DNA from: Candidatus Omnitrophota bacterium
GTDB taxonomy: Bacteria > Omnitrophota > Gorgyraeia > 2-01-FULL-45-10
Length of the DNA: 64,000 bases
Assembly (NCBI GenBank): GCA_028699255.1
Contig: JAQVUX010000003.1
Location: 82,654 to 146,653 of the forward strand
Direction of reading: 5' to 3'
Below are positions 1-64,000 of the stretch, in pieces. The notes under the pieces are model-generated. The model had not been told where the DNA came from and did not search any database. It saw nothing but the letters and a program-made list of their open reading frames with translations. Position numbers and translations under genes: made by a program. Every line of letters begins with the position of its first letter. The first letter of the stretch is position 1.

Positions 1-999
1 GTGAAGAAGATACTCTTCAGGGCGGACGCAAAACCATCTATTGGCATCGGGGATCTTGTGTCGCTTATAAATCTTTCAAAGTATTTTGAGCGCGCGGGAT
101 GGCAGGCGCATTTTATCGTAAGAAATAGTAACGCATCTACGGTTCTTATAGAAAAAAACGGCTTATCGAACCACCTGGTGCTGGATAAAGATATTTCCAT
201 TAGAGAAGAAGTGGCCTTGATGAATGAATATATAGCCGCCAATCATATCGACGCTGTTATGCTCGAGATTACCGAGAGAAGCCTGGCCGATTATAGCGGC
301 ATAACGGAAAAAGCCGTCAGGGCTTGCGTGATATTCGATGCGGCAGTTCCCGAATGGGCGGATATTGCCGTAAATTGGGATGTTGACGCCGATAGCGCGC
401 TTGCCGGTAAAAAGTGTCCGTTGGCCAAGTTATTATTCGGTGTTCAGTATGTGGTTATACCTGCGAGCTTTGATTTTAACGAAATAAATAAAAGAATATA
501 CAGGAAAGAACCGGAAACTCTTTTAGTTGCCATGGGCGGCGCGGACGAATTCGATCTTACCAAAAAAGTCATTGTCAGCCTGTGCAGGAACAGGGTGGAT
601 TTAAAACTGCATGTCGTTGTCGGAAGCGGATACCGGTACCGGAGTAGCCTTGAAGACGCCCTATCGGATTATCCGGCCGAATATACGGTAAAGCAGAATG
701 TGAGCGACATGTTCGCCGAGTACATGAATTGCGATGTGGCTGTAGGCGCCGGCGGACTGACGTCATTTGAACTTATTGCGACGCGGACACCTTCTTTACT
801 TGTCGCGGCGTATGAGCATCAGAAGGCAAGATGTGTGTATTTCGACAAGATGAGGTGGGCCACTTATTTAGGATTCCGGGATTTCAACGAAAGCGTTTTT
901 TTAGAAAAACTGGAGAAGCCGGACAGGATTCCACCGAAGGGGACATACAGGACGGACGAAATAAGAAAGGCTGTGGATGAGATACTCGAAAGACATTAG
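1..999 (+). CDS. PseG-like UDP-sugar hydrolase (GT28 C-terminal-domain family, nonulosonic-acid pathway-like)
   Basis: 332 aa ORF from GTG at position 1. N-terminus MKKILFRADAKPSIGIGDL resembles the PseG N-terminus; GGAD and MurG-like C-terminal half. Confidence 0.55.
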   Translation: MKKILFRADAKPSIGIGDLVSLINLSKYFERAGWQAHFIVRNSNASTVLIEKNGLSNHLVLDKDISIREEVALMNEYIAANHIDAVMLEITERSLADYSGITEKAVRACVIFDAAVPEWADIAVNWDVDADSALAGKKCPLAKLLFGVQYVVIPASFDFNEINKRIYRKEPETLLVAMGGADEFDLTKKVIVSLCRNRVDLKLHVVVGSGYRYRSSLEDALSDYPAEYTVKQNVSDMFAEYMNCDVAVGAGGLTSFELIATRTPSLLVAAYEHQKARCVYFDKMRWATYLGFRDFNESVFLEKLEKPDRIPPKGTYRTDEIRKAVDEILERH

Positions 1000-1744
1000 A
1001 TTAAAAATAGGAGACGCCACGCTCTCTTTCAGATATTTGGCATGGGATACGGACTTCTTCGGTAAAAAATCTTTTATCCTGGATTTGGACGGACCATGCT
1101 TAGATATCTCCGATAAAATGGCGGACACTGCCGCCTCTTCGTTAAAAAATTATTTTGTCACGGCAAAGGTCTGCTCGTCTTGCGGTAAAGGTATCGTGAA
1201 TTTTTTGCAGAAGGCGGGTTTTAAATATATAGATACGGAAGTTATCCTTAAATATCAGTCTTTGCGACAGATGTCCGCTAAGGTCGACGAAAAGGTTGGC
1301 AATATCAGGGTTGTGGAGTTAAAAGATAATAAGAACTTGCCATATGAAGAGCTGGGGGCATCATTCACAAAGACCAGATTCCATAACGATGTGAATATTC
1401 CGCCGGATAAGGCGGATCGTTTATGGATAAACTACCTGAGGAATTATAAAGTAACGCCGCTAAGGCATATATTTGCCGTAACCGTAGGCGCCAGGGTGGG
1501 CGGCGTTATTCTTGTTAATGAGAATAAAAATCCGCGAAAAGCGGTACTGTCGTTCGTAGCCGTTCTGAACGATTTTCGCAATACGGGGATAGGCTCGAAG
1601 CTGATAGGATATGTTGCAAAAAAGTTTAAGACTATGGATATTTTTACGGAAACACAGGTTAGCAACAAAGCGGCGCTGAATTTTTATATGAAGAATGGGT
1701 TTTCCAGGATGGAAGGCGTAAAAACAATATTACATAGGTGGTGA
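977..1744 (+). CDS. GNAT-family N-acetyltransferase (PseH/WecD-like sugar N-acetyltransferase)
   Basis: 255 aa. C-terminal GNAT core (NTGIGSKLIGYV..., acetyl-CoA-binding-like motif). Confidence 0.55.
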   Translation: MRYSKDIRLKIGDATLSFRYLAWDTDFFGKKSFILDLDGPCLDISDKMADTAASSLKNYFVTAKVCSSCGKGIVNFLQKAGFKYIDTEVILKYQSLRQMSAKVDEKVGNIRVVELKDNKNLPYEELGASFTKTRFHNDVNIPPDKADRLWINYLRNYKVTPLRHIFAVTVGARVGGVILVNENKNPRKAVLSFVAVLNDFRNTGIGSKLIGYVAKKFKTMDIFTETQVSNKAALNFYMKNGFSRMEGVKTILHRW

Positions 1745-1745
1745 T

Positions 1746-2411
1746 ATGAAACATTTAGTATTGGCGGCTCATCCGGATGATGAGGTATTGGGTTGCGGCG
1801 GTACGATAGCAAAGCGTATCAAAGAAGGTGATGAAGTAACGGTGGCGATTCTGACGGATGGCGCTGTTACGCGCTACAAGAAAGGCATGGCCAAGGTTCT
1901 TAAGGCGAACACGACGGAATGCGCAAAGGCGCTGGGTGTTTCAAGGATCATTTTTAAAAATCTGCCCAATCAGCTTCTCGACGCTATGCCGATAACGAAA
2001 GTGATAAAAGAGATAGAGGGGATAATAAAAGAAACCGCGCCGGATATGGTTTATACGCATGATAAAGGGGATCTCAATCGTGATCATGTTGTTGTTTATG
2101 AAGCAACGCTTGTTGCGGCAAGGCCGTTACCCGGCGGTAAAATAAAGGGGCTCTTCACGTATTTTGTGCCGTCGTCGAGCGAATATAACGATGTTGACGA
2201 AAAAAGCGTTTTTATACCCAACGTATTCGTGGAGATAAACCAGACCATAGATAAGAAGATAAAAGCTTTTACGTATTATAAAAGCGAAGTCAGGCCGTAT
2301 CCTCATCCAAGATCACCCGAGGCTTTGCGGGTATATGCTAAGCGATGGGGAATACAGGCCGGGGTCGAATACGCAGAAGCGTTCCGGTTGATACGGGGGG
2401 TAGAAAGTTAA
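1746..2411 (+). CDS. PIG-L/LmbE family N-acetylsugar deacetylase
   Basis: 221 aa. N-terminal AHPDDE motif typical of PIG-L/LmbE deacetylases. Confidence 0.7.
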   Translation: MKHLVLAAHPDDEVLGCGGTIAKRIKEGDEVTVAILTDGAVTRYKKGMAKVLKANTTECAKALGVSRIIFKNLPNQLLDAMPITKVIKEIEGIIKETAPDMVYTHDKGDLNRDHVVVYEATLVAARPLPGGKIKGLFTYFVPSSSEYNDVDEKSVFIPNVFVEINQTIDKKIKAFTYYKSEVRPYPHPRSPEALRVYAKRWGIQAGVEYAEAFRLIRGVES

Positions 2412-2414
2412 CCT

Positions 2415-3413
2415 ATGCTGGATGGCGTGATGGAAGATTTCATACCAATCGATATTAAAGAGATGCGCCCACCTGGCTTTTTTAAAAAAGTGGTGCAGGA
2501 TAACGCTATCTGCGTGGATAATGTATCGCGCGGAAAAGGGTGGCGTTCGGTTACGAGTTGCCCGCTCTGCGGAAGCGGAGTAAGGCAGATCGTCTTTGGC
2601 CGGCTCGATGTAAATATAGTCAGGTGCGGCGGGTGCGGTTGCGGCTACACGGATAAGTTCCCGATCGACACGGCGGATGTTTACAGCGATAACAGCTATA
2701 TAGGGCTCGCCCGGAGCGGATATCTTGACAATGTCGAATACAGGAAGAAGAGATTTGCCGCAGAGCGTTTAGGACTGATCGAGAAGTATGCCGCTACAGA
2801 GCCGGGATCTTCGCGGCTATTGGATGTCGGATGCGGCACGGGATGGTTCCTTGAGGCGGCAAGAGAGAGGGGATACGATATCGCAGGACAGGAATTAGGT
2901 AAAGGCCTGGCAAAATTCACGTCCGAAAAATTGAATATAAAAGTTTGGGATGTTCCGCTATCGGAAAAACCGGATGTCTCCGGGTTCGATGTTATTACAT
3001 TATTCGATGTGATAGAGCATATACCGGACCCGAAGAACATGGTGCGCAATATCCGTAAGCTTTTAAAGCCGGGCGGTATTGCGATGATATATACCCCGAA
3101 CTTCGATTCGCTGGCATTCCGGTATATGAAGGAAAAATCGAATCTTGTTATGCCGGCGGAGCACCTTTTTTATTTTACGCCTTCTTCCCTGCGGGCTATT
3201 CTGGAAGAGAATAATTTGGAAGTGATATATTTCGCGACAAAGGGTATGGATATACCGGATATCTATGCATATCTTCGCGATGAGGCGAAGGACATCGAGG
3301 CGTCTGAATTTTTATACCGCAATTGCGATATGTTGCAGGCTGTCATAGACAAGGCGGGATGCGCCAATCACATGAGATTCATAGTCAGACGAGGGAGAGA
3401 ACAGCGCATATGA
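2415..3413 (+). CDS. Class I SAM-dependent methyltransferase with N-terminal Cys4 zinc ribbon (paralogue 1 of 3)
   Basis: 332 aa. CPLCGSG...CGGCG zinc ribbon, then LDVGCGTGWF motif I and EHIPDP...LKPGG motif. Confidence 0.7.
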   Translation: MLDGVMEDFIPIDIKEMRPPGFFKKVVQDNAICVDNVSRGKGWRSVTSCPLCGSGVRQIVFGRLDVNIVRCGGCGCGYTDKFPIDTADVYSDNSYIGLARSGYLDNVEYRKKRFAAERLGLIEKYAATEPGSSRLLDVGCGTGWFLEAARERGYDIAGQELGKGLAKFTSEKLNIKVWDVPLSEKPDVSGFDVITLFDVIEHIPDPKNMVRNIRKLLKPGGIAMIYTPNFDSLAFRYMKEKSNLVMPAEHLFYFTPSSLRAILEENNLEVIYFATKGMDIPDIYAYLRDEAKDIEASEFLYRNCDMLQAVIDKAGCANHMRFIVRRGREQRI

Positions 3414-4330
3414 AGATAGTTTTTATCGGTAGTGTTGAGATAGGATTGAAATGCCTCCGGCAGGTTGTGCGGGATAAGTGGAAAGTTGCCGCTGTATTTA
3501 CTTTGGCGAAAAAATATGCGCGCACGACGTCGGGCTATGTGGATTTTTCACCGTTTGCTAAAAAGGCCGGGATCAAAGTATTTAAAATAAAGAACGTGAA
3601 TGATCCGGTCAATGTTGGAAGAATTCGCAAGATAAACCCCGACCTTATTATCATATGCGGGTGCCAAAGCTTAGTGAGCAAAGAGATATTGGATATTCCA
3701 GGGTCGGGGACGGTAGGATTTCACTCGTCGCTTTTACCGAAATACAGGGGCCGTGCGCCGGTAAACTGGGCGATCATAAAAGGGGAGACAAAAACCGGGA
3801 TTACTATGTTTTACTGCTGTCCGGACCCTGACGCGGGCGACATTATCGCGCAGAAGAGTTTTCCTATAATGATCACAGATACCTGCAGGACGGTCTATGG
3901 TAAATCGGCCGGCGCCGCCTGTGAATTATTGCACGGGTATCTTTCAAAGATAAAAGACGGAACGGTAAAGCGGAAAAAGAATATATCAAATAGATATCCT
4001 TTATGGCCCAAAAGAAGGCCGGAGGATGGCCGAATCGACTGGAGTAAGGATTCGCTTGTGATACATAATTGGATCCGCGCGCTGACGCGGCCTTACCCGG
4101 GCGCCTTTACGTATAGCGGAGAGAAAAAATATTTCATATGGCGCTCGCGTTTCTCGAGACAGAAGAGGTGTGGGCCTGGCAGGCCCGGCGAGATAATAAA
4201 GGTAACGGGAAGAAGTGATAACCGGTCGTTCCTCGTTAAAACCGGGAAGGGCGATATATGGATATCGGATGTAATATATGAAAATGGCAGAGCAGTTCAA
4301 GACCTTTCTGTCGGGAGCAAATTTTCGTGA
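3410..4330 (+). CDS. Formyltransferase-family protein (sugar N-formyltransferase, Fmt/ArnA-N-like)
   Basis: Start at ATG 3410 (ATGA overlap with upstream stop). HSSLLPKYRGRAPVNWAII motif of the formyl_transf N-domain plus a C-terminal domain. Confidence 0.7.
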   Translation: MKIVFIGSVEIGLKCLRQVVRDKWKVAAVFTLAKKYARTTSGYVDFSPFAKKAGIKVFKIKNVNDPVNVGRIRKINPDLIIICGCQSLVSKEILDIPGSGTVGFHSSLLPKYRGRAPVNWAIIKGETKTGITMFYCCPDPDAGDIIAQKSFPIMITDTCRTVYGKSAGAACELLHGYLSKIKDGTVKRKKNISNRYPLWPKRRPEDGRIDWSKDSLVIHNWIRALTRPYPGAFTYSGEKKYFIWRSRFSRQKRCGPGRPGEIIKVTGRSDNRSFLVKTGKGDIWISDVIYENGRAVQDLSVGSKFS

Positions 4331-4340
4331 ATAAAGGCGT

Positions 4341-4964
4341 ATGCGTATAAATATAGCGATAATAGATTACGGGATGGGAAACTTAAGATCCGTCGTCAAT
4401 GCGTTCAATGTTCTCGGCCATTCTCCGGTCATTGTAAAAGATCCGGGGGATATTCGTAAAGCCGACCGGATCGTATTGCCGGGAGTAGGCGCATTCGGCG
4501 ATGCCATGCGGAACCTGCGCGATGCCGGATGGGTCGAAGTGATGGAAGAAGAGGTGCTGGGTAAAGAGAAACCCTTTTTAGGCATATGCCTCGGTATGCA
4601 ACTATTGGCGACTTTCGGCACCGAGCATGGCAAATGTTCCGGGTTGAACTGGATCCCGGGTAAAGTGATCCGTCTCGGCGAGGGGAAGCCCGGGCTTCGT
4701 GTCCCCCACATAGGCTGGAACGATGTGAGGGTTATAAAAAAAGAAGGCTTGTATGCCGGCCTTCCGGATCCGCAGTCCTTCTATTTTTTGCATAGTTATG
4801 TTCTTGTGCCGGATGATAAAGACATCGTAAGCGGTATCTGCGACTATGAAGGCGATTTTGTTGCCAGTATAAAATTGAAGAATATCTCGGCGATACAATT
4901 CCATCCGGAAAAAAGCCATAAGGCAGGGCTTAAAGTGCTCATGAATTTTCTGAGCGGAAATTGA
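4341..4964 (+). CDS. hisH: Imidazole glycerol phosphate synthase glutamine-amidotransferase subunit HisH-like (WbuY-like, glycan context)
   Basis: 207 aa. GICLGMQLL catalytic Cys, HIGWN, FHPEKS class-I GATase triad motifs. Confidence 0.8.
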   Translation: MRINIAIIDYGMGNLRSVVNAFNVLGHSPVIVKDPGDIRKADRIVLPGVGAFGDAMRNLRDAGWVEVMEEEVLGKEKPFLGICLGMQLLATFGTEHGKCSGLNWIPGKVIRLGEGKPGLRVPHIGWNDVRVIKKEGLYAGLPDPQSFYFLHSYVLVPDDKDIVSGICDYEGDFVASIKLKNISAIQFHPEKSHKAGLKVLMNFLSGN

Positions 4965-4971
4965 TAAGATT

Positions 4972-5760
4972 ATGTTAAAAAAACGGTTGATACCGGTTCT
5001 TTTATTGCAAAACGGGATGCTTGTTCGCAGTGAGGCTTTTAGTATACATCAGATAATCGGTAATCCGATAATCGAGGTACAGCGATTCAACCAATGGAAC
5101 GTGGATGAACTTATCTATTTGGATATAAGCCGATCGGATGATTACGACCTTCGTCGGGAAGATGGCAAGGTCCGCGGACTTAAAGATCCTCTCGTTATAT
5201 TGGAAGAGGTGAGCAAGACCTGCTTTATGCCTCTTACGTGGGGCGGCAGGATACGTACCATCGATGACATGAGACAACGGTTTTTAAGAGGGGCGGATAA
5301 GATAACTATCAATACCGCCGCGGTCGAGACGCCGGAATTGATTACGCAGGCCGCAAAGATTTTTGGCAGTCAGGCGGTTGTCGTATGTATAGACGCGAAG
5401 CGCTATGAGGGCGGGAGCCCGGAAGTTTTTATCGACGGCGGCCGTACTGCGACCGGGATGAGTCCCGAGGGTTGGGCTAAGAAAGCGGAAGGGTTTGGCG
5501 CCGGGGAGATATTACTCCAGAGTATAGATCGCGATGGCATGGGCAATGGTTATGACCTTGGCATGATACGCTCGGTAAGCGAAGCTGTTTCTATACCGGT
5601 CATAGCGCTGGGCGGAATCGGCGCTTACGGACAGTACGCGGACGGTATAAAAGCCGGAGCTTCCGCGGCCGCGGCGGCAAATATATGGCATTTTAAGGAA
5701 TTGTCCGACATGGGCGGGAAACGGGCCCTGTCGAAGAGCGGCGTAAATATAAGAATGTGA
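4972..5760 (+). CDS. hisF: HisF-like cyclase subunit (WbuZ-like, glycan context)
   Basis: 262 aa TIM-barrel HisF-like sequence (RLIPVLLLQNG...; GG...DRDGMGNGYDL...ALGGIG). Confidence 0.8.
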   Translation: MLKKRLIPVLLLQNGMLVRSEAFSIHQIIGNPIIEVQRFNQWNVDELIYLDISRSDDYDLRREDGKVRGLKDPLVILEEVSKTCFMPLTWGGRIRTIDDMRQRFLRGADKITINTAAVETPELITQAAKIFGSQAVVVCIDAKRYEGGSPEVFIDGGRTATGMSPEGWAKKAEGFGAGEILLQSIDRDGMGNGYDLGMIRSVSEAVSIPVIALGGIGAYGQYADGIKAGASAAAAANIWHFKELSDMGGKRALSKSGVNIRM

Positions 5761-5768
5761 GGTATAGG

Positions 5769-7001
5769 ATGAAGTTCTGTTCCAGGTGTATGTATCCTTC
5801 TATGGCGGCCACTCCGCTGACCTTTGACGACAAAGGGGTATGTTCCGGATGCAGGGTAGCGGGTCAGAAAAAAGTTATCGATTGGAAGGGGCGATTCCAG
5901 ATGTTGAAAAAACTGACGGATGAATACCGAGCCAAAAATAATTACGATATTCTTATCCCCGTAAGCGGCGGAAAAGACAGTTATTACCAGGCGCATATAG
6001 CCAGCAAAGAGCTTGGGCTGAAGGTTCTTTTGGTTACATATCACGGTAATAATTATCTTCCGGAAGGCGAATACAATCTCGCGCGGATGCGGGAACTCTT
6101 CGATTGCGATCACATAGTTGTCAAACCCGGCGTCGATGTATTGATAAAAATGAACCGCATCGGTTTCAAACTGCAGGGGGATATGAACTGGCATAATCAT
6201 TGCGGAATATTTACGGTTCCTATCCAGGAGGCGGTCAGGCATAAAGTACCTCTTATGATGTGGGGGGAACATGGGTTCATGGATATGGGTGGTATGTACT
6301 CTTACAGCGATTTTGTGGAATTTACCGCGAAGACCCGTCTTGAACACGGGTTGCGAGGATATGATTGGCACGATTTTACGGATGAAGGACTGGAGAAGCT
6401 CGGCCGCAGTGAACTCAAGGAAGGTCTAAGACCTAAAGATCTTCTGTGGGCGCAATATCCGCCTGATGAAGAGATAGCTTCCGTGGGAGTGCGCGGCATA
6501 TATTTAAGTAACTATCTCGATTGGGACGGCACGAAGAACGCCGAATTGGTAACGAAGCTATACGGGTGGAGGGCGGCACAACAACCCTTTGAGCGCACTT
6601 ACCGCAGTTTTTCAAATCTCGATGATATGCACGAGAACGGTATCCATGATTATCTGAAGTTCGTGAAATTCGGATATGGCAGGGCCAGCGATCACGCTTC
6701 CAAGGATATACGCGCAGGCGTCATGACGCGCGAAAAAGGAATAGAGATGGTGCGTAAGTACGACCATGTAAAGCCGCGGCGTGACCTGGAGCGGTGGCTT
6801 AAATATGTAAATATGACCGAAGAGGAATTTGACGCCATATGCGATACTTTCCGTGATCCGCGGGCCTGGCGCATAGAAGGCGGCCAATGGGTAAAGGACG
6901 ATATCTGGGGCGGTTCTTCCGCTTACGGGCCGGTTCATCTAAAGTGCCCCCAGAGAGCTAAATTTATGCGAGAGGAAAATTATGGCCGAACAAAAAAGTA
7001 A
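5769..7001 (+). CDS. N-acetyl sugar amidotransferase (WbuX/PseA/LfnA-like, PP-loop ATP-pyrophosphatase)
   Basis: Start ATG 5769 with GAGGT RBS. PP-loop SGGKDS. N-terminal CxxC...CSGC. Sits next to hisH/hisF paralogues. Confidence 0.7.
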   Translation: MKFCSRCMYPSMAATPLTFDDKGVCSGCRVAGQKKVIDWKGRFQMLKKLTDEYRAKNNYDILIPVSGGKDSYYQAHIASKELGLKVLLVTYHGNNYLPEGEYNLARMRELFDCDHIVVKPGVDVLIKMNRIGFKLQGDMNWHNHCGIFTVPIQEAVRHKVPLMMWGEHGFMDMGGMYSYSDFVEFTAKTRLEHGLRGYDWHDFTDEGLEKLGRSELKEGLRPKDLLWAQYPPDEEIASVGVRGIYLSNYLDWDGTKNAELVTKLYGWRAAQQPFERTYRSFSNLDDMHENGIHDYLKFVKFGYGRASDHASKDIRAGVMTREKGIEMVRKYDHVKPRRDLERWLKYVNMTEEEFDAICDTFRDPRAWRIEGGQWVKDDIWGGSSAYGPVHLKCPQRAKFMREENYGRTKK

Positions 7002-7998
7002 TATCATAAGCGAAGAAGATATAAGGCCGGAGTATTTGAAGGCGGACCAGGCAGGATTACTTGCCTCGGACATAAAGATGCTACTGTCGTACAAGAAAAA
7101 GTTTGTGAAGGTCGCGTGCCCTGCCTGCGAAAACGGTTCTTCGCGGAAGATGTTTACGAAGTATGGGCTTCAATATGTTAAGTGCGAAAAATGCGGGACG
7201 GTATATGTGAACCCCAGGCCTACGCCGGAGATACTGGAGAAGTATTACTCGGCTTCCAAGAATTATGAATATTGGAATAATTATATCTTCCCGGCTTCGG
7301 AATCAGCCAGGAGGGAAAAAATATTCAAACCCAGAGTGAAAAAGCTGGTGGAGTTCTGTAAGCGTTACGGCCTACGGCCAAAGACGCTCCTGGAAGTCGG
7401 CGCGGGTTTCGGTACCTTCTGCGAAGAGGCCGCGCGGGTGAAATTTTTCCGCAGGATCATAGCAGTAGAGCCGACGCCCGGCTTGGCCGATACTTGCAGG
7501 AAGAAAGGCATAGAAGTAATAGAGAAGCCGGTGGAGAAGATTAAGCTTAAAGGCCTTTCCGTCGATGTCGTTGCTTCCTTCGAAGTTATCGAACATCTTT
7601 TTTATCCGTCAGGTTTTTTGCGCAGTTGCGCGTCACTGCTTTCGACAGGCGGCCTTATCATTTTAACGTGCCCTAACGTCAAAGGATTCGACGTAGATGT
7701 GCTGGGTAAACTTTCGGCAACATTCGATAATGAGCATCTAAACTACTTTCACCCGGAGTCTCTCTCAAGGCTTCTTGAAAGATCCGGTTTCGATGTTGTG
7801 GATATAGCGACACCCGGCAGGCTCGATGCTGAGCTTGTTAGGAAGGCGGCGCTTGGCGGGAAGATAGATCTATCGGGAAGACCTTTCCTTAAGCGCGTAC
7901 TCCTCGATCGATGGGATGAGGCGGGCCGTTCATTCCAGGATTTCCTGGCGGATAATCTGCTATCTTCGCATATGTGGATAGTAGGACGAAAAAAATGA
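6982..7998 (+). CDS. Class I SAM-dependent methyltransferase with N-terminal Cys4 zinc ribbon (paralogue 2 of 3)
   Basis: 338 aa. CPACENG...CEKCG, LEVGAGFGTF motif I, EVIEHLFYP, LSTGGLIILTCPN. Confidence 0.7.
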   Translation: MAEQKSNIISEEDIRPEYLKADQAGLLASDIKMLLSYKKKFVKVACPACENGSSRKMFTKYGLQYVKCEKCGTVYVNPRPTPEILEKYYSASKNYEYWNNYIFPASESARREKIFKPRVKKLVEFCKRYGLRPKTLLEVGAGFGTFCEEAARVKFFRRIIAVEPTPGLADTCRKKGIEVIEKPVEKIKLKGLSVDVVASFEVIEHLFYPSGFLRSCASLLSTGGLIILTCPNVKGFDVDVLGKLSATFDNEHLNYFHPESLSRLLERSGFDVVDIATPGRLDAELVRKAALGGKIDLSGRPFLKRVLLDRWDEAGRSFQDFLADNLLSSHMWIVGRKK

Positions 7999-8022
7999 CG
8001 CATTTAACCTTCGAGGCATAGC

Positions 8023-9066
8023 ATGAAAGAATTGGTTAAAAGGAAAGATTCGATAGACCACTTAAAACATTTCGGGAAAAAAGATTCAAATCTCTTTATA
8101 CACGATTCCTATATTGAAAGCGGGCATCCCGAAAGGGCGAAAAAGTTTCTCGAATACAGAAAACTTTGGGAAAGCGTGAGCGAGGGCAGTAAGACGCCGG
8201 ACTTCCCGTATTTTGTGACATTCAGTTTCAGCGATTCATGTAATTTGTCATGCGCGCACTGCTACAGAACATTTAATAAGGATAAGACGGAGAGACATTT
8301 ACTGGAATACGACGAAGCCGTACGGCTTATAGATGAATGCAAAAAGATAGGTGTATATTCTATAGGGATAGGCAGTGAAAGCGAAGTATTTGTATATAAG
8401 CGGATAGCGGATGTGATGAAGCGGATATCTGAAAATAAGTTTGAAGACACGTGGGTATATACGAACGGTACGCTTTTGAACGATGAACGCATTGATCTCA
8501 TATTGGATAGTGATGTAACGCGCCTCAGTATATCGGTCGACGCTGTAACCGGCGAGACTTACAGGAAAACCAGGGGCGGAGACTTTAATAAATTGATGTC
8601 GAACATATTCAATTTTCTCGACAAAAGAGAAAAACGTAGAACGAAACTACCGGTTCTCAGGGTGACCGCCGTAAAATATAACCTAACCGAACCCGAGATA
8701 GGCTTATTCGTAGACTTTTGGAGCAAAATAGCGGATGAAGTCGATGTACAGCCGCTTATCGATATAAAAAACATAGACGAATTGCGATATGACAAGATCG
8801 AAAAAATAAACTGCATATATCCCAAGAGGATGCTGTATATCACCTGGAACGGGGATTACAAGCCGTGCTGTTCCGAATTCTGTAAGCACCTGACGATAGG
8901 GAATATCAGGGATATGAGTATACTGGATGCATGGAATTCGGAATATATGCGCGACCTGAGGTTGCAATTGTGCGGGGAAAAACCCCTTAATAAGGCCTGC
9001 CTTAATTGCCTCAGATCCCTGCATAGTACTGAAAAGTATGAACCGTTAACTTTGAAGGAAAAATAG
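8023..9066 (+). CDS. Radical SAM protein with SPASM-like C-terminal Cys cluster
   Basis: 347 aa. CNLSCAHC (CxxxCxxC). C-terminal CCSEFC...CLNC Cys-rich region. Confidence 0.75.
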   Translation: MKELVKRKDSIDHLKHFGKKDSNLFIHDSYIESGHPERAKKFLEYRKLWESVSEGSKTPDFPYFVTFSFSDSCNLSCAHCYRTFNKDKTERHLLEYDEAVRLIDECKKIGVYSIGIGSESEVFVYKRIADVMKRISENKFEDTWVYTNGTLLNDERIDLILDSDVTRLSISVDAVTGETYRKTRGGDFNKLMSNIFNFLDKREKRRTKLPVLRVTAVKYNLTEPEIGLFVDFWSKIADEVDVQPLIDIKNIDELRYDKIEKINCIYPKRMLYITWNGDYKPCCSEFCKHLTIGNIRDMSILDAWNSEYMRDLRLQLCGEKPLNKACLNCLRSLHSTEKYEPLTLKEK

Positions 9067-9069
9067 ATA

Positions 9070-10878
9070 ATGCGCAGGGCCTTGATACTCAATGATACCA
9101 AAGACGCTTTTTACGCGGCGGAAAATATAGATCTTTTATTACGGGACGATACCGTTATTTTTTCCACTCACGTATCCGTGGATGTGTTTCTGAAAGAAAA
9201 GTTCCGGATAGAGTGTATATCCCTGTGTAAGTATATCGCGCCGGAGCAGGCGGCGCGGAATATAAAACTGTCGGATGAAATGGCGAACGAAACGGTGGAT
9301 CTTCTGGACGCGGCTCATTCCGCAGGAATAAATGGAAGATCCGGTTTAAGGGACGTCAGACTTTTCCGGCCGCTATTTTCATATATCATCTATTTCCAGT
9401 TTTTGACTTGTTTTAATCTGCACGACTCGCTTAAAGCGGCTATAGAGAAGAGCGGTATAAGCGAGATACTTTTTTTTAACAAAAAGATAAATGAATACGA
9501 AGAATCCGCTATTACTATAGAGGATGTGTTGAAGACGCTTTCCGGCGTTAAATTAACGGCTATCATGGCCGGCGCGCGGACACAGGCGGTAATCGGCAAT
9601 CCGGATATTTTAAAGTGGCGGAAGGTCATAGACTATCCGTACGTAGTATTTTTGAAGTTGCTCTCGCGCCTCGAAAAGCTTTTACTTAAACTCAGATACT
9701 CTGTGATGTTAAAGGGGAGAAAAACCATAGTATTGATCGAACCGTTATGCGACCTGTCTTTCCTGCGTCGCATGCTGGCGTTGTCACGGTATAATGTCAT
9801 ATACTATGATATCAATTCTCCTTTGCCCGCAGGTTCCGCCGCGGGGCTTGTGCATGATTATAAGATATCTATCGTTCCAAGGGGCTTTGCGGGAACCGAT
9901 TCGGACAAGAGCCGGCGTTATTTCAGAGATATTATAATGAAAAACGCGGAAGAGATGTTCAATAAAGGAGCCGGTAGATACATAGGATGCCTTAAGGAGT
10001 TAGACCGATTGAATAGCATATACGGTATAAAGCTGGGAATATGGGGCATCTCGCCGGTTTTTGGCCCGAGGGGTTTAGTGGCCGAATATCTCCTGAAAAA
10101 TAACAAGCCCGTCATAGGTATGCAACACGGCGGCCTTCTGGGCAATCTTCATAATAGTGACGTCCATATGTCGGACGCGACCAGGTGCACCGATTACATA
10201 TCTTACGGGTTCAATAAAAATGATCTGGCAAAAACTTATCCCGAAAAAAAATTCGACATGGTAACTATTCATGAATTCGGCACGACAAAAACGTTTAAGG
10301 AAAAAAGGCGAGGCAGGCCGGTCATTGATTTACTCATTCCACCGACGATAACGCTGTCTATGCTGGAGGGCGGCATGATCAGGGATATGCCGGACACCAT
10401 TTTAAATAATCAGCTCAAGCTGGTAGAATACCTGGACGGGGTAAAAGGGCGCAATATAGTGGTAAAGCCCATGCCTTTTTCCAATTACGATAATCTGGCG
10501 ATATTGCCGGCTCTTGAAAGAATGAAGAATATCAAATTAATAAATAATCTTTCGTTCGAGGATGCGCTTAATTTTTATGATGTTAAGGCTGTATTGCTGG
10601 AACATGCCACGACGGCACTTTACGAAGCCATCGCCTGCGACGTGGAGATATTTTTAGTGAACCATAATGTTGTAAGGCCCATCGAAGCGGGCGCTTTGGA
10701 CGCGCTTAAGAAGCGGGTGCATTGCGCAGAGAATGCCGAAGATATCATCCCGAAATTGGATCTTTTTTTCAGCGGGAAATTGGAGAAGAAGCGCGACAAT
10801 AGTTTCTACGAGCGCTATGTCTACAAAAAAGATGCGAAAAAAAATATAACGGAGCTGGTAAAAAAGCTGGTGAGCTAA
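9070..10878 (+). CDS. Hypothetical protein (602 aa, possible polysaccharide-modifying / GT-B-like)
   Basis: Long ORF with codon usage matching its neighbours. No motif I can name. Confidence 0.45.
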   Translation: MRRALILNDTKDAFYAAENIDLLLRDDTVIFSTHVSVDVFLKEKFRIECISLCKYIAPEQAARNIKLSDEMANETVDLLDAAHSAGINGRSGLRDVRLFRPLFSYIIYFQFLTCFNLHDSLKAAIEKSGISEILFFNKKINEYEESAITIEDVLKTLSGVKLTAIMAGARTQAVIGNPDILKWRKVIDYPYVVFLKLLSRLEKLLLKLRYSVMLKGRKTIVLIEPLCDLSFLRRMLALSRYNVIYYDINSPLPAGSAAGLVHDYKISIVPRGFAGTDSDKSRRYFRDIIMKNAEEMFNKGAGRYIGCLKELDRLNSIYGIKLGIWGISPVFGPRGLVAEYLLKNNKPVIGMQHGGLLGNLHNSDVHMSDATRCTDYISYGFNKNDLAKTYPEKKFDMVTIHEFGTTKTFKEKRRGRPVIDLLIPPTITLSMLEGGMIRDMPDTILNNQLKLVEYLDGVKGRNIVVKPMPFSNYDNLAILPALERMKNIKLINNLSFEDALNFYDVKAVLLEHATTALYEAIACDVEIFLVNHNVVRPIEAGALDALKKRVHCAENAEDIIPKLDLFFSGKLEKKRDNSFYERYVYKKDAKKNITELVKKLVS

Positions 10879-10884
10879 TAGCGT

Positions 10885-12471
10885 ATGGATACCCAGGACA
10901 TAATACCGGAAAATATCGCCTGCGAGAAACGCTTCCGGGGCGATTCCCTTAAGAAGCGCTGGCTCTATAAATTCTTTGCCAACTTTATAGGGTTCGGCAT
11001 GGGATTTATTACCCAGTCCATCGTGCCTCGGAGCCTGGGCCCGGGCGCATACGGCGATTTCAGCTTCCTGACCAATTTTTTTACGCAGGTAGCGAATTTC
11101 TTCGACATGGGTACGTCGGCGTGTTTTTATACCAAGCTTTCACAGCGCCCCGAGGAGAGGGATTTAGTTTCATTCTATATATATTTTGCCGCTTTTCTCG
11201 TGGTAGGTGTTATGACGTTTGTCGTAGTATCGGTATTGACCGGCGCTTACGCCGGATTTTGGCCGGGGCAGGAGATATTTTACATATATCTGGCCGCGGG
11301 GTTCGGTATATTGAGCTGGGTAGTGCAGGCTATGGCAAGCATGACCGACGCATATGGTATCACGGTCATGGCCGAGAAGGCGAAGATGCTTCAAAAGGTA
11401 TTGACCGTCGCGATAGTTGTCCTGTTATATATTTTCAACCAGATTACCCTGGCCAATTTTTTCTATCTTCAATATGCGGTTTTCTGCTTCCTCATCCTGG
11501 CATTTATATATATAATGAGGCGGGAAGGCTATTTGCTTGGGCAGGGAATAACCATCGCTTTTGATAGAGCAAAGAAATATATAAAAGAATTCTATACTTA
11601 CAGCCATCCTTTATTCTTTTGTTATCTTATAGGGATGGTAGTGAATATATTCGATAGATGGCTCTTGCAGGCTTTCGGCGGAAGTATACAACAGGGCTTT
11701 TTCGGGTTCTCTTTTCAGATAAGCGCGCTGTGTTTTATTTTCGCCGGGGCGCTGACGCCTCTTTTGGTCAGGGAATTCTCGATCTCGCACGCCAAACAGG
11801 ATCTTAAAGAGATGAGCCGTGTCTTTCAGAAATATATGCCCGTGTTATTGTTCTCTACCACTTTCTTGACGTGCTTTATCGCCGCGCAATCGGGGAACAT
11901 AGTCGCGATTATGGGCGGAGATAAATACAGGGATTCGGTCTGGCCGTTATTCATCATGGCATTTTATCCCATTTACCAGGTTTTTGGCCAGGCATGCGGC
12001 TCAGTTTTTTTGGCGATGGGCGAGACCAAATCTTACAGTAATATAAGTATATTATTTATGCTGTTAGGTATCCCGGCGACTTATTTTTTAATAGCCCCCC
12101 GCGCGCTTTATGGGTTGGATGCCGGCGCGACCGGACTGGCTCTAAAGATGATATTGCTTCAAGGTCTGGGGGTCAATGCGCTTTTATACGGTACGGCCAA
12201 GGCTCTCAAGTTCTCATTCAGAAAATATGTATTCGCGCAGGGCACAACCATGGCGGCGCTTTTGACGCTTGCCTTCGCGGCATCATTCGCCGCTGTGCGA
12301 TTTACGGGATTTTTCTGCAATAATTTTGTGAACTTTTTCTCGGCGGGACTGGCTTATACCGCTATGGCCGCCGCGGTGTTGTATTTTTTCCCCGGCATCT
12401 TTGCGCTGAGAAAAAGCGATATCGACAGCGCCATTGAGGCAGGCATGAAGAAATTGGGGAGGGACAGGTAG
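10885..12471 (+). CDS. Wzx-like oligosaccharide flippase (MOP/polysaccharide biosynthesis protein family)
   Basis: 528 aa, about 12-14 predicted hydrophobic helices, typical Wzx-like N-terminus. Confidence 0.6.
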   Translation: MDTQDIIPENIACEKRFRGDSLKKRWLYKFFANFIGFGMGFITQSIVPRSLGPGAYGDFSFLTNFFTQVANFFDMGTSACFYTKLSQRPEERDLVSFYIYFAAFLVVGVMTFVVVSVLTGAYAGFWPGQEIFYIYLAAGFGILSWVVQAMASMTDAYGITVMAEKAKMLQKVLTVAIVVLLYIFNQITLANFFYLQYAVFCFLILAFIYIMRREGYLLGQGITIAFDRAKKYIKEFYTYSHPLFFCYLIGMVVNIFDRWLLQAFGGSIQQGFFGFSFQISALCFIFAGALTPLLVREFSISHAKQDLKEMSRVFQKYMPVLLFSTTFLTCFIAAQSGNIVAIMGGDKYRDSVWPLFIMAFYPIYQVFGQACGSVFLAMGETKSYSNISILFMLLGIPATYFLIAPRALYGLDAGATGLALKMILLQGLGVNALLYGTAKALKFSFRKYVFAQGTTMAALLTLAFAASFAAVRFTGFFCNNFVNFFSAGLAYTAMAAAVLYFFPGIFALRKSDIDSAIEAGMKKLGRDR

Positions 12472-14829
12472 ATGCCGGATATCCTAAAGCGCGAATGGCT
12501 CCCGGTATTATTTATAGCCGCAATAGTACTATTCGGATATAGCGGACTCTTCGCCGGGGCGGACTTTTTTGTGGATGATGACGCGGTGCTTCTTCATGGC
12601 TATTCTCATGGGAACGCCATAGGGAACGGATGGCGGCCGGACAAGGGCTTCGGGATATCATTCTTTTTCGGGGATCCTGGTATGGCGCATGCCTGGTCGG
12701 TATTCTCGATATGGGAAAAAATAATAAAGTTGCCCGCGCTGGCATATAATTCATCCGTTATTCTTCTTCTTATCCTTGCCGCGATATCGCAATATGTTTT
12801 ATTGAAGAGAGTCGCGCCGGGTATGCGCTGGATATCAGCGTTCCTTGCGCCTTTGATAGTATTCGGCCCGCTTCAGCATGAGTTCTTCTTCCAGAGGCAC
12901 TGGATAACGCTTTCTATAGGTACGCCGCTTTTACTTATGCTCATTTATGATTATTTCAAAGACCCGAAGACGGTATATCTTTTACGCGCCGGATTCCTAT
13001 TGTGGTTCGTGTGGTTCTTCGGGAGCTTCGCGCCGTTTTTGGAACTTTTAATAGTCAGCGGTATCTTTGCGGTGACATTCTGGATATACTTTAAAAAGGA
13101 AAGGGCCGGGTTGGTAATAAGAGCCGTGCTACTCTACTTAACGGCGATAACGATGACCGTGTTACTCGGCTTCTGGATATTTTATTCTGTTTTTATAGAA
13201 AAGAACCTTTCCGGATATTTGAGAGAGCCGGTTTATAATGCCGCGGGGGTATTCAGCCCGGCTTCCGCGATGTATTTTCTGATAAATCTATTTCACTGCG
13301 GATGGCTACCCGGCAATATAATACTACCCGGCATGGATTGGTTGCCAAAAGTGAGTTGGGATATGTGTTCCGTGGTATTTCCACTCGTATTGATTGTTTT
13401 TCTTTTTAAGCGCTCATCGGGATTCTGGGAATTTTCCATGAAGTGGCTTATCGTAGTTCTGTTTGCGCACGAATTTTTTATGGGCGCCGTGCCTGCATAT
13501 GCCAATCTTTCGCAATTCATTATAAATGGTTATCCGCTATGTAAGTTTCAGCCGGCGTACCATTGTTTTCAAATAGGACTTCTGGGCATATTTATTTCCG
13601 GGATATCGGCGGGCAATTTCAATATGAAGAGTCTTTTGGGCAAAAGCCTGCGTTCGGCTGTAGCCGCCATCCTGTGTCTTTTTTATGCGGCGCTATTCGT
13701 CTTTGCCGTAATTTCGGTAGTATCGCCGGGTATCCTGCTTGACGGCTTAGCCGGACTGATCCGGGTCTTGCCTTTTGGTAATTTATCCCGCGCCGCCGAC
13801 GGGTTAGTTTCTTATGTGGCGCTGTTTAATCTTAAAAGTGTTCAGCAGGGGATGGGTCTTTGCAGTATTCTGTTCTATCTTTCGAGCGCGCTTCTGATCT
13901 GGATTTTTGCATCGAAGAAATATATGAATAAAATCTCCGCCACTTACAAAAATGGACTGGCTTTACTGCTTCTGGCAAATGCATTGTTATTGTCATGGGC
14001 CATATATCCTTTGCATAAAGGGCCGATGGTTTGGGCCCAGAACGAGATTGCCGAATTTGTGAAATCCTTGAAACCGACCGACCGTTTTTACAGCGCCCTG
14101 GACAAGACGAGCCAAAAGACCAAAAAGACCCTGGAGAGTTTTAAAAAGAATTGGGTGGAAGAGGACGGCGCCCCAAGACGGTATATGCCAGGTTACTGGG
14201 ACGCACCGAAGTTGAGCATATCGTCCGGCAAGTCGTTTTCGCAAAAGCCGGTTGCGGATTTCACCATTCGTATTTTTAATGGCGATGGTCAAACGCGCCT
14301 CGGAAGTTTGCGGGAGCTCGACGCCGGCCCGTTCATAACATCGAAGATGATGAATGACTCGGCGATATCTTATTATTATTCGTTCCGCGAACTGCCGCCG
14401 GCGGATGGTTTGTCATTGGCCGCGAAGGCGCGGCAATTATACATATATAAGAATACCGCCGCGCGCCCCTACTTTTACCTGGAAAATAGAGCGGGCGTGT
14501 CCGATGGCTCCGGTGTTTCGTTGAAAGAATTTTCCTTCGGGAGGATGGTTTTCGATTATTACGGCGAAACCGCGAACATGCTCATAGTCGCGGATGCCTG
14601 GCATCCTTTCTGGAAGGCCAGATCCGGAGAAGCTTTTTATCCGGTGTTCAAGTGTAATGATATATTCAAAGAGGTACTGCTCCCGAAGGGAAAGCATGAA
14701 GTGACGCTATTTTTCGACACCGGCGCATTTATGCCCGGCATATATGTGTCGATCGTTTCCTGGGTATTATTTTTAACGGTCTATTGTGTTTTGTCCGGGC
14801 GCAAAAAAAGAAAAGAGGGTTGGTTATGA
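12472..14829 (+). CDS. Large polytopic membrane protein, YfhO-like / GT-C-like putative glycosyltransferase
   Basis: 785 aa, many TM helices followed by a large soluble C-terminal domain. Immediately upstream of a GtrB-like GT2. Confidence 0.45.
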   Translation: MPDILKREWLPVLFIAAIVLFGYSGLFAGADFFVDDDAVLLHGYSHGNAIGNGWRPDKGFGISFFFGDPGMAHAWSVFSIWEKIIKLPALAYNSSVILLLILAAISQYVLLKRVAPGMRWISAFLAPLIVFGPLQHEFFFQRHWITLSIGTPLLLMLIYDYFKDPKTVYLLRAGFLLWFVWFFGSFAPFLELLIVSGIFAVTFWIYFKKERAGLVIRAVLLYLTAITMTVLLGFWIFYSVFIEKNLSGYLREPVYNAAGVFSPASAMYFLINLFHCGWLPGNIILPGMDWLPKVSWDMCSVVFPLVLIVFLFKRSSGFWEFSMKWLIVVLFAHEFFMGAVPAYANLSQFIINGYPLCKFQPAYHCFQIGLLGIFISGISAGNFNMKSLLGKSLRSAVAAILCLFYAALFVFAVISVVSPGILLDGLAGLIRVLPFGNLSRAADGLVSYVALFNLKSVQQGMGLCSILFYLSSALLIWIFASKKYMNKISATYKNGLALLLLANALLLSWAIYPLHKGPMVWAQNEIAEFVKSLKPTDRFYSALDKTSQKTKKTLESFKKNWVEEDGAPRRYMPGYWDAPKLSISSGKSFSQKPVADFTIRIFNGDGQTRLGSLRELDAGPFITSKMMNDSAISYYYSFRELPPADGLSLAAKARQLYIYKNTAARPYFYLENRAGVSDGSGVSLKEFSFGRMVFDYYGETANMLIVADAWHPFWKARSGEAFYPVFKCNDIFKEVLLPKGKHEVTLFFDTGAFMPGIYVSIVSWVLFLTVYCVLSGRKKRKEGWL

Positions 14830-15788
14830 AATACACCGTATTGGTTCCGGTATATAATGAGTCCAATAGCCTGACAGAATTATGCGACAGGATCGAGACT
14901 GCTTTCAGATCGATCAAAGAGGAGAAAGAGTTCGATATCCTTATAGTCGATGACGGGTCTACAGACTCTTCGCGTGACGTTATCAAATCTCTTTGCGCCG
15001 GCAGGAAATATGTTAAAGCTATCTTTTTACGGAAGAATGTCGGCAAGTCGTTCGCGTTGACCGCGGGGTTTATGAATTCGCATTCGGACTATGTTATTAC
15101 CATAGACGGAGATTTACAGGATAGGCCGGAAGATATACCCGTCCTGATCAATAAGATAAGTGAAGGGTATGATCTCGTCTCCGGCTGGAAGCAAAACAGG
15201 AAAGACGGCATCGTGAGGGTTCTTGGCTCCAGGGTTTTTAATGATGTTGTATCACGTCTCGGCGGGATAAGGTTCCATGATTTTAATTGCGGGTTCAAAA
15301 TATACAGGTCAAATGTTGTAAAGAATATATCGGTTTACGGCCAGCATCACCGTTTTATACCGCTTTTGGCTTATTTTATGGGATTCAAAGTTGCCGAGGT
15401 TCCGATATCGCATGATAAGAGAAGATTTGGCTCTTCCAAATATCCTGCTTTTCGTTACCATGGACTGTTCGATATCCTATCGATCCTGTTCACATACAAA
15501 TACAGGTTCAGTCCTTTGTATTTTTTTGGCGCGATAGGTATAATGTTGATTGCCCCCGGAGCATTGCTTGCCGCATATCTATTGTGCAGGCATCTTATGT
15601 TCGTATTTGGTTTCGGAACCCAGTATATGCTGTTCAACAGGCCGCTTCTTATGGCTTCGTTTACGGTTTGTATACTGGGGCTGAACGTATTCCTCACAGG
15701 GTTTGTATGTGATTTTATTCTCCAGCACTCCGGTTCAAAAGGAGTTACCGGATATGTGGAGAGTCTTATAGATGAGAAAGAATGTTAA
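14826..15788 (+). CDS. GT2 polyprenol-phosphate sugar synthase (GtrB/CsbB/ArnC-like)
   Basis: Start ATG 14826 (ATGA overlap). LVPVYNE...DDGSTD...IDGDLQD motifs and two C-terminal TM helices. Confidence 0.75.
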   Translation: MKYTVLVPVYNESNSLTELCDRIETAFRSIKEEKEFDILIVDDGSTDSSRDVIKSLCAGRKYVKAIFLRKNVGKSFALTAGFMNSHSDYVITIDGDLQDRPEDIPVLINKISEGYDLVSGWKQNRKDGIVRVLGSRVFNDVVSRLGGIRFHDFNCGFKIYRSNVVKNISVYGQHHRFIPLLAYFMGFKVAEVPISHDKRRFGSSKYPAFRYHGLFDILSILFTYKYRFSPLYFFGAIGIMLIAPGALLAAYLLCRHLMFVFGFGTQYMLFNRPLLMASFTVCILGLNVFLTGFVCDFILQHSGSKGVTGYVESLIDEKEC

Positions 15789-15809
15789 GAGGATAAGGAC
15801 GCGATACAG

Positions 15810-16844
15810 ATGCAAAAAATAAAGTACGGCTTAAAGCTTCTCGGGAACATCTTGGCGATAAAGCTGGGTATGCCGCGGCCAATCATAGCGGTTTGGGAGA
15901 CGACCTACCGGTGCAATATGCGATGCGCATTTTGCAATGAAAAGAATATGGCCGCCAAAGAGATGGATACGCCGGAGGCCATCCGGATGATAGAAGAGCT
16001 TGCGGAGATTGGGACGAACATCATACTACTCACCGGCGGCGAGCCGACGCTTCGCAACGACATAGATGCCATAATGGACGCCGTAAAGAAGAGCGGTATG
16101 ACGTCTATATTTACAACGAACGGATTGAACGCGAAGAATAGGATATCCGCTATCCTGAAGGCAGACATGATACGCCTGAGCGTTGACGGATACGGGGATG
16201 TCCATGACGCCATCCGTGGCACACCGGGCGCTTTTGAAAGCGTGCGGGAGTTAGTGCCGATTCTCGTGAAAGCGGGCAAGCCGCCGATGATCGTGTGCGT
16301 TGCTACGCGCGCGGCGGATAGGGAGAATTTGAAGAAGCTCTTTGCGCAGGCCAGGGAGTGGGGCGTGCAGGTGGATCTGTCGATGGTTACTTATTCCATG
16401 AGGACGAAGATAACATCAGAAGACGCAAAAGAGGTTAGTAGTATCCAGCAAGATAGTCGACTGGGTGAGGCAGACTTTCTCGATACGCTCGACGAATTTA
16501 AAGAAATGTTTCCGGACGTCCTGGCTAACCCTGGTTTTTACCGCCGTCTGATCACGGATGGCGGGCTCGGCACAAGATGCAGGGCGTTGGATGTCTCGCT
16601 GAATATACGGCCCGACGGCACGGTTTCTATCCCGTGCGACGCTTTTACTCTTTTTAAGCTCGAAGGAGATAAGCACGACGTTTGGCGACGTATGCGGGGC
16701 CTGAAAGACGTGCGGGAGAAGTTGGGTAAGTATGAATTTTGTAACGCCTGCTATAAGAGATGTATAGCTTTTCCATCGATGCTGTTGAGTATTAAAAATC
16801 TATTAGACCTGGTAAAAGCATATTTGCCGACGGTTCGGAGGTAA
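15810..16844 (+). CDS. Radical SAM protein
   Basis: 344 aa. CNMRCAFC (CxxxCxxC); GGEPTL. Confidence 0.7.
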   Translation: MQKIKYGLKLLGNILAIKLGMPRPIIAVWETTYRCNMRCAFCNEKNMAAKEMDTPEAIRMIEELAEIGTNIILLTGGEPTLRNDIDAIMDAVKKSGMTSIFTTNGLNAKNRISAILKADMIRLSVDGYGDVHDAIRGTPGAFESVRELVPILVKAGKPPMIVCVATRAADRENLKKLFAQAREWGVQVDLSMVTYSMRTKITSEDAKEVSSIQQDSRLGEADFLDTLDEFKEMFPDVLANPGFYRRLITDGGLGTRCRALDVSLNIRPDGTVSIPCDAFTLFKLEGDKHDVWRRMRGLKDVREKLGKYEFCNACYKRCIAFPSMLLSIKNLLDLVKAYLPTVRR

Positions 16845-16854
16845 GGGGGAGGTC

Positions 16855-18519
16855 ATGAACGATTTTGAATATCAGCTGAACTATATAAAAGAGAACAGTC
16901 GCAGGCTGATCTCCATGCAGGATCGTAATATCGTCTCACCCGCTTACGGCTGTTTCCATTATGCTTACTGGCGGGATAAGGTGACCGACTTTGCGGATGC
17001 CCGTTATCAGGAGGCGGGCGCCGCGCTTGGTCTTCTGACACATCCGGCTATATATGACAGCTCCATGCCGTCGAAGAAGGATCTCTACGCTTCTTTTTCC
17101 GCCGCTGTCGTTTTCTGGGCAAAGATTCAGCATGGCGATGGCAGTTTCGACGAATGGTACAAGAATGAGCGCGGTTTTGCCGCGACGGAATTCAGCCTCA
17201 TCGCTTTCGGCTTAGCGCTGTATCTTCTCGGAGACTCGGTTGAGGATGCGGATAGATCCAGGATATCGGCTGTCATAGTGAAGGCGGCGGATTGGCTGGT
17301 GAAGCGTAACGATGATGTTAAATCTAATCATGAAGCCGCGGCCGCGGCCGCCCTGGCACTCGCATACCGCATTACGGGAAACGAATATTATGGCCGGGCC
17401 GCGCGCGAGAAATGCGCAAAGGTGCTTGGGTCGCAGACGGATGAGGGGTGGTTTAATGAGGTAGCGGGTATGGATCTGGGATATTGCAGTGTCCTGCTCG
17501 ACTATATGATGCTCTACCATGTGCTGATGAGTGACGACTCTGTTATACAGCCCATGAGAAAACTATATTCATTTTTATATAATTTCATTCACCCGGATCT
17601 TACCGTTTCCGCGGAAGCCGGCATATGCTTCAACAATTATCTTGCCAGGTTGGGAACGGTGCTTCTCTCCGAACATTCGCCTGAGGCCGCCGCGATAGCG
17701 CGCTTCTTCGACGGAAGAAGCGCCGGGTTTGAAGGAATAGCCCCATATCTTTCCGATGACCTGCGCCTGTGCAGGTGGGGATATTTGCCCATCGTCACGA
17801 AGATACTGAAAAAAAGGATGGTCGAGGAATCACTTTTTGCGAAAGCGTATAGTAATAAAAAAGACGACAAGACCCCGGGAGGATTTTTTAAAAAGGCGGC
17901 CGTATTTTCTCGTTCTTCTCCGGGCATATATGTGGAATTTATCCCTGCAGGCGGCGGCGCGATAAAAGGTTATTTTAACGGCGAGCTCTCCGGCGTTACC
18001 GGCAGATACGAGGACTCAGGTTATGTTTACGGCCCGATCGGTTCATCGGGAAAATATATTTTTACAGGTGGCTACAAGGCCGATCGCAAATCGGAACTTG
18101 CCGAAGATGGGATGAGCGCGGAAGTGGAATTTGTTCCGGCGAGATTTTTCTTTCCGCCGTACATAGCGCGGCTGGCGCTAAGGATAGCATGCAGTATCCC
18201 GATGTTTTCGTTTTACGCAAGGAAACTTATCGATATGTATCGTAAGATGAAAGGGACGGCGATAAACCAATCCGCGGCGCCGGTGGCGGATGGGAAGGGG
18301 GCTATTCTGCTCAGGCGGTGCCTGCAGACAGAAGAATGGGGTTTTAGGATCACCGACGAGATTATAGCCGGCGATGGGTTTGGCGGAATCGATCGCGCGT
18401 TACTCAGGCCGATATCATACAGTAACGGAGTAAAAGTTGATAATGTGGAATCCTCGTCGGGGACGGCAGGTAATTTTAGCAGAAAGATTTGTTTTATTAA
18501 AGAGGTTCGGCTGGCTTGA
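16855..18519 (+). CDS. Hypothetical protein (554 aa, alpha-helical repeat / alpha-alpha-toroid-like)
   Basis: Long ORF, no recognisable catalytic motif. Could be a polysaccharide lyase/epimerase-like fold. Confidence 0.45.
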   Translation: MNDFEYQLNYIKENSRRLISMQDRNIVSPAYGCFHYAYWRDKVTDFADARYQEAGAALGLLTHPAIYDSSMPSKKDLYASFSAAVVFWAKIQHGDGSFDEWYKNERGFAATEFSLIAFGLALYLLGDSVEDADRSRISAVIVKAADWLVKRNDDVKSNHEAAAAAALALAYRITGNEYYGRAAREKCAKVLGSQTDEGWFNEVAGMDLGYCSVLLDYMMLYHVLMSDDSVIQPMRKLYSFLYNFIHPDLTVSAEAGICFNNYLARLGTVLLSEHSPEAAAIARFFDGRSAGFEGIAPYLSDDLRLCRWGYLPIVTKILKKRMVEESLFAKAYSNKKDDKTPGGFFKKAAVFSRSSPGIYVEFIPAGGGAIKGYFNGELSGVTGRYEDSGYVYGPIGSSGKYIFTGGYKADRKSELAEDGMSAEVEFVPARFFFPPYIARLALRIACSIPMFSFYARKLIDMYRKMKGTAINQSAAPVADGKGAILLRRCLQTEEWGFRITDEIIAGDGFGGIDRALLRPISYSNGVKVDNVESSSGTAGNFSRKICFIKEVRLA

Positions 18520-18552
18520 GTCCGGCCGCATTCAATAGGAGGTGTAATTAGC

Positions 18553-19290
18553 ATGGTAGCGGCGCTCTTACTTGGACGGGAAGGCAGTGTAGGATTCCCC
18601 GGAAAGAACATGTATCCTGTGCTGGGCAAGCCATTGTCGTATTATCCCATGGCCGCGGCCAGAAAGGCCGCAACCGTAGACGAAGTATTTTTATCCACCG
18701 ATTCTAAAGACTTAATGAAGCTGGCCGACAGCCTCGGTATCAAGATCATAAAAAGGCCCGCCGAGTTGTGCACCAACGAGGCCACGGGGCTTGACGCTTT
18801 TCTCCACGGGTACAAAGTGATACGGGATCTTTACGGCTCGGATAGAATAGAGTTCATGATACTCATGTTTTGCAATGCCCCGACGGTGACGCCACAGACG
18901 ATAGACGAAGGCGTGAAAGTCCTTCGCGCAAACCCGCTTTACGACTCGGCCGTTACCGTGTCGCGATATAACATGTGGAGCCCGCTTCGCGCCCGCCGGA
19001 TCGGGGAAGACGGACTGCTACATCCGTTCGTACCTTTCGAGGCGCTCGGCGATCCGTCTACATTCAACTGCAACAGGGATTCGCAGGGAGACGCCTGGTT
19101 CGCGGATGTGGCCGTATCGGTGGTGCGGCCGGGATGCCTCGATAATATTGAAGACGGATTACTTCCGCAGAAGTGGATGGGCCGCAAGATATATCCGTTG
19201 AAACAGTGGGGCGGGCTTGACGTCGATTATGAATGGCAGATACCGCAGGCGGAATACTGGCTGAAGAAAAACGGATACGGAGAAAAGTAA
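18553..19290 (+). CDS. Acylneuraminate cytidylyltransferase-family protein (CMP/CDP-sugar or -alditol synthetase, NeuA/PseF-like)
   Basis: 245 aa. LLGREGSVGFPGKNM... P-loop-like N-terminus typical of the CTP_transf_3 family. Confidence 0.65.
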   Translation: MVAALLLGREGSVGFPGKNMYPVLGKPLSYYPMAAARKAATVDEVFLSTDSKDLMKLADSLGIKIIKRPAELCTNEATGLDAFLHGYKVIRDLYGSDRIEFMILMFCNAPTVTPQTIDEGVKVLRANPLYDSAVTVSRYNMWSPLRARRIGEDGLLHPFVPFEALGDPSTFNCNRDSQGDAWFADVAVSVVRPGCLDNIEDGLLPQKWMGRKIYPLKQWGGLDVDYEWQIPQAEYWLKKNGYGEK

Positions 19291-19292
19291 TT

Positions 19293-20276
19293 ATGGTGCA
19301 GATAAAACCCGACGGTAATTTTAACCCGCTGGGAGGAGTATCGGTTCATAGTGGAAAAACCGACGAGTATAGGGAATACAGGCGATGCTGGTCCGAATAC
19401 CCGTCTAATTTCATTCTGCGGGATTTTCCGATGCATCTGGATATCGAAATAACCAATCGCTGTAATCTCAAGTGTACATTTTGTGACAGGAGGCCGCATG
19501 TCGGCAAGGGCTCTTTCGGCGATATGGATATGGCGCTTTTTAAAAAAATAATCGATGAAGGAGCCGGCCATAAATTGTGGGCCTTGAAACTCAGTTACCG
19601 TGGAGAGCCGTTATTGCACAAGAATGTAGCGGAAATGGTCGGCTACGCGAAGAAGAAAGGCGTCCTGGACGTCTATTTTAATACGAACGGTATGCTCCTT
19701 ACCGAAGAGATAGCTAAAAAACTTATCGATGCCGGGCTTGACCGCATATCAATATCGATGGAAGGTACCGATCCGCTGGCTTATGAGAAGATGCGCGTTA
19801 ACGCGGAATTTGCCGTCGTCCTGAAAAATATCGATACGTTGGCAGGATTGAGAAAAAAGATGAAAGTGGAGCATCCTAAAATACGGATTCAGTCGGTCGA
19901 ATATCCCGGATTTGACCGGGATGAGTACGGACGTTTCTGGCTTTCTCACGGCGACGAAGTTGCTATGCTCGACTATACCGATATGTCCAAAAGGGTTGTC
20001 GGACTTACGGCTGATTGGGCCTGTCCTCAGTTATGGCAGCGCATGACCATAGAATGGAACGGGAATGTGCTACCGTGCAATAACGATGACCCGGGACGCT
20101 TATCTCCGGGTAACGTAAAGGATAGAGCTATATATGATTGCTGGCATGATCCGAAAGTCGACGAAGTGAGGCGACTGCATAGATCCGGTCGATCGCATGA
20201 GGCCGGGGATTGCAACGGTTGTCCATGGAGAACGGCTCAGATAAAGAAGACGCCGCGACGGGATGGTGTATCGTGA
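19293..20276 (+). CDS. Radical SAM protein with SPASM domain
   Basis: Start ATG 19293. CNLKCTFC (CxxxCxxC). C-terminal CNNDD...CWHD...CNGCPW SPASM-like cluster. Confidence 0.75.
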   Translation: MVQIKPDGNFNPLGGVSVHSGKTDEYREYRRCWSEYPSNFILRDFPMHLDIEITNRCNLKCTFCDRRPHVGKGSFGDMDMALFKKIIDEGAGHKLWALKLSYRGEPLLHKNVAEMVGYAKKKGVLDVYFNTNGMLLTEEIAKKLIDAGLDRISISMEGTDPLAYEKMRVNAEFAVVLKNIDTLAGLRKKMKVEHPKIRIQSVEYPGFDRDEYGRFWLSHGDEVAMLDYTDMSKRVVGLTADWACPQLWQRMTIEWNGNVLPCNNDDPGRLSPGNVKDRAIYDCWHDPKVDEVRRLHRSGRSHEAGDCNGCPWRTAQIKKTPRRDGVS

Positions 20277-20290
20277 AAAGTTATGGCTTG

Positions 20291-21265
20291 ATGAGGCCAC
20301 AGGATATATACGAGAAAGTTATTGCGCAGAGAGCGCTCGACGGCGAAGCCTTCTTTGAAAAATACAAAGACAGGTTTATCGACGTAAATTGCCCGGCTTG
20401 CGGCGCCTCCGGAGCATATGTTTTCAGTAAATACGGTTTTCGCCACTTACGATGCGAAAAATGCCTGACCTTATTCTGTTCGCCGCGTCCGTCGGATGAA
20501 CTGATAGCATATTATTACAATAATTATAAAGCGCCGCAGATGTGGACGGAGCTTTTGCTCAAGGCCGACGCCGCCCGGAAGGCTTTGCAATATAAGCCGC
20601 GCGTCGAGCGAATGATACGCGCTATGCGGGAAGCGCCGGCCGCGCGCGGAGGTGTCGCGCTCGATATAGGCGCGGGAAGCGGAGCTTTCTCCTTATGCCT
20701 TAAAAATTCCGGATTTTTTAAGGACGTTATCGCGATGGATTTTTCGGACTCGTGTGTCAAAGCTTGCCTCGAGCAGGGATTGCAGGCGTTAAAAGGCAGT
20801 ATTGGAGATGCCGGTAGTGGTTTTGCCGACGCTATCTTTATAAACGATCTCATCGAGCATCTCTCCGATCCGGCAGTTTTTTTGAAAGAATGCTCAAGGG
20901 TATTAAAGAGAAAAGGTTTTATCTCTATAGCCACGCCGAACGGTGAAGGATTCGATTTTAAAATCATGGATGCCGAAACGAAGAACATAACACCTCCGGA
21001 ACATTTGAATTATTTCAATACGCGCTCTATCGGCGTTCTTTTGGAAAGAGCCGGTTTTTGTGTTCTCTTTGCGGAAACACCCGGCATTCTGGATGTCGAT
21101 ATAATTTCAAAAGCACGCTCCTCGGGTTTTAACATAAAGGATAAGAACAGCTACATCGATTATATACTGGATCAGGATGAGAACGTTCTGAGTAATTTCC
21201 AAAAGTTCATTTCCGATAACAAACTATCCAGTCATATGCTTGTGATGGCCCAAAAGGGAGAATAA
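20291..21265 (+). CDS. Class I SAM-dependent methyltransferase with N-terminal Cys4 zinc ribbon (paralogue 3 of 3)
   Basis: CPACGASG...CEKC, LDIGAGSGAF motif I, IEHLSDP. Start uncertain: ATG 20291 preferred, ATG 20225 is the alternative. Confidence 0.6.
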   Translation: MRPQDIYEKVIAQRALDGEAFFEKYKDRFIDVNCPACGASGAYVFSKYGFRHLRCEKCLTLFCSPRPSDELIAYYYNNYKAPQMWTELLLKADAARKALQYKPRVERMIRAMREAPAARGGVALDIGAGSGAFSLCLKNSGFFKDVIAMDFSDSCVKACLEQGLQALKGSIGDAGSGFADAIFINDLIEHLSDPAVFLKECSRVLKRKGFISIATPNGEGFDFKIMDAETKNITPPEHLNYFNTRSIGVLLERAGFCVLFAETPGILDVDIISKARSSGFNIKDKNSYIDYILDQDENVLSNFQKFISDNKLSSHMLVMAQKGE

Positions 21266-21270
21266 CTTTT

Positions 21271-22344
21271 ATGTCGGATGCGAAAAAACATCTTAAGGAT
21301 ATCTACAGGACGCCGCCGAAGGAAGGTTCGAGGCTACGGTGCCTGCGCCTGGATATGAATGAAAATCCGTCGGGATTACCCGGAAACTTTGTAAAGAAAA
21401 CAGCCGGTAAGATCAACTCAAACGTTTTGTCGTCGTATCCGGAATGCGGCCGGCTGATCAAGAAGATCGCCGAGCGCGAAAATATCCTGCCGGAGAACGT
21501 GTCTCTTTCGAACGGGTCGGACGCGGCAATAAAGCATATATTCGACGCGTATATATCGGAGGGCGACAGGGTATTACTTACGGATCCGACATTTGCTATG
21601 TATTTCGTATATTGTAAAATATTTAAAGCGGATGTGATAAGCGTCCCGTATCTCCCGGACTTTTCCTTCCCGGAAGAAGATTTTTTAAAAGCTCTTTCAA
21701 ACGACGTCAGGATGGCCGTTATAGTGAACCCTAATAATCCGACGGGTAGCGTTATAAGCGACGCCGCGATCCAGAGGATCGTAAAGAAGGCGGCAGAGAA
21801 GAACGCGCTTATCGTGATAGATGAAGCCTATTTCTATTATTATCCCCGCACAGCGATTCGCCTGATAAAGAAGTTCAAAAACCTGATAGTTTTAAGAACG
21901 TTTTCCAAATTGTGCGGTATGGCGAACGCTAGGCTCGGCTATGCCGCCGCTTCCAGAGAGATCGTGGAGAGCTTGAGAAAGGTAACGCCGGGTTTTGATG
22001 TAAACGGCCTCGCTGTATTATTCGCGGCAGAATTACTGGATAGCCCGTCGATAATACGTAAAATGATACACCGGTCCGAAGAGGGCAAGAAATATATTGC
22101 CCGCAAACTATCGGATCATAAAATCGAATATGTATATGGATCCGCAAATTTCATATTGATCAAATGCGGGCGGAGAACAAAAGATATCATAGCGCGGCTT
22201 GCGAAAAAGAATATACTGGTCGGCGGCAATTTTAATCAGGATTTTCTCGCCGATTATATGCGTATCACTACGGGAGAAAAGAGGCTTATGGAAAAGTTCT
22301 GGAAGGCCTTTTTCGCCATATGGCGCAGGGAGGGACGTGTTTAA
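21271..22344 (+). CDS. Class I/II PLP aminotransferase, HisC family
   Basis: 357 aa. LDMNENP hallmark, NPNNPTG, SKLCGMANARLGY (PLP Lys). Confidence 0.75.
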   Translation: MSDAKKHLKDIYRTPPKEGSRLRCLRLDMNENPSGLPGNFVKKTAGKINSNVLSSYPECGRLIKKIAERENILPENVSLSNGSDAAIKHIFDAYISEGDRVLLTDPTFAMYFVYCKIFKADVISVPYLPDFSFPEEDFLKALSNDVRMAVIVNPNNPTGSVISDAAIQRIVKKAAEKNALIVIDEAYFYYYPRTAIRLIKKFKNLIVLRTFSKLCGMANARLGYAAASREIVESLRKVTPGFDVNGLAVLFAAELLDSPSIIRKMIHRSEEGKKYIARKLSDHKIEYVYGSANFILIKCGRRTKDIIARLAKKNILVGGNFNQDFLADYMRITTGEKRLMEKFWKAFFAIWRREGRV

Positions 22345-23258
22345 TGAATGCCAAAGTCGCTATTTTAACTACATCTTTTGGTGAATACGACAAGTCTCCC
22401 GTAGAATTCTGCGAGAGAGCGGGTTATGCGGTTACTTTTAATCCTTACGGCAGAAAACTGAAGCCGGATGAGGTCGTGAGGGTTGCCGGAGAGGCTGTCG
22501 GGATCATCGCGGGTACGGAAACCATATCCGCCGATACGCTTTCAGGGTTGCCGCGGCTTAAAGTTATTTCGCGATGCGGAGTGGGGATGGAGAATGTCGA
22601 TCTCGAGGCCGCCAAGCGGCATGGGATAATAGTATTTAACACTCCGGACGCTCCTACGGAAGCCGTTGCCGAACTTACGATAGGCCTTATCCTTAATCTT
22701 CTTCGCAAAACGAGCCGTATGGACAGAGCCGTTAGGAACGGAGTGTGGGAAAAATCGATGGGCAATCTTTTGAGCGGCAAGCATGTAGGAATAATAGGTT
22801 TTGGCAGGATTGGAAAGAGGGTGGCGGAATTATTAACCGTCTTTGGATGCGAAGTTATTTATTACGATCCTTTTATAAAAGAAAAATCGCCGGGATTTAA
22901 GTCTGTATCGATGGCGGAATTGCTTAAAACCTCGGACATAGTTAGCGTTCATGCTTCGACGAAAGAGACGATATTGAGAGGATCCGAAATATCTTCCATG
23001 AAGAAGGGCGGCTGGCTCATAAATATTTCCCGGGGAGAAGCCGTCGATGAGGATGCGTTATATTCCGCCTTGAAGAGCGGGCATCTTGCAGGAGCGGCAA
23101 TGGATGTTTTTAAAGAGGAACCTTATAAGGGGCCTCTCATAGAATTAAATAATGTTGTTTTGACCCCGCACGTGGGTTCATACGCAAAAGAGTCGCGCAT
23201 ACAGATGGAAAAACAAGCGGTTGAAAATCTACTAAAAGGACTGGGGGGCGCTATATGA
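22344..23258 (+). CDS. D-isomer-specific 2-hydroxyacid dehydrogenase (SerA/PGDH-like, NAD-binding)
   Basis: Start ATG 22344 (TAATG overlap). GIIGFGRIGKRVA Rossmann motif; catalytic R/E/H positions typical. Confidence 0.8.
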   Translation: MNAKVAILTTSFGEYDKSPVEFCERAGYAVTFNPYGRKLKPDEVVRVAGEAVGIIAGTETISADTLSGLPRLKVISRCGVGMENVDLEAAKRHGIIVFNTPDAPTEAVAELTIGLILNLLRKTSRMDRAVRNGVWEKSMGNLLSGKHVGIIGFGRIGKRVAELLTVFGCEVIYYDPFIKEKSPGFKSVSMAELLKTSDIVSVHASTKETILRGSEISSMKKGGWLINISRGEAVDEDALYSALKSGHLAGAAMDVFKEEPYKGPLIELNNVVLTPHVGSYAKESRIQMEKQAVENLLKGLGGAI

Positions 23259-24124
23259 AAGCGATAGTATTCGGGGGTTCCGGATTTTTAGGCAGTCATG
23301 TTGCCGACACCCTGACGGAACAGGGTCATGATGTTACGATATACGATACTGCCCGTTCAAAATATTTGCATGGTTCACAGAAGATGGTTACGGGCGATAT
23401 CATGGACGAGAAGCTTGTTGAGCGTACCGTGCAAGGCGCGGATGTGGTTTATAATTTCGCGGGTATTTCCGATATAGAAGAATCTAGCCATCGCCCTCTG
23501 GACGCGGTAAAGTTTAACATTCTCGGTAATACTATTATCCTGGATAGCTGTTGTAAGGCGAAGGTTAAGCGCTTCGTATTTGCCAGCTCCGTGTATGTGT
23601 ACAGTAAGACCGGTTCTTTCTATCGTAGTACGAAGCAGGCCTGCGAACTTCTCATCGAAAATTATAGCGAAGTTTATGGATTGCAGTTTACTATCCTGCG
23701 GTACGGTTCTCTGTATGGCCCGCGCGCAGGCGAAGATACCTTCATGTACCGTATGCTGAAGCAGGCTCTCACGGAAAAGAAGATAACGCGCGAAGGGGAC
23801 GGAGAGGAGATAAGGGAATACATCCATGTCTACGACGCGGCCCGTTGCAGTGTCGAAATATTATCGGAGGAGTTTGCCGGGCAGTATGTCATTATAACGG
23901 GTAATCAGCAGATGAAAGTGAAAGACCTGCTTTTGATGATAAATGAGATGCTTGGCAATTCGATAGCCATAGAGTATATAGCGCCTAAAAATAATTTTCA
24001 TTATGAAATCACCCCGTACACCTTTACGCCGAAGATAGCGAAGCGGTATATTAGCAAGACATATCTGGATCTGGGCCAGGGCATCCTGAAATCTATGCAG
24101 GGTATCTACGAAGGGTTGAAATGA
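23255..24124 (+). CDS. NAD-dependent epimerase/dehydratase (SDR)
   Basis: 289 aa. GGSGFLGSH, YRSTK (YxxxK). Confidence 0.7.
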   Translation: MKAIVFGGSGFLGSHVADTLTEQGHDVTIYDTARSKYLHGSQKMVTGDIMDEKLVERTVQGADVVYNFAGISDIEESSHRPLDAVKFNILGNTIILDSCCKAKVKRFVFASSVYVYSKTGSFYRSTKQACELLIENYSEVYGLQFTILRYGSLYGPRAGEDTFMYRMLKQALTEKKITREGDGEEIREYIHVYDAARCSVEILSEEFAGQYVIITGNQQMKVKDLLLMINEMLGNSIAIEYIAPKNNFHYEITPYTFTPKIAKRYISKTYLDLGQGILKSMQGIYEGLK

Positions 24125-24792
24125 AAAAGCTTATCGCTCTATCGTATCCCATAGACGACGAGACGCCTCTGTATCCGGGAACTCCGCCCGTGGAGTTTAA
24201 AAAAATAAAAGACCAAGGCTCCGGCGATAGTTGTAACACGTATTACGCCGGAATGTCGAACCATTCCGGAACGCATATAGAGGCCTCCGGCCATTTTTAT
24301 CGGGGCGGCAGGACGATAGCTGATTGCGCTCGTACGGAGTTTTTTTACGAAAAACCGCTGATTGTCGACTGTCCGAAAGATAAAAATGAGATGGTAGAAA
24401 TTAAAGATATGAAATTAAAAATCGGCACATCGGCTCCGGATATTCTGCTGATAAAGACCGGATTTTCACGGCACAGGTCGGATCCTGATACTTATTGCCG
24501 TAAAAACCCGTATCTTTCCACGGAAGCCGCGAGGTGGTTGCGCAGTAATTTTCCCGGGATTAAGACTATAGGAATAGATTGCATCTCGTTCTCGTCCTAT
24601 CTGCACAGAGATATCGGGCGCGAAATACACAAGATATTGCTTTCGTCCGAAGGGGAAGATAAGGGCGGTCTTTTATTACTGGAAGATATATATATACCGG
24701 CGGATGTAAAAAAACTGGACCAGGTAGCCGTGTTTCCCGTTTTCCGAGGAGCGCTTGACGCCTCACCATGCGTCATTATAGGGATACTATGA
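24121..24792 (+). CDS. Cyclase-family protein (kynurenine-formamidase-like metal hydrolase)
   Basis: 223 aa. HSGTHIEASGHF (HxGTHxD...H motif). Confidence 0.55.
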   Translation: MKKLIALSYPIDDETPLYPGTPPVEFKKIKDQGSGDSCNTYYAGMSNHSGTHIEASGHFYRGGRTIADCARTEFFYEKPLIVDCPKDKNEMVEIKDMKLKIGTSAPDILLIKTGFSRHRSDPDTYCRKNPYLSTEAARWLRSNFPGIKTIGIDCISFSSYLHRDIGREIHKILLSSEGEDKGGLLLLEDIYIPADVKKLDQVAVFPVFRGALDASPCVIIGIL

Positions 24793-25433
24793 TCAGAAAC
24801 GTGTTTTTAGATTTCGATGGAGTGGTTGTTGAGTCCGTGGACATAAAGACGCGCGCCTTTGCGAAATTATTTGAAGTGGAAGGCCCCGCCGTTATGAAAA
24901 AAGTAATCGATTACCATGTCAATAATACAGGCGTATCCCGTTATGATAAATTCCGCTATATATACAGCGAGATATTAAAACGCTCTCTGCCGGAAGATGA
25001 GTTCCGGAGGCTTTGCGATTCTTTCGCGCGGCTCGTTCTGGATGCGGTAGTGTCGGTTCCGTATGTAAAAGGGGCAAAAGAATTCCTGAGTAGCTGTGCT
25101 TCGAAATATCGCCTGTTTATTGTATCTGCTACGCCTCAAAAAGAGATAGAGGAAATAGTAAAAAGGCGCGGTATAGCAAAATTCTTCAAAGGCGTATACG
25201 GCGCCCCGAACAGCAAGGCCGATTCGGTTAAAAATATACTCGCGGAAGATGGTACCGATCCCGCGGACTCGGTATATATAGGAGATGCTTTAAGTGATTA
25301 CACCGCGGCCAAATCGAATGGAGTTAAATTCATCGCGCGGATAAACAACAATGAAGAGATATTCGCCGGTATAGATTGCCCGAAGGTGAAGGATCTCGAC
25401 GGGGTCGACCTGAAGATAGGATCGTTGCGATGA
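24789..25433 (+). CDS. HAD-superfamily hydrolase/phosphatase
   Basis: Start ATG 24789 (ATGA overlap). FLDFDGVVV motif I. GDALSD motif IV. Confidence 0.65.
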   Translation: MIRNVFLDFDGVVVESVDIKTRAFAKLFEVEGPAVMKKVIDYHVNNTGVSRYDKFRYIYSEILKRSLPEDEFRRLCDSFARLVLDAVVSVPYVKGAKEFLSSCASKYRLFIVSATPQKEIEEIVKRRGIAKFFKGVYGAPNSKADSVKNILAEDGTDPADSVYIGDALSDYTAAKSNGVKFIARINNNEEIFAGIDCPKVKDLDGVDLKIGSLR

Positions 25434-27391
25434 AACTGCTGGTGATTTTTGACAACTCGATCGATATCGAAAAATTAAGGCTTATCCTGGATACCGTAAG
25501 CACTGAAGGCGTGGCTATTTTTCCCTTAACAGCGGAACAGATCATATCGGACAGGGTCAAAGGCGTACTCGGGGAAAAATTCAATGACATCGAATATATA
25601 GACAGCATAACGGAAACCGAAAAGCAGGTCGGAATAATCAGGGGCGGCATATCGAAATGGTCCGCCGATATAGGTGATGGCAAAGTAGGTGCCCGGACTG
25701 TTAAAGAGCGTCTGATCCTGCCCGGATATGACGTAAGCGCCTGGTGGCTTAGTTTTTTAGCCGAAAAGAGCACATGCAAGACAGACGCCTTTTTTCGGTT
25801 GGCGCAGGCGCGCGCGGTCAAAGTTTTGCTTGCCGGAGGGAAATATAAGGCCTGTATCGAAGCGGTGTCGGATGAAGGTTTGCGAAAGTCCATACTGTTA
25901 ACCGCTATAAAAAATAATGTGTGTCTAAAGACAGTTTCGGCGTATCGCAAAAAGGGCACGACAGTAGCGGTCTACCTTATTAAGAGTTTCCTTTACGGCG
26001 CTCAATTTTTTATGCGCGCCTGCTATGCCCGTCGAGTCCTCGGGCCCTTCGGGAAAAGAGAGCCGGCTCAGAAATCACTTCTTTTTGTTACATACTTTCC
26101 TGCCGTCGAAATAAGCGGAAAAGATAACGGTGTATTCAGGAATAAATATGCGACGGCTCTCCAGGATAAGCTAAAAGAGCTCCGGATCCCGGTGGCCTGG
26201 CTTTTAATGTATTGCCTCGGTCCGGACAGCGGTAGCTTTAATGAGGCGGTCAAGACTGCTGAGAGATTTGCCAAAGGCGGCGATAGACTTTTCATGCTCG
26301 AGGAGTTCCTCGCGTTAAAAGATTTTGTAAAAAGTATTGCGTTATGGCTACGTCAGGTATTTATAGCCGGCTCGCTGATCGGAGATATTGATAAAAAAAT
26401 ACTTTTGGCCGCGCCATTCGGAGAAGAAAGCGAGCCCATTATACGAGAGCTGTGGAACGAATCCTTCTATGGCCCGAAAAGTATCGACGGTATATTGCAT
26501 TTTATCGCCTTTAAAAATATTTTTACAACCGTTCCGAATATCGGTGCCTGTCTTTATTACTGTGAGATGCAGGCGTGGGAAAAGGCGCTAAATGCCGCTA
26601 AAAAATATAACCGTGAGAAGATGGGGACGATAGGGTTTCTGCATACCTCGGTATCGAGGAATGATTTTCAGTATCTTTACGGTAAGGGCGAGCTGGATAT
26701 AGAAAACGGTGTTTCGGCCCTGCCTCAGCCGGATACGCTGGTTTGTAATGGCGAAGCCGCGTATGATTACTTTACGCGTTTAGGATATCGAGACGTAGTC
26801 AAGGCCGAATCGATCCGTTATTTGTATCTCGATAAAATATTGACGTCGGAGATATCTCATCCGGCAGAGGCTCGGCCCATATTGCTGGTGGCAGGATCCC
26901 TGAAAGAATCTGAGTCGACCCCTTTAGTTGTTATCGCCGATGCCGCCGCGGCCGGGAACAAGGATTGGGAAGTATGGTTCAAATGGCATCCCGCCGCTTT
27001 ACCACTGGATAAGATATTCGCAAAGCTGGGCATAGACAGGGCCTCGGCAGGATATTTAATACGCACGGATAATATATCAGATTGTCTTTCGCGGGCTACG
27101 GCGGTTATCGTTCCGACGAGTACAGTTGCCATCGAGGCGCTCGCTTTCGGTTGTGAGGTCATAGTCCCGTACTTTCCGAATTCTATTCAGCTGAATCCGT
27201 TGACGGATTTTGACGGCTACTGTCACAAGGTGAGATCTTCCGCGGAACTTGCGGAAACCTTAAAAAAGATCGCCGGCGGATACCGCCTGCATACGATACG
27301 CGAATACCGGGATTTTATACGAAGGTACTGGTGTCTTGATGAAAAGCTTGGTAGGTGGGAGGACATATTGAAGACAAGGGCTAAAATATGA
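25430..27391 (+). CDS. Hypothetical protein (653 aa, C-terminal GT-B/capsule-biosynthesis-like region)
   Basis: Start ATG 25430 (ATGA overlap). No named motif. Confidence 0.45.
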   Translation: MKLLVIFDNSIDIEKLRLILDTVSTEGVAIFPLTAEQIISDRVKGVLGEKFNDIEYIDSITETEKQVGIIRGGISKWSADIGDGKVGARTVKERLILPGYDVSAWWLSFLAEKSTCKTDAFFRLAQARAVKVLLAGGKYKACIEAVSDEGLRKSILLTAIKNNVCLKTVSAYRKKGTTVAVYLIKSFLYGAQFFMRACYARRVLGPFGKREPAQKSLLFVTYFPAVEISGKDNGVFRNKYATALQDKLKELRIPVAWLLMYCLGPDSGSFNEAVKTAERFAKGGDRLFMLEEFLALKDFVKSIALWLRQVFIAGSLIGDIDKKILLAAPFGEESEPIIRELWNESFYGPKSIDGILHFIAFKNIFTTVPNIGACLYYCEMQAWEKALNAAKKYNREKMGTIGFLHTSVSRNDFQYLYGKGELDIENGVSALPQPDTLVCNGEAAYDYFTRLGYRDVVKAESIRYLYLDKILTSEISHPAEARPILLVAGSLKESESTPLVVIADAAAAGNKDWEVWFKWHPAALPLDKIFAKLGIDRASAGYLIRTDNISDCLSRATAVIVPTSTVAIEALAFGCEVIVPYFPNSIQLNPLTDFDGYCHKVRSSAELAETLKKIAGGYRLHTIREYRDFIRRYWCLDEKLGRWEDILKTRAKI

Positions 27392-28287
27392 ACGTACTTA
27401 TAACGGGAGCGACCGGCCTTCTGGGCAAATCCCTGGTAGAGACGAAGGACGTTTCCGATAAGATAACGGGTGTCTATCTTGGCAAGTACAAGATAAAGGA
27501 TGCCGATGGCGCGACGTACCGTTCTCTGGATATTCAGGACGGGGAGGCCGTTCGTAGCGTTATCCGTAATAATAATATAGACGTGGTTATTCACACGGCA
27601 GGCGCTTCAGACGTAGATTTTTGCCAGACGCATTATGAGTCCGCATATGGTTCTAATGTGGCGGGAACGCGGAATATAATTAACGCGTGCGAAGAAAAAG
27701 GGATAAAGTCGATCTATATATCGACCAACGCGGTTTTCGACGGCAGGCATCCGCCGTATAAAGAAGACGATATTACTAATCCGATAAACAAGTATGGCGA
27801 ATTGAAGCTGGAATGCGAGGCGATCGTAACGGGCCGGATAAAGGACCATATAATCGTCCGGCCGATACTTATGTACGGCTGGAATAATGCCAATGAGAGG
27901 AAGAATCTTGTTACCGCGCTTTTGGAAAAACTTCCGAAAGGCGAGCCGGTAAATATGGTGACAGATATTTACGATAATCCTTTATCGTCGTGTCAATGCG
28001 CGGAATCGGTCTGGGCGCTTATACGGAAAGGCAGTCGCGGCATTTATCATGTTGCCGGCAGGGATATCGTCAATCGCTATGAATACGCCATGGAAATAGC
28101 GGATGTTTTTGGCCTGAACCGTGGCTTGATCAAGGCCGTAGACAGCAGTTTTTTCCCGAATATAGCCCCGCGGCCTAAGAATACCTCCTATAGCACGAAA
28201 AAACTTGAGAAAGAAATTGGTTTTTCCCCTCTGGGATTAAAAGAAGGGCTTGCCCTTATGAAAAATTCTCGGGAAGGGTGCTTATGA
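27388..28287 (+). CDS. dTDP-4-dehydrorhamnose reductase-like (RmlD family SDR)
   Basis: 299 aa. ITGATGLLG, NAVFDG, YGELK (YxxxK). Confidence 0.7.
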   Translation: MNVLITGATGLLGKSLVETKDVSDKITGVYLGKYKIKDADGATYRSLDIQDGEAVRSVIRNNNIDVVIHTAGASDVDFCQTHYESAYGSNVAGTRNIINACEEKGIKSIYISTNAVFDGRHPPYKEDDITNPINKYGELKLECEAIVTGRIKDHIIVRPILMYGWNNANERKNLVTALLEKLPKGEPVNMVTDIYDNPLSSCQCAESVWALIRKGSRGIYHVAGRDIVNRYEYAMEIADVFGLNRGLIKAVDSSFFPNIAPRPKNTSYSTKKLEKEIGFSPLGLKEGLALMKNSREGCL

Positions 28288-29198
28288 AAGACCGTATCGC
28301 GGTAAGCGTGGTTATCACGGCATACAATCACGGAAGATATATCGGCGAAACAATAAAGTCGGTGCTCAATCAGTCATTTCAAGATTTTGAAATAATAGTA
28401 TTAGATGACGGCTCTCCAGACAATACCAGGGAAGTGGTTTTGGGATTTAAAGACAGCAGGATAAAGTATTATTATCAGAAGAACAGCGGATTGCCCGCGT
28501 GCGGCAGGAATGCCGGTATCGTCCTGGCGCAAGGTAGATATATAGCGCTTATGGACGGAGATGATTTCTGGCACCGGGATAAACTGTTAAAGAGCGTTAA
28601 GGTGTTGGATGATATGCCGGATATCGCGCTCGTCTGCCACAATGAGAATATAGTGAATGGCGATAAGGTGGTCAAACAGTCTTCTTATGCGCAACTTCAG
28701 GAAGATATGTACAGCCAGTTGCTCTTCAGCGGAAATTGCCTACACACTTCCGCGGTTATTTTCCGTCGGGAAGTGTTTTTCGGGGATGGTTTTAAATTTT
28801 GCGAGGACAGGGACCTTTACACGGTAGAAGATTATGAATACTGGCTGAGATTATCGCGGGAGTACAAATTTTATTTTATGCCTGAGGTTCTCGGATCTTG
28901 CAGGATAACGGATACGGGCGCTTTTCAGGCCAGCGAAGGAGCGAATGCCGCAAATATGCTTAAGCTCCTTGACCGGGAATTCGCCAAGATGACGGTAAAG
29001 ACGAAGGAGACGGCGGAGAAGATGAAAAAGCGTCGCTCCGCGGTCATGTCCGCGGCGGGAAGGCTTTTTAACCATAAAGGTAATTTCGCCGATAGTAAAA
29101 GATGGTGTTATGAAGCGATGAAAGAATTTCCGTTCAATTATAAAGCATATGCGCTTTTTCTGGCATCCGCTTTTAAGTTTAAAATACAGTATAAATAG
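28284..29198 (+). CDS. GT2 glycosyltransferase
   Basis: Start ATG 28284 (ATGA overlap). VVITAYNHG...DDGSPD...DGDD motifs. Confidence 0.75.
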   Translation: MKDRIAVSVVITAYNHGRYIGETIKSVLNQSFQDFEIIVLDDGSPDNTREVVLGFKDSRIKYYYQKNSGLPACGRNAGIVLAQGRYIALMDGDDFWHRDKLLKSVKVLDDMPDIALVCHNENIVNGDKVVKQSSYAQLQEDMYSQLLFSGNCLHTSAVIFRREVFFGDGFKFCEDRDLYTVEDYEYWLRLSREYKFYFMPEVLGSCRITDTGAFQASEGANAANMLKLLDREFAKMTVKTKETAEKMKKRRSAVMSAAGRLFNHKGNFADSKRWCYEAMKEFPFNYKAYALFLASAFKFKIQYK

Positions 29199-29213
29199 AA
29201 CCGAAAGCATGTA

Positions 29214-30341
29214 ATGAGCCTTACAATACGCGTCATCAAAGATTTTGATGAGCTCCTTCCGCTCGGGGAGGGGTGGGATTCCGTCGTTTCTTCCATGGAA
29301 TACCCGATGCCCTTCATTACCCATTCGTATGTGTATCTGGCGCTAAAATATCTTTGCCGGGATAAAAAACTGCACGTAATAACTGCCTGGGACGGCGAAA
29401 AGCTTATAGGCATATTACCATTATACAGGTCATCATACAGGATGGTAAAGGTGTTCAATTTTTCATGTCTGCAGTCCCTTAATGACTGCTCGAATGTTAT
29501 TTGCAGTTTGCGCGACTTAGATAGGGTTCTCACCGCCGTCAAAAAACACCTTGACGATATATCCGCTACGTGGGAGCTTCTTCTCCTGTACAAGTTTCCG
29601 ACGGCTTACAAGACTGTCGAGGCGCTAACCGTTAAACTTGCTGACAGGAATATGTATGCAATTACAAAAACCACCGATGATTCATACTACATAGATATGA
29701 AAGGGAGTTTCGATGAGTATTTCAGAGGATTGAATAAGAAATTCAGGGACAATAGAAGGAATATGAATAATAAAATGTCCCGCGAAGGCAAAGTGGAGTT
29801 CGAGGTAATAACGAAATATGACGCTGTCTCGCTCGATTCTTTCTTTGCTATCGAAGATACCGGGTGGAAAGGAGAAGGGGCCAATTCTATAAAGCTCAGA
29901 AAGCAGGTTGAATATTACAACGAACTTTCTCGGGCATTATCCGAAAAGAAGCACTTATTACTGGCGGTGCTAAAGGTTGGCGGGGAGCCGATAGCGGCTA
30001 TTTACGGGTTTTTGTTCAATGGTATATTCTATTTATCAAAGATAGCGGTGAACTACGCATACCCGGGACATAAGCAGTTTTCGCCCGGCCAGGCCATCCT
30101 ATACCGTTTGATCAAATATTGTTTCGATGAAAAGCTGAAAAGATTTGATTTTTACGGCCCTTTTTATTCATATGAGGCCCATTGGACCCGGAATATAAAC
30201 GAAAAAAAGACGATATTGGTTTTTAACGGAAGAAGAGCCGCAGTAAAGAGTTGCGTTATTCTTAAGAAGAGCAGTGACCTTTTGAAAGCGATATTTTGCA
30301 AAACCGCTGTGGATCAAAAAGTCCCTCATCCCGCCCGGTAA
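29214..30341 (+). CDS. GNAT/FemAB-like acyltransferase (CelD/BioF2-like Acetyltransf_6 domain)
   Basis: 375 aa. The C-terminal half has a GNAT-like fold signature. Confidence 0.5.
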   Translation: MSLTIRVIKDFDELLPLGEGWDSVVSSMEYPMPFITHSYVYLALKYLCRDKKLHVITAWDGEKLIGILPLYRSSYRMVKVFNFSCLQSLNDCSNVICSLRDLDRVLTAVKKHLDDISATWELLLLYKFPTAYKTVEALTVKLADRNMYAITKTTDDSYYIDMKGSFDEYFRGLNKKFRDNRRNMNNKMSREGKVEFEVITKYDAVSLDSFFAIEDTGWKGEGANSIKLRKQVEYYNELSRALSEKKHLLLAVLKVGGEPIAAIYGFLFNGIFYLSKIAVNYAYPGHKQFSPGQAILYRLIKYCFDEKLKRFDFYGPFYSYEAHWTRNINEKKTILVFNGRRAAVKSCVILKKSSDLLKAIFCKTAVDQKVPHPAR

Positions 30342-30413
30342 AGCCCTATTATATTATATTGATTCTTTGTCCTAATCATAATATAATACTGTTCTTGTTA
30401 ATTTTACCGGGAC
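30342..30413 (+). promoter_or_regulatory. Candidate sigma70 promoter with overlapping dyad (TTGATT-17-TATAAT) plus imperfect inverted repeat
   Basis: -35 TTGATT at 30359-30364, 17-bp spacer, -10 TATAAT at 30382-30387. Inverted repeat TATTATATTATATTGATT (30347-30364) / AATCATAATATAATA (30374-30388). Largest AT-rich gap in the cluster. Confidence 0.45.
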
Positions 30414-31250
30414 ATGAGCTCGATGCATATAAATGGCTTAAAAGATACCGAAAAGACCTATAGCCTTTTGTGGTCCAGAACGGCGGATGAGATACCGTAC
30501 AATGGTTATCATTATGCCGCGATGCAGGCGGTTATTAAAGAGCCTATCGTAAGGGGCCGGACAGGCATAGAGGTGGGCTCGGGCAGTGGCTATGATGTAT
30601 GCGCTATGGCCGAAAAGAACCCTTCAGTTAAGTTTATAACCATAGATATTTGCGACGGCATATATGTAACAGCCAAACGGGTTTCGGGGCTAAAAAATGT
30701 TGTTGCTGTAAAAGCTTCGGCATTGGACATTCCCGCGAAGGATGAGAGCTTTGATTTCGCGTATTCATTCGGCGTACTGCATCACACACCGGCTCCAGGT
30801 AAGGGTCTTTCTGAAATATCGCGGGTACTGAAGAGGGGCGGCCCGGCATTCCTCTATCTGTATGAAGATCACTCCGAGAATATTTTTAAATATATTCCGC
30901 TTAAAATAGTAACGTTTGTAAGACGCCTTACCGTTCTCATACCGAAGAGACTGCTTTATGTCCTTGCATGGCTGGCATCGCCTTTTGTCTATATTATCTT
31001 TACCGTTCCGTCGAAGATACTGGCGAAATTCGCTTCTACAAAACATGTGGCGGGCCAGATGCCGTTCAATTTCGGCGCCGGGCCATTTTCGCTACGGGGA
31101 GATATTTATGATAGATTTGCCGCGCCGATAGAATACAGATTTTCCAGGCAGGGTGTTCGGGATATGTTCGCAAAATGTGGATTTAAAGATATAGAGATTA
31201 CCAGGTTGCGTGATACGGCGGGTTGGGTAGTATGGGGGTATAAAGCGTAA
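30414..31250 (+). CDS. Class I SAM-dependent methyltransferase with C-terminal membrane segment
   Basis: 278 aa. IEVGSGSGYD motif I, VLKRGGPAF. Confidence 0.65.
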   Translation: MSSMHINGLKDTEKTYSLLWSRTADEIPYNGYHYAAMQAVIKEPIVRGRTGIEVGSGSGYDVCAMAEKNPSVKFITIDICDGIYVTAKRVSGLKNVVAVKASALDIPAKDESFDFAYSFGVLHHTPAPGKGLSEISRVLKRGGPAFLYLYEDHSENIFKYIPLKIVTFVRRLTVLIPKRLLYVLAWLASPFVYIIFTVPSKILAKFASTKHVAGQMPFNFGAGPFSLRGDIYDRFAAPIEYRFSRQGVRDMFAKCGFKDIEITRLRDTAGWVVWGYKA

Positions 31251-33091
31251 TGCTTAAGAATGAAAATATTATATGTATTTCTTCTATCGATTGGGATTTC
31301 ATCTGGCAGGGCCATCAGGAGATAATGTCGACATTCGCCGCCAATGGCAACCGAATATTGTTCGTCGAAAATACGGGGGTGAGGCCGCCAACCCTGCAGG
31401 ATTTTCCGAGGCTTATGAAACGGGCGCGCAACTGGATCCATAGTGTAAAGGGTATCAGAAAGGAAGGCGACAATCTTTATATCTATTCTCCGATAGTCCT
31501 TCCGTTCCCATATTCCCGCATAGCCCGTTTTATTAATAGGCATCTTATCATCTCCGCCTTAAAACGATGGATAAAATCGGTAAGTTTTTCAAATCCTATA
31601 ATATGGACATTCCTGCCCACGGGGCTCGTCCTCGATATAATCAAAGCCGTGGATTCTAAGGCGGTAGTTTATTATTGTATAGATAATTTTGAAGCCAGTT
31701 CCCCCCAGGCGGGGCGGATACGGCACACGGAAAATAAACTTCTCGAGAGGGCCGACCTTGTATTCGTGACCTCCCAAAATCTTTACGACAAGTGCGTGCT
31801 TTACAGCGATAACGTCAGGATATTCCCGTATGGCGTGAATTTGGAAGTGTATGAAAAATCTCTGAAAAGCAAAAGCGAGACACCTGTGGATATCGCCGCG
31901 ATCCGTCACCCGATAGTAGGCTATGTAGGGGGTGTGCATAAATGGATAGACTTTGAGCTTATAAAGTTCCTATCCAAAACCAACCCTGATAAAGCTTTCG
32001 TTTTTGTGGGGCCATTGCAGAGGAGCATAGCCGAATTTGAAGGTATCGACAATGTTCATTTTTTAGGACAGAAGAGATATGAGGAACTGCCGCTTTATAT
32101 TTCACAATTCGATGCTTGCGTAATCCCATACACGATATCGGAATATACCAGTAACGTGTATCCGACAAAAATAAACGAGTATCTTTTTCTTGGTAAGCCG
32201 GTAATATCTACCGCTATCCCGGAGGTCGAAGCGTTTAACAGCCGCAATGAAGATGCCGTCCTGATAGGCCGGACAAAAGAAGAGTTTTCGGCCCATATAG
32301 ATAGGGCCGTTTCTCGGCGAAGCGCGGAAGATGCCGTAAAAAAGAGAGTCGAGGTTGCGATAAGGGAAGGGTCCTGGAAAGTCAAGATAGAGAAGATGTC
32401 GGAGCTTATCGAAGAGAAGGTAATCGAGAAGGAGCGTCAGCGTCTTATACATTGGAAGGATAATTTTCTATTGTTGTACAAGAAAAGACTGGCTCCCGTT
32501 ATTATTTTTGGCGCCATAGCGTATCTTCTGCTCTTTCATACGCCTTTTATATGGCTTGTCGCAAAACCGCTTAAGCTGTCATCCCCTATAAAAAATGCAA
32601 ATGCGATAATAGTGCTTGCCGGTGGCGTAGGGGAATCCGGCAAAGCGGGCCAGGGATACGAAGAGCGGGTAAAATACGGGGTGGAGCTTTATAAAAAAGG
32701 ATATGCGCCCGAGCTTATATTCTCATCGGGGAATACGTATGTTTTTAAAGAGGCGGAGGTCATGAAGGCGCTAGCATTATCTCTCGGGATCCCGGAGAGA
32801 GCAATAATCATCGAAGAGTGCGCCTCGGGTAGTTATGAAAATATAAAATTCTCAATGGACCTTATCAGGGGGCTGAACCAGAAGAGCGCTATTATTATAA
32901 GCTCGCCGTACCATATGTTGCGTGTTTCTTTGATCTGCAAAAAGGTGGCCCCGGATATAGAATGCATATACGCGCCCATTCCGACCAGTTACTATTATGG
33001 TGACGAGAAACGTGTAGAATTAAAACATATCCGAGGCATCATTTACGAATATGTCGCTATATTATATTATCGCCTGAAAGGTTATGTGTAA
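31250..33091 (+). CDS. Fusion protein: GT4/TuaH-like glycosyltransferase + TM segment + DUF218 (YdcF/ElyC/SanA-like) domain
   Basis: 613 aa. N-terminus IICISSIDWDFIWQGHQEIM typical of a GT1/4 subfamily. C-terminus IIVLAGGVGE...SSGNTY...ECASGSYENI is the DUF218 signature. Confidence 0.6.
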   Translation: MLKNENIICISSIDWDFIWQGHQEIMSTFAANGNRILFVENTGVRPPTLQDFPRLMKRARNWIHSVKGIRKEGDNLYIYSPIVLPFPYSRIARFINRHLIISALKRWIKSVSFSNPIIWTFLPTGLVLDIIKAVDSKAVVYYCIDNFEASSPQAGRIRHTENKLLERADLVFVTSQNLYDKCVLYSDNVRIFPYGVNLEVYEKSLKSKSETPVDIAAIRHPIVGYVGGVHKWIDFELIKFLSKTNPDKAFVFVGPLQRSIAEFEGIDNVHFLGQKRYEELPLYISQFDACVIPYTISEYTSNVYPTKINEYLFLGKPVISTAIPEVEAFNSRNEDAVLIGRTKEEFSAHIDRAVSRRSAEDAVKKRVEVAIREGSWKVKIEKMSELIEEKVIEKERQRLIHWKDNFLLLYKKRLAPVIIFGAIAYLLLFHTPFIWLVAKPLKLSSPIKNANAIIVLAGGVGESGKAGQGYEERVKYGVELYKKGYAPELIFSSGNTYVFKEAEVMKALALSLGIPERAIIIEECASGSYENIKFSMDLIRGLNQKSAIIISSPYHMLRVSLICKKVAPDIECIYAPIPTSYYYGDEKRVELKHIRGIIYEYVAILYYRLKGYV

Positions 33092-34262
33092 TAGCGTGAA
33101 AAAAATAGTCAGAATAATTGCCAGGCTGAATATAGGCGGGCCGGCCATACATACGATATTATTGAACAGCGGTCTTAATAAAGGCGGCTATAAGGACGTG
33201 CTGGTATCCGGCAGGATAAGCGAATCCGAAGGTAACATGATGTATCTTGCCAGGGATAACAACGTCGAGCCTGTTATAATACCGGATCTTGGCAGGGATA
33301 TATCTTTAATAAAGGATATTAAAGCGTTATTCGGGCTCTATTGTCTAATCCGGCGGGAGAAGCCGGACATAGTGCATACGCATACCGCTAAAGCCGGGAC
33401 TCTCGGCCGAATAGCGGCGGTGTTGGCGGGTGTGCCTGTGAGGATACACACCTTCCATGGCCATGTTTTTAACGGTTACTTCAGCCCTGCGAAAGCTATG
33501 ATATTTATCTGGATAGAAAGGGCGCTGAGCGTTTTTACCGACAAAATTATTGTGGTGAGCGAAAGCGTTAAAGGCGAGATATCGAAAAAGTTGAAGATAG
33601 CGGACAGCGGGAAGTGCGTTGTGATACCGCTGGGACTTGAGCTCGACAAATTTCTCGACGGTGCGAATGTAAAAGGCAGGTTCCGTAAAACGTGGGGGGT
33701 GTCTTCGGATACGCTGTTGGTGGGCATAGTCGGCAGGTTGGTGCCCATAAAGAATCATTCTTTTTTTCTGAAGGTGGCTAAGAAGATCAGGGAGACCGCG
33801 CCGGGGCTGAACGTCAGATTTGTTGTAATAGGTGACGGAGAGCTCAAAAAACCTCTTATTGAAATGGCGGGGAAAATGGGGCTTGGCGACATAATATTTA
33901 CCGGCTGGATCAAAGAACTGCCCGAGGTATACGCAGACCTCGATGTAGTGGCCCTGACGTCTTTGAACGAAGGAACCCCGGTTTCTTTGATAGAAGCTAT
34001 GGCTTCCGCGAAAGCCGTTATCTCGACCGACGTCGGAGGGGTCAAGGACATTGTCAGACCCGGCGAGACGGGTATTCTCGCGAACAATAACGATATAGAC
34101 GGATTTTCCGCGTCACTTTTGAAACTTTTGAAGAATGGGCAGGAAAGGGAAGCGATTGGCCTTCGCGGCAGGGAGTTCGTCCGCGTGAAATATTCGAAGG
34201 AGCGGCTTTTGAAAGATATAAAATCCGTATACGAAGAGTGTCTTAGTAAGAATAGAAAATAG
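33084..34262 (+). CDS. GT4 glycosyltransferase
   Basis: 392 aa. EGTPVSLIEAMASAKAVISTDVGG (EX7E motif). Confidence 0.75.
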   Translation: MCNSVKKIVRIIARLNIGGPAIHTILLNSGLNKGGYKDVLVSGRISESEGNMMYLARDNNVEPVIIPDLGRDISLIKDIKALFGLYCLIRREKPDIVHTHTAKAGTLGRIAAVLAGVPVRIHTFHGHVFNGYFSPAKAMIFIWIERALSVFTDKIIVVSESVKGEISKKLKIADSGKCVVIPLGLELDKFLDGANVKGRFRKTWGVSSDTLLVGIVGRLVPIKNHSFFLKVAKKIRETAPGLNVRFVVIGDGELKKPLIEMAGKMGLGDIIFTGWIKELPEVYADLDVVALTSLNEGTPVSLIEAMASAKAVISTDVGGVKDIVRPGETGILANNNDIDGFSASLLKLLKNGQEREAIGLRGREFVRVKYSKERLLKDIKSVYEECLSKNRK

Positions 34263-34279
34263 AAAGAGAGGAATCGCAA

Positions 34280-35260
34280 ATGAAAAATTTAATTACCGGC
34301 GGCGCGGGTTTTATAGGATCACATCTGGCCGAGGAGTTGCTGAATAGGGGGGAAAAGGTCGTTGTTATCGATAATCTGTCGACCGGCAGTATGAAGAACA
34401 TAGCGCATCTTAAATCGAACCCCAATTTTTCATATCACATTGACACGATAATGAATCATAAACTTATGGCACGGCTTGTGAAGGAGTGCGATTTAATATA
34501 TCACCTGGCCGCGGCCGTCGGAGTAAGGTATATAATCGAGAACCAGCTGGAATCCATAAAGACCAATGTCGGGGGTACCGAGATCGTACTCGGCCTGGCA
34601 AGCGCCGCGAAGAAGAAAGTCATTCTGGCGTCGACTTCCGAGATATACGGCAAGGACAGGCCCGGCAAGCGCATATTTAACGAAAACGATGACAGGGTAT
34701 TGGGCCCTACATCAATATCGAGATGGAGCTACTCCTGCACAAAGGCGCTTGACGAATTCCTGGCGCTGGCATATTGGCGGGAGAAAAAACTTCCTGTGGT
34801 TATCGTCAGATTTTTCAATACATGCGGCCCCAGACAGACCGGCAGATACGGCATGGTCGTGCCGCGTTTTATAAAACAGGCCATTGCCGGAGAGCCGATA
34901 ACCATTTACGGCGACGGGAAGCAGACCAGGTGCTTTACAAACGTATCGGACGCGGTTAAGGCGATAATAGCTCTGTCGAGAAAAGGGAAAGCGGTAGGGG
35001 AGGCGTTCAATATCGGCAATCCTAATAACAAGATAACGATAAACGCCCTGGCGAAGAAGGCTAAAGCTATGACGCATTCACGCTCCACGATAAAACACAT
35101 ATCATACGCAAAAGCCTATGACAGCGGGTTCGAGGACATGAGACACAGGGAGCCGGACATTTCAAAGCTTAAATCCGCGACCGGGTTCAGGCCGTCCGTG
35201 GGCATGGACGATATGCTGACCGGCATCATAGAATATATAAAAAAAGAGAATAAAAAATAA
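34280..35260 (+). CDS. NAD-dependent epimerase/dehydratase, UDP-glucuronate decarboxylase (UXS/ArnA-C)-like
   Basis: 326 aa. GGAGFIGSH, YSCTK (YxxxK), RFFNTCGPRQ. Confidence 0.7.
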   Translation: MKNLITGGAGFIGSHLAEELLNRGEKVVVIDNLSTGSMKNIAHLKSNPNFSYHIDTIMNHKLMARLVKECDLIYHLAAAVGVRYIIENQLESIKTNVGGTEIVLGLASAAKKKVILASTSEIYGKDRPGKRIFNENDDRVLGPTSISRWSYSCTKALDEFLALAYWREKKLPVVIVRFFNTCGPRQTGRYGMVVPRFIKQAIAGEPITIYGDGKQTRCFTNVSDAVKAIIALSRKGKAVGEAFNIGNPNNKITINALAKKAKAMTHSRSTIKHISYAKAYDSGFEDMRHREPDISKLKSATGFRPSVGMDDMLTGIIEYIKKENKK

Positions 35261-35269
35261 GGGTATAAA

Positions 35270-36310
35270 ATGAACATCCCACAGATAATAGAGACGTTTT
35301 TTATAGCGATCTTTGTTTCATATCTGATAATGCCTTTTGTCAGGCAATTGGCTATGAGGCTTAATTATCTCGACCACCCGAAGAATAATAAGGTGCACGC
35401 GCATCCCACGCCTCTTCTCGGAGGCCTGGGTATATTCGCGGCGTTTCTTATTGCCATAGTGACAAAGGAGCAGGTTATGGCGTTTGGCACTATCAAGGCC
35501 ATAATGTTCGGATCGTTTATTCTTTTCATCATCGGGCTTATCGACGACAAGATGGGGATGATGCCTAATTTCAAGCTTTTAGGGCAGTTTGTAGCCGCGA
35601 TGATAGCGGTAAAGGCCGGTTTAAGGGTGGAGTTTATCGATAATTATTATCTGAGTGTCATTATAACTTATTTGTGGATAATCGGTATCACCAACGCATT
35701 TAATTTACTTGATAATATGAACGGACTGTCGGCCGGTATCGCGGCGATAGCGGCAATATTTTTTGGAATAATATCGTATATGAACGGCCAACCGCTTGTA
35801 ACCACTATATCCCTGGCGGTTGCAGGCGCGTCTTTAGGATTCTTAAGATATAATTTCCCCAGAGCGAGTATCTTTATGGGTGACTCAGGAAGCCTGGTTT
35901 TAGGATACATCCTGTCGACTATAGCCATTCTCGGAAGCTGGAAGACATACGCGTGGACGACATCGCTTATGGTACCTATTTTAATCCTGGGCTACCCGAT
36001 ATTCGACACGGCGCTTGTTACAATAATGAGGACGCTGGAAGGGCGCTCTATATTTAAAGGCGGTAAAGATCACTCGTCTCATAGACTGGCATTGCTCGGA
36101 TTTAAGCGTTACAGGACGGTATTGGCGGTATATGGCATATGTATTTTACTTGGTCTGGCCGCGGTCGCGGTAACGAGGGTGCGGTGGATCGCCGGGACCG
36201 GTATAGGATTGGCGGCATTTGCGGCCATGCTGGCTTTCGGATTGCGGTTAAGCTTCGTCGATACCAAGCAATTTGGGCGGAAGAAAGGGGCCAATGATTC
36301 GCACGGATAA
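35270..36310 (+). CDS. Polyprenol-phosphate HexNAc-1-phosphate transferase (WecA/TagO/MraY family, initiating GT)
   Basis: 346 aa polytopic. LIDDKMGM and NAFNLLDNMNGL motifs. Confidence 0.8.
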   Translation: MNIPQIIETFFIAIFVSYLIMPFVRQLAMRLNYLDHPKNNKVHAHPTPLLGGLGIFAAFLIAIVTKEQVMAFGTIKAIMFGSFILFIIGLIDDKMGMMPNFKLLGQFVAAMIAVKAGLRVEFIDNYYLSVIITYLWIIGITNAFNLLDNMNGLSAGIAAIAAIFFGIISYMNGQPLVTTISLAVAGASLGFLRYNFPRASIFMGDSGSLVLGYILSTIAILGSWKTYAWTTSLMVPILILGYPIFDTALVTIMRTLEGRSIFKGGKDHSSHRLALLGFKRYRTVLAVYGICILLGLAAVAVTRVRWIAGTGIGLAAFAAMLAFGLRLSFVDTKQFGRKKGANDSHG

Positions 36311-37526
36311 GATAGCGTCGGCATGCGATAAGATCTCGGAATGGTCGCTGTACGTTTGCATATTTGCACTGCCTTTTGCGAAATCGATAATAGAGATCAC
36401 GATAGCAACGGCCCTCATTGGTCTTATAGTTAAGAAGGTGCTGATGAAGGAAAGCCTCGTGTTCAGGTGGTCATACGCCGAATCATTTCTCGCGCTTTTT
36501 CTTATAGTATCCGCGGTCTCATTGATGAATACGCAGTATCCCGCGCTTAGCATCAGGGCGTTGTTTTCGAAATCATTAAAATTTGCCGCGCTATTTCTTA
36601 TAGCGAGAGAAATATTGAATACAAGGCAAAGGGTGCGCAGGTTTGTAATGGTTGCCGCGGCATCCTGCGTCCTCATTCTTGTCGACGGGTTTGTGCAATA
36701 TTTTATTACACACCGCGATTTTTTGCATGGATACGTACCCTTTAAATACAGGAACGAGCCCGGCATTTTTATCATCGGTTTTCCCACCGCGTCCTTTCCA
36801 TTCCCTAATGATTTCGCGGCCTGGATAATAATGTTCATATTTCCCGCCGGCGTATATTGTCTTTGTAAAAAAGAGGACCCTCGCGCCGCCATTATGTCGG
36901 CGTTAATATTTTTTGCCCTGCTATATTCTTTAATTCTTACTAAGGCAAGAGGCGCATGGTTGGGATTTTCGGCGGCGCTTCTCCCGATGATATTTTTTAT
37001 AAGATTAAAAAAGGCGCTGATCTTTCTGGCTATAATCGTATTATTTTCGGTCCTCTTCATTAAGAAAGAGCTTATCCCCGACATATTTGCTACCGTGAGC
37101 GTCAACGACAGGGTAGTGATGTGGACGAATGGAATGGAAATATTGCAAAAACATCCTATCATCGGTAACGGCCTTAATACCTTTTTTGTGGAGTATAAAG
37201 AGACCCGTAAGGATAGCGACCGCGGCAAGCGCGGCAGTTACGCTCATAATTGTTATCTGCAGATGGCCGCCGACATAGGGTTGGTCGGACTGGCGGCGTT
37301 CCTGTTGTTTGCCGGCGCGGTTATCGTCAAAGGTTTCAGGTCGCTTTCCAGGATAAGGGATCCGGCGGCTTATGCCATCGTTCTCGGTGTCAACCTCGGC
37401 CTTATCGCGTTTTTATTGCACAGCGCGGTGGATACAAACCTGTATTCTCTCAATCTGGCGGCGCTATTCTGGCTGGCGGCAGGAGTTATGTTCGCGGCGA
37501 TAAATGTGTACGGGGAGAGAGAATGA
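36294..37526 (+). CDS. O-antigen ligase/polymerase family protein (Wzy_C domain)
   Basis: Start ATG 36294. Polytopic. SYAHNCYLQMAADIGLVGL signature of WaaL/Wzy. Confidence 0.65.
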   Translation: MIRTDKIASACDKISEWSLYVCIFALPFAKSIIEITIATALIGLIVKKVLMKESLVFRWSYAESFLALFLIVSAVSLMNTQYPALSIRALFSKSLKFAALFLIAREILNTRQRVRRFVMVAAASCVLILVDGFVQYFITHRDFLHGYVPFKYRNEPGIFIIGFPTASFPFPNDFAAWIIMFIFPAGVYCLCKKEDPRAAIMSALIFFALLYSLILTKARGAWLGFSAALLPMIFFIRLKKALIFLAIIVLFSVLFIKKELIPDIFATVSVNDRVVMWTNGMEILQKHPIIGNGLNTFFVEYKETRKDSDRGKRGSYAHNCYLQMAADIGLVGLAAFLLFAGAVIVKGFRSLSRIRDPAAYAIVLGVNLGLIAFLLHSAVDTNLYSLNLAALFWLAAGVMFAAINVYGERE

Positions 37527-38605
37527 ACAAGAGGATCCTTATCATAAATCCTTTCGGTATAGGCGATGTAATATTTTCTACTCCGCTTATCGAAGCGCTA
37601 CGCAAAAGCTTCCCGGATAGTTTTATCGCGTATATCTGCAATAAAAGAGCCGCGGAACTTTTGAGGACAGATCCTAATTTAAATAAGGTATTCGTGTATG
37701 AAAGAGACGAACATAGAGATGTGTGGGAACGCTCAAAGGCCGAATACTTCAAGGAAATGTTTTCAGCATTGGCGGAGCTCAGGAAGCAGAGGTTTGACGT
37801 GCTCATAGATCTTTCTCTGGCGTATCAATATAACCTTTTCGCCATGATTGCCGGGATAAAAAAAAGAATCGGATTTAACTATAAAGGCAGGGGAAGATTT
37901 CTTACGGACAGGATCGACATAGACGGTTTCAATGAGAAACACGTCGTTGATTATTACCTCGCGGTATTAAAATTTTTAAGTATCGATGCGGCGAAAAATA
38001 AAACATCCGTTAAAATATACGCTTCTCAGCCATCGCTTGAGGCCGCGGACACGGTTTTAAATAATTTAGATATCAAAAAGGAAGACTTTTTAATAGGCAT
38101 GGTGCCGGGATGCGGGGCGAGCTGGGGGGCGGATGCTTCCCGCAGAAGGTGGGATAAAAATAATTTCGCTCTTTTGGCGAACAGGCTTATAGAAAAATAC
38201 AACGCTAAGATTATTTTATTCGGCGATAAAAAAGAGGTCGATATATGCGACAATATTTTAAACGTATCTAAAAATAAAATTATAAATTACTGCGGCAAAA
38301 CTTCACTGCCGGAATTAGCGGGACTCATGTCCAGATGCCGCCTTGTGATAAGCAATGACGGAGGGCCGCTTCATATGGCGGTAGGGCTGGGGGTAAATAC
38401 TGTATCAATATTCGGGCCTGTGGATGAAAAAATTTACGGCCCATATTCCAGCGTAGGAAAACACATAGTCGTATGCAAAAAAGATCTTACCTGCAGGCCG
38501 TGTTATAAAAAATTCAGGTATAAAAAGTGCGAAGACCGTATTTGCCTGGGCGGGATTTCAATAGACGATGTTTTTAACGCGGCGGAGAAGATATTAAAAA
38601 AATGA
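37523..38605 (+). CDS. GT9 heptosyltransferase-family glycosyltransferase
   Basis: Start ATG 37523 (ATGA overlap). RILIINPFGIGDVIFSTPLIEALR; C-terminal DGGPLHMAV. Confidence 0.7.
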   Translation: MNKRILIINPFGIGDVIFSTPLIEALRKSFPDSFIAYICNKRAAELLRTDPNLNKVFVYERDEHRDVWERSKAEYFKEMFSALAELRKQRFDVLIDLSLAYQYNLFAMIAGIKKRIGFNYKGRGRFLTDRIDIDGFNEKHVVDYYLAVLKFLSIDAAKNKTSVKIYASQPSLEAADTVLNNLDIKKEDFLIGMVPGCGASWGADASRRRWDKNNFALLANRLIEKYNAKIILFGDKKEVDICDNILNVSKNKIINYCGKTSLPELAGLMSRCRLVISNDGGPLHMAVGLGVNTVSIFGPVDEKIYGPYSSVGKHIVVCKKDLTCRPCYKKFRYKKCEDRICLGGISIDDVFNAAEKILKK

Positions 38606-39720
38606 AGTGCGACATCATAATACCCGTCTGGAACCAGCCGGAAACGACCAGGGAATGCATTGAAGCGCTTATCGGAAATACGCGCTATCCTTACCGGCTC
38701 ATATTGATAGACAACGGAAGCGCCGCCGAAACGAGGAATTATCTGGAAGACCTGAAAAAGGCGGGAACTCCGGAGGTTCTGCTTATACGAAACGAGGAAA
38801 ATCTCGGATACGTAAAAGCCGTGAACCAGGGCCTGAAGGCCTCATCCGCGCCGTACGTCTGCCTTATGAACAACGATACCGTGCCCGGAGACGGATGGCT
38901 CGAGAGGTTGGTGGAATTTGCCGAGGCGCACAAAGAGATAGGCCTTATGAACCCTTTGTGCGACGGTCACGCGCATAATGTTAAAAGAACCGTTGATGAA
39001 TACGCCCGCGAAGTGGCGGAAAACGCCGGACGGTACATGGAGATGAACCAGTGCTTCGGGTTTTGTACGATTATTAAGCGGGAAGTTATCGATAAAATAG
39101 GTTACCTGGATGAAGTTTTCGGCGTAGGCGGTTACGACGATACCGATTATTCTATGAGAGCCGGCAAAGCCGGTTATTTTTGCGCCTCAGTTCACTCCGC
39201 TTATGTTTACCATAAACAGCACGTTTCATTTAAGGCGTTAGGGGTTAGAGACAGCGCTACCGCGAAGGGCCGGCAGGAGTATTTAAAAAAATGGCCCCGG
39301 CATCTCAGGGTTGGCGCGGCATTTTTTATCTCCGACGGGACAAAAGATCAATATGTCGAAGATATGCTTTCAGGCGTCCTTGCTATGGCGAGAGATTGGT
39401 GCTGGGTGAACCTGTGGATATACGGCGATGAAGCGCGAAATAAGCAGAGAGTGGATTCTGCCGTCCGCAGGATAGATATGCCGCTCCACCAGAATATAAA
39501 GTTTAATTTTATGCCGGACAGGTTTTCAGCCGCGCAGACACTCGTAAGGCTTATCGAGCGCTCATTCGGGACCAAGAGGCGGAAAAAATACGACGCTGTA
39601 TTTGTAAATAATGACGGCATAGGGCGTCTTTTAAAAACTTTCTATCGGATACATACGGCTAAAATAATTCCGGTTAAGCCGGGGATGGCGTATAAGGACG
39701 AAATCGCTTTACTTCGCTGA
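38602..39720 (+). CDS. GT2 glycosyltransferase with ~130-aa C-terminal extension (paralogue 1 of 4)
   Basis: 372 aa. CDIIIPVWNQ...IDNGS...LMNNDT motifs. Confidence 0.7.
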   Translation: MKCDIIIPVWNQPETTRECIEALIGNTRYPYRLILIDNGSAAETRNYLEDLKKAGTPEVLLIRNEENLGYVKAVNQGLKASSAPYVCLMNNDTVPGDGWLERLVEFAEAHKEIGLMNPLCDGHAHNVKRTVDEYAREVAENAGRYMEMNQCFGFCTIIKREVIDKIGYLDEVFGVGGYDDTDYSMRAGKAGYFCASVHSAYVYHKQHVSFKALGVRDSATAKGRQEYLKKWPRHLRVGAAFFISDGTKDQYVEDMLSGVLAMARDWCWVNLWIYGDEARNKQRVDSAVRRIDMPLHQNIKFNFMPDRFSAAQTLVRLIERSFGTKRRKKYDAVFVNNDGIGRLLKTFYRIHTAKIIPVKPGMAYKDEIALLR

Positions 39721-39748
39721 TTCGGGAATTAACAGGAGGGCATTTATA

Positions 39749-40867
39749 GTGGAAAAAGTTCTGGTTACAGGAGGCGCGGGTTTTATAGGCTCTCACCTCG
39801 TAGATGAATTGGTAAGGCGCGGTTATAAGGTAAGGGTGCTGGATATATTCGATGAGCAGGTGCATCTGGGCAGGAAGCCTGACTATCTTAACAAAAAAGC
39901 GGAATATATTACGGGCGATGTCCGTAATCCTAAGGATTTAAAGAAGGCGCTGGACGGTATCGATGCCGTATACCATCTTGCCGCCCAGGTCGGCGTCGGG
40001 CAGTCGATGTACCAGATCGAAAAATACGTAAGCCATAATACCCTCGGCACCGCGATACTGATGGAGTACATCATCACAAACAGGGCGAAACTCGCTGTAC
40101 GCAAGGTGGTGGTCGCCAGTTCGATGAGCATATACGGTGAAGGAACTTACAGATGCCCGTCCTGCGGAGATTTCGAGCCGGTGGAAAGAAGTGAAAAAGA
40201 CTTGAAGAATAGGATATGGGAGTATGCGTGTCCTAAATGCGGCAAGCCTCTGGCGCCGGTGGCTACGACGGAAGAGAAGACCCTGCGCTCGAACTCGATA
40301 TACGCGATATCGAAGAAAGACCAGGAGGAGATAGTCTTAAATCTCGGCAAGGCTTACAAGCTACCGGTTGTCGCTTTGAGATTCTTCAATGTCTACGGAG
40401 CGCGGCAGTCATTGTCCAATCCGTACACTGGTGTATGCGCGATATTCCAGTCGAGAATAAAAAACGACAATCCTGTTTTGATATATGAGGATGGCCTGCA
40501 GACACGCGATTTCATAAGTGTTAAGGATATAGCCGCCGCGAATATCTTTGTAATGAATTCACCGAAGGCCGATTATCAGAATTTCAACGTCGGTAGCGGG
40601 AAGCCCATAAAGATTCGCGATATAGCGGACACCTTAAGCCGGCTTTACGGCAAAGAGCCGAAGATTATCATAAAGAATGAATACAGGATAGGCGACATCC
40701 GCCACTGCTTCGCGGATATATCGAAGATAAAGAAGATAGGCTTTGCCCCGACAGTCAATTTCGACGACGGGATGGCCGAGATGGTCGAGTGGGGCAAAAA
40801 AGCGGAGTCGGTCGACAGGGTTGGCGAAGCGGACGAGTTACTGGCGAAAATGAAATTGAAAATATAA
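39749..40867 (+). CDS. NAD-dependent epimerase/dehydratase with inserted Cys4 zinc-ribbon
   Basis: GTG start 39749 with AGGAGG RBS. TGGAGFIGSH, YAISK, and an insert CPSCG...CPKCG. Confidence 0.7.
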   Translation: MEKVLVTGGAGFIGSHLVDELVRRGYKVRVLDIFDEQVHLGRKPDYLNKKAEYITGDVRNPKDLKKALDGIDAVYHLAAQVGVGQSMYQIEKYVSHNTLGTAILMEYIITNRAKLAVRKVVVASSMSIYGEGTYRCPSCGDFEPVERSEKDLKNRIWEYACPKCGKPLAPVATTEEKTLRSNSIYAISKKDQEEIVLNLGKAYKLPVVALRFFNVYGARQSLSNPYTGVCAIFQSRIKNDNPVLIYEDGLQTRDFISVKDIAAANIFVMNSPKADYQNFNVGSGKPIKIRDIADTLSRLYGKEPKIIIKNEYRIGDIRHCFADISKIKKIGFAPTVNFDDGMAEMVEWGKKAESVDRVGEADELLAKMKLKI

Positions 40868-40878
40868 GAAGGTGCCGG

Positions 40879-41982
40879 GTGAGCGTTAAGCGTTGCGACA
40901 TAATATTACCGACGTGCGGGCAGTCCGGGGCTGTAAAAAATTGTATTCGGAGCCTGGTCAGAACTACCGGGTATCCCTATCGCCTTATAGTTATCGATAA
41001 CGGTAGCCCCGAAGAGATCAAAGGTTATCTTAAGGACATTTCAAGGGCCGGAAAGATCGACATGATCTTAATAGAGCCGGGAGAGAACCTCGGCTGGGTC
41101 AGGTCTATAAACCGGGGCCTTGAATTATCAAAGGACTCCGCATATGTCGCTTTCCAAAATGACGATACCGTATTTACAGACGGCTGGCTCGACGGGATTG
41201 TGAAAATATTCGAGAAAGACCCGAAGGTCGGAGCTGTCAATCCGGAATGGGAAAAGCCCGCGAATGCCGATATAGACGGGTACGCGATGGAGTTGAAAAA
41301 ATACGCCGGACAGGCGATAGATACGGATTGGTGTAGAGGGCATTGTTTTTTAGTTAAACGGGAGGTCCTTAACAGATTGGGCGGGTTAGAGCCTATATAC
41401 ATACCCGGCTATTTCGACGACAGGGATTATTCCCTGAAGATCATAAATGCTGGTTACAGATGCGTCAGGGCAAAGGGTATATTTGTTTATCACCTCAGGA
41501 ATATGACGGCGAGCCGCACAATGAAAGCGTCCGAGATCGCGCTCCTGATGGAGCGGAACGCGAAGGTATTTTATAAGAGATGGGGCCGGCCGTTACGGCT
41601 TATCTTTGCGCTACGGGATTATTCCGGTTCAAACGAGCTGATAAGGCATATGTGCGCGGACCAGAATAAGGTGATATTTATAATCAGGGATAAAAAACCG
41701 GTTTCGTATGAGCATAGTAATATTAAAATACTAAAATTCCCGAGGCTGTTTTTAAACATATCGGCTCTTCTGTATATCGTATCCAATAGAAGCAAAAAAG
41801 AACAGAAGAAGACAGATTTTATATTTACCGATGACAGGAGGCTTTATAATTTTCTGAATATTTTTGCCCGGCTGATACCGGCGAAATTAGTATTCGCTAA
41901 GGACATCGATTCGCTGAAGGAAGAAGTGTTCCGACTGGTAAAAGAGAAAAAGGACAAGGATAGAGATAGTATAATCCTTTAG
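40879..41982 (+). CDS. GT2 glycosyltransferase with C-terminal extension (paralogue 2 of 4)
   Basis: GTG 40879 preceded by AGAAGG. CDIILPTCGQ...IDNGS...QNDDT. Confidence 0.6.
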   Translation: MSVKRCDIILPTCGQSGAVKNCIRSLVRTTGYPYRLIVIDNGSPEEIKGYLKDISRAGKIDMILIEPGENLGWVRSINRGLELSKDSAYVAFQNDDTVFTDGWLDGIVKIFEKDPKVGAVNPEWEKPANADIDGYAMELKKYAGQAIDTDWCRGHCFLVKREVLNRLGGLEPIYIPGYFDDRDYSLKIINAGYRCVRAKGIFVYHLRNMTASRTMKASEIALLMERNAKVFYKRWGRPLRLIFALRDYSGSNELIRHMCADQNKVIFIIRDKKPVSYEHSNIKILKFPRLFLNISALLYIVSNRSKKEQKKTDFIFTDDRRLYNFLNIFARLIPAKLVFAKDIDSLKEEVFRLVKEKKDKDRDSIIL

Positions 41983-41991
41983 GAGTTAATA

Positions 41992-42822
41992 GTGCCGAAG
42001 CAAAGATTGTCCGTAGTTGTATTGACCAAGAACGAAGCGCGCAACATCGAGCGCTGTCTTGAAAGCGTCAGGTGGGCCGACGAGATAATCGTGATCGACG
42101 ACAATTCCTCCGACGCCACCACCCGGATAGCCAAGCGGTATACCGATAACGTGGTGGTGCATTCGCTTGTCGATAACTTTTCCGCTCAAAGGAACCTGGG
42201 TTCGGAAAACGCCTCCGGCGACTGGATACTGCAGATGGACGCGGATGAGCGTGTTACTGACGAGCTCAAGGCGGCGATAATGGGGATACTTGAAAATGGA
42301 ACTCCGTTTTCGGCGTTCAGATTCCGGAGGGTCAATAATTTTTGCGGCAGGTTCCTTGCGTCCGGCGGCGAGGATAAACACCGGCCTCTGCGGCTTTTCA
42401 AAAAAGGGAAAGCGGCATTTTCCGGGGACCGGATACATGAAAAGCTGACAGTAAACGGGCCGATAGGAGACATCGATGCCGCTATGGAGCATTATAATTT
42501 TCCGGATGTGAGCCACTACGTGGAGACTCAGGATTTTTACAGCACCTTGGAGGCGAGGTCGATGTACGAAAAATCGGGTTTGATACCGGAAAAGAAACTT
42601 CGCAGAGAACTTACGATCGAACCGCTTAAGTTATTTTTTAAAATATACATGAAAAAGAAAGGGTATAAAGACGGTATACATGGCCTTGTATTCGCCATGT
42701 TATCGGCCTGGAGACGATTTCTTATATACGCGAAATACTGGGAGATGAACCAGGGATCGTATAAAAATATCGCGTCATTGCGAGGAAGGAGCGAAGCGAC
42801 TGACGAAGCAATCCAAAAATAA
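41992..42822 (+). CDS. GT2 glycosyltransferase, WaaE/KdtX-like (LPS core type), paralogue 1 of 2
   Basis: GTG 41992 with AGGAG RBS. SVVVLTKNEARNIERCLESVRWADEIIVIDDNSSD...DADE. Confidence 0.7.
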   Translation: MPKQRLSVVVLTKNEARNIERCLESVRWADEIIVIDDNSSDATTRIAKRYTDNVVVHSLVDNFSAQRNLGSENASGDWILQMDADERVTDELKAAIMGILENGTPFSAFRFRRVNNFCGRFLASGGEDKHRPLRLFKKGKAAFSGDRIHEKLTVNGPIGDIDAAMEHYNFPDVSHYVETQDFYSTLEARSMYEKSGLIPEKKLRRELTIEPLKLFFKIYMKKKGYKDGIHGLVFAMLSAWRRFLIYAKYWEMNQGSYKNIASLRGRSEATDEAIQK

Positions 42823-42863
42823 GATTGCTTCGTCGGCCTTCGGCCTCCTCGCAATGACGACGA
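42773..42863 (+). repeat. Nested-hairpin repeat element, copy A (outer CGTCATTGCGAGG/CCTCGCAATGACG; inner GACGAAGCAATC/GATTGCTTCGTC)
   Basis: Read directly. Overlaps the last 16 codons and stop of the upstream gene. Ends 14 nt before the carbamoyltransferase start. Confidence 0.6.
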
Positions 42864-42877
42864 TGGAGTAGTAACGT

Positions 42878-44587
42878 ATGAATATACTTGGATTCGGAGG
42901 GCCGTTTTTCCTGCATGATCCGGCCGCGGCTATTGTGATCGACGGAAAAGTTGTCGCCGCCGCGGAAGAGGAGCGGTTCATAAGACAAAAGCACGCGGTG
43001 GGAAAACCTTGCCTGCGGTCGATAGAGTTTTGCCTTAATGAGGCCGGCATATCGGCAAAAGAGATAGACGCCGTAGCGTTCCCGTGGTCGTTTACGGCCT
43101 TTAACGCCGGGAAGTGGCCGTATGCGCTCAAGACGCTTCTTTCGGAGCCGTCGCGCGCGTATAAGGCCATAGCAAAGGCTCCGAAACTTTGCGCCGGAAC
43201 AAAAAAGAATGTCCGTGATACATTGCGCCATTTCGGTATCGAGCTTCCGCCCGAGAAGATATTTTTCGTCGAACATCACATAGCCCACGCCGCCAGCGCC
43301 TATCTATTATCCGGCTTCGAAGAAGCGGCCATAATGTCGATAGACGGATCGGGTGAGTTTACCTCGACATTATTCGCTGAAGGCAAAGACGGGAAGATAA
43401 AGAAGATAAAAGAGATATTCCTGCCGGATTCCTTAGGCAGGTTCTACTCGACCATGACGGCTTATCTCGGATTCGATCCCAACGACGGCGAATACAAGCT
43501 TATGGGCATGGCGCCGTACGGCGATCCTTCGAAGGCCGACCTCTCGGGCATTATTTTCAGCGACGGTAAAAGTTTTCACACGAATCCGGAATACGTCTGG
43601 CCGATAAGTTCGCGCAGGTATTGCAAAGACGCTATGATACCGAAGAAACTTGTGGCCAGGTTCGGCCCGCCCAGGACCGGGGACGAATTGCGCGAGCCGT
43701 ATATACATATAGCCGCCGCGACTCAGAAGATATTCGAGGATATAGTTATAACTTTAATGCACCACCACCTGGGTGACACATTGCGGAGAACGGGTAATCT
43801 CGCGTTTGCCGGAGGATGCGCGCTGAACGTATCGCTGAACCGAAAGCTCGTTACTGATCCGCTTGTTCGGAATATTTTCGTACAGCCGGCTTCACATGAC
43901 GCGGGCACACCTCTGGGCGCGGCTGTCTTTGCCGCCGCGGCTCTTGGCGACAAGATAGCGCCGATGAAGGATGTTTATCTGGGGCCCGGTTATTCGAGCG
44001 CGGAGATCGAATCCGCGTTGAAGCGTCCGGAGATATCCTGCAAGGCCTGCGCCGACATAGAGGAAAGCGTGGCTTCTCTTCTGGCCGAAGGCATGGTCGT
44101 CGGATGGTTCCAGGGCAGGATGGAGTTCGGTCCGCGCGCCCTAGGTAACAGGTCGATTCTCGGTAATCCGATGATACCGGGTACCAGCGACCGCATAAAT
44201 GAGATGGTGAAGTTCAGGGAGAAGTGGCGCCCGTTCTGCCCGTCCATATTGAGGGAACATTCCGCGGAGGTGATCGGCAGAGACATGGACGCGCCGTTCA
44301 TGACGCTGAGTTTTCACGCCGCGAAAGAGTGGAAGACGCGTATCCCGGAGGTTGTGCACGTCGACGGCACCATGAGACCGCAGACGGTGAGCCACAGCGA
44401 TAATCCAAGATTTTATAAATTGATAAAACTGTTTTTTAAAAAGACAGGTGTTCCGGTTTTGATAAACACGTCCCTGAACAGAAGGGGCGAACCTATGGTG
44501 GCCAGCCCGGAGGACGCGATAAATATGTATCTCGGTTCCGGGCTGGACCATTTGGCCATAGGAAATTATCTGGTTACAAGGAAATAG
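42878..44587 (+). CDS. Carbamoyltransferase (NodU/CmcH/TobZ family)
   Basis: 569 aa. ILGFGGPFFLHDPAAAIV N-terminus and a HypF/YrdC-like C-terminal half. Confidence 0.8.
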   Translation: MNILGFGGPFFLHDPAAAIVIDGKVVAAAEEERFIRQKHAVGKPCLRSIEFCLNEAGISAKEIDAVAFPWSFTAFNAGKWPYALKTLLSEPSRAYKAIAKAPKLCAGTKKNVRDTLRHFGIELPPEKIFFVEHHIAHAASAYLLSGFEEAAIMSIDGSGEFTSTLFAEGKDGKIKKIKEIFLPDSLGRFYSTMTAYLGFDPNDGEYKLMGMAPYGDPSKADLSGIIFSDGKSFHTNPEYVWPISSRRYCKDAMIPKKLVARFGPPRTGDELREPYIHIAAATQKIFEDIVITLMHHHLGDTLRRTGNLAFAGGCALNVSLNRKLVTDPLVRNIFVQPASHDAGTPLGAAVFAAAALGDKIAPMKDVYLGPGYSSAEIESALKRPEISCKACADIEESVASLLAEGMVVGWFQGRMEFGPRALGNRSILGNPMIPGTSDRINEMVKFREKWRPFCPSILREHSAEVIGRDMDAPFMTLSFHAAKEWKTRIPEVVHVDGTMRPQTVSHSDNPRFYKLIKLFFKKTGVPVLINTSLNRRGEPMVASPEDAINMYLGSGLDHLAIGNYLVTRK

Positions 44588-44590
44588 AGA

Positions 44591-44675
44591 TTATTCTTCG
44601 AGCGAGACGGAATTTTTATCTTCTCGACAAGCTCGAAGAATAAAAATTCCGGCGAGTCGAGAAGCACCTTCTCGC
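44591..44675 (+). promoter_or_regulatory. Interleaved perfect inverted repeats (13, 12, 9 and 6 bp) in the 5' leader of the downstream GT2 gene
   Basis: a 44591-44603 / a' 44631-44643; c 44608-44619 / c' 44640-44651; d 44620-44628 / d' 44656-44664; GAGAAG-CAC-CTTCTC at 44659-44673. RBS GAGGAG follows. Confidence 0.5.
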
Positions 44676-44691
44676 GATGAAGAGGAGATTC

Positions 44692-45708
44692 ATGAACTGC
44701 GATATCATTATACCGATTTGGAACCAGCATGCGCTTACGAAAGATTGCATAGAGTCTGTTTTTAAAAATACCAGAGGCACCGATTACAGGCTGATCCTGG
44801 TGGACAATGCCAGCGATGAAGCGACAAGGGTTTACCTGGAAGGGCTTGGCAAGGCCTGGCCGGCCGAAGTGACCGTGATCAGGAATGAAACTAACCTCGG
44901 ATTTGTAAAAGCGGTGAATAAAGGGATAGCCGTCTCGTCCGCGCCTTACATCTGCCTGCTCAATAACGATACGCTCGTTGCTAAAAATTGGCTTAAAGAG
45001 ATGATGGCAATTGCGGAGTCGGCGGAAGACATCGGCATAGTCAACCCGTCGAGTAATAACCTTGGGCAGAAGAGCGCGCAGGGCGAGCCGCTCGAATCTT
45101 ACGCCGCGCGCATTGCTAAAGACGCGGGGCAATACATAGAGCTGGGCGCCGGCATCGGTTTCTGCATGCTCATAAAACGCAAGGTGATCGAGCGTATAGG
45201 TTCTTTTGACGAAATATACGGTATGGGAAACTTCGAGGATACGGATTTTTCGAGACGGGCGGTACAGGCGGGATACAAGTGCGTGAGGGCGTGCGGGGCC
45301 TACGTCTATCACAGGGAAAATACGTCGTTCGGCAAGGTCAAAACTTTCGATGAGGATTTCAAGCGCAATCGCGAAATATTCGAATTCCGGTGGGGAAAAC
45401 CCAAAAGGCTGGCGTACATCCTCGACAAAGTGGATACCAACCTTCTGAAAAAGATGAACGGCGAGGCGATGGCGTTGGCGCGCGGCGGCAACCGGATATG
45501 GTATTTCATGAAAGAATCGATAGTTGTTCCGAAGCATTCGAACATAATAATAAAATATCTCCCGGAAGGCTGGTTTTATCCCCGGGTCATTTTCGATATT
45601 TTAAAAAAGAAAAAGAAATTCACCGAAATAATTTTAGGGAACGAGAAGGCCGGAAGGGTGCTTTCGTCGTTGAGTTTTATTCACAAAGCGAAGATAAGCT
45701 ATTACTAA
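44692..45708 (+). CDS. GT2 glycosyltransferase with C-terminal extension (paralogue 3 of 4)
   Basis: ATG 44692 after a GAGGAG RBS. CDIIIPIWNQ...VDNAS...LLNNDT. Confidence 0.7.
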   Translation: MNCDIIIPIWNQHALTKDCIESVFKNTRGTDYRLILVDNASDEATRVYLEGLGKAWPAEVTVIRNETNLGFVKAVNKGIAVSSAPYICLLNNDTLVAKNWLKEMMAIAESAEDIGIVNPSSNNLGQKSAQGEPLESYAARIAKDAGQYIELGAGIGFCMLIKRKVIERIGSFDEIYGMGNFEDTDFSRRAVQAGYKCVRACGAYVYHRENTSFGKVKTFDEDFKRNREIFEFRWGKPKRLAYILDKVDTNLLKKMNGEAMALARGGNRIWYFMKESIVVPKHSNIIIKYLPEGWFYPRVIFDILKKKKKFTEIILGNEKAGRVLSSLSFIHKAKISYY

Positions 45709-45713
45709 CTAAC

Positions 45714-45804
45714 CGTCATTGCGAGCCCCGAAAGGGCGAAGCAATCTAAAACGAGATTGCTTCGTCGCCTTACGTTCAGCAATTGGCTCCTCGCAACGAC
45801 GAGC
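45714..45804 (+). repeat. Nested-hairpin repeat element, copy B
   Basis: Same outer arms (CGTCATTGCGAG / CTCGCAACGACG) and inner arms (GCGAAGCAATC / GATTGCTTCG) as copy A. GCCC-CGAAA-GGGC tetraloop hairpin. Fully intergenic, 12 nt before the next start. Confidence 0.6.
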
Positions 45805-45815
45805 AAAGGACTATC

Positions 45816-46589
45816 ATGAGTATGGAAAAGATACCGGTTTCAGTAGTCGTTATAGCGAAGAACGAGGAAAGCAACATAGCGCCTTGCCTCAAGAGTGTTG
45901 CCTGGGCTGATGAGATTGTGGTGCTCGACGATAATAGTACCGACAAAACGGTGGAGATCGCGAAACAGTATACGGATAAAGTTTCGTCCAGAAAGATGGA
46001 TATCGAGGGCCGCCACAGGAATTACGCCTATTCTTTGGCGAAAAATAAATGGGTGCTCAGCTTGGACGCCGACGAGCGCGTAAGCCCGGAACTTGAGGCT
46101 GAATTAAGGGGCCTATTCAAATCCGAAATGAAAGACAAAGCTTATTCAATGCCGATAAAGAATTTTATCGGCGCGCGCTGGATAAGATACGGCGGCTGGT
46201 ATCCGGCTCCGAAGGTGCGGCTCTTCGACAAGGAGCATTTCAAATACGAAGAAGCGGAGGTGCACCCCCGCGTTTTTATAGATGGCTCCTGCGGCAGGCT
46301 TACGAAGGACATAATTCATTATTCCTACAAAGATTATCACGAATTCTTCCAGAGCCTGAATAACCAGACTACCCTCGAGGCGCGCAAATGGTTCAAGGAG
46401 AAACGTAAGATCAATTTCCTGAAGATGTGGCGCAAGGCTTTAAGCAGATTCCTGAAGGCCTACGTTCAGAAGAAAGGCTATAAAGACGGCCTGCTCGGTT
46501 TTACCGTTTCGTATTCCGGCGGGCTTTATCAGTTCTTGAGTTATATAAAGTATAAAGAGATGCTTGAGAATGCAGACAAAAAGATGTGA
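45816..46589 (+). CDS. GT2 glycosyltransferase, WaaE/KdtX-like, paralogue 2 of 2
   Basis: ATG 45816 with AAAGGA RBS. VSVVVIAKNEESNIAPCLKSVAWADEIVVLDDNSTD...DADE. Confidence 0.7.
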   Translation: MSMEKIPVSVVVIAKNEESNIAPCLKSVAWADEIVVLDDNSTDKTVEIAKQYTDKVSSRKMDIEGRHRNYAYSLAKNKWVLSLDADERVSPELEAELRGLFKSEMKDKAYSMPIKNFIGARWIRYGGWYPAPKVRLFDKEHFKYEEAEVHPRVFIDGSCGRLTKDIIHYSYKDYHEFFQSLNNQTTLEARKWFKEKRKINFLKMWRKALSRFLKAYVQKKGYKDGLLGFTVSYSGGLYQFLSYIKYKEMLENADKKM

Positions 46590-47628
46590 CATAATAATAC
46601 CGGTCTGGAATGCCTCCGGCGTAACAGCCGAGTGCGTGGAATCGATAATCGAACATACGCGTTATCCGTACCGGCTTATCATCATAGATAACGGCAGTGA
46701 CGAAGAGACGGCCGGATATCTGCGCGCTCTCAAAAACAGGGCCGGGCTTGATGTGGAATTGATAAGGAACGACACGAACCTCGGTTTCGTAAAGGCGGCG
46801 AACCAGGGCCTGCGTTCGTCGTCCGCGCCGTATCTGTGCCTTATGAATAACGATACCGTCGCTACGAGCGGCTGGCTCGATGAAATGATCAGTGTGGCCG
46901 GATCCAGGCCGGATATCGGCATCGTGAATCCGTCGAGCAATACCTTTGGGCAGGAGCCGGGCGCTTCCGGCGCCTCCGGCGCTGTTCAGGAGCTTTACGC
47001 GGCGCGCGGTTTTTGCATGCTTATAAAGAGCGAAGTGATAAAAAGAATAGGATTCTTCGACGAGATATTCAATATCGGTTATTTTGAAGAGACCGATTTT
47101 TCTTTCAGGGCCCAGGCCGCCGGATTCCGGGTCGTTCGCGCTAAAGGGGCGTACGTCCACCATAAAGAAAACGTCAGCTTCAGGAAGTTTAAAAATAACG
47201 ACAGGATGTTTGCCGAGAACGAAAAGATATTTTTTAGCCGCTGGCCCAGGCCGGTTAGGGTGGGTTACTTTATACGGGGCGAAAACGTTCCGGAAAAAGT
47301 GAACCGGATAGCGGAAGATTTAGCCGGCAAAGGACATCAGGTATATCTTTTTTTAAAGAGAACCGCCGATTGGCCGGCGAGGCCGGACCATATCAATATA
47401 AGAAGGGTGGATGTCGACCCTGCGTTCTTCGGTCTTGGTTCGATAGCGGCAGTTTTTAAAAGACGCAAAAAGAAAAAGATAGAGGTTATAGTTACGGACA
47501 ATGGGCCGCTCGCTAAGATATTCCTGGGCTTGAAAAGGTTACACGGGTCGGTGGTTGCGGTCAGTCCGGATGCGGGTGAACTTTTTGAAATGGTTGGAGC
47601 GATCGCGAAGGGAGGGCGTAGTGAATAA
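46570..47628 (+). CDS. GT2 glycosyltransferase with C-terminal extension (paralogue 4 of 4)
   Basis: ATG 46570. CDIIIPVWNA...IDNGS...LMNNDT. Confidence 0.7.
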   Translation: MQTKRCDIIIPVWNASGVTAECVESIIEHTRYPYRLIIIDNGSDEETAGYLRALKNRAGLDVELIRNDTNLGFVKAANQGLRSSSAPYLCLMNNDTVATSGWLDEMISVAGSRPDIGIVNPSSNTFGQEPGASGASGAVQELYAARGFCMLIKSEVIKRIGFFDEIFNIGYFEETDFSFRAQAAGFRVVRAKGAYVHHKENVSFRKFKNNDRMFAENEKIFFSRWPRPVRVGYFIRGENVPEKVNRIAEDLAGKGHQVYLFLKRTADWPARPDHINIRRVDVDPAFFGLGSIAAVFKRRKKKKIEVIVTDNGPLAKIFLGLKRLHGSVVAVSPDAGELFEMVGAIAKGGRSE

Positions 47629-48319
47629 CGAGGAATTATCGGTCGTAATGCCCGTGTATAATGAGAAAGACTTTGTTTTGAAGATCATAGGCAAAGTGCT
47701 TAAACTCGACATAGTCAAAGAACTTATAATAGTCGATGACTGCTCGAAAGACGGAACGCGCGAACTTCTTAAGAGCGCAAATTTCGATCCCAGAGTAAGG
47801 ATATATTACCACGATAAAAACTCGGGCAAAGGCGCCGCGCTACGCACCGGGTTCGGCTATACCACGAAAGATATCGTTGTGATACAGGACGCCGATCTCG
47901 AGTACGATCCTGAAGAATTTAAAGAGATGATAAAGCCGATCGCTTTAGGCGCCGCTGATGTGGTATACGGCTCGAGGCTATCAGGCGGCAGGCCGCAGAG
48001 GGTTTACATGTTCTGGCACAGGGTGGGTAATGATTTCCTATCGTTCGTAACCAATTTTATGTATAATTCCACGCTTACCGATATGGAGACCTGTTACAAG
48101 ATGTTCCGGAAGAGCGTGATAGATAAAATAAAGATACGGTCAAACGATTTTTCCGTAGAGCCGGAAATAACCGCGAAGATATTGAAAGATAAATCCTTGA
48201 GAGTCTATGAAGTACCGATAGCTTATTACGGCAGAACGTATGCCGAAGGGAAGAAGATATCGTGGAAGCACGGTTTTGGCGCGCTCTGGACGCTGTTAAA
48301 ATTCAGGTTCACGGATTGA
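47621..48319 (+). CDS. GT2 polyprenol-phosphate sugar synthase, DPM1/ArnC-like (soluble)
   Basis: GTG 47621 with GGAGGG RBS. LSVVMPVYNE...VDDCSKDGT...QDADLEYDP. Confidence 0.7.
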   Translation: MNNEELSVVMPVYNEKDFVLKIIGKVLKLDIVKELIIVDDCSKDGTRELLKSANFDPRVRIYYHDKNSGKGAALRTGFGYTTKDIVVIQDADLEYDPEEFKEMIKPIALGAADVVYGSRLSGGRPQRVYMFWHRVGNDFLSFVTNFMYNSTLTDMETCYKMFRKSVIDKIKIRSNDFSVEPEITAKILKDKSLRVYEVPIAYYGRTYAEGKKISWKHGFGALWTLLKFRFTD

Positions 48320-48723
48320 TGAAGATAAAAAGAAAAACGATATTCCTGGTGTTTTTTCTGGCCTGGGTTGTCCTGTGGGTCAATTTTACCGCGAGAGACC
48401 TCACGAAGAAGAAGTATTTTAAGGAGTACAGGACTCTGCTATCGCGTGACGCCGCCGGCAGGGCATCTTATGCGTATGATGACCGTCTCTATGAATTTTT
48501 GAAGTTTTGCGACAGCGCGTTACCGGAGGGCGCAAGTTATGATCTCGGCGGAGTCGAAGGCCTTACGATAGAATGGCGCCGCACAATATATTATCTCTAC
48601 CCGCACCTTAACGAGAAGGATGCCGATTATATACTTGTCTTCGATAACCCGGGATATACGCGGCAGGGGTATGCTGTTTTTAAAGAGCTTGATAAATCGA
48701 GGTTCATTCTTAAGAGGATATGA
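48319..48723 (+). CDS. Small single-pass membrane protein (hypothetical)
   Basis: ATG 48319 (TGATG overlap). One N-terminal TM helix. Position between the DPM1-like GT2 and the GT-C proteins suggests an accessory subunit. Confidence 0.4.
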   Translation: MKIKRKTIFLVFFLAWVVLWVNFTARDLTKKKYFKEYRTLLSRDAAGRASYAYDDRLYEFLKFCDSALPEGASYDLGGVEGLTIEWRRTIYYLYPHLNEKDADYILVFDNPGYTRQGYAVFKELDKSRFILKRI

Positions 48724-50126
48724 TGGCAGAACATATTTTACAGATTATCGGTTTTGTATTGGCGACATCATTCGCGGGATTTAATATTATAGCCGCGTAT
48801 GATAAAGACAGGGTGTTCGGGTCTCTCGAAACGGCGGCTTTTTCGTATCTCTTCGGCCTTGGCGCCATATCGCTGGAGATTTTTTTCTTCGGCATGATAG
48901 GCGTGAAATTCACGACAGTAAATATAATCATGCCATGGCTTCTTTTCGCGGCTATCAATATGCCGCGCCTGAAAGAATGGTTTTTTAAGACCCGCGCGCG
49001 CAGTAATATTTTTCATAAATTCAGCCGATTTGAAACCATCATCGCTTTTCTGTTGGCCGCGATCATTTGCTATATCTTCTTTATAGCATCATTACGGCCT
49101 ATCGAATCATACGATGCGGTAGCTATATGGTCGCTGAAGGCAAAGGTCATATATTTTACAGGCTCGATCACGCCCGATTTTTTTACAATGATAGAGGCAA
49201 AATTTCATGGGGCTCATTCCGACTATCCGCTTCTTCTGCCTATAGCGCAAGCCTGGTTCTATACTTTTATAAATACATTCAATGATTATTTGGTTAAAAT
49301 GATGTTCCCGATAAATTTTACGGCCTTCCTTATAATATTCTATGTTTTCCTGAATAAAGTCATATCAAACCGGCTCTTCGCGCTTATCTTTACCTTACTA
49401 CTCTCCTCGCCCGGGCTTTTTGCAAATTATGCGACGAACGGTTATGCGGATATGCAGATGGCTATTTATGGCTCGATCACATTCTTAGCGCTCTATCTAT
49501 GGATAAAAGGTATGGGATGGGCATATTTCTGGACGGCGTTCTTCTCCTGCATATTCGCGATGTGGACCAAAAATGAAGGATTGATAACATTCTTTGGATT
49601 TATCCTGATACTGGTTATGCGCGCCTGCCATGAGACGAGGGATCGGAAGTTTTCACTCGCTACATACTCAAGACAGATATCCGCAGTGTTGATCCTGGCG
49701 GTATTATTTATATCCTGGGCATTGTTTAAAATATATATGAATGTCGGTAATGACGTGGTTAACGCGCAGGTGCTTATGAAATACGACCCGTCAACTATCT
49801 TTACGCGCCTGCTCGCGATTTTATATGAATACCAGAGGCAGATATTCGGAGTGAAATATTGGAACCTGTCCTGGATAGCGTTTCTATTATTAGCCGTTTC
49901 CGGATACAGGAAACTTTTTTCCGAGGAGAATAGGTATATAATCGTTCCTATATTTTTTATATTGTTTTCATATGCGGTTGTATTTTTTATAACGCCGCAA
50001 GGTATCACATGGCATTTACGTACGAGCCTGAACCGGCTGTTGATTCACGTATTGCCGCTGGCGTTGTTCTATGTCGCGATGCGCGTAAACGGGATATGCT
50101 CAAATGAGCTCACTAATAATAAATAA
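48720..50126 (+). CDS. Polytopic membrane protein (possible GT-C family / accessory)
   Basis: 468 aa, more than 10 hydrophobic helices, no clear motif. Confidence 0.45.
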   Translation: MMAEHILQIIGFVLATSFAGFNIIAAYDKDRVFGSLETAAFSYLFGLGAISLEIFFFGMIGVKFTTVNIIMPWLLFAAINMPRLKEWFFKTRARSNIFHKFSRFETIIAFLLAAIICYIFFIASLRPIESYDAVAIWSLKAKVIYFTGSITPDFFTMIEAKFHGAHSDYPLLLPIAQAWFYTFINTFNDYLVKMMFPINFTAFLIIFYVFLNKVISNRLFALIFTLLLSSPGLFANYATNGYADMQMAIYGSITFLALYLWIKGMGWAYFWTAFFSCIFAMWTKNEGLITFFGFILILVMRACHETRDRKFSLATYSRQISAVLILAVLFISWALFKIYMNVGNDVVNAQVLMKYDPSTIFTRLLAILYEYQRQIFGVKYWNLSWIAFLLLAVSGYRKLFSEENRYIIVPIFFILFSYAVVFFITPQGITWHLRTSLNRLLIHVLPLALFYVAMRVNGICSNELTNNK

Positions 50127-51843
50127 GAAAAATATAGCCATAACTTTATTCCTGGCCTCGCTGGCGTACTTTCTATTCTTTTGCAGGTTCGGCATCCTCT
50201 TCCAGGACGAGGGCTATTTTAATATCCGGTGCATAAGGATGCTCTCCGGAGAGTTACTGTATAAAGATTTTTTCCTGCATACACCGCCCATCGCTTATTT
50301 CCTGCAGGCGCTGATATTCAAAATATTCGGTAACGCGCTTATCGTAGGCAGGATAAGCACCGCCGTATTGGGAGCTTTTATAACGCTTCTTATATTTCTC
50401 GTTTCATCCAGGATATCATCGGTTATTTTTTCGATAATACCGTCACTGTTATTTATATTCTGGGGCGTGTCTCACATACCGTATCCTTCCTTTAACTGGA
50501 CGGGGTTGCTTCTGGGGCTTTCGGTGGTGCTACTCTTTACCAGGTCAATAGAGACGGGGAGTAAGCCGTGTATAATATTCTCGGGTTTTCTATCGAGCTT
50601 CCTGTTTTTTACAAAACAGAACCTTGGCGTCGCCGCGTTCGCGGCTATATGCGGATTTTTTATCTTAGAGAAGATGCTTAATCCTAAAGAAAAGATATTT
50701 CCGGGCGCGGCCTATTTTGCCGCGGGCGCGTTTATCGGCGTATTCCCGGTTATCAATCATGCTTATACGACAGGTATTTTGCCGGGCATGATCTATTATG
50801 TTTTTGGTTATGGTTATAAGTCCGGGATGATGAGGGCGGATTTTTTCCCATTTCCTCATATAGTTCCCGCGTCGTTTCTTATCGGCGGGTTCTATGCTTT
50901 GATAGGTTTTTTCGCGTATCGGTTGATTGTAAAAAAGAAAGCGGTTTACGGGATAACCCTGGCGTTCATAGCCGCGTTGGTGGCCGCGGCTTATCATGTT
51001 TTTAAAGGCTCATCCGGATGGTATTATGCGCTGGACCATATCAAGGAGGGGGCTTTTAACGGTTTTTTTAACCTGCCCGCCCTTTCGATAATATTGATTT
51101 TTGTCATGTCGGGTTATTTGATATTCCGGAAGCCCCGCGCATTGAACGCCAGGGAAAAAATGGCGCTCTTCCTGGCGATATTCGCGCTTATTTATATATG
51201 GGCGGGGTTGTTTGCGGCGAGAGACTATGTGCACCTGATACCTACGATGCCCATAGCGTACGTTCTTTACGGATACCTGCTCGAAAGATCGGCGAAATTT
51301 CTGTTTAAAAACATAAATAAAACATTTACGGCCATATATTGTTTTGCCCTGCCGGCGATTTTTCTCTGTGGCGTGGGGTTGACGGCTAATCTTATGAATG
51401 AGACATTCAGATTCTCATCGTCTCCGCTTATCGGCATGACCGCTCGCGTAGAGGCGCCTGACGCTGAGCATATACTGGCTACTCCGGATGAAAGTAAAGT
51501 GGTCTCGGATGTAGCGCGCTCTATCCGGGATAATACAGGGAAGAACGACAGTATATTTTGCCTTCATGCTTGCGAGACCTTTTATATCCTCTCCGAAAGG
51601 AGATGCGCTTCGTTTTATACATTCTTCATACCGAACGCGTTTGGCAAATCCGATCAGGCCAGGGTTATCTCGGATCTCGACGCGGGGAACACGAAGCTTG
51701 TCCTGGCGCAAAAGGACCTGATGGGTGTTTCTCACGGCGGCGGCATATCGGATGAAATAGAGAAATATGTGCGGGAAAAATATTATATAAAGGATACGAT
51801 AGGAAATTATTATATTTTTATAAGAAAGCCCGGCGCGATATGA
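50104..51843 (+). CDS. ArnT/PMT-like GT-C glycosyltransferase (GT39/GT83 family)
   Basis: 579 aa polytopic. DE motif in the first periplasmic loop (FQDEGYF). C-terminal soluble domain. Confidence 0.6.
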   Translation: MSSLIINKKNIAITLFLASLAYFLFFCRFGILFQDEGYFNIRCIRMLSGELLYKDFFLHTPPIAYFLQALIFKIFGNALIVGRISTAVLGAFITLLIFLVSSRISSVIFSIIPSLLFIFWGVSHIPYPSFNWTGLLLGLSVVLLFTRSIETGSKPCIIFSGFLSSFLFFTKQNLGVAAFAAICGFFILEKMLNPKEKIFPGAAYFAAGAFIGVFPVINHAYTTGILPGMIYYVFGYGYKSGMMRADFFPFPHIVPASFLIGGFYALIGFFAYRLIVKKKAVYGITLAFIAALVAAAYHVFKGSSGWYYALDHIKEGAFNGFFNLPALSIILIFVMSGYLIFRKPRALNAREKMALFLAIFALIYIWAGLFAARDYVHLIPTMPIAYVLYGYLLERSAKFLFKNINKTFTAIYCFALPAIFLCGVGLTANLMNETFRFSSSPLIGMTARVEAPDAEHILATPDESKVVSDVARSIRDNTGKNDSIFCLHACETFYILSERRCASFYTFFIPNAFGKSDQARVISDLDAGNTKLVLAQKDLMGVSHGGGISDEIEKYVREKYYIKDTIGNYYIFIRKPGAI

Positions 51844-52406
51844 AAAAGACGGTATTTATAGACAGGGACGGTGTAATAAATAAGGATCCGGCCGGCTGGA
51901 CGACGTATAGCTACGTTACCGCGTGGGAAGACTTTCATTTTTTGCCAGGCGCCCTGGATGCGCTTAAATCCCTTACTGTGGCGGGATACGATATAATCGT
52001 TATCTCGAATCAGGGCGGCATAAGTAAAAAATATTTCTCGTCGGCCGCGCTGGACGGGATAACCTCGAAAATGCTGGATGAGATAACCAGGGCAGGCGGC
52101 AGGATAAAGAAAGTCTATTATTGTCCGCATCAGGATAGCGATAATTGCGCCTGCCGTAAACCTAAGACCGGCATGTTCGAGCGCGCCGAACGTGAGCTCG
52201 GAGTAAAGGCCAGAGGCGCTTACTTTATCGGCGACGGCAGGACGGACGTCGCGGCGGGGGAGGCGATGGGCATGAAGACGGTGCTCGTATTGAGCGGCAA
52301 GACATCGGGTGACGATATCGCGGGATGGGAAACGAAACCGGATATAGTGGTCAAAGATCTACTGGAAGCGGTAAAGTATATAATGAAAGAAGGAGATGTG
52401 TCGTGA
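51840..52406 (+). CDS. gmhB: D,D-heptose 1,7-bisphosphate phosphatase GmhB (HAD IIIA)
   Basis: 188 aa. FIDRDGVIN, CxC...C zinc motif (CPHQDSDNCACRKP), GDGRTD. Confidence 0.75.
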   Translation: MKKTVFIDRDGVINKDPAGWTTYSYVTAWEDFHFLPGALDALKSLTVAGYDIIVISNQGGISKKYFSSAALDGITSKMLDEITRAGGRIKKVYYCPHQDSDNCACRKPKTGMFERAERELGVKARGAYFIGDGRTDVAAGEAMGMKTVLVLSGKTSGDDIAGWETKPDIVVKDLLEAVKYIMKEGDVS

Positions 52407-53443
52407 GGATTCTTATAACAGGCGGGGCCGGGATGGTGGGGAGCCATGCGGCGGAGTTATACTCGAAGGATAGCGCCAACCAGGTGACCGTCCTCGATAA
52501 TCTTATGCGTTCGGAGCTATTCGAATACGACAAGAAGAGCGTTGAATACAACTGGAATTACCTGAAAAAATACAGCAATATAAAACGCATAAAAGGCGAT
52601 GTGAGAAACGAGCGGGACGTAATTTCGGCTATCGGCAAAGGCGTGGATCTTTGTATACACACCGCCGGACAGCCGGGGGTCGGGTTATCCGTGAAAGAAC
52701 CGATGGAGGATTTCAGCATCAACGCCTATGGGACGCTGAATGTGCTGGAGTGCCTGCGGCAGAAATCTAAGAATGCGTGCGTCGTATATTGCTCCACCAA
52801 TAAAGTTTTTGGCGAAAATGTCGATCGCATAAAACTTGCCGAGAAAGAAAAGCGTTATGTATTCGACGGGAGCTTAGGGGTAGCCGAGGATATGCCGATA
52901 GATCTTACCGGTCATACGCCTTACGGGGCGAGCAAATATACCGGCGACATATATGTGCAGGAGTACGCGCATATTTACGGAATGAAGACGGCGGTATTCA
53001 GGATGAGCTGTATATACGGTATCAGACAATTCGGTTTTGAGGACCAGGGGTGGATAGCCCATTTCATAATATCCAATCTGCTGAAGAGGCCTGTAACGAT
53101 ATTCGGTAACGGTAAACAGGTCAGGGATATACTTTACGTCGAGGATCTCGTCGCGGCGTATGACAATTTTTTTAAAAGCGATAAACGCCACGGCGTATAT
53201 AATATAGGCGGCGGCGCGGAGAACACGACCTCGCTTCTGGAACTCATAGAAGCGATAGAGAAAGAAACCGGCATCAAGACAGTCTATAGTTTCAGCGATT
53301 GGCGGCCGTCGGACCAGAAGGTTTATATATCCGATATCACGAAAGTGTCGAAAGAGCTGAACTGGAAGCCTAAGATAGCGCCTGCTTACGGAATTAAAAT
53401 GCTGGTAAACTGGGTAAGAGATAATATGGAGATATTTAAATAA
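52403..53443 (+). CDS. NAD-dependent epimerase/dehydratase (CDP-paratose-2-epimerase-like SDR)
   Basis: GTG 52403 with AAGGAG RBS. TGGAGMVGSH, YGASK. Confidence 0.7.
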   Translation: MRILITGGAGMVGSHAAELYSKDSANQVTVLDNLMRSELFEYDKKSVEYNWNYLKKYSNIKRIKGDVRNERDVISAIGKGVDLCIHTAGQPGVGLSVKEPMEDFSINAYGTLNVLECLRQKSKNACVVYCSTNKVFGENVDRIKLAEKEKRYVFDGSLGVAEDMPIDLTGHTPYGASKYTGDIYVQEYAHIYGMKTAVFRMSCIYGIRQFGFEDQGWIAHFIISNLLKRPVTIFGNGKQVRDILYVEDLVAAYDNFFKSDKRHGVYNIGGGAENTTSLLELIEAIEKETGIKTVYSFSDWRPSDQKVYISDITKVSKELNWKPKIAPAYGIKMLVNWVRDNMEIFK

Positions 53444-53461
53444 CCAAGAGCGGGAGGGGCG

Positions 53462-54586
53462 ATGAAAAAAGTGCTGATACTTTACGCTACAGCCGGTATA
53501 GGCCATAAGAAGGCGGCCATTGCCGTTAAGGCGGCTTTCGATGAATTGAAGCTCGACGGCGTAGAGGTGAAATTAGAGGACGCGCTTGACCATACCAACG
53601 CTTTTTTCAAGTGGTCGTATCTCGAGTCGTACCTTTTAATGGTAAACAAACTGCCTCTTTTCTGGGGGCTCATGTATTATCTCACCGATAATTTCTATGT
53701 AAATCTTTTAGTCGCCAAAGTGCGCCGTATCAATAACTGGTTTAATTCGCGGCAATTCGCCGCATATATTAAAAAGGAAGACCCCGACGTAATAATCTCG
53801 ACGCATTTCTTCGCGTGTGAAGTGCTGTCGAATATGAAGAAGCGCGCCCAGATACGTTCCAGGCTTATTACGGTCGTTACAGATTATCGCCTGCATTCCT
53901 GGTGGGTGGCGGATCATACCGATATGTATGTAGTCGCCGGGCAGGATACGCGCGATGACCTTTTAAAATGGTTCGTTCCGCCTGAAAAGATAAAAGTTCT
54001 CGGGATACCGGTAGAGCCGGTATTTTCCAAACCGGTAGATCGCGCGCGGATCTTGCGCGAGGCGGGATTAAAAGAAGGCGTGTTTACGATATTAGTTATC
54101 GGCGGAGGGTTTGGCGTAGGCCCGATCGAGGATATAATAAAGGCGATCGGTAATATCCAGCCTTTACAGATCGTAACGGTTTGCGGCCACAATAAAGAGC
54201 TGGTCGGGAAACTGGAAGCATTGAAGGCAACGATGAAGGCGAATATAAAAGTGTGCGGATATGTAAATAACGTGTACGAATATATGGGCATAGCCGACCT
54301 TCTGATATCGAAGTCGGGCGGTATAACGGTTTCCGAAAGTCTGGCGCGGGAGCTTCCCATAATTGTTATATCACCGATAATGGGGCAGGAGACCAGGAAC
54401 AGCGGATACATTATAAAGCACGGCGCGGCCGTGAAGATAGCAAAGGCTTCGGAATTAAAAGAAGTGGTCGAGTACCTTATCGCGCATCCGGACAGGGTCG
54501 CGGCCATGAAAGAGGCGATACGGGGCATAAAGAAGCCCGCGGCTTGCTTTGATATAGCTAAGGCGGCGATAGATATATGCGGATAA
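53462..54586 (+). CDS. MGDG-synthase/UgtP-like diacylglycerol glycosyltransferase (GT28)
   Basis: 374 aa. N-terminal MGDG_synth-like region (ILYATAGIGHKKAA). C-terminal Glyco_tran_28_C-like region (SKSGGITVSESLA). Confidence 0.65.
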   Translation: MKKVLILYATAGIGHKKAAIAVKAAFDELKLDGVEVKLEDALDHTNAFFKWSYLESYLLMVNKLPLFWGLMYYLTDNFYVNLLVAKVRRINNWFNSRQFAAYIKKEDPDVIISTHFFACEVLSNMKKRAQIRSRLITVVTDYRLHSWWVADHTDMYVVAGQDTRDDLLKWFVPPEKIKVLGIPVEPVFSKPVDRARILREAGLKEGVFTILVIGGGFGVGPIEDIIKAIGNIQPLQIVTVCGHNKELVGKLEALKATMKANIKVCGYVNNVYEYMGIADLLISKSGGITVSESLARELPIIVISPIMGQETRNSGYIIKHGAAVKIAKASELKEVVEYLIAHPDRVAAMKEAIRGIKKPAACFDIAKAAIDICG

Positions 54587-55227
54587 ATGACACCGGCGAT
54601 ATAATAGCGTCGATCAAGTCTTATCTGGAACTGGAGCGCGAATCCGGGATAGAGGAGTGCTGTGCGCCCTCCTCCGGAGCTTTGAAAGGGCTGAACGAGC
54701 TTAAAAAAGAGGTATTAGCTTGCCGCGAGTGCGGACTGCATCGCACCAGAATCAATGTCGTGTTCGGTTCCGGCGATCCTACAGCGCGGCTTATGTTCGT
54801 AGGCGAGGCGCCGGGCGCCGAAGAAGACAAGCAGGGGTTGCCTTTTGTAGGACGAGCCGGACAGCTTTTGACAAAAATAATCGAGTCAATGGGCTTAAAG
54901 CGCGAGGATGTGTACATCGCGAATATATTGAAGTGCCGGCCTCCGCAAAACCGTCCGCCGCTTCCGGAGGAGATAGCCGCCTGTCGAAACAATGTAAAGC
55001 GCCAGGTGGAGATAATAAATCCACGCGTTATATGTACGCTCGGAAAATTCGCGAGCCAGACTCTTCTTGAGACGGAGACGCCCATATCGGCCCTGAGGGG
55101 CGCCTTCCGGGAGTATAACGGTATAAAAGTAATGCCGACGTACCACCCCGCCTATCTTTTAAGAAATCCGGACGATAAAAAACTCGTCTGGCAGGATATG
55201 AAGAAGATATTGAAAGAGTTGCGTTAA
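54577..55227 (+). CDS. Uracil-DNA glycosylase, family 4 (Fe-S UDG)
   Basis: 216 aa. CRECGLH...; GEAPGAEEDKQGLPFVGRAGQLL hallmark of family-4 UDG. Confidence 0.8.
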   Translation: MRINDTGDIIASIKSYLELERESGIEECCAPSSGALKGLNELKKEVLACRECGLHRTRINVVFGSGDPTARLMFVGEAPGAEEDKQGLPFVGRAGQLLTKIIESMGLKREDVYIANILKCRPPQNRPPLPEEIAACRNNVKRQVEIINPRVICTLGKFASQTLLETETPISALRGAFREYNGIKVMPTYHPAYLLRNPDDKKLVWQDMKKILKELR

Positions 55228-55235
55228 AAGGAAAT

Positions 55236-57239
55236 ATGCCGAAATTTGCCGAGATCGCAGTAGCCCTTCCCGTAGACCGCACGTTCCACTACGCCATACC
55301 TGAAGCATTGTCGAACGACATAGCTGTAGGAAAACGCGTCTTCGTGCCTTTTCAGAATCGCGCGACAGTCGGTTATTGTGTCGGGTTATGCGATGTCGCG
55401 GATGTTAAGGACGTGAAGGCGATAATTTCCATTATCGATAAAGAGCCTCTATTGAGCGAGGAGATGCTCAAACTTACCCGATGGGTAAAGGAGAACTATT
55501 TCTGCTCATGGGGCGAAGCTATCGCGGCCGTTATACCCGCCGGGATAAAGAAGGGTAAGGAATCGATCGGCTCGAGGATAAAAGAAGCGCCCTTGTCTCC
55601 ATCGGAGGAATACGCCCCTTCGAGGCCGCACAGCCTGATGGAAGAGCAGTCGCACGCGTTAAAGTCTGTGATAGAAGCGATCGATAAACATGAGCACAGG
55701 GTCTTCCTCCTGCATGGTATAACGGCGAGCGGCAAGACCGAAGTATATTTACAGGCGATCGAGCACGTGCTTGGCGAGGGGCGGCAGACGATAGTGCTCG
55801 TTCCGGAAATATCGCTTACTCCTCAGACGATCGAGCGTTTTTCCTCGAGGTTCGGCGGCCACGTCGCCGTCATCCATTCGCGTCTCACGGCCGCGAAGAA
55901 GTTCCTGGAGTGGAAGAGGATAAAGGACGGCAAGGCAAATATCGTCGTGGGTGCGCGTTCCGCGGTATTCGCGCCATTCCGCAACCTGGGACTTATCATA
56001 ATAGACGAAGAGCACGAGACTTCCTATAAGCAGGACGATGTGCCGCGTTACCACGCGCGCGATGTCGCCGTGGAACGCGCCCGCATAAATAACTGCCCGC
56101 TTATACTGGGTAGCGCCACCCCGTCCCTGGAATCGTTTTACAAGGCGAAGGCCGGCGAATACAGGCTCGTCCGGCTCACAAAGAGGATCGACGAGCGGTT
56201 ACTGCCGAAGACGAAGATAGTCGATATGAGAATGGAACTTGCCGCGCGCCGGAGAATAATGATATTTTCCAAAGTCCTGCTCGACGCAATTGCCAATATG
56301 CTTTCGGCCGGTAAGCAGGCGATAATATTTTTAAACAGGCGCGGATTTTCGACATATATAAACTGCAAGAAATGCGGGTTCGTGGTTAAATGCAAACGAT
56401 GCGACACGGTAATGGTGTATCATTACGAGACGAAGAAGCTCATATGCCATTATTGCAATTATACGATTAATCCCCCGGATATCTGCCCCAGCTGTAAATC
56501 CGATTACATAAAATATCTGGGGCTCGGTACCGAGAAGGTGGAGAGCGAGATAAGCCGCAGTTTCCCGCACGCGAAGATAGCGAGAATGGATTCGGATACC
56601 ACCACCAAACGCGGTTCGCACGACAGGATACTCGGTGATTTCAAAGCGGGGAAGATAAACCTGCTCGTCGGCACGCAGATGATCGCCAAAGGGCTCGACT
56701 TCCCGGATGTGACTTTAGTAGGTGTCGTTTCGGCGGATGTGAGCCTGAATATCCCGGATTTCAGGGCGAGCGAGCGGACGTTTAACCTGCTTACGCAGGT
56801 CGGCGGCAGGGCGGGCCGCGGAGAAGACGGCGGGGAAGTCGTGATACAGACGTATACGCCGGAGCACTACGCTATAATCGCGGCGGCGAAGCATGATTAT
56901 CAGAAGTTTTACGATGAAGAGATCATTGAGCGTAAAGAGCTGATGTTCCCGCCGTTCATAAGCCTTACAAAGGTTACCGTCCGGGCGAGGAATGACGCGC
57001 TGGCGGCAAAGTCGGCTGAGGAATTGAAGAACGTGATAGCTACGGCCGGCCCTGAGATGCTTATCTCCGGCCCGTCACCGGCGCCGATAACCAGACTGCG
57101 TGGATACTACAGGTACAATATCATATTGAAGCACAAAGAGCGGCTCGTGATGTGCGCGCTCCTCAAAAAAGCGCTCACCGGTTTCCGTCGGCCGCACGGT
57201 GTCCTCATCGCCGTTGACGTCGACCCGGTGTCGATGTAG
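55236..57239 (+). CDS. priA: Primosomal protein N' (replication-restart helicase PriA)
   Basis: 667 aa. Walker A GITASGKTEV, DEEH, Cys-rich zinc module CKKCGF...CKRCD...CHYC...CPSC. C-terminal helicase domain. Confidence 0.9.
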   Translation: MPKFAEIAVALPVDRTFHYAIPEALSNDIAVGKRVFVPFQNRATVGYCVGLCDVADVKDVKAIISIIDKEPLLSEEMLKLTRWVKENYFCSWGEAIAAVIPAGIKKGKESIGSRIKEAPLSPSEEYAPSRPHSLMEEQSHALKSVIEAIDKHEHRVFLLHGITASGKTEVYLQAIEHVLGEGRQTIVLVPEISLTPQTIERFSSRFGGHVAVIHSRLTAAKKFLEWKRIKDGKANIVVGARSAVFAPFRNLGLIIIDEEHETSYKQDDVPRYHARDVAVERARINNCPLILGSATPSLESFYKAKAGEYRLVRLTKRIDERLLPKTKIVDMRMELAARRRIMIFSKVLLDAIANMLSAGKQAIIFLNRRGFSTYINCKKCGFVVKCKRCDTVMVYHYETKKLICHYCNYTINPPDICPSCKSDYIKYLGLGTEKVESEISRSFPHAKIARMDSDTTTKRGSHDRILGDFKAGKINLLVGTQMIAKGLDFPDVTLVGVVSADVSLNIPDFRASERTFNLLTQVGGRAGRGEDGGEVVIQTYTPEHYAIIAAAKHDYQKFYDEEIIERKELMFPPFISLTKVTVRARNDALAAKSAEELKNVIATAGPEMLISGPSPAPITRLRGYYRYNIILKHKERLVMCALLKKALTGFRRPHGVLIAVDVDPVSM

Positions 57240-57244
57240 AATGA

Positions 57245-57440
57245 GGAGGAAAATTTTTCGCTGTAGCGGCAGAATGTGCTGTATCGAGTGGTTTGTTCGG
57301 GACGCGCAATTTTTGGCCATGCAAAAAGTGCGCTCCGTAAAAGTTCTCGTACGCTGCCTCGAACTTTTAAGGCCCTCACAAACCACATCGCCACATCACA
57401 TTTCTGATTGAGCGAAAAATTTTATTGAAGGGCGGGCAGG
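57245..57440 (+). repeat. Tandem structured repeat unit 1 (~196 nt) in the priA-fmt spacer
   Basis: Starts GGAGGAAAATTTTTCG. Hairpin 57304-57333 with loop GCCATG. Conserved CTCGTACGCTGCCTCG. Ends GGGCGGGCAGG. Confidence 0.6.
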
Positions 57441-57449
57441 TAAGGATGG

Positions 57450-57650
57450 GGAGGAAAATTTTTCGTTCCCGGGAGGCATTCCCTCTCGGGGTTGGTATTC
57501 CGCAGGGACGCGAAATTTGTCAGCCATGTGAAAATTTCGCTCGAAAAAAATTGCTCGTACGCTGCCTCGCAATTTTTACGCCCTGCTCCATACCAACCCC
57601 TCGGGGCCCCTTCGACGGGAATCGAAAAATTTCCTGATGGGGCGGGCAGG
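57450..57650 (+). repeat. Tandem structured repeat unit 2 (~201 nt)
   Basis: Same 5' (GGAGGAAAATTTTTCG) and 3' (GGGCGGGCAGG) ends. Hairpin 57510-57540 has the same GCCATG loop but a different, still complementary, stem. Conserved CTCGTACGCTGCCTCG. Confidence 0.6.
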
Positions 57651-57836
57651 GGGCGTTATTGCAACGCGGGCGGAATAACCTCGCAGGTTGGCCAGGTGTT
57701 AGCGTTCAGATAACCTGCGAGGTTGGACGATTAGCGAGAGTAAATTAGCACCAGCGTCCTATTTCCACCCCGGGGTGGAAACATAGACACCTGTGGGAAT
57801 GAAATAGATAAGGTATAATCGTAGAATGCCCGGATA

Positions 57837-57999
57837 GGTGAGGGGACTACGCTTACGCGGCGACGTAAAAATCGCGAGCGGGCATGGTTCCCGAGCCAGG
57901 GTTAGCAGATATGCGAGGGAGAGCGAGCGATTTTTCTCGAGCGACATTTTTCACGCTGGGAAAAATGGAGCGGTCGGCGCGAAGCGTAGTCCCCTCACC
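57837..57999 (+). repeat. 163-bp element bounded by 27-bp imperfect terminal inverted repeats (MITE-like or long stem)
   Basis: 5' arm GGTGAGGGGACTACGCTTACGCGGCGAC (57837-57864). 3' arm GTCGGCGCGAAGCGTAGTCCCCTCACC (57973-57999). 18 bp perfect, then a 1-nt bulge and one mismatch. Interior has A5/T5 hairpins. Confidence 0.55.
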
Positions 58000-58031
58000 C
58001 AGGAGTTGGAAAGAAGAAAGCGGAGCTACGA

Positions 58032-58973
58032 ATGAACATCATATTTTTCGGCACATCAGAGTTCGCGATACCGGCGCTTCGGGCGCTCGTGGCATCCAGT
58101 CATAAGGTACTGGCCGTCGTAACACAACCCGACCGGCCGCGCGGACGGAATCTCAAGGTATCGCCATCGCCCATGAAGGCGTTGGCCGCGGCGAACGATC
58201 TGCCCGTGTTTCAACCCGTCAATGCCTCATCTACGGAGGCAGTTGACTATCTGAGGAAGCTCGGCGCGGATCTCTTCGTCGTCATATCATTCGGCCAGAT
58301 ACTGCGGCAGGACATACTCGCGATCCCCAGGCTGTATGCCGTCAATGTGCACGGTTCGCTTTTGCCCGCGTATCGCGGCGCTTCACCTACCAATCACGCG
58401 ATAATAAACGGCGATAAGACGAGCGGCGTTACGATTATCCGTATGAACGATAAGATGGACGAAGGCGATATAATATTGAAGCGCAAAACGCCGATCGGTT
58501 CGGAAGACACAAATATAACTCTGCACGAAAGGCTCTCGGAAATAGGCGCCTCCGTCCTCATGGAATTAGTCGACGCCCTCGCGAGCGGAAAGGCGGTCGC
58601 TTTTGAAAAACAGGACGACGCTACGGCTACATATGCGCCGAAACTGAAGAAAGAGGACGGCGCCATCGACTGGAATGAACCGGCCGCGAAGATTCATAAC
58701 AAGATCCGCGGCCTTCTGCCGTGGCCCGGCGCGTACACCTATTATAACGGAAAGATACTGAAAGTCCTGAAAGCCGCGCCTGTTTCTTCGGGTGCGGAGG
58801 CCGCAAAACCGGGCGAGGTCGTGAATATCTCCGACGATGCGGGTGTCGTTGTCCGTACGGGCTCAGGGGATATCGTCATGCAATATCTACAGCTCGAGGG
58901 TAAGAAGGATATGACCTCCACCGCATTCGTGCGCGGCCACAGGATCGCCCGCGGGTATACATTCGGTAAATAA
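58032..58973 (+). CDS. fmt: Methionyl-tRNA formyltransferase
   Basis: 313 aa. IIFFGTSEFA, HGSLLPAYRGASP(T)NHAIING motif. C-terminal domain. Confidence 0.85.
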   Translation: MNIIFFGTSEFAIPALRALVASSHKVLAVVTQPDRPRGRNLKVSPSPMKALAAANDLPVFQPVNASSTEAVDYLRKLGADLFVVISFGQILRQDILAIPRLYAVNVHGSLLPAYRGASPTNHAIINGDKTSGVTIIRMNDKMDEGDIILKRKTPIGSEDTNITLHERLSEIGASVLMELVDALASGKAVAFEKQDDATATYAPKLKKEDGAIDWNEPAAKIHNKIRGLLPWPGAYTYYNGKILKVLKAAPVSSGAEAAKPGEVVNISDDAGVVVRTGSGDIVMQYLQLEGKKDMTSTAFVRGHRIARGYTFGK

Positions 58974-59011
58974 TAAATCCATATAAAGAACCGGGTTTTT
59001 TAAAAGGAATA

Positions 59012-59899
59012 ATGGAAAAAGTTAAAGTATCTGTTATTGTTCCGACTTATAACAGGGCCGGTGCATTACCCCGGGCTATGAAAAGTGTGATTGAACAAAA
59101 TCGTAATGATATCGAAATTATTATAATTGACGATAATTCTTCGGATAATACGCCGGATGTCATAAGAAATATGCCGGACAAAAGAATAAAATATATAGGC
59201 CGCTCCGAGAATGGAGGGGTTTCCGCCGCGCGTAATGACGGTATCAGGATCGCGAAAGGCGAATATATCGCTTTCCTGGATTCCGACGATATCTGGGCTC
59301 CCGGCAAGCTCGAAGCGCAATTAAAAATCCTTGATGAAAATAAAAATATAGGAATGGTATGCACCAATGCCAATATAATTACCGGCGGAGATAGCAGATT
59401 ATTTATTTCCGGGCATGATGTCTCGCATGTTGTGTATGGAGCCAGAGAAAGGACCTCCGATAAGTTTCCCGGGGCGGTTATGGTAGCGCCTCCGAGCAGT
59501 TGGATGCTCAGGGCGGGCACGGTCAGTGAAATTGGATTTTTTGATGAAAGCATGAAGGTGTGGGAAGATTGCGACTACTTTGTGAGGATCGCGCAAAAAA
59601 CGGACGCATATTTCCTGAATATGCCGTTAATCGATAAATATACGGGGGATAGCGGCCAGCTTAGTCGCGACACCCTTATCTGGCATGAAGGCAAAAAACT
59701 ATTTTACACGAAACATTTTCCGTCGATGAGTAAGGATAAACAATATCTTTTCCAATTTTATAAAGGCATGGGTAAAGATTGTTTGATATTGAAGAGATGG
59801 AACGACGCCACGGGTTGGTTTACGAAAGCGTTGCGGATAAAACCCGTCGACCTGAATTTGTACTGGAAAATTATCAGAGCGCGTGCCCGCCAAAACTAA
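59012..59899 (+). CDS. GT2 glycosyltransferase
   Basis: 295 aa. VSVIVPTYNRA...DDNSSD...DSDD motifs. Confidence 0.75.
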   Translation: MEKVKVSVIVPTYNRAGALPRAMKSVIEQNRNDIEIIIIDDNSSDNTPDVIRNMPDKRIKYIGRSENGGVSAARNDGIRIAKGEYIAFLDSDDIWAPGKLEAQLKILDENKNIGMVCTNANIITGGDSRLFISGHDVSHVVYGARERTSDKFPGAVMVAPPSSWMLRAGTVSEIGFFDESMKVWEDCDYFVRIAQKTDAYFLNMPLIDKYTGDSGQLSRDTLIWHEGKKLFYTKHFPSMSKDKQYLFQFYKGMGKDCLILKRWNDATGWFTKALRIKPVDLNLYWKIIRARARQN

Positions 59900-60040
59900 A
59901 AACAGAGTAAAATTCTGTAAATAATTTTTCCTCTGTGTTATAATCCAGAATATCCTACTTCGCTGTAGCAGTCAGGCCGTATGAAGCTTCGTAGAGATTC
60001 CTGCGAAGTTTCACGAGAATAACTGGAGAAACGAAGCAGA

Positions 60041-61342
60041 ATGCCGAAGAAGATAGCGCCAAAAGAACTTATACAGCAGGATTTTCACAACCTCAAGACC
60101 CAGGAGCGGCTCTATACCATCCCGCGTATCGAGGATCTGGTCTTCATGCAGTCGATAGAGGGCAGGGCTCACAATGGAGCCGGTATATTCAATAAACGCT
60201 CCTATGTCAACACTACCATGGAAGACATCGTAAGCGCCCTCGGGCGTTCGGCCAGAGTGGTGAAAGCCAAGCGGCAGGAACTGATCGACGAGATAGTCGA
60301 GTACGTCGACAGCGTCTTTGCCGACGATCCGCGCGAGCGGCTCGTTACAAAGAATGGCAGGCCTCTTCTCGGTATTCCGCAGTTTAAAGAGCGCACAGTA
60401 AATTATCACGACATACTGAAAGGGTTGTACCTGGGCGGGTTGAGGGATGACCCCGAGATAAGGAAGAAGACCCAGGGGCTTTACAGCATAACAATCGGTT
60501 ACGGCAAATGCTACCTCGTGAATACTAAGATAATGGAAGAAATGGGTTTGGACGGCGAACAGCTGGCCCACCAGGAGAACGAGGACAGGATAAACTATTT
60601 TAAATCTTGCGGCTTGATCGTCGAAGACGAAAAACCCAAACCGAGCGTCGCGAAACACATTAAGTACCTCTACATAAGGCATCATGTGGGCCCCGGCCAA
60701 TCCGATGACGGCGCTATAGTCGCCAGCGGGTTGCTTTATAATGTCGATGTCGCGCTGGGTGTATTCTTATCCGACGCTATCGATACGCTCGATAAGTATG
60801 TAAGCGTGTACAGGGATCAGGACAAGGAACTCGCCCTTTATATAAAAGAGAAGTACCCGTTCCTTGAGCTCGACGAGAAGGACGTCTACGAGCTCGCCTA
60901 TCTCGCCGCAATACCGGCCGACAGGGTGGACGAGATACCGGATAGCTCGATGCGCTATCTTCTCGCTATCGATCAGGATGCGGGGCAATCGACGCTCGAG
61001 ACTCACCTTAATTTCATAGAAGGCAAACCATTCGTTCCGATCGCGATAAGTTACAAGAGGATACTGATCTCGAAGTTATACGATTTTATAAAAGAAAAGC
61101 TCAAGAGTATCAATAAAGAGGTTGTATTCAAAATCCCCGAGGCCGTATCGATGGAACTCGACTCCTCGGTGACAAAGGTAATGCAGAGGAAGTTCATAAC
61201 GGTGAGCCCGCAGACCTCGCTTAAGAGCGCTTTGCAGAAGGTGGAAGCGAGGAAGGGCGAAATTATAATAGTGAAAGACGAGAACGGCAATATCCTCGGG
61301 GTAGTGAACCCGAGCGATTTCCTTATATTCCTGAAGCAATAA
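60041..61342 (+). CDS. Hypothetical protein with C-terminal CBS domain
   Basis: 433 aa. The last ~60 aa (VMQRKFITVSPQTSL...GEIIIVKDENGNILGVVNPSDF) resemble a CBS domain. The N-terminal 370 aa were not recognised. Confidence 0.5.
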   Translation: MPKKIAPKELIQQDFHNLKTQERLYTIPRIEDLVFMQSIEGRAHNGAGIFNKRSYVNTTMEDIVSALGRSARVVKAKRQELIDEIVEYVDSVFADDPRERLVTKNGRPLLGIPQFKERTVNYHDILKGLYLGGLRDDPEIRKKTQGLYSITIGYGKCYLVNTKIMEEMGLDGEQLAHQENEDRINYFKSCGLIVEDEKPKPSVAKHIKYLYIRHHVGPGQSDDGAIVASGLLYNVDVALGVFLSDAIDTLDKYVSVYRDQDKELALYIKEKYPFLELDEKDVYELAYLAAIPADRVDEIPDSSMRYLLAIDQDAGQSTLETHLNFIEGKPFVPIAISYKRILISKLYDFIKEKLKSINKEVVFKIPEAVSMELDSSVTKVMQRKFITVSPQTSLKSALQKVEARKGEIIIVKDENGNILGVVNPSDFLIFLKQ

Positions 61343-61356
61343 CCAGCGAATTAAAT

Positions 61357-62397
61357 ATGCCTGAACTAAGACGCGATCCGGTAGTTGGAAGATGGGTTAT
61401 AATTTCGACCGAAAGGGCCAAAAGGCCGGACCATTTCGCTATGGGCAACGCGGTCGAGAAAGAGGCTTTGGCGCCTGGCGAGAAGTGCCCGTTTTGCGAA
61501 GGCAATGAATCACTTACGCCTCCGGAGATATATGCTTCGAGAAAGCACGGCACCCGGGCTAATGGCCCGGGTTGGGACATACGGGTGGTGCCCAGCATAT
61601 CGCCTCTTTTGCAGATAGAAGGTAATCTCGACCGACACGGCCACGGCATGTACGACCTTATAAACGCGCGCGGGGCGCACGAGATAGTCGTCGAGTCGCC
61701 GAATCATGTTACGGAGGCGGAGCTTTCCAAAGAGCAGGTGGTCAAAAGCTATAACGTTATTCTCGACCGGATACAGGATCTCGAGAAAGATAAAGAGATA
61801 AAATACGTCCTCATCTTCAAAAATTACGGCGCGGCGGCCGGCGGCGGGCACATCCAGCACGCCAGGACTCAGATAATAGGTACGCCGGTAAATCTCAAGA
61901 GGGTCAAAGAAGAGCTCGCCGGCAGTAAAGCTTATTACGATTACAAAGACAGGTGCATCTTCTGTGATATGCTGAAGCAGGAGCTGTCTTCGGGCGAACG
62001 CGTAATGGCCGAGTCGAAACATTTTGTCGCATTGGCCGCATTCGCCGCGCGATTTCCCTTCGAGACATGGATAATGCCGAAAGAACATTCGTGCGATTTT
62101 TACAAAGTGGACAGGGCCAGGATAGCCGACTTCGCGGAACTTATGATATTGCTTTTTGCGAAGATGCGCAAAGTTATAGGCGATTTTCCGTTTAATTTTG
62201 TACTGCATACGGCTCCGTTCAGGCGCAATGTCACCTCCCGCGGTTACTGGGAGACGATCGAGTCGGATTATCACTGGCATTTTGAGATACTACCTATACT
62301 CACCAGAGTCGCGGGTTTTGAGTGGGGCAGTGGTTTTTATATAAATCCTCTTCCGCCTGAAGACGCGTGCAAAGCGGTAAAAGAGGCAAAGGTTTAA
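61357..62397 (+). CDS. Galactose-1-phosphate uridylyltransferase-like protein (HIT-like GalT family), paralogue with non-canonical active-site motif
   Basis: 346 aa. CPFCEGNES zinc motif, FKNYGAAAGGG. Has HIQHARTQ where canonical HPH(G/S)Q is expected. Confidence 0.7.
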   Translation: MPELRRDPVVGRWVIISTERAKRPDHFAMGNAVEKEALAPGEKCPFCEGNESLTPPEIYASRKHGTRANGPGWDIRVVPSISPLLQIEGNLDRHGHGMYDLINARGAHEIVVESPNHVTEAELSKEQVVKSYNVILDRIQDLEKDKEIKYVLIFKNYGAAAGGGHIQHARTQIIGTPVNLKRVKEELAGSKAYYDYKDRCIFCDMLKQELSSGERVMAESKHFVALAAFAARFPFETWIMPKEHSCDFYKVDRARIADFAELMILLFAKMRKVIGDFPFNFVLHTAPFRRNVTSRGYWETIESDYHWHFEILPILTRVAGFEWGSGFYINPLPPEDACKAVKEAKV

Positions 62398-62401
62398 CGG
62401 A

Positions 62402-63409
62402 ATGAACGAGCTAAGGCGGGATCCGATAACGGCGAGATGGATAATAGTTCCGATGGATAAGCCCGCGGAAGTCGCCAGTCTTATTACGGAACAGCCGCCA
62501 AAGATCAACAAGAACAGCTGTCCTTTCTGCTACGGCGGCGAGACGCTGACTCCGCCGGAGATCGTGGCGCATAGGGAAGTCGGCGGGCCGAATACTCCTA
62601 ATTGGACCGTCAGGGTCGTGCCGAACAAGTTCCCGGCGCTCCGCATAGAGGGCGACTTGAACCGCGAAGGCATCGGCGTATTCGACCTCATGAATGGCGT
62701 CGGGGCGCACGAGGTCATAGTGGATACGCCCGACCATTTCAGGGACATGGCGGACTTAACGCACGCGGAAGCGGAAGAGGTCGTGTGGGCTTACCGGGCG
62801 AGGTCTCTGGACCTGCGCAGGGATAAACGGTTCAAATATATACTTATATTCAAAAATTACGGCAAATCCGCCGGCGCGTCGCTCGAGCATCCTCACAGCC
62901 AGCTTATCGCGCTTCCCATTGTGCCCAAAAGGGTGCATGAGGAGATGGAAGGCGCGGCCAAATATTACGATTACAAGGACAGATGCGTATTTTGCGACAT
63001 AGTGCGGGAAGAGCTGGAAGAAAAAGACAGGATAGTGTATAATGACGAATTGTTCGTAGCGTTTTGTCCTTACGTTTCGCGGTTTCCCTACGAGATATGG
63101 GTATTGCCGAAGAAACACATGTCCGATTTCGTAAATATCGACAGGGACTATGTCGCGTCTTTCGCCAGGGCTATGAGGGATTCCCTGGCCAGGATAAAAG
63201 GGTTGTTGAAAGATCCCTCGTATAATTTTATAATACATACTTCGCCGATAAACGGTCATGAGAGAGCTGATTACCACTGGCACGTCGAGATAATGCCCAA
63301 GCTTTCCAAAGTCGCCGGTTTCGAATGGGGGAGCGGCTTTTATGTTAATCCGGTACTGCCGCATACCGCCGCGAAGGATCTGATGAGCGTTGTAATTCCG
63401 GATAAATAA
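62402..63409 (+). CDS. galT: Galactose-1-phosphate uridylyltransferase (GalT family, canonical HPHSQ)
   Basis: 335 aa. CPFCYGGE, FKNYGKSAGASLEHPHSQ. Confidence 0.75.
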   Translation: MNELRRDPITARWIIVPMDKPAEVASLITEQPPKINKNSCPFCYGGETLTPPEIVAHREVGGPNTPNWTVRVVPNKFPALRIEGDLNREGIGVFDLMNGVGAHEVIVDTPDHFRDMADLTHAEAEEVVWAYRARSLDLRRDKRFKYILIFKNYGKSAGASLEHPHSQLIALPIVPKRVHEEMEGAAKYYDYKDRCVFCDIVREELEEKDRIVYNDELFVAFCPYVSRFPYEIWVLPKKHMSDFVNIDRDYVASFARAMRDSLARIKGLLKDPSYNFIIHTSPINGHERADYHWHVEIMPKLSKVAGFEWGSGFYVNPVLPHTAAKDLMSVVIPDK

Positions 63410-63415
63410 AGTATG

Positions 63416-63454
63416 GCCCCGCCGGGGTGAGAATACGGGCGGGGCGATTTGTAT
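63416..63454 (+). terminator. Candidate intrinsic terminator after galT
   Basis: GCCCCGCC (63416-63423) / GGCGGGGC (63438-63445) 8-bp GC stem followed by GATTTGTAT. Confidence 0.35.
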
Positions 63455-63461
63455 AAGGTGA

Positions 63462-64000
<539 letters not shown>

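Follow-up and report, generated by a model that had tools for sequence, protein, structure and literature searches.

A 163-bp hairpin upstream of fmt in a Candidatus Omnitrophota genome: a very probable member of a putatively undescribed family of intergenic hairpin repeats

The window analysed here, a stretch of 64,000 nucleotides from a Candidatus Omnitrophota bacterium, carries priA and fmt in the same orientation, separated by a spacer of 792 nt that contains three related hairpin elements, called copies 1, 2 and 3. Only the last of these had been noticed in an earlier sequence-only reading, which also placed fmt directly downstream of it, in agreement with the Pfam assignment. The features of the region are the following, where R1 and R2 are the two covariance models described below.

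55236-57239, plus strand: priA, the gene upstream (Pfam; NCBI MDD3905601.1, Candidatus Omnitrophota MAG)
57250-57423, plus strand: copy 1, standard core, type-A middle stem, terminal repeat AAAATTTTTCG/CGAAAAATTTT (R1, 103.9 bits)
57455-57633, plus strand: copy 2, standard core, type-B middle stem (R1, 93.6 bits; R2, 51.3 bits)
57837-57999, minus strand: copy 3, very probably a variant-core member of the family, without AT-rich terminal repeat (R2 match and folding)
57837-57864, no strand assigned: left arm of the closing stem P1 of copy 3, GGTGAGGGGACTACGCTTACGCGGCGAC (inverted-repeat match and folding)
57867-57935, minus strand: hairpin H2, with a 9-bp stem AAAAATCGC (57867-57875) / GCGATTTTT (57927-57935)
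57875-57888, minus strand: invariant motif ACCATGCCCGCTCG in minus-strand reading (invariant in alignment A4)
57889-57919, minus strand: variable apical insert (H3 region), 31 nt in copy 3
57920-57929, minus strand: invariant motif CGCTCGCTCT in minus-strand reading
57945-57967, minus strand: hairpin H1, 8 bp, with the minus-strand loop CCAGCGT within the subfamily signature CCCAGCGTG
57973-57999, no strand assigned: right arm of P1, GTCGGCGCGAAGCGTAGTCCCCTCACC (inverted-repeat match and folding)
58032-58973, plus strand: fmt, the gene downstream (Pfam)

Copy 1 begins 10 nt past the stop codon of priA. At the other end of the spacer, copy 3 ends 32 nt before the ATG of fmt, and the Shine-Dalgarno motif of fmt (GGAG, 58022-58025) lies outside the hairpin. 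Copies 1 and 2 have a common core and an AT-rich terminal inverted repeat and differ in their middle stems. The core of copy 3 is collinear with that of copy 2 only as the reverse complement (27 nt at 89% and 15 nt at 93%); a plus-strand alignment of copy 3 to copies 1 and 2 was tried and is poorer than the minus-strand alignment.

Several further features of the region should be noted. Copies 1 and 2 have similar left flanks (GTAGAATGAGGAG/GTAAGGATGGGGAG, 57236-57249 and 57441-57454) and similar right flanks (TTGAAGGGCGGGCAGG/CTGATGGGGCGGGCAGG, 57424-57440 and 57634-57650), which, together with their different middle stems, suggests either a tandem duplication that was followed by stem replacement or a longer repeat unit. 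Overlapping the stop codon of priA is TTGACG-N17-TAGAAT (57214-57242), a strong promoter-like site (10 of 12 matches) from which transcription would begin at the first base of copy 1. Between copies 2 and 3 lies a perfect 13-bp inverted repeat, AACCTCGCAGGTT / AACCTGCGAGGTT (57677-57689 and 57712-57724), whose 17-mer ATAACCTCGCAGGTTGG occurs in no other fetched locus. The spacer also contains a perfect 20-bp palindrome, TTTCCACCCCGGGGTGGAAA (57762-57781), which recurs exactly in three loci (L008, L048, L052) of one other Omnitrophota MAG and as a near copy in the priA-fmt spacer of L106, and which looks like a separate short REP-like repeat. The string GTAGAATG is repeated at 57821-57828, 9 nt ahead of copy 3, and a similar string, GTAAGGATG, stands ahead of copy 2. 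The TATAAT hexamer that had been reported upstream of copy 3 is present, one position away from where it was first placed, at 57814-57819. Further downstream, the window carries two tandem GalT-like paralogues (galactose-1-phosphate uridylyltransferase family; 61357-62397 and about 62400-63400) with stretches of 75-76% identity 1030 nt apart, a pair that is also found in relatives.

The outermost 18 nt of the two arms of copy 3 (57837-57854 and 57982-57999) are 100% complementary, exactly as the sequence-only reading had it. Shuffling the window gave an expectation of 0.01 matches for the 18-nt arm, none of 100 shuffles contained two matches, and nothing comparable appeared in shuffled sequence. 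Beyond these 18 bp, P1 continues through an A.A mismatch, CGCG/CGCG, a G.G mismatch and CGAC/GTCG to a total of about 26 bp; the additional 8 bp described earlier are therefore present, interrupted by two 1x1 mismatches rather than by a bulge plus a mismatch. The interior counts 108 nt instead of the 107 nt given before, and the A/T hairpin with the ACGCTGG loop that had been seen in it, CATTTTTC-ACGCTGG-GAAAAATG, is located at 57945-57967. The stem of H2 encloses a variable insert and the two motifs that are unpaired and invariant. The predicted folding energy of copy 3 is -86.7 kcal/mol (z=-7.1) for the plus strand and -77.4 kcal/mol (z=-7.5) for the minus strand.

The ends of copy 3 are of a different nature from those of its neighbours. 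Its flanks read ...GGATA and CAGGA..., and no AT-rich terminal repeat, (T)AAAATTTTTCG / CGAAAAATTTT(A), is found within 70 nt of it. As one of two options, the sequence-only reading had proposed a MITE bounded by the 27-bp arms, to be checked by a search for further copies of the arm; a nature of these arms as conserved transposon ends is not supported. The 18-mer occurs at a single locus only among the fetched loci (about 750 kb of related sequence), and the inner approximately 10 bp of the arms align with helix P1 of the family model, which is a variable inner helix. In strain L002, with 96% fmt identity, the right arm of P1 carries two substitutions; both Logan contigs of the strain with this fmt identity end inside repeats, and the 5' arm was not recovered. 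Copy 3 is an inverted, end-truncated copy that keeps only the core and the inner stem, and its unique arms and missing terminal repeat imply that it may be inert. No terminator-like site was found at copy 3, and no T run comes after the element on either strand; it does not qualify as an intrinsic terminator, a GC-rich stem with a directly adjoining U tract.

The members of the family are about 175 nt long, with 170-176 nt for the usual standard member. A standard copy consists of the terminal repeat TAAAATTTTTCG, a middle stem of type A or B, a three-way junction, and a returning arm that ends in CGAAAAATTTTA; the two hairpins at the junction are H1, with the loop RCCATG, and H2, with the loop TCGTACGCTGCCTC. 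The order of elements along the scaffold is outer and middle stem, GGGAC junction, H1, CTCGG(T/A)AAAAT linker, H2 with an expandable apex, ATTTT(A/C)RACGCCC, and returning stem. In the variant core, H2 contains two unpaired motifs that are invariant, together with a variable insert that shows covariation and ranges in length from roughly 20 to 100 nt in variant copies other than copy 3. In most copies, TAAAATTTTTCG/CGAAAAATTTTA forms a closing AT-rich inverted repeat, of which 4-14 bp (mostly 8-11) match without interruption; about a quarter of the variant copies lack it. The possibility that these AT-rich ends represent a duplicated palindromic target (AAAATTTT) was considered and rejected, because variant ends change symmetrically as inverted, not as direct, repeats. 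The same scaffold or terminal repeat is also seen in a third subfamily, F2, and in elements whose interiors are unrelated (L108, L109).

Conservation peaks in the centre of the family and not at its ends. The mean identity of the core between genomes is 83%, and an exact 15-nt core motif is common to the MAGs of seven species. Compensatory changes were found in 18 of 33 predicted pairs of the standard core (50-sequence alignment) and in 20 of 40 pairs of the variant; for the latter, a hand-drawn structure pairs 92% of the cells, against 33-55% with slid partners. Among 21 copies, H3 shows compensatory changes in all six pairs, and the 9-bp stem of H2 (helix 3) is invariant. A loop-loop pseudoknot between H1 and H2 was discarded, as only 4 bp are possible by eye and no covariation was seen. 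The aligned orientation is the usual orientation of the genes. The opposite strand folds more stably in all 44 standard copies compared, by about 8.6 kcal/mol on average, and copies 1-3 likewise favour the opposite strand; the asymmetry is due in part to A.C mismatches, whose counterparts on the other strand are G.U pairs.

The assignment of copy 3 to this family was made with two covariance models, R1, built from the 50-sequence standard-core alignment, and R2, built from 21 metagenome copies only and containing no sequence of the window. The best match of R2 in the window is copy 3 (57845-57991, minus strand, 70.8 bits, E=2e-20), and it covers model positions 1-144, i.e. the full length; R2 also matches copies 2 and 1, with 51 and 28 bits, respectively. 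The match of R1 to the minus strand of copy 3 is weak (14.4 bits, E=0.15), and membership in the standard-core subfamily, with the H2 loop TCGTACGCTGCCTC, was rejected on this ground. The three signatures of the variant, namely the H1 loop CCCAGCGTG, CGCTCGCTCT, and ACCATGCCCGCTCG..ATTTT, are collinear on the minus strand of copy 3. An intermediate detected by R1 directly after priA in another species (L029:6028-6222) contains a variant core inside standard arms, and this core resembles the minus strand of copy 3 in the H1 loop CCCAGCGTG, the expanded H2 and the motif ACCATGCCCGCTCG. This intermediate and R2 settle the question of membership: judged from sequence and predicted structure, copy 3 very probably belongs to the Omnitrophota hairpin-repeat family, as a member of its variant-core subfamily. 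A search of Rfam 15 at E<=10 gave no relevant match in window positions 55000-60000 or in L008 2300-4200, and nothing like the family was found in the searched literature on Omnitrophota/Omnitrophica repeats. The family appears to be previously undescribed.

A search for the exact standard-core pattern of copies 1 and 2 in bacteria and archaea, with each species represented by one genome, yielded 50 matches at 48 loci, all of them in seven Candidatus Omnitrophota MAGs, the richest three with 16, 13 and 10 exact copies; R1 picks up further, diverged copies. A scan of metagenome contigs with the variant motif ACCATGCCCGCTCG plus NNATTTT gave 50 loci, about 47 of which are real copies, and neither core was present in the viral contigs scanned. 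Within the collections scanned, the family is restricted to Candidatus Omnitrophota. Relative to the flanking genes, standard copies lie in sense orientation in 28 cases and in antisense orientation in 9, and variant copies in sense in 17 and opposite in 6. Among the 62 copies that are co-oriented with the upstream gene, 40 start within about 10 nt of its stop codon, and a TAA stop very often forms part of the terminal repeat. Copies in the opposite orientation, including copy 3 with its 32 nt, have their 5' end near the start of the next gene. The side of the element that adjoins a gene is always its 5' side.

The repeats also coincide with assembly breaks. Short-read contigs (Logan, JGI) end inside repeats at L001, L002, L006, L105, L068, L075, L078, L083, L085 and L094, and in two independent samples the contig ends 71-76 nt upstream of fmt; such breaks are expected if core 31-mers or longer recur in the respective genomes. 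Two motifs were observed next to repeats. A conserved module TTTGCAA(C/T)ATCCCGAGGCCTATGGCCGA.GG stands directly outside one repeat end at three unrelated loci (L003 5740-5790, L008 2520-2560, and L024 near 1165-1215), and TTGTGAAGGATTTGTGAACGGCCTTTAAAT, which resembles a -35/-10 promoter pair (TTGTGA-N17-TTTAAAT), is found 3' of the repeat at another three (L031, L043, L049).

Many of the sites are shared between species. For 23 of 49 metagenome variant copies, flanking proteins are shared with standard copies in MAGs, mostly at 40-90% identity, and both flanks match in six variant/standard pairs. Unrelated housekeeping genes border these sites (ilvC-leuA, queA-tgt, dnaK, mgsA, priA-fmt and others), and the species that share them are only 41-63% identical at fourfold-degenerate sites. 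At the same site in different species, the subfamily and sometimes the orientation of the core differ; recombination from arm to arm would flip the core in place. Identity is 0.864 within and 0.828 between genomes, and 30 of 42 copies have their nearest neighbour in the same genome. This slightly higher likeness within genomes points to local copying or gene conversion.

The priA-fmt spacers of nine related species are long throughout, at 277-792 nt, and are packed with hairpin repeats that differ in kind, number and orientation, from which it follows that there is no conserved fmt leader. The structured fmt 5' untranslated region that the sequence-only reading had offered as an alternative is contradicted by these differences. 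The unique arm, which that reading had associated with such a leader, was indeed confirmed in the 750 kb, but the orthologous loci do not have a conserved leader structure. In relatives, other long hairpins fill the fmt-proximal part of the spacer (L005:5766-5950, L109 about 2310-2440, L108 2215-2470), none of them matched by R1 or R2; L108 and L109 also carry elements that have the same AT-rich terminal repeat around unrelated interiors. In L109, Cas3-like and Cas5d genes (3612-5945) follow directly after fmt, in the place of the CBS-domain gene of the window.

In some relatives, orphan ORFs or fragments are found between two repeat copies (L008:2844-3590, L022:5158-5976, L029:6240-6608, L106 about 2056-2200). 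The ORFs of L008 and L022, which are mutually unrelated, lie between inverted copies, and the small ORF of L029 lies within its priA-fmt spacer. Two of the orphan ORFs have a low GC content (0.33 and 0.39, compared with 0.47-0.49 for their loci). The three full ORFs (L008, L022, L029) gave no Pfam match, and that of L008 also gave no PADLOC match. The block of ORF and element in L008 is 97% identical to L053, and the left coding flank is about 75% identical.

In our view, the element is best explained as a member of an undescribed Omnitrophota hairpin family of non-autonomous, REPIN/ERIC-like repeats; we give this reading a probability of about 0.6, a value that blends membership and mechanism. 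The mechanism as a whole is proposed only tentatively. The elements would be non-autonomous and would persist at fixed intergenic sites. Gene conversion or a single-stranded hairpin intermediate would serve to copy or homogenise them within a genome, and recognition in trans would make use of the invariant unpaired core motifs. The conserved core, the covarying stems and the occupation of the same sites at near-saturated synonymous divergence point to selection for a single-stranded fold and for specific unpaired motifs, and a trans-acting partner should therefore exist. No transposase or RAYT partner turned up in the approximately 750 kb inspected, and the fetched loci yielded no longer element that combines the termini of the family with an ORF. 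In view of their location inside operons and the typical start at the upstream stop codon, the elements are probably transcribed together with the neighbouring genes. The 5' untranslated region of the fmt mRNA would then carry a stem-loop of roughly -85 kcal/mol, with the ribosome-binding site unobstructed. Any effect on fmt would presumably be generic, on mRNA processing or stability, and not specific regulation of this gene; the spread of the family across unrelated housekeeping-gene junctions also argues against copy 3 as an fmt-specific control element.

The sequence-only reading had called the element MITE-like, and the label is broadly right in so far as the family is a dispersed, multi-copy hairpin family in both orientations; no other copy of the arm 18-mer and no transposase partner was found in about 750 kb of related sequence, and no target-site duplication was detected at copy 3 or across the family. 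A classical MITE in the strict sense, i.e. a deletion derivative of an IS with a DDE transposase that moves by cut-and-paste via its terminal inverted repeats, with copy 3 as a decayed relic, is unlikely. It would account for the AT-rich inverted repeat that closes most copies, for the fact that the same ends bound unrelated interiors (L108, L109; F2), and for the dispersal in both orientations with up to 16 copies in a single MAG, and the repeat itself would mask a duplicated palindromic TA. However, there is no excess of direct repeats across the family (3 of 37 copies at k=2, with 2.4 expected, and none at k>=3), and a longer, ORF-bearing element with these ends was not seen in the fetched loci. 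In addition, the centre is better conserved than the ends, changes in the terminal repeat affect both of its sides at once (L010, L034, L016), orthologous sites are shared by species with so little fourfold-degenerate identity, and about a quarter of the variant copies as well as copy 3 are devoid of the AT-rich ends. The absence of a target duplication is what IS200/IS605-like chemistry predicts, and it would fit the idea that the repeats are folded single-stranded DNA substrates of a dedicated enzyme, a RAYT/HUH-type transposase or a site-specific recombinase, and act as portable sites of excision, copying or insertion. The hairpins with their compensatory changes and unpaired, invariant motifs, the small inverted GC palindrome in each type-B arm, which is reminiscent of a REP doublet, and the strand asymmetry that is consistent in 44 of 44 copies are in line with this idea, and so are the low-GC orphan ORFs between inverted copies, the small ORF in the L029 spacer, and the ORF and element block that is 97% identical between two species with flanks at about 75%. 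It is nevertheless improbable, given that no link of the repeats to a RAYT or integrase was found in about 750 kb (the XerC/D-like gene beside L008 is probably a housekeeping gene), that no integron core sites GTTRRRY/RYYYAAC were seen on reading the sequences, that most flanking genes are core genes and not cassettes, and that the cassette cases are few and anecdotal. An even bolder version, and a long shot, is that the repeats are folded single-stranded recognition sites of a dedicated enzyme, dispersed as docking sites directly behind housekeeping stop codons, at which accessory gene cassettes are inserted, passed between species and lost. If this were true, Omnitrophota would possess a new machinery for site-specific gene acquisition, scattered and integron- or REPIN-like, with a conserved three-way-junction core, and copy 3 would be a disabled site.

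Two further readings place the function in RNA. A multi-copy gene for a small structured RNA on the minus strand, or a self-cleaving ribozyme, would be consistent with the three-way junction, the invariant unpaired nucleotides and the variable peripheral helices, all typical of functional RNAs, and the absence from Rfam 15 would allow a new class. This is very unlikely, however, because the start of sense copies right at the stop codon of the preceding gene leaves a promoter no space, copy 3 has no terminator behind it on either strand, the orientation of the core flips at orthologous sites, and both strands fold strongly. Hardly credible and largely refuted is an fmt-specific 5' leader in which the long stem controls translation or transcription of fmt. 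The position 32 nt upstream of the start codon would be suitable, a weak promoter-like site (ATGAAA-N17-TAGAAT, 57799-57827) would place the hairpin about 10 nt downstream of the -10 box, and several relatives have a long hairpin near fmt (L005:5766-5950; L109). But dozens of unrelated loci carry the same core, the spacers of nine species differ in subfamily, number and orientation, the L005 hairpin is recognised by neither model, and the Shine-Dalgarno motif is not sequestered.

The non-autonomous hairpin repeat is thus the preferred reading, and it has practical consequences. For Omnitrophota, an abundant phylum that is uncultured, neither Rfam 15 nor the searched literature was found to describe the non-coding repertoire. 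Breaks in short-read assemblies can be predicted from the repeats, which also mark operon junctions, and the two covariance models would allow anyone to annotate the family. An annotation of the hairpin of copy 3 as riboswitch or leader of fmt should be avoided.

Comparison with known repeat systems puts these features into context. REPINs are REP doublets that form hairpins and are mobilised by RAYT transposases, and compensatory changes are common in these hairpins (PMC3116915). Covariation alone is therefore no proof of an RNA function. Like REPINs, the Omnitrophota elements are hairpins of about 100-200 nt that are non-coding, lie outside genes and occur in multiple copies, with predicted folding in single-stranded DNA or mRNA, compensatory changes and higher-order clusters, and the small inverted GC palindromes of the type-B arms are like a REP doublet. 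In REPINs, the terminal REPs are conserved and the spacer is free, whereas here the central three-way junction and the loops are most conserved; the AT-rich terminal repeat, the precise abutment on stop codons and the absence of a RAYT in about 750 kb are further differences. The pair of conserved, inverted REPs around a looser spacer that marks the REPIN class is not seen here, and the arms vary and covary.

ERIC/IRU and related enterobacterial units are imperfect palindromes of 127-168 bp (PMC3184786, PMC2759123). The family resembles them in size, as imperfect intergenic palindromes, probably transcribed, between housekeeping genes, in its occurrence in both orientations and in having no known transposase, but there is no sequence relation. 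ERIC forms one long, simple hairpin whose ends are flanked by TA, unlike the branched core, the modular stems and the several subfamilies on one scaffold that are found here. The Correia/NEMIS elements of Neisseria are 100-155 bp long, have terminal inverted repeats, occur in hundreds of copies beside genes and are transcribed into hairpins; they share with the family the size class, the terminal inverted repeats and the nature of gene-adjacent hairpin repeats. Their ends, however, are 26 bp long and conserved, with a TA duplication, whereas the ends of the Omnitrophota elements are AT-rich and about 8-14 bp long, and the arms of copy 3 are unique.

Integron attC sites are imperfect inverted repeats right after a stop codon, in which structure is conserved more than stem sequence, the centre is variable and folding is strand-specific. 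The imperfect inverted repeat with its start behind a stop codon, the stronger conservation of structure than of stem sequence, the variable central part and the strand-specific folding are common to both, but the family has no R''/R' core sites, no intI nearby, dispersed core-gene neighbours and a strongly conserved core. Identity with attC was accordingly rejected: neither GTTRRRY nor RYYYAAC is seen by eye at the ends, and the neighbours in the window are priA, UDG and fmt. The REP elements of E. coli, about 35 nt long, lie near stop codons and have been proposed to modulate translation and mRNA decay; the family is similar in forming stable hairpins a few nucleotides from the upstream stop codon, inside operons. 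The nearest counterparts among known repeats are the REPIN, ERIC and Correia-type hairpins, from which the family is set apart by its conserved centre, its precise abutment on stop codons and its modular stems.
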